Of a DNA stretch of 40,286 nt, positions 1 through 40,286 are shown one piece after another. Both the position numbers and the translations under genes were made by a program. The notes beneath the pieces were generated by a model. That model did not search any database and was not told the DNA's origin. It saw only the letters and a list, made by a program, of their open reading frames with translations. Every line of letters starts with the position of its first letter. Within the stretch, counting starts at the first letter, position 1. The stretch comes from Actinomycetes bacterium (GTDB lineage: Bacteria > Actinomycetota > Actinomycetes > S36-B12 > UBA10799), in NCBI GenBank assembly GCA_037133175.1, contig JBAXOQ010000003.1:1-40286 (forward strand). Reading direction: 5' to 3'.

Positions 1-1023
1 CGGGGTGGCCCAGTCCACATGGAACCGGTACACGTCCAACTGGTCCGGTGTCGTCCAGCTTCCGCCCAGGATGTAGTTCGGTGACCCGGCAGGCGGCGGT
101 GTTGGCCCGTCAAGGTCGGAGGGCAGGTAACTGAATCCGTCGTAATCGGCGCACTGCTGGGTGGCGGGTAGGTTCGCCAGCATTTTCGATCGATCCAGGG
201 CGCAGGTCTTCCCCCCGATGTATGCGCCAGTGGTGGAGTCGTACATGACGTACGTCAGGTAATAGCCGTCCGGCCACACCGCCATCTTCGGGTAGTCATT
301 CATGTTGTCGTAGGAGTACGCATACAGCGCGTAGGTTCCCAACGGATCACTGGTGGTGGACACCGCGACGCACTCGAAGTCCGGCCCGCCGATTTGATAC
401 GCAAGCTGGGACATCACCCACCGGTCGGCAAGTTGGTCGTAGAGCACAATCGGGTCGGTGTTGTTGTCCGTCGCGCACAGCCCACCGAGACTGCTCCACA
501 GTGTCTTCATCAGCACTGGGCCATGCAGGACGGTGCCGGCTTTGTCGAAGACGGCCAGACTGTAGTTCACCATCTGGACGTAGTGGTTGGGTCCGACGTC
601 GCCGTTCGGGTCCGGTGGGTAACCCGCAACTTTGAACGCGCCCTGCGGCCCGACGAAGCCCTCGCCGAGCCCGGCGAAGTTTCGGCTCGCGGCGGGGGCT
701 TGGGATACGGAAGTCCTCCCACGTGAAGGCCCCTGCAGTGCCCCCGGTGCGACCGCACGGCCTTCTGTTTGCGGCGGCGGGACGACACGGTTGGGCACTT
801 GCCGTTGCCCGGGGGTGGTTGCGGTCGGCTTCACTGAACCTAAGGCTGGCGACGTGGCGTGGGCGACGGCTGCGGACTGCGTGGTCTTGCGGTGGGTTCC
901 GGGTGACCCGGTCGCGGTCGCCGCCGACGTGGGCACGGTTATTGAGCCCAGCAACATCGCCACGGCTAGCGCGCCGACGATCGCCGACCAGCCCCGAGTT
1001 GGTCGTAGGTCGCGAACCCTCAT
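1..1023 (-). CDS. Secreted uncharacterised protein (PPDPNGDVGPNHYVQ family), paralog C; partial, runs off window start
   Basis: Not in the ORF track because it has no stop in the window. Manual translation from ATG 1023 is open to base 1: MRVRDLRPTRGWSAIVGALAVAMLLGSITVPTSAA (signal peptide)...YPPDPNGDVGPNHYVQMVN...DPIVLYDQLADRW...DYPK...YRFHVDWATP. Clearly paralogous to 2850-4740. Confidence 0.85.
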   Translation of the reverse strand, partial: MRVRDLRPTRGWSAIVGALAVAMLLGSITVPTSAATATGSPGTHRKTTQSAAVAHATSPALGSVKPTATTPGQRQVPNRVVPPPQTEGRAVAPGALQGPSRGRTSVSQAPAASRNFAGLGEGFVGPQGAFKVAGYPPDPNGDVGPNHYVQMVNYSLAVFDKAGTVLHGPVLMKTLWSSLGGLCATDNNTDPIVLYDQLADRWVMSQLAYQIGGPDFECVAVSTTSDPLGTYALYAYSYDNMNDYPKMAVWPDGYYLTYVMYDSTTGAYIGGKTCALDRSKMLANLPATQQCADYDGFSYLPSDLDGPTPPPAGSPNYILGGSWTTPDQLDVYRFHVDWATP

Positions 1024-1153
1024 AGTCCGAACCACCGTTTCTTTCTGGCGCCATTCGCGTTGGTAGCACGTTCGTGGGCAGTGGATTCGCGCAACGCTGT
1101 CGATTCCTCTGCCACGTCGCCGACTGTACTCGCAGCGCGTCGGGTACTTTGGC

Positions 1154-1224
1154 CGGTTGCCTGGTGGATTCGGGTTGCGTGGTGGATTCGGGTCCTAATT
1201 GACCCTTTCTCACCAACCAACCGG
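1154..1224. repeat. ~70-bp direct repeat, copy 1
   Basis: 1181-1224 matches 2654-2697 at 43/44 nt; CGGTTGCCTGGTGG is also shared upstream; contains the hairpin GGGTC-CTAATT-GACCC. Confidence 0.9.
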
Positions 1225-1275
1225 CATCCACCGCCTAAACTGCCGCCGCAGATCAGTCTGTGGGGAGCACCCGCC

Positions 1276-2002
1276 CTAACTACTGGACCAGCGCGTCCAG
1301 GGCACGGGATCCTTGCGCAGGACATGCCCGGCACCCGGCAGGATCAGCAGTTCCTTGGGTTCGCCAGCCGCATCGAACAACTGCCGAGCAGTGGCGACCG
1401 ACACGTACGCACCGGCATCACCCTGAATGAGCAGTAGCGGCGTTGGGCTGATCTTGTCGATTACCGGGAATGGGTCGTGTCTGACCATGTCAGGGTGGAA
1501 CGCATCCGGGTCCGGTTCCGGCGACGCATTCGGGTCAGAGGTCGACGCCTTACGCACCAGGTGCACCATGTCGGCCGCATGTTCGCTAGTGACCATGTGG
1601 GTGATGAGTCCGGGCGACGCCAGCGATGCGACTGCATCGACCTTGCGATCAAGTGCCGCGTACCGCAAGTCCGTCGCCGCGCCGGCGCTGGCGCCCACCA
1701 GCGCGATCTGTTCGAACCCCAGCGTGAAGGCGTGGTCCATGATGACGCGCATCGTCCGCCCAGCCCTGCATCGAGAAGAACCCGGCCGAGTCGTCGGTGC
1801 CGCGCAAGCTCACGAACAGCACCGCGAACCCCGCGTCGCCGAGTTCCCGTGAGAACCCGAGGTAGCCAGGATCATCCGGCGATGGGCGCGCAAACGCGGT
1901 GCCCCTGAGTACTACGACGAGCGGCGCGCGAAGTCCGGGATTGATGAGTGTCCCGCGCAACTCGCCAGCCGCGCCCGCGAGCGTGACTGCCGACTCGTTC
2001 AT
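1276..2002 (-). pseudogene. Alpha/beta hydrolase, frameshifted
   Basis: N-terminal half in ORF 1649-2002, C-terminal half in ORF 1276-1752 (GASAG nucleophile elbow, PGAGH), frame change at ~1745-1752. A probable second shift near 1310 and decayed motifs (VLRG, IQGDAG). Confidence 0.75.
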
Positions 2003-2466
2003 GCCGACGCCTGCTGATCCGGCCCCGTCGGAAGATCCCGCTCCGCTCGCAGTGTGTCACGACGCTCGCCGGCGGCCGAAAGCTCCGCGAGGACCTTCGA
2101 CAGCAACTCGGGAAGCGAACCGAAGTCCGACGGTACGCCGTCCACTTGTGGTGGCGTCGGGGTCAGTTCCCCCGCGCTGGAGAAGTCGTCGACGGCGGCC
2201 ACGACGCCGAAGCTGCGACCGATCTCGGGTTCGATCACAGCTTCCAACGGGTGCGCCAGCCGGTCTTCGACTTCGACATGCAGCCCCCGGTGCATCTCTT
2301 CCAGCTCGCAGTCGATGATGCCGATCGAGATGACCTCACGTGGGTTGGCCACGTTGACGACCGTGTACATACTCGCCGGGACTCCGAAACCGCGGCTATG
2401 GAACCATGCGTCGCGGTAATCCTGCAGAGTCTTTCCTTCACGCAACGTGCGCGTGACGATCGCCAC
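1999..2466 (-). CDS. Hypothetical protein (155 aa)
   Basis: Protein-like ORF with GGAGGA RBS; stop overlaps the hydrolase ATG (ATGA coupling). Confidence 0.75.
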   Translation of the reverse strand: MAIVTRTLREGKTLQDYRDAWFHSRGFGVPASMYTVVNVANPREVISIGIIDCELEEMHRGLHVEVEDRLAHPLEAVIEPEIGRSFGVVAAVDDFSSAGELTPTPPQVDGVPSDFGSLPELLSKVLAELSAAGERRDTLRAERDLPTGPDQQASA

Positions 2467-2625
2467 GAGTTTTATCGGTCCTCCCTGGGATTCTGATTCC
2501 GGTGTCCATCATGCTATTTAGACTGCACAGCGGGTTGCAGCGAGCGTGGGACGAACGGCCTATCGCCGGCGGCGGCCGAACGCGGCCGCCAGCTGGCGAA
2601 CGTCACCGGACGGCGGGAAACCCGT

Positions 2626-2697
2626 CGGTTGCCTGGTGGGGGTTGGGTTAGTCGGTGGATTCGGGTCCTAATTGACCCTCTCTCACCAACCAACCGG
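2626..2697. repeat. ~70-bp direct repeat, copy 2
   Basis: Matches 1154-1224; abuts the truncation point of paralog B. Confidence 0.9.
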
Positions 2698-2792
2698 TGC
2701 GGAGTGGTCGATGAGCCCAGCACCAGCGCCATGGCTACCACGCCGACGATCGCTGGCCCGGCCGGAATTGGCCGCCGGTCGCGAGCCGTCAT
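2698..2792 (-). pseudogene. 5' remnant (signal peptide only) of secreted paralog B
   Basis: MTARDRRPIPAGPAIVGVVAMALVLGSSTTP aligns with the paralog C N-terminus and shares the upstream GGTGGTTCG leader; homology stops at the repeat. Confidence 0.7.
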
Positions 2793-2849
2793 CTTGCGAA
2801 CCACCAGTCTTCGCTTCTTGGTGTCCTCCGACGCAGGACACGCAGGACA

Positions 2850-4740
2850 CTAGGTCCGGTACGAACGGCTCTTGTAGTAGGCCGTGAAGTTCTCGACCGC
2901 CCGCGCGGACCAGGTGATTATGAGTCTGAGGTGGTAGCCGTAGGTTCGGATGAACACGGCACCGTTCGCCCGGCGGATCACTTTCCAATACCGCAGGTCA
3001 CCGCGCAGCCGTCCGGTGACTGTTAACCGCACGGGCTGACCCGCGTTCGTCACACAGCGGGGCCTTTCGAGTTGGCGAAGCCCGGCCCTTGGGATCGAAC
3101 GCGGAACGATTACACAGTCACCCACCGAACGGGATGTACTGGTTGGTGTACCAGAACGTGCAGTCGTCGACCGGGTCCACCTGCATGGCCGTGTAGTCCC
3201 CCCACCTGGACGGGTCCCCGCCCGGCCCGAACTGCGAGCCGACGCTGGGCAACTCAACCGCGGTCTCCGACTGCATGATTCCCAGCGGGTCGCTCGACAG
3301 GCGCCCGGTGTAGACGATCTCGGGGCTGGTCTGTGCGCTCGACTTGCTGTGGCCCAGAGCCATGTTCTGGTCCCGATGCATCGCGATGGACCCCATCGAC
3401 CGGTAGGACGCATCCGGGGCGTAGGTGCCCTGTTGGAAGACGACGGGCGCGGCGGCACCTGGTGAGCGGATCTCGTACCAGCGCGGCGCAGTCTGACCGT
3501 TGGGATCGGCCGTCGCCGCGATCGACATGTTGGCCGCCAGCGATTCGTGGGTGCCGTAGTTGCGGTAGGCCAACCGGTGCATGACCCTGCCCGAGACCGT
3601 TGCCAGCCGCCGGTCCGTCCGGGCCTGCGGGACGCAGGCCCTGCTTAAGGGGGCGGTGGCGCAGGCATTGGTGAACGCGGCGACCGGCACGGCGAAGGGG
3701 CCAGCGAGATCTGACGCAGAGGGGTCAGCCCAGTCAACGTGGAACCGGTACATGTCCAGTTGGTTCCAGGTCGTCGGGCTTGCCCCCCAGCAGGTAGTTC
3801 GGCGATCCCACCGGTGGTGGCGTCGTGCCGTCGAGATCGGAAGGCAAGAAGCCGATTCCGTCGAAATCGACGCACTGCTGGTTGGCAGGCAGGTTCGCCA
3901 GCATCCGCGATCGAACCAATGCGCAGGTCTTCGTCCCGATGAAGTCCCCGCCGATGTATTCGTACATGTTGTACGTCGCGTAGTAGGCGTCCGGCCACAA
4001 CGCAATCTTCGGATAGTCGTTGAAGTGCTCGTAGGAGTACGCGTACAGAGCGTACGTTCCCAGCGGGTCACTGGTTGTGGACACGGCGATGCACTCGAAG
4101 TTGGGTCCGTGGGACTGGATCGCGAACTGGGAGATGACCCACCGGTCAGCGAGTCCGTCATAGACCACGATTGGGTCGCCGTCGTTGTGCTGCTCGCACA
4201 AGCCCCCGAAACCGGTCCATAGTGTGTTGTTCGGCACCGGGCCGTACAGGACGGTGCCGGCCTTGTCGAAGACGGCCAGGCTGAGATTCACGATCTGGAC
4301 GTAGTGGTTGGGGCCGACGTCCCCGTTCGGGTCCGGCGGCATGGTCCGCATGTTGAACGTGCCCTGCGGTCCGACGAAGCCCTCGCCGAGCCCGGCGGAG
4401 TTCCGGGTGGCGGCGGGCGCTGTGGAGCCGGAAGCCCTTGCACGGGAAGGACCCTGCAAAGCCCCTGGCGCGACCGCGGGGTGGCCCGGTTGCGGTGGCG
4501 GGATCTCGAGGTTGGGTACTTGCCGTTGTCCGGATGCCGATGCGGCCGGGGACATCGAACCTAGGGCCGGCGAGGTGGCGTGGGCGACGGCTTCGGACTC
4601 GGTGGCCTTGCGGTGCGTTGCCTGCGTCGGCGCGGTCGCAGCCGACGTCGGCAGTGTTGTCGAACCCAGAGCTAGAACTAGCGCCACGAACCGATGAGTG
4701 CAGCCCAGCCATGGGGCGGTTTCCAGTCGCGAGCACTCAT
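2850..4740 (-). pseudogene. Secreted uncharacterised protein, paralog A, with basic C-terminal domain; three frame disruptions
   Basis: Homologous ATG at 4740 (MSARDWKPPHGWAALIG); -1 nt at ~4689; +1 G in the C6 run at 3783-3788; frame break or deletion at ~3120 before the C-terminal domain (CVTNAGQPVRL...RTYGY). Pieces lie in ORFs 3734-4771, 3118-4161 and 2850-3458. Confidence 0.8.
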
Positions 4741-4969
4741 TCCCCGAACCACCATTGCTCGCCGTCGTCACCCACGTCAGCCTCAGGACACCGCGTTGTC
4801 GGTGCGCGCCACGCAGTCAACTCAGCCGTCACTTTCCTGACTGTACTGGTGATGCGCTCCACCGTCCCGAGGCCGCAATGAATCTGCTCTTGCTTGGTGG
4901 GTTGGCCCCGTCCGCTGTGGCCTGGTCCTGGCGGACGCCCGAGGTCCGAGGAGGGGTTGGAGAAACGAC

Positions 4970-6044
4970 ATGTTCACCCTGCTAACCGGAAGCCTGACGC
5001 GTATCGCCCTGGCTCTCGTCGCTTTCGCGATGGCCTTGGCTTGCTTGGCAGCCCCCGAGCAGGCCTACGCCACGGGCAGCGTCGCGCCGGGCCCCTGGGC
5101 AGCCGTCGCTCTGGCCAGCGCCGCTCCAGGTTCGCCAGCGACACCCGCAACGGTGTACGGCGCGATCAGCGGAACGGTGTCCGGTCCAGGCGGTGCGCCA
5201 CTGCTCGCCGGGACGACCGGGTTCGCTGTCGTTTTCAACGTTTCCGGTGCCTTCGTGACGTACGAAGCGTTCTCAGATGACGGGGTCTATACGGTCGCTG
5301 GCCTGGACCCGGGTGACTACAAAATGGGGTTTGAGGCGTCGGCCCCCTATCTGGTGAGTTGGTGGCACAACGCCGTCACGATGGTCACCGCCACACCTGT
5401 GCCGGTGACTGTGGGTGGAACCACCACCGGCGTCAATCAGCAGCTATCGCTGGCAGGCTCAATCAGCGGGACAATCAGCGGACTGGCCGGCTCCCCGCTA
5501 GCCCCTGGTACGACCGGACGGGTTGTTCTCTACACCAGTTCGGGCGACAGCTTGACCGAAGTGTCGTTCTCAGACGATGGCGTCTATGAGTTCACCGGTT
5601 TGGCCGCTGGCGACTACCTGGTCTCCTTCTTGCCGGATCGTCCCGCCGTCGGCGAGAGCTATCAGCGCACCTGGTGGAAAGGCGCCGCGACGATGGGCGC
5701 AGCCACACCGATTCAGGTGGTACCCGGGCGCCACCACAGGCAACATCAACCCGCACCTGGCCGCCATACCGACATCGGTGGCATCGGCGGCATCGCCGAA
5801 GCAGAGTATCCCCGGTCGCCTGCCCGCGGTGGTCAGGACCAGAAGCAAGAAGGCGATCAGACTGCCGGTCAGGACTGATGCCGGTCAGTTGATCAGGTGG
5901 ACCTCATCGACACCGAGGGTCTGCAAGGTCGGCGGCGGCGAGTTGCGCGTCTCTGGCAAGCGGGCGATGTGCCGGCTGGCGGCTTCAACAACCGTCGGCG
6001 GCCGGCTTGCGCTCATTCGGGAGTACCGAATCCGGGTGAATTGA
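4970..6044 (+). pseudogene. Secreted protein with two carboxypeptidase-regulatory-like repeats and basic C-terminal domain; single frameshift
   Basis: Signal peptide; two GxISGT...SDDGVY...GLxxGDY repeats. An extra G at 5726-5728 joins ORF 4970-5878 (QVVPG) to ORF 5577-6044 (GATTGNINPHL...). May be a sequencing indel. Confidence 0.75.
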
Positions 6045-6144
6045 TCAAGATTCCCGGAACCTACTGCAGGTCGCGACACGCCAGCACGGTTCCTTGGAAG
6101 GCGGTGGCAGGGCACGGTCACCCGACTATTTCAAGTTAAGGGGA

Positions 6145-6182
6145 TTGACTTCAAATATTCATGTTGATACGGTAAACATCAA
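6145..6182 (+). promoter_or_regulatory. sigmaA-type promoter with overlapping inverted repeat (putative TetR operator)
   Basis: TTGACT(6145)-17 nt-TACGGT(6168); inverted repeat TTGAT(6164-6168)/ATCAA(6178-6182) in an AT-rich patch. Confidence 0.6.
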
Positions 6183-6201
6183 TTGTGGATGAGGAGCGGC
6201 A

Positions 6202-6777
6202 GTGACCCGAACATACGACATGGCAAATCGTGCCGCTGCGGCCAACCAGACCGCTGAGCGCATAGCGGCGGCGACGGAGCATCTGCTCGTCAACGGTCCG
6301 GTCAGTGACATCACGTTGCAAGCTATCGCCGAGGGGTCGGCCGTGACCGTGCAGACAGTCTTGCGACACATGGGATCTCGCGATGGGTGCCTTGAAGCGG
6401 TGCGAGAACGGGTCACTGCTCGGGTCGAGGCTCAGCGCAGCCACTCGGACCCCGGTGACGTCAAGGTTGCGATCTCAGGCCTAGTTGCGCACTACGAAGC
6501 CGAAGGTCATCTGGTGTTGAACCTGCTCGCGCAGGAAGGTGCTGACGACGCCGTTTCCCGAGCCGCGGTCGAAGGCGGTCGGACCTACCACCGTGCTTGG
6601 GTCGAGCGCTGCTTCGGACCCTCACTCAACGACCCCGATCAACAGACCGTCGACGCCCTCGTCGTTGCCACTGACCTTTACGTGTGGAAACTCCTGCGTC
6701 TCGATCTGGGTCGGACTGTTCAGCAAACCGAAGCCGTGATCACCCGTCTAGTTCGAACACTGTTGGAGGCATCGTGA
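6202..6777 (+). CDS. TetR/AcrR family transcriptional regulator
   Basis: N-terminal HTH (ITLQAIAEGSAVTVQTVLRH), 191 aa, GAGGAG RBS. Confidence 0.9.
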   Translation: MTRTYDMANRAAAANQTAERIAAATEHLLVNGPVSDITLQAIAEGSAVTVQTVLRHMGSRDGCLEAVRERVTARVEAQRSHSDPGDVKVAISGLVAHYEAEGHLVLNLLAQEGADDAVSRAAVEGGRTYHRAWVERCFGPSLNDPDQQTVDALVVATDLYVWKLLRLDLGRTVQQTEAVITRLVRTLLEAS

Positions 6778-8000
6778 GCACTGTCCTGATGTACACGTCC
6801 CCGGCCCGCGGGCACTTGTACCCGATGATGGATGTGGCCATCGCCCTTCGTGAATCCGGGCACCGGGTTGTGATGCAGACCCTGGCCAGCGAACTCGATC
6901 CGGTGGTCGGTGAGGGGCTGGAGCATCGTCCCATCTCCCCCGAGATAGAGGCTTTGCAGATCAAGGACTACCTAGGCGGTAACCCGCTGAAGCAGTTTCA
7001 GCTCACCCTGTCCTGCTGGCTTGCCCGCGCGCCGCACGAGGTCGACGACCTTCGTGCCAGCTGTGTGGAGCTGACGCCAGATCTGTTGGTCATTGACGCA
7101 AACTGTTGGGGCGCGTCGGCTTTCGCCGAGGCGCAATCTCAGCCGTGGGCGATGTTCCTCCCCTACGCCCTCCCGGTGCCATCACCCGACACGCCAGCAT
7201 TTGGACCCGGATTCCCGCCACCCGAGAGTTGGATGGATCGCCAGCGGGATCGTTTGGTCTGGACGGTGCAGAACGTCAGTACGCGCAAAGTATTGAAGAA
7301 ACTGAATGCGTTTCGGGCAGCAATGCACGTAACCAAGCTGGGTAGCATTTCGGAGGGGTACTTGCGGGCCGATGTCCTTCTGTATCTGACTGCTGAACCT
7401 TTCGAGTACCGGCGCTCCGCGTGGCCGGCCATGGTTCATGCCATCGGTCCTGGCCTGTGGGCGCCGCCAGGCGCTGTTCCCGACTGGCTCGAGGACTTGC
7501 CACGCCCACGCGTACTCGTCAGCGTTTCCACCGAGTTCCAGCAGGATGGGGCGATCATCGAAACGGCGCTGACCGCCCTGGCCGACGAACCGGGCAGCGT
7601 CATCGTCACAACCGCTGCGCTGGACCCGATGATGTTCCAGGCGCCCAACGATCGAGTGCGGATCACCCGATTCCTTCCCCACGCAGCCGTGATCCCGGAG
7701 GTGGATGTCGTGGTCACACACGGTGGCATGGGCACGACCCAGCGGTCGCTGGCCTCTGGTGTGCCTGTCTGCGTCGTGCCGTGGGGTCGAGACCAGAGCG
7801 AGTCCGCTCGGCGGGCTGAACAATGCGGCGCAGGAACGATGGTGCCCCGCTCGAAGCTTGACGCTGCCCGCCTTCGAGATGCGGTGCGCGACGCGCGCCG
7901 CCGCCAGCCTGGGGCCGAGCGCGTGGCCCAGGCATTCCGCGAGGCCGGTGGCGGTCGACGAGGTGCTGAACTCCTTGAGGGACTTCTCGTTCGCGTTTGA
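6774..8000 (+). CDS. GT1-family (MGT-like) glycosyltransferase
   Basis: N-terminal PARGHLYPM and C-terminal FLPH...VVTHGGMGT...PWGRDQ donor-binding motif; GTG overlaps the TetR stop. Confidence 0.9.
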   Translation: MSTVLMYTSPARGHLYPMMDVAIALRESGHRVVMQTLASELDPVVGEGLEHRPISPEIEALQIKDYLGGNPLKQFQLTLSCWLARAPHEVDDLRASCVELTPDLLVIDANCWGASAFAEAQSQPWAMFLPYALPVPSPDTPAFGPGFPPPESWMDRQRDRLVWTVQNVSTRKVLKKLNAFRAAMHVTKLGSISEGYLRADVLLYLTAEPFEYRRSAWPAMVHAIGPGLWAPPGAVPDWLEDLPRPRVLVSVSTEFQQDGAIIETALTALADEPGSVIVTTAALDPMMFQAPNDRVRITRFLPHAAVIPEVDVVVTHGGMGTTQRSLASGVPVCVVPWGRDQSESARRAEQCGAGTMVPRSKLDAARLRDAVRDARRRQPGAERVAQAFREAGGGRRGAELLEGLLVRV

Positions 8001-8025
8001 CTCAGGAGCCTGGGTCGCGTTTGCC

Positions 8026-8865
8026 TTAGGCCGCGGACGTGAAGGTCACTTGAGCCGCGCCAGCGGCATCCCGGAGGGTCAGCGTGGTGCCGTCGATCTG
8101 GTACGTGGTGGCCTTCCCGAGCGCGGCGATGTAGTCGTGCTCAATCTGCGACGCGGCCTCGGGGCACGCCCTCATGGTCGATGAGACTGCCCCGATTGTG
8201 ATTTGGCCCGTTGTAGGCGTCGCGTAGGGCGCGCTGTAGGTGTTGCACCCACCCGAACCGCTCACCGTGCCGTCGGCACCGAACACCGCCGTGACGTTCT
8301 CTGTGCCTGCTAGGCCGACGACGGCGTTCTTGCCGTTGTTGATGCCGGTGGCCCGCCATGACGAGCCGGCAAGACCGGTCAGCCCGGGTGCGTAGCTGAG
8401 CAAGCTCGCGCCCCCTGCGTCGAGCAGGACCAGCGAACCTGCCGACCTGAAAGAGGCAACCTTGGGCAGCGCCGCCACTATTGCAGCTTCCTGGGCGGCT
8501 ATCGCTCCGGTGCACGCCTTCAGCGTCATCGGCCCGGGCTGCATCGTCAATGACGACCCCTTCAGCGTGAACGTACCGGCGATCCGATTGCACCCCGTCG
8601 AGCCGCTGAAGGTCCCGTCGGCGCCGAATGTCAGGGACCCTGCTTCACGCCCCCGTGTCGCTGTCACAGTGGCGCCATTCACCGCCTTGTAGGACTCAAG
8701 AAGCCAGGTCGTACCCGTCAGTTCCGCGGTGGTGGATGGCGACGAGGAGACCACCTTCGGCGCGGGGGTCGAGGTCGAGCCGCAGCCGCTGAGCGCCGCA
8801 GCAGCGGCGAACACGATCGCGGGAACGAACAGCAGGTTTCCAGCTCGGGCACGGGTCACGGGCAC
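8026..8865 (-). CDS. Lipoprotein with two META (HslJ-like) domains
   Basis: Lipobox LSGC; two GSxGCN...T(L/M)xAC domains. The start may be GTG 8859 (leaderless). Confidence 0.9.
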   Translation of the reverse strand: MPVTRARAGNLLFVPAIVFAAAAALSGCGSTSTPAPKVVSSSPSTTAELTGTTWLLESYKAVNGATVTATRGREAGSLTFGADGTFSGSTGCNRIAGTFTLKGSSLTMQPGPMTLKACTGAIAAQEAAIVAALPKVASFRSAGSLVLLDAGGASLLSYAPGLTGLAGSSWRATGINNGKNAVVGLAGTENVTAVFGADGTVSGSGGCNTYSAPYATPTTGQITIGAVSSTMRACPEAASQIEHDYIAALGKATTYQIDGTTLTLRDAAGAAQVTFTSAA

Positions 8866-9042
8866 AAACTATCGGAGCGGTTGATAACCGTGCCTCTTCG
8901 CCTGCTTGGCAGGGCCGCGGTAGTGATGCATTGGTGGGTGCGCGGGCGCACACCGCCGCGTTGGCGCAGATCGGTGAGGCTGCAAGCACCCGGCCTGCGG
9001 AACGTCGCATGAGTCTGTGGGATCCGTTCCACAACGCCACGC

Positions 9043-9361
9043 TGAGTCCTTAGCCATTTGTCGGGGTAGCGGGATCCGTCGCGCTCGCTGGCGCTCGCAA
9101 GACGCTCCTCCCAAACCCCACCGGGCTTTTGTCGGGGTAGCGGGACCCGTCGTCGCTTCGCTCCTCCTCCCAAATCCCCCTGGGCTTTTGACCGACAAAT
9201 GGCTAGGGACTCAAGGAAAAAGCGCCCTTGAGTCCCTAGCCATTTGTCGGGGTAGCGGGACCCGTCGTCGCTTCGCTCCTCCTCCCAAATCCCCCTGGGC
9301 TTTTGACCGACAAATGGCTAGGGACTCAAGGAAAAAGCGCCCTTGAGTCCCTAGCCATTTG
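9043..9361 (-). repeat. tRNA-linked tandem repeats: two identical 115-bp units plus one diverged 71-bp unit
   Basis: Core TTTGTCGGGGTAGCGGGA (tRNA 3' end) at 9057, 9128, 9243 and 9358; perfect 25-bp-stem hairpins at 9192-9250 and 9307-9365. Confidence 0.95.
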
Positions 9362-9435
<74 letters not shown>

Positions 9436-9584
9436 GTCCAGCTCTTGCTGTTGCGTGCCGAAGTCTAACGGACGCCCGGTCGGCGAGTCACGACTGCCTG
9501 CGAAGCGGCTGGTTCGGCGGCAGTCGGCTGTTGTGAGCTCCCAGTGTGGATATATTGCGCACGGCGCTCACAGCTTTGACGGGT

Positions 9585-10937
9585 TCACTTGATCACCACG
9601 TTGAAGACAGTCTTCAGGTCGCCCGACACGCTGTTACCGGAGGTGTTCGACAGGGTGGGAGTCACGCCGCGGGAGTTGCGGATTCCCACCGCGATTCCCG
9701 TCGTCACGAGTCCTTGCGACAGAGTGTCGTTCACCCGGTTGCCGGTGACCGAGGTCCCCTGCCCGAAACCGATGATGATTCCGGCGGACGGTGCAACTCC
9801 GTAACCGGTGTTCCACTCGGTCTTCGCAGATGCAAACGGTTCGGTGATGGTGTTGCCGCGAATCGTGTCGGCCGTGGCCAATCCGATGGCAGCTGAATGC
9901 ACGAGGACACCAGCGGTACCGGGTGTGGTGATCGAATTGTCTGCGACCAGGTTCCCACCGCCGATCGTCTGCCCGCCCGGGTGGGTGTCGTACCGAATCG
10001 CGATGGCGTGCACCGCGGTCCCGCTAATGGTGTTACCGAGGACCGAGATGCGCACGGGGTTTGTCGCGGACACGGTGCTGGCGTAGCCCGAGTCCGACTG
10101 GACGCTGACCGAACTGCCGCGCAGCGTGTTCGCGGACACGGTCGAGTCGGTGACACCCTCTAGGTAGAGGTTGTGGGGCTTGCTCGCCGAGCCGTCGACG
10201 ATGTTGCCGGAGTAGGTGATACCGCGCGACCTGAGCAGATCGAGAGCGTTGCCAGAGGCCGAAGCCTCCACGCGATTGTTGGTGATCGTCGCCCCGCTCA
10301 CCCCGCCACCGCCGATCAAGTCGTTCCCGGAACCTGAGCCGCCTCGGTCATCGAAGGTGCAGTCCCGAACAGTGACCGCCGAAACGTCCTTGAGCCAGAT
10401 TCTGAAGTAGTTGGCGTTGGTCAAACGCAGATTGCTGACCGTCCAGCCCGACCCGAGCTTGACCGCGCCGCCGGTGTTGGCAGCCGGTGTGATGCCAGCC
10501 GCAATCGAGTCCGCACGGCTGCCGTCGATCGTCAAGTTGGCGACGGTGACGCCGGTGGCCGTGGCATCGGGGGTGACCATGTAGCCGTAGCTGAACTTGG
10601 GCCAGTTGGCACGATCCAGCTTCAGCGTGGTCACGTCCACCCCGCTGCCGAGCAGTCGCACTCCGGTCCGGACGCGGATCGGCTGGGACAACAGGTAGCC
10701 CCCCGGGTTCAGGAGCACGGTGGAGCCGGGCGCGGATGCGTCGATGGCCGCCTGGATCGTCGGCGCGGAATTGCCGCCGGACGTCGGGCTCACCACGGTG
10801 CAGGGTTGGACGCAAGGGGTGCCTTGATCGCTGACGGCACCGAACGCGGACTGCGTGGGGGCCACGACCAAGGCTAGTGCCGCCGCCGCGAATCCAGCCA
10901 ACAGACCTCTGCGGGCCGATCCGCCGATGTGCCTCAT
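9585..10937 (-). CDS. Secreted right-handed parallel beta-helix protein (pectate-lyase-3-like)
   Basis: ATG 10937 with GAGGAG RBS; Tat-like signal ARRGLL; APTIQAAIDA...GGYLLSQPI N-cap followed by Asn-rich beta-helix repeats. Confidence 0.85.
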   Translation of the reverse strand: MRHIGGSARRGLLAGFAAAALALVVAPTQSAFGAVSDQGTPCVQPCTVVSPTSGGNSAPTIQAAIDASAPGSTVLLNPGGYLLSQPIRVRTGVRLLGSGVDVTTLKLDRANWPKFSYGYMVTPDATATGVTVANLTIDGSRADSIAAGITPAANTGGAVKLGSGWTVSNLRLTNANYFRIWLKDVSAVTVRDCTFDDRGGSGSGNDLIGGGGVSGATITNNRVEASASGNALDLLRSRGITYSGNIVDGSASKPHNLYLEGVTDSTVSANTLRGSSVSVQSDSGYASTVSATNPVRISVLGNTISGTAVHAIAIRYDTHPGGQTIGGGNLVADNSITTPGTAGVLVHSAAIGLATADTIRGNTITEPFASAKTEWNTGYGVAPSAGIIIGFGQGTSVTGNRVNDTLSQGLVTTGIAVGIRNSRGVTPTLSNTSGNSVSGDLKTVFNVVIK

Positions 10938-11208
10938 TGCTTCTCCTCTGAGTAGACCGAGGTTGGCAACGGCATCGCAGATCGAGCATCTGAACCACTT
11001 TGGGCCGTTTGAGTGAATCCGAGTTGCAATGACCGATGTCAGCGTGAACGGGTTCTCGCGCAGGCGATCACGGAGCAACCTCCGTCGCAGCCGACGCACC
11101 ACGCTCAGGCTGAGGCACTCGCTACAGGTAGCGGCATAACGGACCCACCAGCTTCACTCCGGTGGGCCGTTCGGGGGAAAGGAACGTGCTGTTGGGTGCG
11201 CCGGCCGG

Positions 11209-12135
11209 TCAGGTGCGTGGCCCGGTCACCAGCGTGAGCAGCGTTGCCTCCGGCGGGCAGGCGAAACGAATCGGCGCGAACGGACTCGTGCCGAGGCCAG
11301 CCGACACATGCAGCCACGAATCGCCACACCGGCTCAGTCCGCTGGCAGCCTTGTTGTCCAGGTCGCAGTTGGTCACCAGCGCGCCGTAGCCGGGCACGCA
11401 CACCTGGCCGCCGTGGGTGTGCCCGCACATGATCAGGTCGGCGTGGTCAGCCGCCATGGCATCAATCACCCGCAGGTACGGCGCGTGCGCGATGGCTAAC
11501 CGCAGGTCGGCATCGGCGCGGAACGGCCCAGCCACCTGGGCGTAGTCGTCGCGCTTGATGTGTGGGTCATCGACGCCGCGCGCGTCGACGATGCGGCCGT
11601 CGATGTGCAGGAGTTCGTCCCGGTTGGACAGGTCGCGCCACCCGCAGGTCACCAGCGTGCTCACCAGGTCGCGCCACGGCAGGTCCGGTCGGTTGGAGCC
11701 GCCGCGTTCAGACGGAGCGCTCAGGTACTGCAGCGGGTTGCCGAACGTTGGAGCGTAGTAGTCGTTGGAACCCAGCACGAATACTCCGGGGATGTCCAGC
11801 AGTGCGTCGAGCGCACCGATGACCGGGCCGAGGGCATCGCGGTGGGCCAGGAAATCCCCGGTCACCACGACCAGGTCCGGTTGCAGATGGGCCAGGCTCC
11901 GGACCCAGGCCTGGCGACGGTGGTTCCTCGGCGTCATGTGCAGGTCCGAGATATGCAGCACCCGCAGGGGCTCCTGCCCCGGTGCCAACACCGGTACGCT
12001 CACCTCGCGCAACCGCGGGGATTGCGCTTCGATCAGTGCGTAGGTCAGCACCCCGGCTCCAACGGCCGTTGCGCCGACCAGAGACCCGGCGACGGCGCGA
12101 GTGGTTCGGGAACGCGAGAGGACTGCCATGCGCAC
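11209..12135 (-). CDS. Calcineurin-like metallophosphoesterase (Rv3683-like)
   Basis: SDLH, TGDF, GSND and GHTHGGQ motifs; conserved synteny. Confidence 0.93.
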   Translation of the reverse strand: MRMAVLSRSRTTRAVAGSLVGATAVGAGVLTYALIEAQSPRLREVSVPVLAPGQEPLRVLHISDLHMTPRNHRRQAWVRSLAHLQPDLVVVTGDFLAHRDALGPVIGALDALLDIPGVFVLGSNDYYAPTFGNPLQYLSAPSERGGSNRPDLPWRDLVSTLVTCGWRDLSNRDELLHIDGRIVDARGVDDPHIKRDDYAQVAGPFRADADLRLAIAHAPYLRVIDAMAADHADLIMCGHTHGGQVCVPGYGALVTNCDLDNKAASGLSRCGDSWLHVSAGLGTSPFAPIRFACPPEATLLTLVTGPRT

Positions 12136-12201
12136 ATGGTTTCATGCCGCCGCATCGAAAGGCGGGTGCGCGGTACGTCAGCGGTGAGCGAAGATGGTGC
12201 C

Positions 12202-12663
12202 ATGACCGATACTGCGCTGAAAGCCCAACTGCGAATCGACCTGACCTCGGCGATGAAGTCACGCGACGAGCTGAGCGCCGCCACCATCAGGATGGCTCTG
12301 ACTGCCATCACCAACGAGGAGGTGGCCGGAAAGACGGCTCGGGAGTTGAGTGACGCCGACGTGTTGGCGGTGCTTGGCCGGGAAGCCAAGAAGCGCCGTG
12401 AGTCCGCTGAGGCGTTTGATGCGGCTGGTCGCTCCGACCTGGCGGACCGCGAGCGCGCCGAGCTGACGGTGCTAGCCCGATACTTGCCCGAGCAGATCAG
12501 CGATGAGGACCTAGTCGCGATCGTCAGCGCCGCGGTGGCACAGATCGGCCCGGGCGGTATGCGCAACATGGGGGCCGTGATGAAGGTTGTGCAACCGCAG
12601 GTCGCTGGCCGAGCGGACGGTGGGCGGGTTGCTGCCGAGGTCCGCCACCAATTGGGGCAGTAG
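12202..12663 (+). CDS. GatB/YqeY domain protein
   Basis: AMKSRDE...KKRRESAEAF...YLP...MGAVMK...GRADG; start moved to ATG 12202. Confidence 0.93.
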   Translation: MTDTALKAQLRIDLTSAMKSRDELSAATIRMALTAITNEEVAGKTARELSDADVLAVLGREAKKRRESAEAFDAAGRSDLADRERAELTVLARYLPEQISDEDLVAIVSAAVAQIGPGGMRNMGAVMKVVQPQVAGRADGGRVAAEVRHQLGQ

Positions 12664-12688
12664 CCGTACGCAAGTCCAAACGGCGGGA

Positions 12689-14953
12689 CTACGGGCGTTT
12701 GGTGGGCTTGGTCTGTGGCTTGTAGTAGTAGTACGGGTTGTACTGCGGATCCGGCTGCATCTGTTGGCCGTAGGTGGAATCCCAACTGGAGCTGCCGCCG
12801 GTCTGTCCGACCCCGCCTTTGCGTGCCTGGGTCAGGTTGAAACTGGCCTTGAGGTCGAAGTCCCGTGGGGGAGTGCCCTCAAGGGCCCCGAGCATGACGT
12901 CGCGCCAGATTGGGCCCGGCAGCGAACCGCCGTGCACTAGGTCGTAGTACTGGCCGTTGATCGTGACGTTCTGCAACGGGTGCTCGAAGCCGCCGCGCGG
13001 GTCGCCGACCCAGACCGCGGTGGACAGTTCGGGGGTGTACCCGGCGAACCAGACGGCCGCGTTGGAGTCAGTGGTTCCGGTCTTGCCGGCGGCGTCGCGG
13101 CCGATGGTCATCGTCTGGCCGGTGCGCCCGCCGATGTTGCCGTCGATGACGCCGCTTAGCACAGCAGTGGTCGCGTCGGCCACCTCTCGGCTGACCGCTT
13201 GGCGGCAACTGCCGTCGTCGGTGTACTGCGGCTTACCAGCGAAGTTGGTGATCGATACGATGGCGTGGCTGCGGCAATACACACCGTGGTTGGCCATGGT
13301 GGCGTAGGCGCCGGCCACGGCCAGCGGCGACACCTCCATCGTGCCCAGGGTGAAGGATGGGTAGCGCAGCAGCGGCTTTCCGTTGGCCAGAGTGACGCCC
13401 ATTCGCTCGGCGATATCCACGGTGCGACACAACCCCGCCTGTCGCTCGAGTTCCATGAAGTAGGTGTTGACCGACAGGGCGGCTCCTTGCCACATGTTGA
13501 ACGTGCCCGCGCCAGTGGAGTTATTGACCGTGTAGGCCTTGAATCGCTCGGACCCACACCCCCAGTCGCCGCCGCCGAAGGTCTTTGTCTGCGGCGAGTC
13601 GATCCAGTCGTTTGGATTCAGACCCTTCTCGAAGGCGGCTGCAATCGTGAAGATCTTGAACGTCGACCCCGCCTGCATGCCAATGGTTCCGCCGTCCGCG
13701 GCGTTGACGGCGTAGTTGTAGGCGGTCTTGCCAGCTCCGGAGGTGCCCCAGGTGCGGTTTTCGGCCAGGGCAAGCACTTTGCCGGTGCCGGGCTCGACCA
13801 TGGCGACCGCCGCCGCCTTCCGGCTGCGGTCGGTCTGCGGGATGTACTTGTCGACGGTGGTTTGGGCGATGTCTTGTTTCTTGGGGTCTAGCGTCGTCTG
13901 GATGGTGAACGCGCCGCGTTTGATCAGGTCGGTGCGGGCCGCCTGGGTAGCGCCGTAGCGAGGATCGTTCTTGATCTGGTTCAACACGAACTCGCAGAAG
14001 AACGGGTACGGCCCAGCCGTGCAGCCATTGGGTTGTTCGCGGGGGTTCAGTGATTTCTTGACGGAGGTTGCTTTGGCAATCTCTGCCTGAGCAGCGGTGA
14101 TGTCGCCAGCGGCGACCATGCGCTCAAGCACGATGTTTCGACGTGTCTGCGCCGCATCGGGGTGCTTGGTCGGATCGAAGGCGACTGGCTGCTGGACGAT
14201 TCCGGCCAGCGTCGCGGCCTGTGACAGAGTCAGGTCGGCGGCGCTGACGTTGAAGTAGCGGCGGGCAGCGGCTTCGGCGCCGTACGCGCCGGCCCCAAAG
14301 TAGGCAACGTTCAAGTAGCCGCCGAGGATCTGCGCCTTGGTCAGCTGTTTCTCGATCGCGAGCGCGTACTTCATCTCTTGCAGCTTGCGTCCCAGGGTCT
14401 GAACCCGGGCGGCGGCGATCTCTTCCTTGGTGGTCGCGTTGGTGATCAGCAGGTTGCGGACGTACTGCATGGTGATCGTGGAACTGCCCTGCTGGACATC
14501 GCCGGCGGAGGAGTTGGCGACCAGTGCGCGCACCGCTGCTTTGACGTCGACGCCGCGGTGCTGGTAGAACCGCACGTCCTCAGTGTCGATGAGGCCCTTC
14601 TGCAGCAGCGGTGAGATCTGCTCGAGCGGGACCACGATTCGGTTCTCGGCGTACAGCGTGGCGATTCTGGAACCGTCAGCGGCGACCATGTAGCTGCGTT
14701 GCGGCAGCGGCAGCGACTTAAGCTGAGCTGGTAGCGAGTCAAATGTTGCGGACGCTTCTTTGGTTGCGAACGCGACGGAACCGACGACCGGCAGGCACAT
14801 GGCAGCAACGATCGCGCCAGCGAGAACGCTGACGAGGAGGAAGGTTTGCACGTCGACGATGCGGAACTTTCGACGTCCCGGTGGGGTTGCGGGCACACCC
14901 ATAAGACTCAAGGGTAAGCGCGTTGGTTTCGTTCGCTGCGCTCTGGTTGCCAA
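12689..14953 (-). CDS. ponA: Bifunctional class A penicillin-binding protein (PonA2-like)
   Basis: Transglycosylase EDVRFYQHRG and GSSTITMQ; transpeptidase STFK, SVN and KTG. The start may be ATG 14902. Confidence 0.95.
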   Translation of the reverse strand: MATRAQRTKPTRLPLSLMGVPATPPGRRKFRIVDVQTFLLVSVLAGAIVAAMCLPVVGSVAFATKEASATFDSLPAQLKSLPLPQRSYMVAADGSRIATLYAENRIVVPLEQISPLLQKGLIDTEDVRFYQHRGVDVKAAVRALVANSSAGDVQQGSSTITMQYVRNLLITNATTKEEIAAARVQTLGRKLQEMKYALAIEKQLTKAQILGGYLNVAYFGAGAYGAEAAARRYFNVSAADLTLSQAATLAGIVQQPVAFDPTKHPDAAQTRRNIVLERMVAAGDITAAQAEIAKATSVKKSLNPREQPNGCTAGPYPFFCEFVLNQIKNDPRYGATQAARTDLIKRGAFTIQTTLDPKKQDIAQTTVDKYIPQTDRSRKAAAVAMVEPGTGKVLALAENRTWGTSGAGKTAYNYAVNAADGGTIGMQAGSTFKIFTIAAAFEKGLNPNDWIDSPQTKTFGGGDWGCGSERFKAYTVNNSTGAGTFNMWQGAALSVNTYFMELERQAGLCRTVDIAERMGVTLANGKPLLRYPSFTLGTMEVSPLAVAGAYATMANHGVYCRSHAIVSITNFAGKPQYTDDGSCRQAVSREVADATTAVLSGVIDGNIGGRTGQTMTIGRDAAGKTGTTDSNAAVWFAGYTPELSTAVWVGDPRGGFEHPLQNVTINGQYYDLVHGGSLPGPIWRDVMLGALEGTPPRDFDLKASFNLTQARKGGVGQTGGSSSWDSTYGQQMQPDPQYNPYYYYKPQTKPTKRP

Positions 14954-14975
14954 ATTTGGCGCTATTTTGGGCGAT

Positions 14976-14993
14976 ATAGTCCTAATTGACTAT
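14976..14993. promoter_or_regulatory. Palindromic site ATAGTC-CTAATT-GACTAT in the ponA/whiB4 divergent region
   Basis: 6-bp inverted arms around a 6-nt spacer; the 12-mer core recurs at 1192 and 2665. Confidence 0.45.
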
Positions 14994-15140
14994 GGAAAAT
15001 GGTTCTTTTGGACCTTCATATAGTCATAGGGTGAACGTACGGTTACAGCACGCTCACCGTTGTTCCACGTCGTAGGCAGTTGTCGTGAGCAAGTTGCCTG
15101 TCTGCCTACGAGTGCAGATCGAAGCCAGTGAAGGGTAGCA

Positions 15141-15500
15141 ATGAACTGGATCAAGGACTGGCCGGCCCATTCCGCGTGTCGCGGGGTCGACCCGGATCGA
15201 CTTTTCGTGCAAGGCGCGGCCCAGAACCGTGCGAAGGCGATCTGTGCCGGTTGTCCGGTCAGGAGTGAGTGCCTGGCCGACTCGCTTGACAACCAGATTG
15301 AGTTCGGTGTGTGGGGTGGCATGACCGAGCGAGAGCGTCGGGCGCTGCTTCGGCGTCGTCCGGACGTCTCGTCGTGGCGCAACTTGCTTGAGAGCGCGCG
15401 CAGTCGCCACCAGCAGAAGGCCGCGGTGGCGGACGCTCGTGAGACTGTTGCACTACCCCACCAGGCAGCCAGGGCATCGCTGGAGATGAGTTCGCGCTAA
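15141..15500 (+). CDS. whiB4: WhiB family Fe-S regulator (WhiB4/WblA)
   Basis: Four Cys, LFVQGAAQNRAK, GVWGG; divergent from ponA. Confidence 0.93.
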   Translation: MNWIKDWPAHSACRGVDPDRLFVQGAAQNRAKAICAGCPVRSECLADSLDNQIEFGVWGGMTERERRALLRRRPDVSSWRNLLESARSRHQQKAAVADARETVALPHQAARASLEMSSR

Positions 15501-16705
15501 TCGTTGGCGAGTGCTTGGCCAACCTCGCGCAGGCCGTCCAGATCGTGCACGTCCCCAGGCAGGGCAGCTGCTGTGGCGACCGCCACGCTGGGATGAGCCG
15601 AGCAGAATCGTTCGGCCATTCGGCGTTGCGACTTGGCGAGTTGCATCTTGTCCGCATGAAGCCGCAGCATTCCGGAGACCACCGCGTGCTCGCCGGCCTC
15701 GTCTAGTCGGTCGGCTCCCGCTATGGCCGTCTCCCTGGTGAGTTGCGGCAACGGCACGGTGGCAACCCGGTTCAAAACCAAGCCCGACAGCGGCATCTGC
15801 TCAGTGGCCAGACGTTCAACGAAGTACGACGCTTCCCGCAGAGCGTCCCGATCCGGCGCGGCAACCACGATGAATCGGGTGTCAGGCGCCTGCAGTTGCC
15901 GGTACGTGGCCTCGGCGCGCTCCCGAAACCCGCCGAACATCGCGTCGAATGAGGCCACGAAGAGCTGTAGATCCTTCAGTACCTGAGCCCCGATCACTTT
16001 GGTGATTGTGCCGGTGACCACAGTGAAGCCAACCGTGACGATCTTGCCGGTGAGCTTGCCGGCGCCGCGGGCCGGGGCGGCAAGCAGGCGCATGAGCCTG
16101 CCGTCCAGGAACGACCCGAGGCGTTGTGGGGCGTCCAGGAAGTCCAGTGCCGAGCGTGAAGGTGGGGTGTCCACGACGATCAGGTCCCACTGACCGGTGG
16201 TGGCTGCGGCGTTACGCAGCTGACCGAGCTTCTCCATCGCCATGTACTCCTGCGTGCCGGCGAAGGAACTCGACAGGGCTTGGTAGAAGGGATTGTCCAG
16301 AATCGCTTGTGCCCGTTCAGTGTCCTGATGGCTCTGCACGATCTCGTCGAACGTGCGCTTCATGTCCAGCATCATGGCGTCGAGCCGGCCACTGTTCGCT
16401 CCGTCGCACGGGATGACGCCGTTGACTGCCCGAGGGGTGTTGTCCAACTCGGTCAGGCCCATCGATTGCGCGAGGCGCTTGGCCGGGTCGATCGTCATCA
16501 CGCACACCTTGCGCCCACGTTCGGCCGCGCGCAGGGCCAAGGAGGCGGCGACGGTGGTCTTGCCAACGCCGCCGGATCCGCAGCACACGATCACATGTAC
16601 GGCACGGTCATCGAGCAGCGAGTCGATATGCAGCCGGGGTGTGCCATCAGGCAGTCGCCCGCCGGCGGTGGATGTCGTGCGCGCCGAAGCTTTCTCTGTA
16701 GCCAT
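15497..16705 (-). CDS. ArsA/Get3-family ATPase (Rv3680-like)
   Basis: GSGGVGKTT, TIDPA and DTPP motifs. Confidence 0.93.
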   Translation of the reverse strand: MATEKASARTTSTAGGRLPDGTPRLHIDSLLDDRAVHVIVCCGSGGVGKTTVAASLALRAAERGRKVCVMTIDPAKRLAQSMGLTELDNTPRAVNGVIPCDGANSGRLDAMMLDMKRTFDEIVQSHQDTERAQAILDNPFYQALSSSFAGTQEYMAMEKLGQLRNAAATTGQWDLIVVDTPPSRSALDFLDAPQRLGSFLDGRLMRLLAAPARGAGKLTGKIVTVGFTVVTGTITKVIGAQVLKDLQLFVASFDAMFGGFRERAEATYRQLQAPDTRFIVVAAPDRDALREASYFVERLATEQMPLSGLVLNRVATVPLPQLTRETAIAGADRLDEAGEHAVVSGMLRLHADKMQLAKSQRRMAERFCSAHPSVAVATAAALPGDVHDLDGLREVGQALAND

Positions 16706-16706
16706 G

Positions 16707-17747
16707 TCAGCACGCTCCCTGCTGGCGCAGCATCTTGGCCAACGAGTATAGGGCGCTCAAGTCGATTCCTCCGGCCATCTCAGGCAGCTCGTAGATCGGT
16801 CGGTTGGCCTCGTTCAAACGGATGCGTTGCGACTGTTCGAGGGTGACTCGTTCAGCGTGGTCAGTGGCCTCATCGATGAGCGCATCAGTGGCCTTGTCCA
16901 GGTTCAGGTTCTTGGGCAGTCCGGCCGCCAACAGGCCGGCTTCGATGTCGGCCCGATCCAGTCGGCCTTCCGAAGCTGCCTCCAGGCTCGGCGGCGACAG
17001 TCTGGGAACTCGCAGCATGTTGACGATGACCGCGCCCACCGGCAGTTTCGCCTCATGGAGCTCTTCGATGCCGTCCAGCGTCTCCTGAACCGGCATTTCC
17101 TCCAGTAGCGTCACCATGTGGACGGCAGTACGAGGTGATCGGATGACGGCCATGACCGATTCGGCTTGGTTCTTGATCGGACCCACCTTGGCCAAGTTGC
17201 CTACCTCGCTCGACACGTTCAGGAACCGCGAGATGCGGCCCGTGGGCGGCGCATCCATCACGATTGCGTCGTATGCCGGGTGGCGGCCCTGGTCAGCCCG
17301 ACGAACCGCTTCAATCGCCTTTCCGGTCAGCAGCACGTCGCGCAGACCCGGTGCGATCGTGGTGGCGAAGTCGATGGCTCCAAGCTTGCGAAGAGCGCTG
17401 GCAGAGCGCTTCATGCCGTAGAACATCTCCAGGTACTCCAGCAGGGCTGCCTCAGGGTCGACAGCCAATGCGTAGACGTCGCCGCCGCCGGGGGCTATGG
17501 CGATCGGCCTCTCCTCGTATGGCAGCGGTGGAACGTCGAACATCTGGGCGATCCCCTGGCGACCCTCGACCTCCATCAGCAGCACTCGCCGTCCGCCGGT
17601 CGCCAACGCGATGGCAAGAGCGCCGGCGACCGTCGTCTTACCTGTGCCGCCCTTGCCGGACACAACGTGCAATTGCACCTTCGGCCAGTCACCGGACCGT
17701 GGTGCGGGGGTACCCCTGGGCGCGTGAGGCTTGTTTCGATCGGACAC
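16707..17747 (-). CDS. ArsA-related P-loop ATPase (Rv3679-like)
   Basis: GKGGTGKTT and DAPPTG motifs; tandem with the other ATPase. Confidence 0.93.
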   Translation of the reverse strand: MSDRNKPHAPRGTPAPRSGDWPKVQLHVVSGKGGTGKTTVAGALAIALATGGRRVLLMEVEGRQGIAQMFDVPPLPYEERPIAIAPGGGDVYALAVDPEAALLEYLEMFYGMKRSASALRKLGAIDFATTIAPGLRDVLLTGKAIEAVRRADQGRHPAYDAIVMDAPPTGRISRFLNVSSEVGNLAKVGPIKNQAESVMAVIRSPRTAVHMVTLLEEMPVQETLDGIEELHEAKLPVGAVIVNMLRVPRLSPPSLEAASEGRLDRADIEAGLLAAGLPKNLNLDKATDALIDEATDHAERVTLEQSQRIRLNEANRPIYELPEMAGGIDLSALYSLAKMLRQQGAC

Positions 17748-17903
17748 GCTGAAAACACTACTGGCCCGATCGTCGGGACGCTGCGGTCAGCGGAGCGCAT
17801 TTCACCTGATAGTGCGCCGGATGTGACGTGGGCCGCCAGGGCTGCCACAATGAAAAGGCGCCAGTCAAAATGCGGATTGCCTGCGTGGAGGGATGGATAG
17901 CCG

Positions 17904-19457
17904 GTGGATGCCCGCACGCTGACGGTGGTCTTGGTCGTGACGATTGTTGTCGAGGCTGTCGTTCTATTCGCCCAATACCGATCCAACAAGGCATACCAGG
18001 GACTCGGCTGGTGGGCAGCCGGCAATGCGGCCCTGGCTGTTGGTTTCGTGGCCAGTGCGGTTCGGGGCGAATCCTTCGCCGGGCATGTTGCGGTCGCACT
18101 GTCGCTGACTTTGTTCGTGGCCGGAATGTCTGCCGTCTACGTTGGTGTGGCCGATTTCTTGGAGCAGAGGACAGATCTGCGCTGGGTCGCGGCGTTCGTC
18201 GCCCTGTTCGCCGTTGCCATTTGCTACCTCACGTTCGTCGACGACCTGGTGGCGATCCGGCGGTCGGTGGTCTACCTGGGTGTTGCCATTGCATCGGCGA
18301 TGAGCGCCTGGTCGTTGATCCACAACCGACTCCCATCGGTTGGGCGCGCCGCCGTCTTCTTGTTCGCCGTGTTCTCTGTCAATGCCCTGCTGTACGCCGT
18401 CCTGTCCGTGGCTGAACTGCTCGGGGCCGACGCTGGGAAGTCCTTGCTCGCTGACACTCCCGCGTATGCGGCCGGCCTGCTGGTGGCGCTGGCGACGACA
18501 ATGCTGTGGACGTTTGGCCTGGTTATCATGATCAATCGCCGGCTGAGTGTCGACATCGATATCGAACGAGAGAATCTGCAACGCATCTTTGCGACCAGCC
18601 CGGACTCGACGATCATCAGCCGGTTGCGCGATGGGATGATCGTCGACGTCAACCAGGGTTTCACCCGGGTTACCGGCTACTCCCGCCAGGATGCAGTCGG
18701 GAACTCGTCCGTCCAGGTGCCGCTGTGGCGTCACCGGGAGGAGCGCGACAAGCTGGTCGAGATGCTGCTGGCAGACGGCGTTTGTGAGAACTTCGAGGCC
18801 GAGTTCCGGCGCAAGGACGGCACGACGATCAACGGAATAGTGTCTGCTCGACTGTTGAGTCTGCATGGTGAGCCACACATCATCGGCGTGACACGGGACA
18901 TCACCGAAAGCAAGCTACTGGAGCGAAAACTCAAACGCCAGGCCTCCACCGACAGTCTGACCGGGGTCGCGAACCGTCGGCACTTTCTGCTGGCAACCGC
19001 CCGCGAGCTCGCCCGGTCGCAGCGGCATTCCCTGCCGATGTCAGTGGCCTTGCTCGACGTGGACCACTTCAAAGATGTCAACGACACGTATGGGCACTCG
19101 GCCGGGGACGGTGCCTTGGTCGCGATCGTCTCGACTCTGCAGGCCCACATTCGCGAGATCGACATCATCGGTCGCCTTGGTGGGGACGAGTTCGCGATCA
19201 TGTTCCCGAATACCGACGCGGGTCAGGCGTCGCTGTCTGTCGAGCGCTGCCGAGAAGCGCTCAGCGAGCACCCTCTGCAGCTCGGCGGTGACTCGGTTCC
19301 GGTCACCTTCACCGGAGGGGTCTCCACCCTGTCAGGGGAACAGGAAACCGTCGACACCATGCTGGCCCGCGCGGACCGGGCGTTGTACGCGGCCAAGGAC
19401 GAGGGACGCAACCGCGTGGTGGTCGATCCTTCCCGGGCTCTGCCCAAACCGACGTGA
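17904..19457 (+). CDS. Membrane-bound PAS-GGDEF diguanylate cyclase
   Basis: About 7 hydrophobic helices, PAS/PAC (VNQGFTRVTGY...RDIT), DSLTG, DVDHFK, RxxD I-site (REID) and an intact GGDEF. Confidence 0.95.
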   Translation: MDARTLTVVLVVTIVVEAVVLFAQYRSNKAYQGLGWWAAGNAALAVGFVASAVRGESFAGHVAVALSLTLFVAGMSAVYVGVADFLEQRTDLRWVAAFVALFAVAICYLTFVDDLVAIRRSVVYLGVAIASAMSAWSLIHNRLPSVGRAAVFLFAVFSVNALLYAVLSVAELLGADAGKSLLADTPAYAAGLLVALATTMLWTFGLVIMINRRLSVDIDIERENLQRIFATSPDSTIISRLRDGMIVDVNQGFTRVTGYSRQDAVGNSSVQVPLWRHREERDKLVEMLLADGVCENFEAEFRRKDGTTINGIVSARLLSLHGEPHIIGVTRDITESKLLERKLKRQASTDSLTGVANRRHFLLATARELARSQRHSLPMSVALLDVDHFKDVNDTYGHSAGDGALVAIVSTLQAHIREIDIIGRLGGDEFAIMFPNTDAGQASLSVERCREALSEHPLQLGGDSVPVTFTGGVSTLSGEQETVDTMLARADRALYAAKDEGRNRVVVDPSRALPKPT

Positions 19458-19475
19458 GACTGCTAGCTTCTGACG

Positions 19476-20111
19476 ATGGACCTGTTTGCGGAGATTGCCG
19501 ACGAGCGCAGAGGCGTGGCGGACCTGGTCGCAGAACTGACCGAGGAGCAGCTGCAGACCCAGAGCCTGTGCAGCGGCTGGGACGTTCGAAGCGTGGCGGC
19601 GCACCTGTTGATGCCGCTTGTCACGCCGACACCGAAGTTCGTGATCGCGATGGCGCGCGCCGGGATGAACTTCAACAAGGCCAACATGCAGCTAACCGCG
19701 AGTGTTGCGGCGCGACCGACCGAGCAGTTGGTCGCAGGGCTTCGTGACCACGCCGGCAGCAGGTTCACCCCGCCGGGGCTGGGACCTGAGGCGCCCTTGA
19801 CCGATGTGCTGGTGCACGGCCAGGACATCCGTCGGCCGCTCGGGATCGAGCGGACGTTTCCACCGGATCGAATCCGGGTCGTATTGGACTTCCTGGTGAC
19901 GCCGGCTGCGACGCGCGGACTGGTCCCCAAGGGGGTCGTGGATGGCGTGGCACTGAGCGCCACCGATCTGGACTGGTCGGCCGGCTCGGGTGCGCAAGTC
20001 AGCGGTCCGGCTGAGGCGATCATGTTGTCGCTGACTGGACGCACAGTGGCCCTGGCGGATCTGAGCGGCCCCGGGGCGCAGGTGTTGTCGGGTCGCTTCG
20101 CACAGAGGTAA
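19476..20111 (+). CDS. Maleylpyruvate isomerase family mycothiol-dependent enzyme
   Basis: SLCSGWDVRSVAAHL and VHGQDIRRPLG motifs. Confidence 0.9.
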   Translation: MDLFAEIADERRGVADLVAELTEEQLQTQSLCSGWDVRSVAAHLLMPLVTPTPKFVIAMARAGMNFNKANMQLTASVAARPTEQLVAGLRDHAGSRFTPPGLGPEAPLTDVLVHGQDIRRPLGIERTFPPDRIRVVLDFLVTPAATRGLVPKGVVDGVALSATDLDWSAGSGAQVSGPAEAIMLSLTGRTVALADLSGPGAQVLSGRFAQR

Positions 20112-20269
20112 GAGCGCGCGCGGCTAGGCGTGATGGGTTCGCGGCCCGTGGCATCCCAGCTGGCTGCGTTGTCCTCGTCAGCGGTAGCCCCACTACCGTT
20201 TCCTCGTCCGCCTTGCCAGCCGGGCGCCTCGAACCGCTCACCGATCCATCCACCCAGCCGCGCGCGCTC
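20112..20269. mobile_element. MITE-like element (158 bp) with TAA target-site duplication
   Basis: 14-bp perfect TIRs GAGCGCGCGCGGCT/AGCCGCGCGCGCTC, imperfect to ~30 bp; TAA at 20109-20111 and 20270-20272. Confidence 0.75.
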
Positions 20270-20292
20270 TAAGTGGCCGATAGAGTCTGGGT

Positions 20293-20457
20293 ATGAGTGA
20301 AGCGCCCCGCTGGGAGTACCTAACCGCACCGCTATTGGTCCACAACACCAAGCAGATCCTGGATACGTTCGGTCAGGATGGCTGGGAGCTCGTACAGGTG
20401 GTGCCAGGCATGAACGCCGAGAACCTGGTGGCCTACTTCAAGCGCCCGAGGGACTGA
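20293..20457 (+). CDS. DUF4177 small protein (Rv3678A-like)
   Basis: Below the ORF-track cutoff: MSEAPRWEYLTAPLLVHNTKQILDTFGQDGWELVQV...YFKRPRD; TAGAGT -10 box 6 nt upstream. Confidence 0.92.
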   Translation: MSEAPRWEYLTAPLLVHNTKQILDTFGQDGWELVQVVPGMNAENLVAYFKRPRD

Positions 20458-20463
20458 GCGCTG

Positions 20464-20970
20464 ATGTCGGCTGTGCAGGATCGAATAACCGAGCTAGGCC
20501 AGCTGCTCCCACCGGTTGTCCCGCCGCTGGCCGCGTATGTGCCGGCTGTTCGCACGGGCAACCTGGTGTTTACGTCGGGAGCGCTGCCCCTGGTGTCCGG
20601 CGAACTACTAGCCCATGGGTTGGTAGCAGATCAGCCCGGCGATGATGTGGTCGACGGCTGGGTCGTTGATTCGGGACTGGTCGACGTGGCCGTTGCCAAG
20701 GCGTGCGCGGCGCAATGTGCGCTCAACGCGATCGCCGCCATCGGAACCGTGGTGGATCTGGACAAGATCACTCGAGTCGTCAAAGTCACCGGTTTTGTGG
20801 CAGGCGTTGAAGGCTTCGCCTCACATCCCCAAGTCGTGAACGGGGCCTCTGAGCTGTTGTTAGCCATCTGGGGTGACGACGGCAAGCATGCGCGATCCGC
20901 CGTCGGGGTGGCGACCCTACCGCTGGGCTCACCGGTCGAGCTCGAACTCGTTGTCGAGGTCGCGGACTAG
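20464..20970 (+). CDS. Rid (YjgF/RidA superfamily) protein
   Basis: AAYVPAVRTG, NGASEL and HARSAVGV motifs. Confidence 0.93.
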   Translation: MSAVQDRITELGQLLPPVVPPLAAYVPAVRTGNLVFTSGALPLVSGELLAHGLVADQPGDDVVDGWVVDSGLVDVAVAKACAAQCALNAIAAIGTVVDLDKITRVVKVTGFVAGVEGFASHPQVVNGASELLLAIWGDDGKHARSAVGVATLPLGSPVELELVVEVAD

Positions 20971-20974
20971 CGAC

Positions 20975-21826
20975 GTGGACACTCCCTCGGGACTGGCCAT
21001 GCCGGCGCATTTGGTCGAGCGTGCCCGTCTGCTGGTAGCTCGCCGGTCGACGGGCTGGACTCCGCCGCCGCTTCGTGATGCAGCCACTGTGGTGATGGTG
21101 TGCGACGCAGATGACGGTTTGCAGGTCTACCTGCAGCGTCGCGTGCGCACCATGGCGTTCGCCGCCGGGATGTACGTGTTCCCGGGGGGTGCGGTGGATC
21201 CGGCGGACCGGGACCGGGCGCGCGAGATCCTCGCCACCGCCAGGGTTCCGGCCATCCCGTGGGAGTTGGAAGGCAACTTCGACCAGGGTTCGGGCCTAGG
21301 CGAGGACACCTTGTCGGCGCGGCTGGCCGCTGTGCGAGAGGTGCGGGAGGAAGCCAACCACGACCTCGTCGACCCGATGGCATTGCGTTACGTGGCCCAC
21401 TGGGCGACGCCCGAGGTAGAGGATCGCCGCTACGACACCCGGTTCTACGCCGTTGCGCTGCCACGGCAAGACGCCGTGTTTGAGAGTTCACGCGAGTCGG
21501 ACCATGAGCGCTGGATTCGTCCGCAGGAAGCTCTGGATGACTACGTTGAAGGCACTATGGCACTGCTGCCGCCGACCGTCGCGGTGCTGTGGGGCTTCGC
21601 GCGGGCCGTCGCGGACGGGCACGATGCCAGCAGCGCCGTAGAAGCGTTGGCGCGGGAACGAATCGTTCCGCTGATGCCGGCGCCGGTGGCAGATCCGAGC
21701 CGCGAAGACGGGATCCGCTGGACCCTGGTCGATTTTCGGGACGGCCAGGAGTTCACCTCGGTGATACCGCATGCGCTGGACATCCGGAATTCGGAGTCGG
21801 GCCGACGAGGGTCGGATTCGCCGTGA
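20975..21826 (+). CDS. NUDIX hydrolase
   Basis: AATV...VFPGG...AAVREVREEA, WATP...RRYDTRF; start uncertain (20975 or 20999). Confidence 0.9.
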   Translation: MDTPSGLAMPAHLVERARLLVARRSTGWTPPPLRDAATVVMVCDADDGLQVYLQRRVRTMAFAAGMYVFPGGAVDPADRDRAREILATARVPAIPWELEGNFDQGSGLGEDTLSARLAAVREVREEANHDLVDPMALRYVAHWATPEVEDRRYDTRFYAVALPRQDAVFESSRESDHERWIRPQEALDDYVEGTMALLPPTVAVLWGFARAVADGHDASSAVEALARERIVPLMPAPVADPSREDGIRWTLVDFRDGQEFTSVIPHALDIRNSESGRRGSDSP

Positions 21827-22629
21827 GGGGCGGGCTGGCAACCCCGCGCGCGTTCTCGGTGCTGGCGCCCAACCCGGGGCCGATGACGTTGGATGGCACT
21901 AACACTTGGTTGTTGCAGGAACCAGGATCGGACACCGTGGCGGTGGTAGATCCGGGTCCAGATCAGCGCGACCACTGGCAGGCGGTTGCCCGCGAGGTCG
22001 AGCGGCGCGGAGCTCGCATCGACACCATTTTGTTGACCCATCGGCATGGCGACCATTCCGCCGGCGCTGACCTGTTTGCCCGGGAGACCGGCTGTGGTGT
22101 CCGGGCCTGGGACCCGGAGTTGGCTACCGACTCGGAGCCGTTGGTCGATGGTGAGATCGTGGTTGCCGGCGGGTGTGAGGTAACCGTTGTGGCGAGCCCG
22201 GGCCACAGTTCAGATTCGGTGTGCTTCTGGGTTTCGGCGGATCGGGCGCTGTTGACCGGAGACACCATATTGGGCCGTGGCACGACGGTGGTTGCCTTTC
22301 CCGATGGGAATCTGGAGCAGTACCTGGCGACGCTGGACCAGCTGCAGCAGATGGCCGCCGACGGCCGGGTGGGGACGATCTTGTCGGGACACGGACCGCT
22401 GGTGACAGATCCCCTGGCAGTGGTTGGCTTCTACCTGGACCACCGGGCGGAACGGCTTGAGCAGGTTCGCGTCGCCGCGGCAGACCTCACTTCGCAGGGC
22501 TCGACTGAGTTGGCGGAGGAGGACCTTGCCGCGCTCATAGTCGAGCAGGTCTATGCAGACGTGCCCCGCGTTGTCTGGCCCGCAGCCTTGCTCAGCGTCC
22601 GATCCCAGCTGGAGTACCTGCGGCGCTGA
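21823..22629 (+). CDS. MBL-fold metallo-hydrolase
   Basis: APNPGPMTLDGTN, THRHGDH and PGHSSDS motifs; GTG overlaps the NUDIX stop. Confidence 0.93.
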   Translation: MRGGLATPRAFSVLAPNPGPMTLDGTNTWLLQEPGSDTVAVVDPGPDQRDHWQAVAREVERRGARIDTILLTHRHGDHSAGADLFARETGCGVRAWDPELATDSEPLVDGEIVVAGGCEVTVVASPGHSSDSVCFWVSADRALLTGDTILGRGTTVVAFPDGNLEQYLATLDQLQQMAADGRVGTILSGHGPLVTDPLAVVGFYLDHRAERLEQVRVAAADLTSQGSTELAEEDLAALIVEQVYADVPRVVWPAALLSVRSQLEYLRR

Positions 22630-22631
22630 AG

Positions 22632-22701
22632 AGCTCGCAAACCCCCGCCGTCAGCCGGTTTTCGAGACGAAATATCGGCGTACGGCGGGGGTTTGCGAGC
22701 T
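22632..22701. repeat. Long palindrome (REP-like element or bidirectional terminator)
   Basis: Perfect 20-bp arms AGCTCGCAAACCCCCGCCGT/ACGGCGGGGGTTTGCGAGCT between convergent genes. Confidence 0.8.
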
Positions 22702-22714
22702 GTTGCCTGCCGAG

Positions 22715-23389
22715 TTACTTGGAGCGGCGTTCGAGGCGTTCGGGGTCCAGTAGTACGACGGAGCGGGACTCGAGCCGGATCCAGCCGCGGGCGGCGAAGT
22801 CGGCCAGCGCCTTGTTGACCGTCTCCCGGGATGCTCCGACCAGTTGGGCCAGCTCTTCCTGGGTCATGTCATGGGTGACGTGGAGCCCATCGGGCTGCGG
22901 GCGACCGAACTTCTCACCAAGCTCTAGCAGAGTCTTCGCAACCCGACCGGGGACATCGGAGAACACCAGGTCGGCCATCTGCTCGTTGGTCCGACGCAAC
23001 CGTTGTGCCAGAGCTGCCAGCAGCGCTTCGGCGACCTCCGGTCGGCCGGTGAGCCACGGGCGCAGGGCCAGATGCCCGAGGCCCATCAGCGACACGTCAG
23101 TCAGTGCGGTGGCGGTTGCGGTTCGGGGTCCGGGGTCGAACAGCGACAGTTCGCCGAGCAACTCGCCGGGGCCGAGGACGGCAAGCAGCGATTCGCGGCC
23201 GTCGGCCGAGGTGTGGCCGAGCTTCATCTTCCCTTCGGTGATGATGTACAGGCGTTCGCCTCGTTCGCCCTCGAGGAACAGGACCTGGCCCTTGCGGAGT
23301 TGCACGGCATCCATGGACGCGCGCAGAGCGGCGGCGGCTTCCGCGTCCAGGGTGGAGAACATTGGCGCGCGGCTGAGAACGTCGTTCAC
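22715..23389 (-). CDS. crp: Crp/Fnr family regulator (Crp/GlxR)
   Basis: GELSLFDPGPRTATA cNMP pocket; HTH TQEELAQLVGASRETVNKAL. Confidence 0.95.
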   Translation of the reverse strand: MNDVLSRAPMFSTLDAEAAAALRASMDAVQLRKGQVLFLEGERGERLYIITEGKMKLGHTSADGRESLLAVLGPGELLGELSLFDPGPRTATATALTDVSLMGLGHLALRPWLTGRPEVAEALLAALAQRLRRTNEQMADLVFSDVPGRVAKTLLELGEKFGRPQPDGLHVTHDMTQEELAQLVGASRETVNKALADFAARGWIRLESRSVVLLDPERLERRSK

Positions 23390-23558
23390 GATTACCCTTC
23401 AGTTCGTGTCGAGCACCTAGACCCTCAGGGCTTCGACGTTGGACAGTCTGCCGCAACCAGATAACTCTCGCACCCTCATAGCCTGGGATTTCGCCACCAA
23501 TTTGGACGCAGTGCGGCGATGCTCGCCGGATTCCAACACAATTGGCGCGTCCGCTGCG

Positions 23559-24194
23559 CTAGAGCGGCACCGGGTTCTCGGGCCTTGTGGGCAGTGCGGT
23601 CAGCGCCAAACTCGGGCACTCGCGGTAGCGGGACACCAGTTCGGCGGTGTACGCGTCGATCAGGTCGAACAGCTCCCGCCGCCGCGTCGACAGCTGCTGC
23701 TCGGCGGCCTTCAGATCAGCCTCGAGCGCGGCTCTCTCCTCGCCAGTCGGGTCGATTCCACGGTTCCACAGGTGCCCTAACCCGTCGATGGGCGGCATGC
23801 CGACACCGGGCTGAACATTCATCAGCGCCAAGCGGTTGTTGCTGCCGAGCTGCTGGGAGAGCACCCGCTGAAGTCCCTCGACGGTTGTGCCGCGCTTGAG
23901 TGATCCGTCTCGCAGCAGGTCCAGTCGGGCCTGGATGATCCGGCGCCAGTAGGAGACCCGGCCCTCCAGAGCCATCAATCGTTGCCTGCGCTCGCGGATC
24001 TCCTGCAAGGTGAGGTCCGCCAGCGGCGTCGTCACCGAGCCGGGCCGTGACCACGACTGCTCGGGTACCGAGTCGACGGAACCCCCGACCGAGTGTTGGC
24101 CGTCATTTCCGCTCGTGCTTGTACCGTCACGCTGTACCGCTCGCAGGTTGGATCGTCGCGAGCTCATCGCCGCTTCTACTCCAAGCTCAAACAT
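23559..24194 (-). CDS. rsiG: RsiG/AmfC-like c-di-GMP-binding anti-sigma factor
   Basis: EGRVSYWRRIIQARLD fits E-x3-S-x2-R-x3-Q-x3-D; a second, degenerate copy reads EQQLSTRRRELFDLID; C-terminal ELVSRYRE. The start may be 24167. Confidence 0.8.
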   Translation of the reverse strand: MFELGVEAAMSSRRSNLRAVQRDGTSTSGNDGQHSVGGSVDSVPEQSWSRPGSVTTPLADLTLQEIRERRQRLMALEGRVSYWRRIIQARLDLLRDGSLKRGTTVEGLQRVLSQQLGSNNRLALMNVQPGVGMPPIDGLGHLWNRGIDPTGEERAALEADLKAAEQQLSTRRRELFDLIDAYTAELVSRYRECPSLALTALPTRPENPVPL

Positions 24195-24286
24195 GCCGCT
24201 CCCCGGTTGTTCGATCCGATGCCGTTAGGCGCCGTGTCTGCCGTGAGTTCCCGGTAGCTGATCTCACGACTTGGGTTCTGGCATGG

Positions 24287-24313
24287 TTATCGGGCGTCGT
24301 CAACGATTCCTGA
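24287..24313 (-). promoter_or_regulatory. Putative sigma28 (FliA/WhiG)-type promoter for the rsiG-like gene
   Basis: TCAG-N15-CCCGATAA compared with the consensus TAAA-N15/16-GCCGATAA. Confidence 0.55.
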
Positions 24314-24354
24314 ACCCAACGGTCGTCCGATCGGGTGACCAGTAGGCTGGCTGG

Positions 24355-25209
24355 GTGGTCGAACCGGCACCGAAATCGGACAAAGGGCCCATTCGGGACA
24401 ACATTTCCACACCCAAGGTAACCGGAAACGCCTCTGAGCCTGCGGTCCCAGCAGTCCGGACGCCAGGTGCCAGCGCCGCGCAACTGCGTCGTCACCGGCG
24501 CGCGTTCGCGAATGAGACCCGCTTGGCGTTGGTCAGACGGGCTCGCCGGATGGGCCGAATTCTGGCCAGCACGTACCCCGACGCTCATTGCGAACTTGAT
24601 TTCGACGGGCCGTTCCAATTGCTGGTGGCGACCATCCTGTCGGCTCAGTGCACAGATGTCCGGGTCAATGTCGTGACCCCGGCGGTGTTCGCAAGGTTCC
24701 CGGACCCACAGGCGATGGCTTCGGCGGATCGCGCGGAGCTTGAGCAACTCATCTCGTCAACCGGCTTCTTCCGAGCGAAATCCACCTCGCTACTAGGCAC
24801 GTCATCGGCGCTGTGTGACCGGTTCGGTGGGCGGGTGCCCTCTCGGATGGCGGATTTGGTGACTCTGCCGGGGGTGGGTCGAAAGACAGCCAACGTGGTG
24901 CTGGGCAACGCTTTCGGGGTGCCCGGAATCACCGTTGATACCCACTTCGGACGGTTGTCCCGTCGGTTCGGCTGGACCGTCAAGGCCGATCCGGTGGAGG
25001 TTGAGCACGACGTCGGCGGGTTGTTCCCGCGTCGCGAGTGGACGGACCTGTCGCACCGGATGATCTTTCATGGCAGACGCATCTGCCACAGCCGAAAGCC
25101 CGCTTGTGGAGCCTGCCCGTTGGCGATGCTGTGTCCATCGTTCGGGCTGGGACCGATTGATTACGATGCGGCCGCTGCGCTGGTGAAGGTCGGCGCCGGG
25201 TCCGGGTGA
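24355..25209 (+). CDS. nth: Endonuclease III
   Basis: LSAQCTD, Hh[11 protein letters not shown]-x6-C-x2-C-x5-C; TAGGCT -10 box 6 nt before the GTG. Confidence 0.96.
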
Positions 25210-25406
25210 GCGTGCGGCGCACCGTGGCGGTGTCGGCACCTGTTCAATGTTGCGGGAGCGACGTATCATCGTGACTCGGGGATCCGTCGGATCATCGGCT
25301 TGTTTGGCGCTGTCCGCTTGTCTCCGGGGAAGCCCCTCCTGAGGCTGACGTTTCCCCGGGGCTGTAGGTGCTTCCGGGCTAGTGCCAGGACAAGGGTGAG
25401 GGTGGG

Positions 25407-26108
25407 ATGAGCGAACAGACCTGGGGTCGGCTTCATGTCGATCCTGCCGCCGTCCCGGCCTGGTTTGGACCACTGCTTGAGTCCATCAGGTGGGGTGACT
25501 CGGGCGAGCTTGCCCGCTTCGCCCGCCCACCGGGTGCGCTCGCTCGCGAATCTGCGGTGCTCGTGCTGTTCGGCCACACCCACCTCGGCCCGGACGTGTT
25601 GCTGATCGAACGTTCGACGAACTTGCGCTCCCACGCTGGCCAACCGGCTTTCCCGGGGGGCCGACGCGAAGCTGCAGACCGCAGCGCGGTCGCGACGGCA
25701 TTGCGGGAGGCCAACGAGGAGACTCGGCTCGATCCGTCCGGAGTAACTGTTGTCGCGGAGTTGCCCGGGCTGTGGCTACCCCCGTCCGCGTCGGTTGTCG
25801 CACCGGTGATCGGCTGGTGGCACGAGCCATCCCCGGTATCGGTGGGTGATCCCGTCGAGGTGGCGGCCGTGCATCGTGTTCCGGTTGCCCACATGGTTGA
25901 GCCCGGGAACAGAGTCCAGGTGTCTCACCCGTCTGGTTATGTGGGACCCGGGTTCGAGGTCGGTGGGATGCTGGTGTGGGGATTCACTGCGATGATTTTG
26001 GATCGTCTGTTCGCGATGGCGGGCTGGGAGCAATCGTGGCAGGAAGGCGCGCGAGTCGTGCCGTTTGACGATGGGTACCGGGTAACGGAGGGGGGCGAGG
26101 CGAAGTGA
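25407..26108 (+). CDS. CoA pyrophosphatase (NUDIX)
   Basis: LRSHAGQPAFPGG, ALREANEE and VWGFTA motifs. Confidence 0.93.
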   Translation: MSEQTWGRLHVDPAAVPAWFGPLLESIRWGDSGELARFARPPGALARESAVLVLFGHTHLGPDVLLIERSTNLRSHAGQPAFPGGRREAADRSAVATALREANEETRLDPSGVTVVAELPGLWLPPSASVVAPVIGWWHEPSPVSVGDPVEVAAVHRVPVAHMVEPGNRVQVSHPSGYVGPGFEVGGMLVWGFTAMILDRLFAMAGWEQSWQEGARVVPFDDGYRVTEGGEAK

Positions 26109-27319
26109 CGATCTTCGGGCTGAATTTCATCGATATGCTGGTGATCCTGGGCATTGTCGCGTTCGCCTGGTTCGGTTGGCGGCAGGGATTCGTGGCGTCT
26201 CTGTTCATGTTTGTGGGCTTCATCTTCGGCGGCGTTGTCGGCGCGTGCCTCGCCCCGGTGCTGCTTGGGGCGATCAACATTCACGGCACAGCGGGACTGC
26301 TGGCGACCTGCGGCATCGTGCTTGGTCTGGCGGTCGTCGGCCAGGTCTGTACCGGCATGGTTGGCCGCGAGTTGCGGGATCGCATTACGGTCGAACACAT
26401 CAAGGTCGTGGACAGCCTCGGTGGTGCCGCACTGAACATCTGCGCGCTGGCAGTCATCGGCTGGATCCTTGCCTCTGCGGCTTCAGTTCTGCCGGCCTCC
26501 CAGGTGTCGGCTCAGGTCCGTTCGTCGTCGTTGCTGGCAGCGCTCGACAAGATGGTGCCAATGCCGGCCAGGGATATGGTCGGCAACATTCGGAAGCTTG
26601 TCGACGACTCGGGGTTGCCGCAGTTGTTTGACGGTTTTGGCGTGTTGCCGCCGACTCAGGTGGAGGCGCCCTCAGCCGCAGTTGTGTCCAATCCGGCTGT
26701 GCAGCGCGCCCTGCAGTCTGTGGTGCGGGTCGAGGGCCCGGCGCCCTCGTGTAATTCGGGGTTCACTGGATCGGGTTTCGTCGTCGCCCAAGGCAGGGTA
26801 CTGACCAATGCCCACGTGGTCGCCGGGGTACCTGCCCCCAGGGTGCACGTGCCGGGCACCCGGACGGTGTTCCACGCTCGGACCGTGTATTTCGATCCCC
26901 GGGTTGATCTGGCTGTGCTGGAGGTTCCCGGTCTGACCGCGAGAGTGCTCAAGATGGCGGGGGCAGCCCAACGCGGTGATGAGGAAGTCATAGCCGGGTA
27001 CCCCGGAGGCGGGGATATGACGGCCACCGCCGCCCGGGTTCGCGGAACCATCGGCTCCGGAGCCGCTCGCGGGACCGATATCTACGGAAACCCTGGTGTC
27101 CCGCGGGAGATCTACTCGCTTCGCGGTCAGGCCCGGCCAGGGAACTCCGGCGGACCGTTGCTGACGCCGTCTGGGACGGTCGCAGGCGTGATCTTCGCGC
27201 AGGGCCAAGGCGACGATCAGACCGCGTATGCCCTGACGAGCGCGCAAGCCGCTGCCGCGATTGCCGCCGGGAGTACCAGCACCGAGTCGGTGCCGACCGG
27301 TGGCTGCGTGTTCGACTAG
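26105..27319 (+). CDS. marP: MarP family membrane serine protease
   Basis: CvpA-like TM N-terminus; TNAHV, DLAVL and GNSGGP catalytic triad. Confidence 0.93.
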   Translation: MTIFGLNFIDMLVILGIVAFAWFGWRQGFVASLFMFVGFIFGGVVGACLAPVLLGAINIHGTAGLLATCGIVLGLAVVGQVCTGMVGRELRDRITVEHIKVVDSLGGAALNICALAVIGWILASAASVLPASQVSAQVRSSSLLAALDKMVPMPARDMVGNIRKLVDDSGLPQLFDGFGVLPPTQVEAPSAAVVSNPAVQRALQSVVRVEGPAPSCNSGFTGSGFVVAQGRVLTNAHVVAGVPAPRVHVPGTRTVFHARTVYFDPRVDLAVLEVPGLTARVLKMAGAAQRGDEEVIAGYPGGGDMTATAARVRGTIGSGAARGTDIYGNPGVPREIYSLRGQARPGNSGGPLLTPSGTVAGVIFAQGQGDDQTAYALTSAQAAAAIAAGSTSTESVPTGGCVFD

Positions 27320-28296
27320 TCAGATCCGATGCTGGGTGGATTCGAGTCCGGAATCCGGTGATCCGGGTCGTTCCAAGCCGGGGTGGTGGCGAGCCAATCC
27401 AGGATCAGCGAATTGACCCGGTCGGGGGCCTCCTCATGCGGGAAGTGCCCGGCATCCGCCAGTGGACGCCACGCGTATGGGCCGTCGACGAAGTCACCGG
27501 AGCCCTGCGCTGACCGTGGCAGCACCGTTCGGTCGTTGGCGCCATGGATAGCGAGCACCGGGGCTTTGACCGGATGGGAAGCCATCTCGCGGGCATATCG
27601 GCGCCCATCGGGTCGTGGGATGGAACGTATCGCCCACCGGTGGTATTCGATCGAACAGTGCGCTGTGGGCCCCATTTCGAAAGCAGCCCGGTAGCGGGCT
27701 GCAGTGTCCGCGTCTGGCCATGACGGCACCGCCGACCACTCCTGCAACATGCGTTCGATGGCTAGGGCGTCGTCAGCGAGCAACTGCCGTTCTGGAATCC
27801 ATGGCCGCTGGAATCCAAGAACGTAACTCGATGCCGCGAGTTGTGCTCGGTCACCGAGGATCGCTTGGCGCATCCGGACCGGGTGCGGAATCGACAGAAC
27901 CGCCAGTCGGTTCACCGACTCCGGGTGTAGCGAGGCTGTTGTCCACGCCAGCAGTCCACCCATGCCGTGGCCGATCACGGTGGCATCGCGGTCACCGAGG
28001 CTGCCAATCACACCGGCGACATCGCGCGAGAGGCTGAACATGTCGTAGCCGCGCGGCGTGTGGTCACTTCCGGCGTAGCCCCGCAGATCCATGGCGACCG
28101 CGCGGTAGCCAGCCCCGGACAGTAGCGGTAGCAGGTGACGCCAGGTGTACCAGAACATCGGGAACCCGTGCAGCAGCAGCACCAGCGGTCCGTCGCCTTC
28201 GGTGACGACGTGGAATCGGGCGCCGTTTGCTGACACATCGCGGTGTGTCCACGGACCCGTCGCATAGACGGCCGCGTCCGGCGAGTAGTGGGGCAT
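27316..28296 (-). CDS. Alpha/beta hydrolase (epoxide-hydrolase-like, Rv3670-like)
   Basis: LHGFP, DLRGY, GHGMGG and GHFPHEE motifs. Confidence 0.92.
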   Translation of the reverse strand: MPHYSPDAAVYATGPWTHRDVSANGARFHVVTEGDGPLVLLLHGFPMFWYTWRHLLPLLSGAGYRAVAMDLRGYAGSDHTPRGYDMFSLSRDVAGVIGSLGDRDATVIGHGMGGLLAWTTASLHPESVNRLAVLSIPHPVRMRQAILGDRAQLAASSYVLGFQRPWIPERQLLADDALAIERMLQEWSAVPSWPDADTAARYRAAFEMGPTAHCSIEYHRWAIRSIPRPDGRRYAREMASHPVKAPVLAIHGANDRTVLPRSAQGSGDFVDGPYAWRPLADAGHFPHEEAPDRVNSLILDWLATTPAWNDPDHRIPDSNPPSIGSD

Positions 28297-28323
28297 CAGT
28301 TGTCTCTGCGGCGTGGGTCGAGG

Positions 28324-28833
28324 CTATTTGCCGCTGGGCGCGGCTGGTTGCGCTCCCGGGGTTGGGCGAGGCGTCGGCACGCTGGGACCGCTCGTCAAGC
28401 TGGCAGCGGTACTCGGCCTGGGCCCGTTGATTGTGAGCGTCTGCAGCGCCTGCTTGGTCTCGTCGATTTGCTCTATCGTCCGCTCAGGTCCCTTGATCTT
28501 CTTGCTCTGTGCCCGACCCGCCAGCACCAGAATCACTGCAACAAGGAACAGCAGCAGCATCACAATTCCGAAACCGGCCCATACGGGCAGCCAGATCGCC
28601 AAAACGTAGGCCAGAGTCACCAGCAAGAAGATGAACCCGAGGAATGCCAGCACGGCAGCTACGACGAATACCGCTGCTGCGGCGGCGGCACGGGTCGCGG
28701 ACTCCTTCATCTCCGCCTTGGCCAGCTCGATATGGGCCTGAAGCAGTCGCGAGAAATCCTGGCTGGCGGTGCGAATGAGCTCGGCAACGCTGGGGTCAAC
28801 CTTGTTCGGGTCTTTGGTTTGAGCACTCGTCAT
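28324..28833 (-). CDS. Phage holin family (YqjE-like) membrane protein, Rv3669-like
   Basis: IELAKAE, two TM helices, PERT; conserved position. Confidence 0.88.
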   Translation of the reverse strand: MTSAQTKDPNKVDPSVAELIRTASQDFSRLLQAHIELAKAEMKESATRAAAAAAVFVVAAVLAFLGFIFLLVTLAYVLAIWLPVWAGFGIVMLLLFLVAVILVLAGRAQSKKIKGPERTIEQIDETKQALQTLTINGPRPSTAASLTSGPSVPTPRPTPGAQPAAPSGK

Positions 28834-28842
28834 GTGCTGAAT

Positions 28843-30078
28843 CTAGCTCGCCTGGGCCACAAGTTTGTGACCACGCCACAGCAGAACCGCTGACGCAATG
28901 ATCGCTGAGACCACAGAAGCAATCAGAATGGCCAGTTTCGCGTCGGTCAGGTCGACCGGAAGTTCCTCGAAAGCGAGCTCGCTGATGAGCAAGGACACCG
29001 TGAAACCAACTCCGGCCACGAGCCCGAGTCCGACGATCTCGCCCCATTTCAGGGCGTCTGAGATTCTGGCTTTGGACACTTTCGTCACGATCCACGCTCC
29101 GCCGATCACCCCAATCGGCTTGCCGACGACGAGGGCGACGATGATGCCGATAGTCACCGGGTGGGTCAGGGCCTCGCTGATGCTTTGACCCTGCAGGTTG
29201 ACCCCGGCCGAGAACAGTGCGAACAGGGGTACGCATACTCCGGCTGAGATCGGGCCGACCCGGTGGATCAGCCGCTCAGCAGGGGAATCGTCCTCTCCTG
29301 GATCAGGCTTGACCCGGGTGAGCAGCCCGAGGCAGATGCCTGCCACCGTCGCGTGTACTCCGGAGGAATGCACCAGGATCCACGTTGCCGCCGCCAGCGG
29401 CAGATACAGGGCTGGAGTTCGGATTCGTTGGCGTTGGGCGAACCAGTACGCAGCCATTGCCAGCATCGCGCCGAGCAGCGGCAGCAAAGAGATCTTCTCG
29501 GTGTAGAAGATCGCGATCACGAAAATCGATCCCAGATCATCCACGACTGCCAGGGTCAGCAGGAACACCCGTGCTTCAGTCGGCAGATTGCGCCCGGCGA
29601 CCGCCAGCACCGCCAGCGCGAAGGCGATGTCGGTCGCCATCGGGATGCCCCAGCCGGTTGGTTCGCCCTGTTCCGAACTGACGTTGATGGCCCAGTAGAT
29701 CAATGCCGGGACGATCATCCCTCCCAGCGCAGCGACCACCGGGACGGCGGCGGTGGAGGCCCGCCGCAGGGAACCGAGCACGAGTTCGTACTTCAACTCC
29801 AGGCCGGCTACAAAGAAGAACACCGCAAGTAGGCCGTCGGCAGCCCAGGTCGAGACAGTGAGGTTCAGGTGCCATAGTTGCGGGCCGATCTGCACCGTCG
29901 ATAGCTGCTCGTAGCTCGCGCTCCACGGCGAATTCGCCCACACAACGGCCACTACCGCGGCGATCAGCAGCAGTATCCCGCCGATCGTCTCGTCGCGCAG
30001 CGCCTCGGCCAGTCGTTCCCGTTTGCCCGGGAGTTCGTCGTCGACGTCGATGGCGGCGTCGCTGGTGCTATCAGGCAC
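28843..30078 (-). CDS. nhaA: Na+/H+ antiporter NhaA
   Basis: GWGIPMATDIAFA, LAVVDDLG, SGVHAT and GVGFTVSL motifs. Confidence 0.96.
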   Translation of the reverse strand: MPDSTSDAAIDVDDELPGKRERLAEALRDETIGGILLLIAAVVAVVWANSPWSASYEQLSTVQIGPQLWHLNLTVSTWAADGLLAVFFFVAGLELKYELVLGSLRRASTAAVPVVAALGGMIVPALIYWAINVSSEQGEPTGWGIPMATDIAFALAVLAVAGRNLPTEARVFLLTLAVVDDLGSIFVIAIFYTEKISLLPLLGAMLAMAAYWFAQRQRIRTPALYLPLAAATWILVHSSGVHATVAGICLGLLTRVKPDPGEDDSPAERLIHRVGPISAGVCVPLFALFSAGVNLQGQSISEALTHPVTIGIIVALVVGKPIGVIGGAWIVTKVSKARISDALKWGEIVGLGLVAGVGFTVSLLISELAFEELPVDLTDAKLAILIASVVSAIIASAVLLWRGHKLVAQAS

Positions 30079-30096
30079 GGATGGGTCTCGCAGGCT

Positions 30097-32049
30097 CTAG
30101 TCGTCGGAGGTGCTTGTTGCGAGACCCGCTTCGATCAGTTCCATCACTTTGGGGTCGGCCAGAGTCGTGACGTCGCCCAGTGACCGGTGCTCGGCGACAT
30201 CGCGCAGGAGTCGCCGCATGATCTTGCCGGACCTGGTCTTGGGCAGCCCGGCGACGATCAGGATTTGGCGTGGCTTGGCGATGGCCCCGATCTCGGCTGC
30301 CACGTGCGAGCGCAGGTCCGAGATGGTGTTTTCGGATTCATGGGCTTTGTCACGGAGTACGACGAACGCGACGATGCCCTGACCGGTCATCTCGTCGTTG
30401 GCGCCGACGACGGCTGCCTCGGCGACGGCGGGATGAGACACCAGCGCCGACTCGACCTCGGTCGTTGAAATCCGGTGGCCGGACACGTTCATGACGTCAT
30501 CCACCCGCCCGAGCAGCCAGATCGCGCCATCCTCGTCGTAGTTGGCCCCGTCACCGGCGAAGTACACGCCGTGGAACCGTGACCAGTAGGTGTTCTTGAA
30601 CAGTTCGGGGTCGCCCCAGATGCCGCGCAGCATGGAGGGCCACGGCTGGTTCAGAACCAGGTACCCACCGTCGCCGTGCGCGACGGGGTGGCCGGAGTCG
30701 TCGACGATTTCAGCACCGATTCCCGGCAGCGGGCGCATCGCTGACCCTGGTTTGGTGGCCGTTACGCCGGGCAGCGGACTGATCATGATGGCCCCGGTCT
30801 CGGTCTGCCACCACGTGTCGACGATCGGGCACCGACCGCCGCCGATGTAGTGGCGGTACCAGATCCACGCTGAGGGGTTGATCGGTTCGCCGACGCTGCC
30901 GAGCAGCCGAAGCGAGGTCAGGTCGTACTTGCCGGGCCATTCGTGTCCCCACTTGATGACCGTCCTGATGGCGGTCGGTGCGGTGTAGAAGATGGTCACA
31001 CCGTATTTGGCGATGATCTCCCACCAGCGACCCCGGTGGGGGGTGTCCGGCGTCCCCTCGTACAGCACCTGGGTCGCGCGTTGGGCGAGCGGGCCGTAGA
31101 CGATGTAGCTGTGGCCGGTGACCCACCCGATGTCAGCGGTGCACCAGTACACATCGGTATCAGGTTTGTGATCGAAAACCGACCGGAACGTGAAGGCGAC
31201 TTGCGTCAGGTAGCCACCGGTGGTGTGCAGGATGCCTTTGGGCTTGCCGGTCGTGCCAGAGGTGTAGAGGATGAACAGTGGGTGTTCGCTGTCGAAGAAC
31301 TGTGGCTCGTGGACGTCAGGCTGGAACTCGACGACGTCCGCCCACCAGTGGTCGTGCTCGGTCCAGGCGACCTCGTTGCCGGCTCTCCGCACGACCAACA
31401 CATTCTCTACGCAGGTGGTGGCGGCCACTGCCTCGTCGACGGCGGGCTTGAGCTGCAATACCTTGCCCCGTCGGTAGCTACCGTCGGCCGTGACAACGAG
31501 TTTGGCCTGGGCATCGCCGATACGCGTGCGCAGTGCTTCGGAACTGAACCCCCCGAACACCACGGAGTGGACAGCCCCGATGCGGGCACACGCCAGCATC
31601 GAGATGACCGCTTCGGGAATCATCGGAAGGTAGATCGCCACGCGATCACCGGCCCTCACACCCAGACCGGTGAAAGCGTGGGCTGCCTTGGATACCTCGC
31701 GCAGGAGCTCGGCATAGGTAACCGTCCGGGTATCGCCCGGTTCGCCCTCGAAGTGGTACGCGACCTGGTCTCCATGACCGGCTTCGACGTGTCGGTCCAG
31801 GCAGTTGACGGACACGTTGAGCTTGCCGCCGGTGAACCAGTTGGCGAAAGGAGCGTGCGACCAGTCCAGGGTCGTGGTCCAGGGCTCAGCCCAGTCGAGG
31901 TGCTTTGCCTGCTCGTCCCAGAAATCGATGCGGTCGAGATCTGCTTCGCGGTAAAGCGAAGCAGTCGCGTTCGCCTGCTCGGCGAACTCATCCGAGGGCG
32001 GGAAGATTCGGTTTTCGTGAAGAAGATGGTCTAGGGCTCTGTCGGTCAC
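30097..32049 (-). CDS. acs: Acetate--CoA ligase
   Basis: YTSGTTGKPKG, DTWWQTETG and PKTRSGKIMRR motifs; start set at GTG 32049. Confidence 0.97.
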   Translation of the reverse strand: MTDRALDHLLHENRIFPPSDEFAEQANATASLYREADLDRIDFWDEQAKHLDWAEPWTTTLDWSHAPFANWFTGGKLNVSVNCLDRHVEAGHGDQVAYHFEGEPGDTRTVTYAELLREVSKAAHAFTGLGVRAGDRVAIYLPMIPEAVISMLACARIGAVHSVVFGGFSSEALRTRIGDAQAKLVVTADGSYRRGKVLQLKPAVDEAVAATTCVENVLVVRRAGNEVAWTEHDHWWADVVEFQPDVHEPQFFDSEHPLFILYTSGTTGKPKGILHTTGGYLTQVAFTFRSVFDHKPDTDVYWCTADIGWVTGHSYIVYGPLAQRATQVLYEGTPDTPHRGRWWEIIAKYGVTIFYTAPTAIRTVIKWGHEWPGKYDLTSLRLLGSVGEPINPSAWIWYRHYIGGGRCPIVDTWWQTETGAIMISPLPGVTATKPGSAMRPLPGIGAEIVDDSGHPVAHGDGGYLVLNQPWPSMLRGIWGDPELFKNTYWSRFHGVYFAGDGANYDEDGAIWLLGRVDDVMNVSGHRISTTEVESALVSHPAVAEAAVVGANDEMTGQGIVAFVVLRDKAHESENTISDLRSHVAAEIGAIAKPRQILIVAGLPKTRSGKIMRRLLRDVAEHRSLGDVTTLADPKVMELIEAGLATSTSDD

Positions 32050-32160
32050 CGGCCTAACGGTAACTACAATGCAGACTAAGTGCTGGCAGAACACTCAATC
32101 GGATTCCTGCCGGGATTCATGGGTTCCAGAGCCTCTGTCCGGCCCTGAGCCAGTTGAAGT

Positions 32161-33372
32161 ATGGAGTTGGTTGTGAACAAAAGGCCTCTGTGGGCGCTTC
32201 TGCTAGTCGCAGTCGCTGTCATCGTTCTGTTGATCCTTTTCATTCCCGATGGTTCGCGTACCAGCGCCAACAATCCACCGGAGTCCAGCGGACCGCCGAC
32301 CCAATCCAGTTCGGCGTCACCATCGGAGCGCCCGAAGGACTCCTCCGGGGTCACGGTGCCCGCCACCGAACAGCCAGGTGTGGACCTGCCGAATCTCGAA
32401 GCTGGGGTCAATCCTCCGCAGTTTGTCGCCGTGTCCTTCGACGGCGGGGCTGAGATGAAGTCCGGCATCATGAAGCACTACCTGGACTTGGCGCGGGACA
32501 CCGAATCAAGGTTCTCGTTCTACCTGTCGGGGGTTTACCTGCTGCCTGACAACGCGATGAAGCTCAACTACAACCCGCCGAACAAGCCGCGCGGCACTTC
32601 CGCCATCGGGTTCGCCGACCCGGACATGGTGGGGGTTCGCATCGACAGTTTGTCCCGGGCCTGGGACATGGGCATGGAGATCGGCACGCACTTCAATGGC
32701 CACTTCTGTGGCCCCGGCGGGGTTGGCACATGGCGGACCGCTGACTGGACGAGTGAGATCAACCAGTGGAACAACTTCGTCGACAACTGGCGAACCTACA
32801 ATCCACAGGCTGCTGACCACGGTCCCTTGCCGTTCAGTTCGGCCGTTGTCAAGGGTGGTCGAACGCCTTGTCTGGAGGGACAGCAGGAAGCGATGTATCC
32901 CGCCTTCAAATCGGCTGGCTATGAGTACGACGCATCCGCCACGGGCACCTTGAAGTGGCCCTCCAAGAACAAATGGGGCCTGTGGAATATCCCGCTGCAG
33001 GCGATCAGGGTGCCCGGGTTGCCCACAGGGATCCTGTCGATGGATTACAACTTCCTGGCCAATCTCAACGGTGCCAAGACCACCGCGCCGCCGGATAAGT
33101 GCAAGCAGATCGAGGATGCCAGTTACACGGCCTACACGAATGCGCTGAATGCGGTCAATGGCGGCAACCGGGCGCCGTTGATTCTCGGCAACCACATGAA
33201 CGACTGGGTGTGCGGTGCTTTCACGAACGCCTTGACCAGGTTCATTCGGGACACGCATGATCAGCATCCCGATGTCAAGTTCATTTCGATGCTCGACTTG
33301 GTGCACTGGATGGACGCTCAGGATCCGGCATTGCTGAAGACCTGGCAGGCCAAGTCAACCCAGGTGGAGTAG
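32161..33372 (+). CDS. Membrane-anchored polysaccharide deacetylase-like protein
   Basis: N-terminal TM helix and Pro/Ser linker; PPQFVAVSFDG, EIGTHFNGH, RTPCLE, SMDYN and RAPL motifs. Confidence 0.85.
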   Translation: MELVVNKRPLWALLLVAVAVIVLLILFIPDGSRTSANNPPESSGPPTQSSSASPSERPKDSSGVTVPATEQPGVDLPNLEAGVNPPQFVAVSFDGGAEMKSGIMKHYLDLARDTESRFSFYLSGVYLLPDNAMKLNYNPPNKPRGTSAIGFADPDMVGVRIDSLSRAWDMGMEIGTHFNGHFCGPGGVGTWRTADWTSEINQWNNFVDNWRTYNPQAADHGPLPFSSAVVKGGRTPCLEGQQEAMYPAFKSAGYEYDASATGTLKWPSKNKWGLWNIPLQAIRVPGLPTGILSMDYNFLANLNGAKTTAPPDKCKQIEDASYTAYTNALNAVNGGNRAPLILGNHMNDWVCGAFTNALTRFIRDTHDQHPDVKFISMLDLVHWMDAQDPALLKTWQAKSTQVE

Positions 33373-33378
33373 CAGCGC

Positions 33379-34185
33379 GTGGCGAACGGACCCCAAACAC
33401 TGCAGCCGCTGCTCGACCTACCTGGCGTCACTGAATCGGTGGCTTCGGCGCGGGAACGGGTCGATGAACTGTTGTGGGATCGGTCGCTGCGCACCAAGGG
33501 GGTGGCACTGGCCGCGGACGTGTCCCTGCAGTGTGCACGGTCGTCCGCCGCCATCGACGGGATCGACCTGGCGCTGCTGGCTTGGAGCACTGGCTCGGTG
33601 TTCGACGACTCACCGATGGGCCGTACCGCCGCCGGCATTTGGAGGATGGAGTCAGAACTGCGCGCGCTAGTGCCGGTATGGACTTCCGCACCGACGCAAG
33701 CGCTGGCCCGGATGCATTCACTGTTGGCGCTCGAAGTTGTTGCCCAAGATGAACTCGGGCGTCCGCGTACCGGACAGGACGTTGACGACACGCTGCACAT
33801 CAAGGCCGTGCCGGACGTCGGTGCAATGAACTCGCGTCTGGCCGCTTTGACCGACATTGTGGTCGCGGCACCGGTGGTGCCGGCGATTGTTGAAGCCGCC
33901 ATCGTCCACGGGGAGTTGTTGGCGCTGCGGCCGTTTCGTTCGGGCAGTGGCCCGATTGCCCGTGCCGCAATGCGGTTGGTCCTGAGTGCTCGGGGTCTGG
34001 ATCCGGATCTGCTGGTGATGACCGATGTTGCGTTCATGGCCAGCGGGCGGCCCGCTTACGTCGGTGCGATCCGGGGCTATGCAGCAGGGTCGGCCGACGG
34101 CGTGGGTCAGTGGATTCGCTTCTGCGCTCAGTCTGTTGTTGTCGGCGCGAGACTCAGCGGCGACCGCCTGGCAGAACTCGAGTGA
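33379..34185 (+). CDS. Fic-like protein with degenerate motif (Rv3662c-like)
   Basis: HGELLALRPFRSGSGPIAR; conserved synteny. Confidence 0.85.
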   Translation: MANGPQTLQPLLDLPGVTESVASARERVDELLWDRSLRTKGVALAADVSLQCARSSAAIDGIDLALLAWSTGSVFDDSPMGRTAAGIWRMESELRALVPVWTSAPTQALARMHSLLALEVVAQDELGRPRTGQDVDDTLHIKAVPDVGAMNSRLAALTDIVVAAPVVPAIVEAAIVHGELLALRPFRSGSGPIARAAMRLVLSARGLDPDLLVMTDVAFMASGRPAYVGAIRGYAAGSADGVGQWIRFCAQSVVVGARLSGDRLAELE

Positions 34186-34264
34186 CTGTTTCACTGGAAA
34201 GCCGAGACACGCCGGTCTTTTCACCCAGATTGAGCGTGTCGGGTGAATGTTGGGCACGGTCGGC

Positions 34265-34293
34265 TTCCCATCCGATTGGCTCGGGTGTAGAAA
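34265..34293 (+). promoter_or_regulatory. Putative promoter of the Ms1-like RNA
   Basis: TTCCCA-17 nt-TAGAAA. Confidence 0.45.
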
Positions 34294-34299
34294 AGAGCC

Positions 34300-34460
34300 A
34301 TAAGCGGTCGAAGGGCCGTGAACGCCGGACCAGGGACCCACGCGGCGCCTGACCCACGATGAGGGTGAAGGCCCAGTTTCGGGCTCTTTAGGACTGCACG
34401 CTTGATCGCTTGGTCCGGTGTGTCGAGGGACCCCCGCAGCAGCGGGGGTCCCTCTTCTTG
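34300..34460 (+). ncRNA. Ms1-like RNA (RNA polymerase core-binding sRNA), compact
   Basis: Lies at the Ms1 syntenic site between the Fic-like and HAD genes; ACCCACGCGG and GCACGCTTG motifs as I recall them from Ms1; closing stem 34322-34332/34411-34421; terminator follows. Ends are approximate. Confidence 0.7.
34425..34460 (+). terminator. Intrinsic terminator
   Basis: 13-bp stem GAGGGACCCCCGC-AGCA-GCGGGGGTCCCTC followed by a T-rich tail. Confidence 0.85.
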
Positions 34461-34580
34461 TCCGGTCTTCTTCTTCTTCTTGTCCGGTCTTTTTCCTTGG
34501 GCCGCCGTCGGTTGCTGGCCTTCTGGTCGCGGACCCGGTGGCCGTTGAGCCTTTGCTGGTTGTGGCTTGCTGGTTGTGGC

Positions 34581-35363
34581 TTAGTGGTTGTGGCGCAGCC
34601 GGTTTGTGGTGTACCAGGCGATTCCGAGCGCTGCTGCGCCAGCGCTGGCAGCTGCCGCGTAGGACCTGTTGTGGGTGCTTCGTGTGCGCATCGCGACCGG
34701 CTTGCGAAAGTCGAGCACGGGCCACACTCGTTCGCGCGCGAGTTCACGCAGTTCTTTGTCCGGGTTAGTCGGGAACGGGTGTCCAATGGCCTCAAGCATC
34801 GGGAGATCGGTGATCGAATCTGAGTACGCGTAGCACTCGCTGAGGTCGTATCCCTCATCTTCGGCTATGGCGCGAATGGCTTGCGCTTTGCCTGGGCCGT
34901 AGGCGTAGAAGAGAATCTCTCCGGTGTACTTGCCGTCTTCGATGGCGACCTGGGTACCTATCGCTTTGTCCGCTCCGAGCAGCGTGCAGATCGGCTCGAT
35001 TATCTCGGTCCCCGACGATGAGATCACGATGACGTCCCGGCCAGCGTGATGGTGTTCATCGAACAGCGTCAGGGCTTCGGAGTAGACGATCGGTTCGATG
35101 ACGGTGCCGAGCGCGTCGGTGACGATCTCGCGGACGTGTTCGACGTCCCAACCTTTCACCAGATCGGACAGGTAGGCGCGCATCTGCTCCATCTGTTGGT
35201 CGTCCGCTCCCGCCAGCAGGTACATGAACTGGCTGTAGGCGCTCTTGATCAGATCGCCGCGGTTCAACAGGCCTTGTTGGTACAGCGGCTTGGCGTAAGC
35301 CAAGGTGCTCGACTTGGCAAGCAGCGTCTTGTCGAGATCGAAGAAAGCGGCTGCCCTGGTCAT
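34581..35363 (-). CDS. HAD-IB family hydrolase (Rv3661-like)
   Basis: AAFFDLDKT and AYSDSITDLPML motifs, C-terminal TM helix; TAGGAT 7 nt before ATG 35363. Confidence 0.95.
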   Translation of the reverse strand: MTRAAAFFDLDKTLLAKSSTLAYAKPLYQQGLLNRGDLIKSAYSQFMYLLAGADDQQMEQMRAYLSDLVKGWDVEHVREIVTDALGTVIEPIVYSEALTLFDEHHHAGRDVIVISSSGTEIIEPICTLLGADKAIGTQVAIEDGKYTGEILFYAYGPGKAQAIRAIAEDEGYDLSECYAYSDSITDLPMLEAIGHPFPTNPDKELRELARERVWPVLDFRKPVAMRTRSTHNRSYAAAASAGAAALGIAWYTTNRLRHNH

Positions 35364-35526
35364 ACCTTCGATCCTAATTCTCCGTGGCGGTCTGCGACAG
35401 TCCATCGGCTGCGAATCCGGCCGTCCAGGCCTGTGAGTTCGGCTGTAGTCACGCTAGCGGTTTCTTCTTGGGGCTGCTTTGGTGTTTTGTTCGGGTTGCT
35501 TTGGTACTTTGTTCGGGGTGTCAGTG

Positions 35527-35555
35527 TTGCGCCAACATGGGTAGTCATGCATACT
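35527..35555 (+). promoter_or_regulatory. Putative promoter of the 6C RNA
   Basis: TTGCGC-17 nt-CATACT. Confidence 0.55.
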
Positions 35556-35561
35556 GATCTC

Positions 35562-35645
35562 GCTCGGTTTCTTACCGACCGCTCCGACGAATCCCCCCTC
35601 GTCGGACAGAAGCCCCCCGCTCCCCCCAGCGGGGGTCTTCGCTTT
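35562..35645 (+). ncRNA. 6C RNA
   Basis: Two hairpins (35583-35606 and 35609-35640), each with a CCCCCC loop, located between HAD and ssd as in other actinobacteria. Confidence 0.9.
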
Positions 35646-35683
35646 AACCGGTCCGCGTACGTCTTAACCGGGCTGCGTACATC
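35644..35683. repeat. Tandem 20-bp imperfect repeat
   Basis: TTAACCGGTCCGCGTACGTC / TTAACCGGGCTGCGTACATC (17/20 identical). Confidence 0.7.
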
Positions 35684-35689
35684 GTCACG

Positions 35690-35725
35690 ATATCCACAAT
35701 CGGCGAGGGCAAGCAGTTGTCCACA
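35690..35725 (+). promoter_or_regulatory. Pair of DnaA-box-like sites upstream of ssd
   Basis: ATATCCACA at 35690 and perfect TTGTCCACA at 35717. Confidence 0.55.
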
Positions 35726-35756
35726 GGCTCAGTCTGGGGACCATCGCCGTGAGCCG

Positions 35757-36923
35757 ATGACGGGTCAGAGTATGGGTATGAGTGCCGAAACCGCATCGCT
35801 TGCCATCGCTACCGCTGACTGGGGGGCGGGTCCCGTCGGGCCCAGACCGCTGGTCGTCACGGACGACGTCGATCTGCTGGATGATCTACTGCGACTCGTC
35901 GCCGCCGCCCGAGTCGAGGCGGACGCCGCCACGTCTCTCGCCGCAGTTCGAGCTCGCTGGTCCGGCGCGCCGCTAGTGGTCGTTGGGGCTGACACTCTCG
36001 CGCGCCTCGGCGGGGGTCACGTACCTCGACGACCCGGGGTGATTATCGCCACGCGAACTGGCGACGACCAGGGGCTGTGGAAGGACGCCGTCGAACTCGG
36101 AGCCGAGCAGGTGGTCGTGCTGCCCGAGGGCGAGTCGTGGCTGGTGGATCGGCTGGCCGGACTCACCGACGGGCTGGCGCCGGATGCCCCAGTCGTAGCA
36201 GTCATCGGCGGTCGCGGCGGTGCGGGTGCCACCACCTTCGCCGCTGCGATCGCCGTCGCGGCTGCACGGGCGGGCCACCGCGTCAGTGCCGTAGACCTCG
36301 ATCCGATGGGCTCTGGTCTCGACGTGACGTTGGGCAGCGACTGCGCGGACGGACTGCGGTGGGGGGATATCGCCAGGACGAGGGGACGGGTTCCGCCATC
36401 GCTGTTGGCAGATGGGTTGCTGTCCGTCGACGGGGTCCGAGTTCTGACTTGGTCGCCAGGACCGTGCGAGGTTCTGTGGCCCGGTGCTGCTGGCGCTGCC
36501 ATTGACGCGCTGCGGCGTGTCAGCGACGTTGTGGTCGTCGATCTGCCCAGGACGCCATCGGACTCGGTTGGCGAGGCTATCTGCCGGGCAACTCGAGTCC
36601 TGGTCGTTGTTCCCAAAGACACCCACTCGCTGTCGGCGAGTGCTCGGTTGGTGACCTCGCCGGTGTTGGTCGGTGCGGAGTTGCGGCTGGTCACCCGAGG
36701 TCCGTCTCCAGCAGGGTTGAGCGCGTCTGAGATTGCGCAGGTGCTCTGTATTCCGGTGTTGGCTGACATTCGCTAGGAGCAGTCGCTGGGTCGCAACCTG
36801 GAGATGGGGTTGGCCCCGGGGGATGGCCGACGCAGTCCGCTGAGCAGGGCAGGCCGAATGGTGCTAGCTGAGTTAGGGGTCGGATCCGGTGGCGTAACTG
36901 GTGATCGTGGGCGGGCCGCATGA
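35757..36923 (+). pseudogene. ssd: Septum site-determining protein Ssd (CpaE/TadZ-like) with in-frame TAG at 36774-36776
   Basis: Receiver-like N-terminus and deviant P-loop GGRGGAGATT; the frame continues 48 Ssd-like codons past the TAG to a TGA overlapping the tadA ATG. Start 35757-35778. Confidence 0.8.
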
Positions 36924-38191
36924 GGAAGTTGCTGCAATCACAAGTGCTCGAAGGGGCTGATGGCCACGTGCTGGTGCCCGAGGGCCTCGTCGACCGGGTC
37001 AGGGACCGGCTCGCCGCCAACGGTTGGGCGGCGACCCCCTCGAAGGTCGCTGAGGCGCTGCTCGCTGAGGGAGCGATTCTCGGTGACGCAGCGGTTCTCG
37101 ACGTGGTGGCTGGGCTCAGGTCGGAGTTGGCCGGCGCGGGTCCCTTGGAAGCACTGCTGCGGGAGCCCGATGTTACCGACGTGCTGGTCAATGGGCCCGA
37201 CTCCGTGTGGGTCGACCGTGGATCGGGGCCAACCCTTGAGCCCGTCAGATTCCGGGATGAGGCCGCGGTCCGTCGCTTGGCCCAGCGTTTGGCTGCCAGC
37301 GCGGGACGGCGACTCGACGATGCGACCCCCTACGTTGATGCTCGAATGCCGGACGGGACCCGGCTGCACGCCATATTGCCGCCGGTTGCGCCAAGGGGCA
37401 CCTGCGTGTCGCTGCGGATTCCGAGGCGACGTGTCTTCACTCTGTCTGACCTTGTCGACCTTGGGACAGTCCCGGCGGAGGGCTCGAGGTGGTTGTTTGC
37501 GCTGGTCCGGTCGCGGTGCGCTTTCCTCATCAGCGGGGGCACTGGAAGTGGGAAAACTACGCTGCTAAGTGCGTTGCTGTCGGTCTGCGACGCCGGCGAG
37601 CGGATGCTTCTGGTGGAGGATTCTGGGGAGCTTGAGCCCGCCCACCCACACGTGGTTCGTCTGGAGGGGCGTCCGGCGAACGTCGAGGGCCACGGACAGG
37701 TCACGATGCGCGACCTGGTTCGGCAGGCGTTGCGGATGCGGCCGGATCGGTTGGTCGTCGGAGAGGTCCGAGGCGCGGAGGTCGTTGATTTGCTGGCCGC
37801 CCTGAACACAGGTCACGAAGGGGGTTGCGGAACGGTTCACGCTAACTCAGCCACAGATGTCCCGGCCCGGCTTGAGGCGCTGGCGTTGGCGGCCGGTCTG
37901 GGCAGGGAGGCGCTGCATGCCCAAGTTGCGGCCGGTCTTGACGCAGTCGTTCACATTGAGCGAGATCGGGCGGGAATTCGCAGAGTCTCAGGCATCCACA
38001 TACTGCGACGCGGCAGTGACGCCATGGTCTCGAGTATGCAGGCGGTCTCGTTCGGTGATGGCACCGTTCAATACGGCGCGGCGGCTCCCGAACTCGCGCG
38101 TCGTTTGGATTTGCCGCTGTCGGTGGGCGAGCTGTCAGATGGCGACCGCGACGATGGCGACGGGTGCGCACCGGTCGGTGAAGAGGCCTGA
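36920..38191 (+). CDS. tadA: TadA/CpaF pilus assembly ATPase
   Basis: GGTGSGKTT, ALRMRPDRLVVGEVRG and NTGHEG motifs. Confidence 0.96.
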   Translation: MRKLLQSQVLEGADGHVLVPEGLVDRVRDRLAANGWAATPSKVAEALLAEGAILGDAAVLDVVAGLRSELAGAGPLEALLREPDVTDVLVNGPDSVWVDRGSGPTLEPVRFRDEAAVRRLAQRLAASAGRRLDDATPYVDARMPDGTRLHAILPPVAPRGTCVSLRIPRRRVFTLSDLVDLGTVPAEGSRWLFALVRSRCAFLISGGTGSGKTTLLSALLSVCDAGERMLLVEDSGELEPAHPHVVRLEGRPANVEGHGQVTMRDLVRQALRMRPDRLVVGEVRGAEVVDLLAALNTGHEGGCGTVHANSATDVPARLEALALAAGLGREALHAQVAAGLDAVVHIERDRAGIRRVSGIHILRRGSDAMVSSMQAVSFGDGTVQYGAAAPELARRLDLPLSVGELSDGDRDDGDGCAPVGEEA

Positions 38192-38192
38192 G

Positions 38193-38969
38193 GTGGCGGG
38201 TTTCGGTGGTGGTTGGCCGGTCGCTGCCGCGGGTCTGGCGGCGATGGCGGCGGCATTGCTGTTCGGCGCGCCGTTTCGGCGTGCTCCGTTCCGTGCAGTG
38301 CGGGTGCTGGCCGATCGCTCAGGCACGCTCGCAAACGGTGATAGCCCGGATTCGGACCTGAACGGCAAGTTCGGCCCGTTCGCTTGGGTGTCGAGCTGGA
38401 TCGTCGGCTGCGTGCGACACCGCACAGAATGCGCCGGACGGCGTTCGGCCGCTCTTGAGGTGCTGGCCGCATTCGCTGCCGAGCTACGCGCGGGTCAGCC
38501 GGTTCGTACCGCGTTGGAGCGGGCATGTGCCGCCGCGCCGCGTGCCGTCTGTCCCAGGGCGGTCGGCGTCGCCCGCCTCGGAGGGGACGTTCCCCGGGCG
38601 CTGCAGCTCGACGCAGCTGATCAAGGGTTACCCGTGCTGCGTTCGCTGGCCGCGTTGTGGCAGGTGGCCGAGGGTTCGGGTGCTGGCCTGGCCAAGGCTG
38701 TGGACCGACTGTGCATCGCGGAGGGCAGCAACGAACAGGTTCGGCGCTCGCTGGCCTCGGAATTGGCCGGCCCGAAGGCCACAGCCAAGGTGCTGGCGGT
38801 CTTACCGGTGATCGGTCTGTTGATGGGCAGCGGGTTGGGGGCTTCGCCGCTTGGATGGCTGCTCGGTTCGCCGTGGGGCCTGGCGGTGCTGCTCGCAGGC
38901 GTGGTGCTGGAGTGGGCGGGGCTGTGGTGGACGGCCCGACTAACCCGGGCCGTGGAGGCTTTGCTGTGA
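38193..38969 (+). CDS. tadB: Type II secretion system F family protein (TadB-like)
   Basis: ELRAG...W..AEGSGAGLA...LAVLP and TM helices; follows tadA. Start approximate. Confidence 0.88.
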   Translation: MAGFGGGWPVAAAGLAAMAAALLFGAPFRRAPFRAVRVLADRSGTLANGDSPDSDLNGKFGPFAWVSSWIVGCVRHRTECAGRRSAALEVLAAFAAELRAGQPVRTALERACAAAPRAVCPRAVGVARLGGDVPRALQLDAADQGLPVLRSLAALWQVAEGSGAGLAKAVDRLCIAEGSNEQVRRSLASELAGPKATAKVLAVLPVIGLLMGSGLGASPLGWLLGSPWGLAVLLAGVVLEWAGLWWTARLTRAVEALL

Positions 38970-39745
38970 CATTGACGCTGGTGGTCGCGGCGGGGCTGGT
39001 CACTCTGGCCGTGCTGCTGATGTTGAAGCCGGTGGCGTCGGTGTCACGTCGGGTCAGGCCGGCGCAGATCGTGCGGTTGGCTTCCGGTGACCACCGACTT
39101 GCTGCTGGCCCAAGCCGCGCTCTGGCGCGGGATCAGGTGGCCACGCGACGGCGCAACCAATGGGCTGCTCTGATCGCGGCGGTCGGTGTTTGGGCGCTGG
39201 TGGGAGGGCCGGCGGGGGTGGTTTTGGGCGCAGCGTTGGTTGTCTTGGGTCCGGCCGCGCTGGCGCGCCTTGAGCCCCGGTCGGTGCGGCATCGACGTCA
39301 GACACTCGAAGCGACGGCGCCCATGGTGGCGGACCTGCTGGCAGCCTGCTTGGAGTCAGGAGCATCGACCGCAGCATCGGTGCAGGCTGTGGCACGGGCG
39401 CTGGAGGAGCCGGTGGAGTCGGTGCTGGGCAATTGTGTCGCGCAGATTCAGTTGGGAGCGGATCCGGCTCGGGTTTGGGGTGCGCTCGCACAGGAGCCTG
39501 AGCTGGCTCCGATCGCCCGATCCATTCTCCGATCGGCAGACTCCGGCGCTCCGCTGGCAGATTTGCTGCTGCGAACCGGCGACGATCTTCGATCCGTTCG
39601 ACGGGCACGGTTGGAGGCTCTGGCCAGATCTGCTGGCATCAAGGCCGTGGGTCCATTGGGCGTGTGTTTTCTGCCGGCATTCATGTTGCTTGGTGTGGTT
39701 CCGTTGGTCGCCAGCCTCGTGGGCACCATGCTCGCGCGAGGGTGA
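38966..39745 (+). CDS. tadC: Type II secretion system F family protein (TadC-like)
   Basis: DLLAACLESG, SGAPLA and PLGVCFLPAF motifs; GTGA overlap with the upstream gene. Confidence 0.9.
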   Translation: MTLTLVVAAGLVTLAVLLMLKPVASVSRRVRPAQIVRLASGDHRLAAGPSRALARDQVATRRRNQWAALIAAVGVWALVGGPAGVVLGAALVVLGPAALARLEPRSVRHRRQTLEATAPMVADLLAACLESGASTAASVQAVARALEEPVESVLGNCVAQIQLGADPARVWGALAQEPELAPIARSILRSADSGAPLADLLLRTGDDLRSVRRARLEALARSAGIKAVGPLGVCFLPAFMLLGVVPLVASLVGTMLARG

Positions 39746-39777
39746 TCTGCGACATCCGGGCAGCGGGCCAGTGGGCG

Positions 39778-39814
39778 CTGTCCACAGCATTCGGTCATGC
39801 CGGACCTGTCCACA
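39778..39814 (+). promoter_or_regulatory. Pair of DnaA-box-like sites upstream of the pilin gene
   Basis: CTGTCCACAGC at 39778 and 39806. Confidence 0.5.
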
Positions 39815-40099
39815 GCCAGAGGCGATCGCGGTTCCAGGCGGGCGTCGTTTCGGCATGATTGGAGCAGATGACAGCTTGGACTCCGCGGTCTGCGGGGTCC
39901 AAGCTCCTGGCAGCTATTGGCCAGTGTGAGTCGTGGCGGTGTCCACTTTCTGGCAGAGACGGCGGCGCTTATCGCCGCCCACCGATCGCAGCGGCAGCGT
40001 GCCGCCAAACCGCGAAGCTGGCGCCGCCGGCTTCGCTCACCAACGGACGAGCCGGGCCACAGATGAGGACACGGCCGTCTGACCAAACTAAGGAGTGAA

Positions 40100-40279
40100 A
40101 TGTCCAAGAACCTTCTGGCAATTGTCAGGAACGACGCGGGAATGGCGACGGCGGAGTACGCCGTCGGAACGGTGGCAGCCACCGGATTCGCAGGGTTGCT
40201 GATCAAGCTCTTGTCCGGTCCGGAAGTCATGGGCCTGCTTCAGAGCGTTGTGGAGAAAGCATTCGAGTGGCTGTTCTGA
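40100..40279 (+). CDS. DUF4244 Flp-like pilin
   Basis: Not in the ORF track: MSKNLLAIVRNDAG|MATAEYAVGTVAATGFAGLL...; prepilin G|xxxxEY motif; AAGGAG RBS. Confidence 0.93.
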   Translation: MSKNLLAIVRNDAGMATAEYAVGTVAATGFAGLLIKLLSGPEVMGLLQSVVEKAFEWLF

Positions 40280-40286
40280 ACGGCGC

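Follow-up and report, generated by a model that had tools for sequence, protein, structure and literature searches.

The window, that is the whole stretch of DNA analysed, is a complete contig of 40,286 bp. On its reverse strand, positions 23559..24194 (end coordinate including the stop codon) hold a gene that, according to the open reading frame list, the translation and a match to Pfam family PF22802, encodes an RsiG-like protein of 211 aa. An alternative start codon (ATG 24167) would shorten the product to 202 aa, which is the form given in the protein database entry for the contig (P0002). Downstream, after a gap of 169 nt, lies crp on the same strand (22715..23389; Pfam cNMP_binding and HTH_Crp_2). 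On the other side, the endonuclease III gene nth (24355..25209, forward strand; Pfam HhH-GPD and HHH) is divergently oriented and has the intergenic region in common with the rsiG-like gene. At a greater distance, positions 17904..19457 of the forward strand encode a PAS-GGDEF diguanylate cyclase (Pfam GGDEF, 2.2e-42, and PAS) with an intact GGDEF motif at aa 426-430 and an RxxD motif five residues upstream. Given this gene and its intact active-site motif, the organism probably makes c-di-GMP.

The gene order around rsiG was compared across 80 related loci, which stem almost wholly from uncultured freshwater and soil actinobacteria. Here, nth was found divergently upstream in 79/80 and crp downstream in 77/80 loci, with an rsiG-crp gap ranging from 27 to 1209 nt (median about 232). 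Homologues of mbl, ridA, nudix and marP co-occur as well, so that the whole nth-crp neighbourhood is syntenic. An initial reading of the letters alone (the sequence-only reading) had described the gene as inserted between crp and nth; its position is correct, but the near-universal order points to an old arrangement and not to a recent insertion.

Studies of the RsiG-WhiG system cover Streptomyces, Rubrobacter and Geodermatophilus; the system represents, to our knowledge, the only known case in which a second messenger arms an anti-sigma factor. The open reading frame product scored 54.4 bits against the Pfam RsiG profile (PF22802; curated cut-off 27, E 9.9e-15), and the same domain is carried by all 120 relatives listed. 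A search against NCBIfam gave no matching model, and a Pfam scan at E-values up to 1 returned RsiG alone, with no match to the FlgM family. Among proteins of known structure, the best phmmer matches were RsiG chains, first of Rubrobacter (7lq4_D, 1.8e-5) and then of Streptomyces venezuelae (6pfj_T, 5.6e-5), the latter alignment spanning residues 51-193 and thereby both helices. The AlphaFold2 model shows two long helices (residues 63-96 and 151-192) with a pLDDT above 90. In a Foldseek comparison with the PDB, which bears on the antiparallel coiled-coil fold seen in 6PFJ/6PFV, the top four matches were all S. venezuelae RsiG chains with probabilities of 0.91-0.99, but with E-values of 0.07-0.3, a TM score of about 0.5 and an rmsd of 6-8 Å; no match reached an E-value at or below 0.001. 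Pfam, phmmer and Foldseek hence bear out the earlier proposal of an RsiG-like protein, which on these sequence comparisons we class as a monomeric twin-motif member of the family.

Two copies of the c-di-GMP motif had been reported for this protein, and both were found at the positions given. The first, on helix 1 (residues 77-92, EGRVSYWRRIIQARLD; 23919..23966, reverse strand), is an exact E-x3-S-x2-R-x3-Q-x3-D motif. It agrees with the first-helix RsiG pattern E-x3-S-x2-R-x3-[Q/H]-x3-D, and 120/120 relatives share its E, S, R, Q and D. The second copy, on the second long helix (residues 165-180, EQQLSTRRRELFDLID; 23655..23702, reverse strand), keeps E, S, R and D and has Phe at the stacking position. 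When the protein is aligned by HMMER with chain 6pfj_T of S. venezuelae RsiG, this Phe falls opposite Gln in EQQISRRRHHLQRTAD, the second-helix motif of that chain. Taken strictly, the second copy thus departs from the pattern published for the second helix of twin-motif forms (E-x3-S-x2-R-x3-[Q/H]-x3-D), as Phe occupies the [Q/H] position. According to the passages of Gallagher 2020 covered here, Glu contacts the ribose, Arg the Hoogsteen face and Asp the Watson-Crick face, while Gln stacks on guanine, for which His is described as equally suitable.

The sequence-only reading had termed the second motif degenerate, a description that did not survive comparison with related proteins. At its stacking position, the 120 relatives have His in 103 and Phe in 17 cases, and Gln in none; the same column in the 105 scorable sequences out of 145 representatives contains His (94), Phe (7), Ile (2) and Leu (2), again with no Gln. 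In the tree, the Phe-type sequences branch within His-type lineages, and the well-supported branches require a minimum of 3 His/Phe switches (5 by parsimony), which argues that Phe is derived and recurrent. Judged by these alignments, the protein is a complete RsiG of the twin-motif kind in which an aromatic residue has recurrently taken the guanine-stacking position. Since stacking is the role that the literature assigns to this residue, an aromatic exchange of His for Phe should keep the pocket working, and Phe may well be able to stack on guanine too. The second pocket would tolerate Phe as well as His at its stacking position.

A different reading of the same residue is that Phe disables or alters the second site, leading to weak c-di-GMP binding, another stoichiometry or another nucleotide and, consequently, to an anti-sigma factor that acts constitutively or is tuned differently. 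Phe lacks the polar contacts of Gln or His, and its presence at this site is unreported in the literature passages covered; PMC8325347 makes no mention of Phe, with 0 occurrences of the word "phenylalanine". In addition, 59/120 relatives have Gly, Ala or Ser in place of the last Asp of motif 2, suggesting that constraint on the second site is less stringent than on the first. However, the protein studied here retains this Asp, the stacking role could be filled by an aromatic ring, and Phe has arisen in several lineages and persisted there, which suggests that it is tolerated or selected. We therefore regard a disabled or altered second site as unlikely and favour a functional twin-motif protein that would bind c-di-GMP through both helices.

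One of the closest known systems is S. venezuelae RsiG (AmfC; 6PFJ and 6PFV, in complex with WhiG and (c-di-GMP)2), a twin-motif monomer: it belongs to the same Pfam family, both motif helices align, its chains are the best structural matches, the first motif is identical in pattern, and the counterparts of its WhiG contacts are conserved. It differs in its sequence (about 27-28% identity) and in Gln173 of the second helix, which corresponds to the Phe described above. Unlike S. venezuelae rsiG, the gene analysed here lies between nth and crp and has a sigma28-type promoter-like element in front. The single-motif homodimeric RsiG of Rubrobacter radiotolerans (7LQ2-7LQ4) aligns over the first-helix motif and its flanks (E 1.8e-5). 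In the His-type RsiG of Conexibacter woesei, a stacking residue other than Gln still allows c-di-GMP binding, with a Kd of 25 uM given in the part of PMC8325347 covered. Both of these proteins are small (about 85-118 residues) and are without the second helix, whereas the open reading frame product possesses it.

Upstream of the gene, on the reverse strand, we found a sigma28/WhiG-type promoter-like element (24287..24313, TCAGGAATCGTTGACGACGCCCGATAA), consisting of a -35 box TCAG (24310-24313), a 15-nt spacer and a -10 box CCCGATAA (24287-24294). The end of the -10 box lies 92 nt from ATG 24194, confirming the distance of about 90 nt put forward earlier for TCAG-N15-CCCGATAA, and 119 nt from ATG 24167. 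The pattern TCAG-N14-16-CCCGATAA has this single match in the window, and 0/100 shuffled sequences contained any match; the 7-mer CCGATAA by itself occurs about as often as expected (2 found versus 1.74 expected). Its second occurrence (2472-2478, reverse strand) is flanked by a Shine-Dalgarno sequence and a GTG start, is spaced 13 nt from TCAG and was read as a chance match. All other sigma28-like sites in the window fall inside coding regions, so that no further WhiG targets could be proposed.

The related loci were scanned with the pattern T[C/T/A]A[A/G]G-N14-15-G[C/A]CGA[T/C/A]. It was detected upstream of rsiG in 54/79 loci, compared to 0/79 on the opposite strand, 6/1580 shuffled sequences and 33/5000 random windows. 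An alignment with the six closest loci showed that only the two boxes are conserved and the spacer is not. The consensus of the sites, (C)TCAAG-N15/16-G[C/A]CGA[T/C], has a CGA core in the -10 box that is invariant (59/59) and agrees with the sites published for WhiG2 (T(A/C)AA-N16-GCCGATAA) and WhiG1 (CTCA-N16-17-GCCGAACT) in the preprint PMC13595943. The element of the window itself deviates from its relatives at two positions: the fourth base of the -35 box TCAG is A in 57/59 sites, and the -10 box begins with C, where 56/59 sites have G, making it the sole CCCGAT among 64 sites. Moreover, the strict element is missing from 25/79 loci, and two subclades are without any such element. Promoter conservation could also be inherited in part and not selected, since related genomes share ancestry. 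Overall, the proposal of a sigma28-type promoter made for this single locus is strengthened by the strand-specific conservation among its relatives.

Transcription from this element would be expected to start near 24280, giving a predicted leader at 24195..24286 (reverse strand). The folding energy of the leader is not unusual (z = -0.78) and no better than that of shuffled sequences, and Rfam gave no match for positions 23300-24700. No sigma70-type promoter or intrinsic terminator pattern was found between 23300 and 24500. In the closest loci, GGTTCAAGTCC resembles a tRNA T-arm; a structured RNA was nevertheless rejected, as ARAGORN predicted no tRNA there or near the gene and Rfam had no match. 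A CRP operator was likewise discarded: when up to 2 mismatches were allowed, TGTGA-N6-TCACA matched 6 times versus 13.8 expected.

The arrangement resembles the flagellar FlgM/FliA (sigma28) feedback, in which flgM has a sigma28-dependent promoter, in that an anti-sigma gene would stand behind the promoter of its own target sigma factor. The release of the inhibitor differs: FlgM is freed by secretion and RsiG by falling c-di-GMP. An FlgM-like loop, as suggested by the sequence-only reading, is plausible because the sigma28-type promoter is conserved among the relatives. In the circuit that we propose, a c-di-GMP dimer would arm the twin-motif RsiG in its Phe variant, which would then sequester a sigma28-type WhiG of the WhiG2 clade. 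The conserved WhiG-type promoter would drive rsiG, so that free WhiG would produce more of its own inhibitor. With the inhibitor effective only when c-di-GMP is present, this would amount to a negative feedback gated by a second messenger. We consider this circuit as a whole probable, with some reserve.

In the main texts searched, no statement was found that rsiG is a WhiG target, and a listing in the supplements is possible; in the CSV supplements of PMC13595943, "rsig" occurs only as a column header and the targets are given by RefSeq tags. It is conceivable that the element serves a WhiG1 paralogue of the flagellar type, some other sigma factor or, as an operator, a DNA-binding regulator, and in these cases there would be no direct feedback loop. 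The -35 sequence CTCAAG accommodates the WhiG1 form (CTCA) as well as the WhiG2 form (TCAA), the -10 sequence at about a third of the sites (22/64) is GACGAC and hence further from GCCGATAA, and WhiG1 and WhiG2 sites are not separable in PMC13595943 either. Against this stand the fixed distance between the two boxes despite their variable spacer, the strict bias for one strand and the invariant CGA core, which together match the published WhiG/FliA consensus, as well as the lack of enrichment of a CRP-type palindrome. On balance, another reader of the element appears improbable, and a WhiG2-type factor remains our preferred candidate for transcribing rsiG.

The proposed circuit could be extended to the whole clade: WhiG would transcribe its own c-di-GMP-armed inhibitor, rsiG-crp gaps of 27-60 nt would permit read-through into crp and wire the c-di-GMP and cAMP regulons together, and His-to-Phe swaps would retune ligand affinity or specificity between lineages. 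We put this forward as speculation with only a slim chance of holding in full.

With respect to the sigma partner, a crude regular expression for region 2, used instead of a profile search, retrieved neither whiG nor any other sigma70-family gene, either from the window or from the 80 loci of up to 20 kb, scanned to a distance of 10 kb from rsiG. In S. venezuelae RsiG, the residues contacting WhiG are Arg54, Arg57, Tyr69, Ile183 and Tyr187. Through the 6pfj_T alignment, these contacts map to R67, R70, Y82, L186 and Y190 of the protein analysed here, positions which are invariant or nearly so in the 120 relatives. We further modelled residues 55-205 together with two c-di-GMP molecules and S. 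coelicolor WhiG, a stand-in from another genus. The complex reached a score of 0.84 (best control, 0.00), where the mark is reached by 58/80 solved complexes and 2/110 mismatched pairs. At least 80% of the contacts agree between runs, the pLDDT of the partner is at least 79, and the modelled interface includes residues 67, 82, 186-187 and 190-191. As a like complex has already been solved, the model indicates likeness and not binding, and its score may derive from the memory that the prediction model has of 6PFJ/6PFV.

These data also bear on the idea that the clade linked to crp has parted from WhiG and that its RsiG, as a receptor for c-di-GMP, acts on a different partner, perhaps in connection with Crp/cAMP signalling. 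The near-universal linkage to crp and the failure of the region-2 pattern scan to reveal a sigma gene nearby would fit this idea. However, the linkage may be passive because the whole nth-crp neighbourhood is syntenic, and S. venezuelae rsiG is unlinked to whiG too; the passages of Gallagher 2020 covered report that S. venezuelae whiG is without any anti-sigma homologue in the surrounding 50 kb. Taken together with the conserved WhiG-contact residues and the agreeing modelled interface, this makes a departure from WhiG very improbable. We instead expect that the organism carries a whiG gene whose product would be bound by RsiG; the promoter footprint itself implies that a sigma28-type factor has been kept in these uncultured lineages.

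The suggestion that the protein is an asymmetric intermediate between a single-motif homodimer of the Rubrobacter type and a twin-motif monomer, with a second motif half-formed or decaying, can draw on the non-canonical motif 2 and on the small margin (1.8e-5 versus 5.6e-5) by which Rubrobacter RsiG is the best PDB sequence match, but is scarcely credible: the protein has two motif helices, in contrast to the small single-motif forms with one, and aligns over both with the twin-motif S. venezuelae protein, motif 2 retains Glu, Ser, Arg and Asp, Phe arose repeatedly among His-type sequences, Gln occupies that position in none of the 120 relatives, and single-motif forms are, according to the part of PMC8325347 covered, confined to Rubrobacteria and Thermoleophilia.

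Neither the extension of the family to this clade nor the tolerance of Phe nor the autoregulatory promoter was found in the texts searched. The advance is incremental and does not introduce a new kind of system. If the conserved autoregulatory promoter is confirmed, the switch described in the literature would gain a feedback arm in which the sigma factor activates its own inhibitor. At the level of the family, our results extend RsiG to a large, almost wholly uncultured actinobacterial clade.

With 139 loci at the species level and 1227 clusters at 50% identity, this clade is known almost only from uncultured genomes assigned to Nanopelagicales, Frankiales and "Mycobacteriales". The family also reaches Nocardioides salarius, where the UniRef entry is named "RsiG-like domain-containing protein".

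The rsiG-like open reading frame lies at 23559..24194 on the minus strand of a complete metagenomic contig (40,286 bp, 64.6% G+C, zero N) and encodes 211 amino acids; a second ATG at 24167 would give 202 amino acids, the form used in the protein database. Its proposed RsiG-like identity was upheld by the Pfam family RsiG (PF22802; 54.4 bits, cut-off 27); an NCBIfam scan of the protein gave no match. In a sequence search of the PDB, the significant matches were RsiG chains only, namely those of Rubrobacter (7lq4_D, 1.8e-5) and Streptomyces venezuelae (6pfj_T, 5.6e-5). The alignment to 6pfj_T spans residues 51-193, including both motif helices, and sets F176 opposite the Gln of the second helix motif of S. 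venezuelae RsiG. An AlphaFold2 model based on 120 relatives (mean pLDDT 77) showed a disordered N-terminus of ~56 residues and a pair of long helices spanning 63-96 and 151-192, both at pLDDT >90. Comparison of this model with the PDB by Foldseek returned four S. venezuelae RsiG chains at the top, with probabilities of 0.91-0.99 but weak E-values (0.07-0.3, none ≤0.001) and a TM-score of ~0.5 by target length; the fifth match had a probability of 0.12. Both motif copies described in the sequence-only reading were recovered on the translated frame: the first, EGRVSYWRRIIQARLD (residues 77-92, nt 23919-23966, minus strand), is an exact E-x3-S-x2-R-x3-Q-x3-D, and the second, EQQLSTRRRELFDLID (residues 165-180, nt 23655-23702, minus strand), follows the same pattern with Phe at the Gln position. 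The gene is a bona fide twin-motif member of the RsiG family and belongs to a large, mostly uncultured clade in which rsiG holds a fixed position between nth and crp.

The motif residues have defined roles in the S. venezuelae structure as described in PMC7005675: Glu residues touch the ribose hydroxyls; the central guanines are read by Arg at their Hoogsteen face and the outer ones by Asp at their Watson-Crick face; and Gln75 and Gln173 stack on the outer guanine bases. In the published alignments, Gln is often replaced by His in the first helix, and His was termed equally suitable (Gallagher et al. 2020, PMC7005675). Schumacher et al. 2021 (PMC8325347) give the motif with [Q/H] and show binding of c-di-GMP (Kd 25 uM) for the His-type RsiG of C. 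woesei; the word "phenylalanine" does not occur in the main text of that paper. In order to compare relatives, we built an alignment of 120 rows (A1) from a search with 168 homologues at E ≤1e-3, using the 120 matches listed minus the window's own entry plus the query. Among these listed matches, all five key residues of the first motif are invariant, and the second motif has Glu in 119/120, Ser in 119/120 and Arg in 120/120 rows. Its stacking position is occupied by His (103) or Phe (17) and in no row by Gln, and its last position by Asp (61), Gly (35), Ala (22) or Ser (2). A profile search over 1.84 billion representatives yielded 1227 clusters at E ≤1e-3; 121 of the 145 new representatives listed carry a recognisable first motif, and at the stacking position of the second they show His (94), Phe (7), Ile (2) or Leu (2) but never Gln (in 16/121, the second motif was not found by the pattern used).

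A quick maximum-likelihood tree with midpoint rooting was calculated from 81 sequences (the window and the best 80 of 139 related loci), of which 71 have His and nine Phe, with one unscored. Parsimony requires five changes between His and Phe, at least three of them forced by well-supported branches, and the window RsiG sits inside a seven-member clade (support 100) of four Phe and three His sequences. Since Gln is absent from this position in the relatives listed and His and Phe switch repeatedly on the tree, the change relative to kin is a recurrent one from His to Phe. This fits F176 being a tolerated aromatic stacking residue in a protein that keeps the Asp. The second motif had previously been called degenerate, given its Phe in place of Gln, and the protein a form intermediate between one and two motifs; neither the intermediate nor decay of the motif fits a recurrent substitution among kin and an Asp retained in the window protein. 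Separately, a 45-member Frankiales/Mycobacteriales clade has Gly, Ala or Ser (59/120 in A1, matches listed) instead of the Asp that ends the second motif and that, in the structure of S. venezuelae RsiG, reads the Watson-Crick face of a guanine; the -10 box upstream of rsiG is often GACGAC in this clade, not GCCGAT.

The contacts of S. venezuelae RsiG to sigma2 and sigma4 of WhiG, as listed in PMC7005675, were mapped via the 6pfj_T alignment, whose numbering agreed with the motif residues of that paper. Tyr69, Ile80, Arg54, Arg57, Arg58, Ile183 and Tyr187 correspond to Y82, L93, R67, R70, Q71, L186 and Y190 of the window protein, respectively; Y82, R70 and Y190 are invariant and R67 and L186 nearly invariant in the 120 relatives of A1 (matches listed). 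A complex was modelled from residues 55-205 with their alignment, two c-di-GMP and, as surrogate partner, WhiG of S. coelicolor (Swiss-Prot RPSW_STRCO), and scored 0.84 against 0.00 for the best of three controls, with a sigma factor from another genus and a like complex (6PFJ/6PFV) already solved. The same mark was reached by 58/80 solved complexes and 2/110 mismatched pairs. At least 80% of contacts agreed between runs (partner pLDDT at least 79), and the confident part of the interface includes residues 67, 82, 85-90, 93, 186-187 and 190-191 of the window protein and 55-69 and 237-248 of WhiG. Because of the foreign sigma factor and the solved complex, the model shows likeness to RsiG-WhiG, not binding by the window copy.

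A Pfam scan of 104 window ORFs of at least 130 aa placed crp at 22715-23389 (minus strand), 169 nt downstream of rsiG on the same strand, and nth at 24355-25209 (plus strand), divergent and upstream. Around them lies the usual actinobacterial set: genes for the Tad pilus, acetyl-CoA synthetase, NhaA, RidA, NUDIX, a ponA-like PBP, two ArsA-like ATPases, a metallo-beta-lactamase-fold protein and a CvpA-trypsin protein. No sigma factor was found among the 104 ORFs. A genome contig scan seeded on SYWRRIIQ gave 139 loci with a relative, and among the best 80 of these, 79 are titled as MAGs (Nanopelagicales, Frankiales, Mycobacteriales, Actinomycetota and one Acidothermus sp.) and one as "uncultured bacterium". 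In these best 80 of 139 loci, nth is divergent upstream of rsiG in 79, the exception (L041) having just 25 nt of upstream sequence, and 77 have crp downstream in the same orientation as rsiG; two of the others (L033, L049) end within 600 nt, and L046 shows no crp over 10 kb downstream. As the rsiG-crp gap is estimated at 27-1209 nt (median ~232, 78 tblastn segments), most crp genes probably have their own promoter and a few could be co-transcribed with rsiG. Neither the 80 loci nor the window gave a sigma70-family ORF (≥150 aa) when scanned with a sigma region-2 pattern; rsiG is unlinked to whiG in these loci, as in Streptomyces, for which PMC7005675 reports no anti-sigma homologue within 50 kb of whiG.

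Upstream of rsiG, the predicted sigma28-type element TCAG-N15-CCCGATAA was found at 24287-24313 (minus strand), its -10 ending 92 nt before the ATG at 24194, in agreement with the ~90 nt noted previously. No other such site occurs in the window, and none arose in 100 shuffles. Taken alone, the 7-mer CCGATAA is not rare (2 observed versus 1.74 expected), and its second copy at 2472-2478 (minus strand), between a GGGAGGA ribosome-binding site and a GTG start at 2466, was read as chance. When anchored on the -35-like box, most loci show (C)TCAAG, a variable 14-15 nt, and then GCCGAT or GACGAC. A T[C/A/T]A[A/G]-N15/16-NNCGA site is present in 64/80 assessable sequences (79 loci and the window), with the anchor TNA[A/G]G in 59 of the 64. 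All 59 share T, A and G in the -35 and CGA in the -10; 56 begin the -10 with G, and the boxes are separated by N16 in 43 sites and by N15 in 16. Over the 64 sites, the -10 hexamer reads GCCGAT (26), GACGAC (22), GCCGAA (4), ACCGAT (2) or one of five singletons, including the window's CCCGAT; the other five sites have no anchor. The strict pattern T[CAT]A[AG]G-N14-15-G[CA]CGA[TCA] occurred on the forward strand upstream of rsiG in 54/79 loci, compared to 0/79 on the opposite strand, 6/1580 dinucleotide shuffles of these segments and 33/5000 random 420-nt windows of the loci, with the element counts inflated by shared ancestry. A score-based scan gave scores of at least 10 in 27/81 versus 63/4000 random windows (the row of L041 is invalid and below 10).

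The consensus of the loci agrees with the sites given for WhiG2, T(A/C)AA-N16-GCCGATAA, and for WhiG1, CTCA-N16-17-GCCGAACT (PMC13595943), as well as with the classical TAAA / GCCGATAA applied to Rubrobacter (PMC8325347). Against a promoter, the window site deviates from the related sites at two bases (the fourth of the -35, the first of the -10), 25/79 loci have no strict element, and two RsiG subclades show no sigma28-like element upstream at all. The gene stands behind a conserved, predicted sigma28/WhiG-type promoter, and its second pocket has Phe where the clade usually has His. The element-less subclades (L013, L016, L022, L023, L027, L033, L036, L050 and L059; L047, L056, L069, L070, L073, L074 and L077) are labelled Nanopelagicales and uncultured Actinomycetes, have intact RsiG motifs (His and Asp) and may mark loss or rewiring of feedback.

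Most likely, RsiG sequesters a WhiG2-type sigma factor in a c-di-GMP-dependent manner, and the sequestered factor would also transcribe rsiG and thereby create negative feedback. The analysis establishes the family, the spread of the motifs, the synteny and the promoter footprint; in the proposed mechanism, the protein would bind both its ligand and the sigma partner, transcription would start behind the conserved element, and the genome would encode whiG. An rsiG promoter or rsiG expression is unmentioned in the main texts of PMC7005675, PMC8325347, PMC13595943 plus preprint, and PMC13232838, and a full-text search gave no literature linking RsiG with Nanopelagicales. PMC13595943 describes species in which WhiG homologues precede their own genes, and names diguanylate cyclases and phosphodiesterases as the commonest predicted targets. 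RsiG appears in the CSV supplements of that paper as a column header only; other supplements, including those of PMC8325347, may list it as a target. Table S1 of PMC13595943 assigns a single copy each of WhiG1, WhiG2 and RsiG, the last perhaps the crp-linked form, to Acidothermus cellulolyticus 11B, the only hint that a genus with crp-linked rsiG (locus L078) also has WhiG2. The window rsiG is a variant of the known RsiG-WhiG system.

When the window was aligned with its six nearest loci (L001-L006), conservation was confined to the two boxes and a block farther upstream; spacer and leader are not conserved. This block, CCACCCGAT(C)AGC(C/G)TAC (window ~24320-24345, minus strand), lies 25-45 nt upstream of the -35 box, and its reverse complement contains TAGGCT / TACGCT, which could be the -10 of the divergent nth promoter. 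Searches of the rsiG region revealed no tRNA, no Rfam family, no sigma70-type promoter or terminator pattern and no enrichment of CRP-type palindromes; the leader shows no unusual fold.

At 3.3 kb beyond crp lies a PAS-GGDEF diguanylate cyclase gene (17904-19457, plus strand); its GGDEF is intact (aa 426-430) and preceded, five residues upstream, by an RxxD motif of the inhibitory site. The position of such genes is not conserved, since GGDEF homologues (37-43% identity) occur ~6-6.8 kb to the nth side in 8/80 loci (best 80 of 139). A Tad/Flp-type pilus set at 35046-39745 (plus strand) comprises a CpaE-like ATPase, a TadA-like T2SSE ATPase and two T2SSF membrane proteins, and no sigma28-like site was found before it. 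A WhiB-like small protein with four Cys (15141-15500, plus strand) adjoins a class A PBP and the genes of the two ArsA-like ATPases, an order around crp known from mycobacteria. A tRNA-Pro (CGG) gene is located at 9361-9435 (minus strand).

Follow-up and report, generated by a model that had tools for sequence, protein, structure and literature searches.

The window, the 40,286-nt stretch of actinomycete DNA analysed here, contains a conserved, structured small RNA gene on its + strand, with a predicted transcript spanning positions 34300–34462. Its product is probably a compact RNA of the Ms1/scr3559 family, whose members in Mycobacterium and Streptomyces are abundant sRNAs that associate with the RNA polymerase core lacking the primary sigma factor (PMC9130861; PMC11077062). 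The window RNA extends a known family to a new lineage, in a form that is both compact and flipped.

Architecture of the RNA and its locus

The RNA gene lies in a 395-nt gap (34186–34580) with convergent Fic-type (+) and HAD (−) genes at its ends (Table 1). The Fic-type assignment is based on a match to Pfam Fic (PF02661; E 4.6e-4, 21.4 bits) that falls below the 24-bit cut-off. Orthologues of the HAD gene, at 50–78% identity, adjoin the RNA in relatives. The phrases 'HAD hydrolase', 'Fic' and 'CpaE' describe Ms1 synteny in Tables 1–3 of PMC9130861, and the HAD/Fic-flanked intergenic position that marks the wide Ms1 family is found in the window. On the far side of the HAD gene the window carries a 6C-like RNA and a ParA/CpaE-like gene, as does the mycobacterial locus. 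The 6C-like element (35582–35644, +) is upstream of HAD and divergent from it; it scores 41.8 bits with RF01066 (E 0.0086; the gathering score of 47 is not reached), and 6C at the same relative place in Mycobacterium ostraviense (L083) scores 89.4 bits. A mechanical ORF (35046–36776) would pass through this element, so the ParA/CpaE-like gene probably has a later start. A tRNA gene (9362–9435, −; 66.4 bits) is the only Rfam match in the window that exceeds its gathering score, and three more PF12710 HAD genes (110–121 bits) are present on genome contigs C553, C149 and C482.

Table 1. Features of the RNA locus, in order along the window
Feature	Position	Strand	Remarks
Fic-domain protein gene	33379..34185	+	5' neighbour, co-directional with the RNA; orthologue adjoins the RNA in relatives
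Inverted repeat GACACGC...GCGTGTC	34206..34240		Upstream of the promoter-like boxes; from sequence
−35-like box TTCCCA	34265..34270	+	17 nt upstream of TAGAAA
−10-like box TAGAAA	34288..34293	+	Kept as TA(G/C)A(A/C)A across families
Predicted sRNA, probable Ms1-family member	34300..34462	+	~163 nt; R1 match 34290–34463, 140.9 bits
P1, small 5' hairpin GCGGUC/GGCCGU	34304..34319	+	16 nt; predicted folds
Closing stem, 5' half CGCCGGACCAGG	34323..34334	+	Pairs with 34409–34420
Invariant 5' core strand ACCCACGCGGCGCC	34336..34349	+	Same in 10/10 family sequences
P3 hairpin ACCC-ACGAUGA-GGGU	34352..34366	+	Fold; equivalent small hairpin in the Rfam Ms1 structure
P4, short apical hairpin GGCCC/GGGCU	34368..34388	+	Fold; place of the ~100-nt mycobacterial expansion
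Invariant 3' core strand GCACGCUUGAUC	34397..34408	+	Family alignment, Rfam Ms1 comparison
Closing stem, 3' half CUUGGUCCGGUG	34409..34420	+	Repeat finder and folds
Intrinsic terminator, 13-bp GC-rich hairpin and UUCUUGUC	34425..34462	+	Terminator search; covarying pairs
HAD-IB hydrolase gene	34581..35405	−	3' neighbour, convergent with the RNA; Pfam HAD PF12710, 7.6e-36

The predicted RNA has a 6S-like fold, with a long closing stem around a conserved central region, and the structure line of the Rfam Ms1 model pairs alike. The closing stem comprises 12 bp; it appears in both folds and was detected by the repeat finder as inverted repeat I10 (11 nt, 91% complementary). At the position of P1, relatives carry hairpins with other sequences. 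The terminator hairpin (34425–34454) is followed by TTCTTGT, and the T-rich tail is present on the + strand only. The fold of 34300–34462 on the + strand has an energy of −90.8 kcal/mol (z −5.5; none of 200 shuffles folds as well), which is 10.6 kcal/mol better than its reverse complement (−80.2 kcal/mol, z −4.57). The promoter-like boxes, Ms1-type motifs, closing stem and terminator that the preliminary description had read on the + strand are all present there.

A generic sigma-70 promoter scan of the locus returned 0 sites, and the boxes are unlike the sigma-70 consensus; the promoter reading is based on comparative evidence instead. In many families a G-TA(G/C)A(A/C)A box lies in front of the homologous RNA, with a −35-like hexamer 17–18 nt upstream that takes the form CTTCCn, TTCCCA, TTGGCA (genus g9) or ATGACA (g8) in relatives. 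The same type of box is found whichever way the RNA is oriented, and also at the relocated g10 locus described below. In Streptomyces natalensis (L124) the box is TACAAA, followed after 6 nt by AACGGCCCGCGAG, which PMC9130861 gives as the RACE-mapped 5' end of S. coelicolor Ms1; L124 contains the first 13 bases of the printed scr3559 sequence. The box-to-start spacing of this S. natalensis homologue places the 5' end of the window RNA at A34300, and the terminator tail supplies the 3' end, so that the length of ~163 nt is a prediction. A longer transcript starting ~45 nt further upstream, suggested by the alignment of the covariance model R1 (below) to Streptomyces, was rejected because the true box homologue sits at the Streptomyces start and the internal alignment of R1 there is spurious.

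Several short repeats accompany the gene. In the window, and at loci L014, L036–L043, L046–L072 and L154–L163, which represent several families, either the GACACGC...GCGTGTC repeat or a GACACGCC motif is found ~50–95 nt upstream of the Ms1-type promoter; the GACACGCC motif occurs upstream of the RNA promoter at g6, g10, f22 and f48 loci also. This element travels with the RNA gene on flipping or relocation, and could be an operator or an insulating hairpin. In genus g166 of family f48 (L154–L163), a palindrome, GACAAGGG-N6-8-CCCTTGTC, is positioned immediately upstream of the RNA promoter, and its 3' arm provides the −35-like TTGTCC. On the other side of the window RNA, two 21-nt units TCTTCTTGTCCGGTCTTCTTC (34453–34495) come directly after the terminator and three tandem 14-nt units TTGCTGGTTGTGGC (34553–34594) span the 3' end of the HAD coding sequence. 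CCGGTCTTTT is present at 34212–34221 too.

Relationship to Ms1-family RNAs

Comparison by BLAST with 41 related genomes found the core in 10, the window's own genome counted, and the 10 aligned sequences display invariant blocks together with variable hairpins that carry compensating changes. R1 was built from alignment A2, which comprises the window and 9 relatives. In the window's family (f1), R1 detects one copy of the RNA in 35 of 39 genomes, one of these having two. No match was obtained with stricter filters in 127 genomes from other families of the same order, whereas a class-wide sample of 149 good-quality genomes gave matches in 44 (including G185, a genome flagged unpublished). In a 64-row alignment (A3), whose fitting to the model is a bias favouring the structure, 94.8% of cells pair, compared with 76.2% in shuffles and 29–55% when partners are slid. 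Both sides have changed in 18 of the 26 pairs, including all 6 modelled pairs of helices 1–2 in the closing stem and 9 of the 10 terminator pairs. The most conserved helix, at the centre, is without variation in A3, and covariation says nothing about it.

The Rfam Ms1 model does not score the window RNA. RF02566 (304 positions, gathering score 162 bits) returned no row at E≤10 over window positions 33800–34900 (1.1 kb) and none at E≤0.01 over L018; genome-wide, its sole match has 14.6 bits and lies on another contig. The positive control, M. ostraviense (L083, 2944–3243), was recovered at 241.6 bits. The model also misses S. natalensis (L124), which indicates that it is specific to mycobacteria; RNA polymerase association has been shown experimentally for the Streptomyces Ms1 homologue (PMC9130861).

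R1, built from the window's family only, bridges these groups. It matches M. ostraviense L083 at 2978–3245 (+; E 1.9e-6 in 364 kb), which coincides in position and strand with the RF02566 match. Eight other loci give weaker matches in the corresponding position (+, 2917–3245, just downstream of HAD): L111 (M. asiaticum), two Mycobacterium sp. MAG loci (L092 and L086), two Mycolicibacterium loci (L094 and L088) and three Actinomycetota MAG loci (L100, L105 and L102). Many Streptomyces loci are matched as well, S. natalensis L124 over the full length of the model (1–173; E 5.1e-6). In the alignment of R1 to M. ostraviense, the closing stem, the small hairpin, the terminator and the two invariant strands are all collinear, and 104 nt are inserted in the apical hairpin. 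The RACE-verified S. coelicolor Ms1/scr3559 sequence given by Vankova Hausnerova et al. 2022 (supplement of PMC9130861) contains the same motifs in the same order as the window RNA.

The window RNA, mycobacterial Ms1 and the Streptomyces loci have in common HAD/Fic synteny, a closing stem that covaries and the two strands ACCCACGCGG and GCACGCUUG. The ACCCACGCGGCGCC strand is shared with both the Rfam Ms1 consensus and the printed scr3559 sequence, and ACCCACGCGGCGCC and GCACGCUUGAUC are the counterparts of the Rfam consensus strands CCGGcACCCaCGCGGAG and GCACGCUuGGUagCCGG. The similarity to experimentally defined Ms1 RNAs is therefore collinear in both sequence and structure. Together with the R1 matches, the shared strands, stem and synteny place the window RNA in the Ms1 family despite the blank Rfam Ms1 model. 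The Ms1 identity proposed in the preliminary description is thus supported by matches to an Rfam-confirmed Ms1 and to Streptomyces loci; the covariance search that it suggested gives nothing at the locus with RF02566, but the family-built model matches a genuine Ms1. Sub-threshold Rfam matches to other families (BjrC68 at 29 bits against a gathering score of 39; BSnc120, RsmY and others) were set aside as hairpin resemblance only.

Like mycobacterial Ms1 (M. smegmatis Ms1, MTS2823, RF02566), the window RNA has two core strands, a closing stem, small and apical hairpins and a terminator, and occupies the gap between HAD-IB and Fic-like genes. It differs in size (~163 nt against a 304-position model), in its 5' hairpin (16 nt rather than 63 nt), in its apical arm (~20 nt rather than ~95 nt) and in being encoded on the strand opposite to HAD. 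The scr3559/Str13 RNA of S. coelicolor (PMC9130861; PMC11077062) resembles it in the order of the core motifs, in HAD/Fic-type synteny and in the type of promoter box, TACAAA there and TAGAAA in the window, 6 nt before the start. Unlike the window RNA, scr3559 is 228 nt long, its apical part is longer and it has an extra ~45-nt 5' hairpin region; HAD flanks it on the 5' side, and all scored Streptomyces loci are co-directional with HAD.

Two other classes of RNA polymerase-associated RNA invite comparison. 6S RNA (RF00013), the shortest known example of which is ~160 nt (PMC9130861), is likewise an abundant, structured RNA polymerase-binding rod with a closing stem and a conserved central region, but it binds the holoenzyme with the primary sigma factor and not the core. 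The 6S model has no match in the window, nor in the 94.5%-complete genome at E≤0.01; as a control, it matched 6S in 5 of 14 known genomes. The CoRP RNA of Corynebacterium glutamicum, a small-genome actinobacterium without Ms1, is also abundant and RNA polymerase-associated (PMC11077062). By its description there, it is set apart as another RNA class, one that binds core and holoenzyme alike.

The nearest named records are assemblies of uncultured organisms, several designated Candidatus Nanopelagicales bacterium and others Micrococcales or Actinomycetales. The name Nanopelagicales is absent from the accessible text of PMC9130861. Family f1 keeps the RNA in genomes of 1.9–3.7 Mb, which qualifies the trend described in that paper, in which Ms1 is lost below ~3 Mb. 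Other families of the order (L077, L093, L095, L112 and other named loci) have no R1 match between HAD and Fic; their HAD–Fic gap is ~30–150 nt, as measured from match ends, or is occupied by another gene. This absence looks like lineage-specific loss of Ms1.

Orientation and size across the family

The window RNA is on the + strand and HAD on the − strand, so that the co-directionality with HAD that characterizes the wide Ms1 family is absent. We determined orientation by mapping HAD and Fic with tblastn on every fetched locus and comparing strands. Within f1, the RNA is convergent with HAD and co-directional with Fic at 16 of 23 orientable loci. The 16 flipped loci represent six of the ten f1 genera (g1, which includes the window, g3, g5, g6, g7 and g9), and the canonical arrangement is found in g8 (6 loci) and g2 (1 locus). 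In the remaining genus, g10, the RNA is elsewhere at the 9 loci examined (L034, L036–L043): it is not between HAD and Fic but follows an ABC1-kinase gene. One g10 genome, G050, carries two copies 374 nt apart (L034, 1127–1263 and 1501–1675).

Outside f1, the canonical direction predominates. Among 28 class-level loci, the RNA is co-directional with HAD wherever HAD was found (20/20) and opposite to Fic wherever Fic was found (27/27). A single search of named genomes with the HAD protein gave 80 named loci, all set with HAD on the + strand. Of the 37 with an R1 match at E<0.01, 36 are co-directional with HAD and one, in Nocardioides flavescens (L115), is flipped; the named and other genome sets may overlap in genomes. 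The second family surveyed, f48, is Nocardioides-type (151 genomes), and named Nocardioides loci group with it in the tree described below. R1 matches 92 f48 genomes at E≤0.001. The RNA is co-directional with and downstream of HAD in 82 (median gap 90 nt), flipped in 7 (all 5 matched g161 genomes, 1 of g170 and 1 of 11 in g166) and located 2.3–3.9 kb from HAD in 3; these numbers become 79, 7 and 3 of 89 without G324, G336 and G338, which are flagged unpublished and all co-directional.

These distributions point to repeated changes of orientation. A quick IQ-TREE search on concatenated HAD and Fic proteins (42 rows) gave a tree in which f1 is grouped with support of 98, and canonical g8 lies inside a group with g1, g3, g5, g6 and g7 (support 100) that is sister to g9. 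When the 15 flipped f1 rows are constrained to form one group, the tree becomes 90.5 log-likelihood units worse (AU p 1.6e-5), for a group chosen after the tree was seen and a tree that describes the flanking genes. Rejection of the constrained group implies at least two orientation events within f1. The g170 and g161 RNAs are nearly identical, and f48 accordingly needs at least two events. Comparison of G446 with its congeners reveals what was reversed, namely the whole gap, with upstream palindrome, promoter, RNA and terminator, and its junctions are near the two stop codons. No convincing flanking inverted repeats that could drive the flip were found in the window or at the junctions between G446 and canonical congeners. 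We also considered whether weak inverted matches in the flanks (I1 and I12 of the repeat finder) are a relic of an older canonical copy; this was rejected because R1 with filters off finds nothing there and 315 of 500 and 429 of 500 shuffles align as well.

The reading of an inversion relative to canonical synteny is therefore correct, the window being the reverse of Mycobacterium, Streptomyces and most other actinomycetes. The flip is not special: it is common to six of the ten f1 genera and arose independently in f48 (7/92) and N. flavescens. The survey of relatives thus upholds the canonical direction as predominant, but flips recur in f1 and f48. The accessible text of PMC9130861 holds no statement on Ms1 inversion or orientation ('inverted' and 'same strand' do not occur, and 'orientation' appears once, in a figure legend), and a wider literature search yielded nothing more on Ms1 orientation; the 824-species list in Supplementary Table 2 of that paper may record strands or lengths. 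A 2026 bioRxiv preprint searched for the synteny in both genomic orientations, assuming gaps of at least 250 nt.

The window RNA falls outside the ~230–300 nt range of the studied family members, at a predicted ~163 nt between its predicted ends. R1 matches span 167–193 nt at HAD-linked f1 loci, 164–199 nt among 27 full-length class-level matches (one partial match is 151 nt) and 169–206 nt in f48 (median 188 nt). These spans count ~10 nt of promoter, and in Streptomyces, f44 and Mycobacterium the true start is further upstream than the R1 match. A compact form of ~155–190 nt appears to be the common state outside Mycobacterium and Streptomyces. The long forms are outliers, at ~270–300 nt in Mycobacterium and 228 nt in Streptomyces, and these are the two that have been studied experimentally. 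The RNA of g10 is still smaller: in L038 it extends from ~1512 to ~1634, ~123 nt, with an 11-bp closing stem that leads directly to UUACUUCUUUGU and doubles as terminator. The preliminary description of a half-size RNA defining the minimal core is accordingly accurate in that ~163 nt is about half of the 304-position model, but the size is not special, spans of 164–206 nt being the rule elsewhere, and the window RNA is not the smallest version available, that of the sister genus g10 being smaller.

Functional interpretation and significance

We propose that the locus is a self-contained cassette, in which the upstream element and a non-consensus promoter precede the RNA and an intrinsic terminator closes it. 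The RNA retains the family plan, with a closing stem, an invariant internal helix or bubble formed by ACCCACGCGGCG and GCACGCUUG, a small hairpin and an apical one; both the apical part and the 5' domain are reduced to minimal hairpins. On this reading the whole intergenic cassette has been reversed in place in this lineage, leaving the RNA co-directional with Fic and convergent with HAD. The transcript ends and expression are predicted from sequence. From its homology to Ms1 and scr3559, the window RNA may bind the RNA polymerase core, sequestering or stabilizing it in non-growing cells; polymerase binding has been shown only for the 228-nt and ~300-nt RNAs, and published searches assume at least ~227 nt. 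We regard it as possible, but doubtful, that the core-binding module consists of four elements only (the closing stem, the ACCCACGCGGCG/GCACGCUUG helix and two minimal hairpins) and that position, not co-transcription with HAD, is selected.

The loss of about half of the molecule raises the question of whether this Ms1 descendant still binds RNA polymerase, or instead acts as a base-pairing regulator or protein sponge. Mycobacterial Ms1 has a long 5' domain and a ~100-nt apical arm that are missing from the window RNA, and the published view is that an RNA below ~150–160 nt is too short for 6S or Ms1 function (PMC9130861; PMC11077062). The parts that are retained, however, are exactly those invariant from Mycobacterium to the window, the RNA is kept as one copy per genome in nearly all f1 genomes, and no 6S substitute was found in the window's 94.5%-complete genome. 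We consider a loss of polymerase binding unlikely on these grounds.

It is quite improbable that the flipped RNA is, rather than an independent gene, a 3' UTR of the Fic mRNA that is cut out by processing. Such an origin would agree with the co-directionality of RNA and Fic in the window and with the Fic frame of g9, which, as read, extends to a TAG directly before TAGAAA. It accounts poorly for the occurrence of the same promoter boxes in both orientations and at the relocated g10 locus, for the homologous Streptomyces box at a mapped start, and for the 114 nt and hairpin that separate the Fic stop from the predicted RNA start in the window.

A functional RNA on the − strand, in the canonical direction, is very improbable. 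The helices are present in the reverse complement too, which folds well (z −4.57), but it is the + strand that carries the promoter box, the T-rich tail and the invariant motifs, which are asymmetric, and R1 with filters off detects on the − strand only the palindromic terminator (14.0 bits) and a −0.3-bit match (E 1.3). The + strand reading of the preliminary description holds on this evidence and on the better + strand fold. That the region is no RNA gene at all, but a short ORF or a mere stretch of terminators and protein-binding DNA where two genes converge, can be dismissed almost entirely: the best Rfam match is terminator-like (BjrC68) and mechanical ORFs overlap the region, but the stems show compensatory changes, single strands are invariant, the element is conserved at a different locus in g10, and it is homologous to experimentally detected RNAs.

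The reading of the window RNA as a compact, flipped Ms1 RNA bears on the family in several ways. Our literature search found no structure of Ms1 bound to RNA polymerase that would show which part of the 230–300-nt RNAs makes the contact. The natural 163-nt and ~123-nt versions keep only the invariant core and are ready minimal constructs for binding and structural work. Published homologue searches drop intergenic regions under 250–300 nt (PMC9130861; 2026 bioRxiv preprint) and would miss compact forms, so that the loss of Ms1 in small genomes may be overstated. The recurrent flips indicate that Ms1 expression is independent of read-through from HAD, and the linkage to HAD needs another explanation. 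Compactness, flips and linkage do not alter the kind of molecule, which is an Ms1-family RNA. The ~163-nt and ~123-nt forms lie well below the ~227 nt or more assumed by published searches, and, on the doubtful reading of a four-element module, repeated in-place flips without loss of the HAD–Fic address would mean that selection keeps the position of the cassette.
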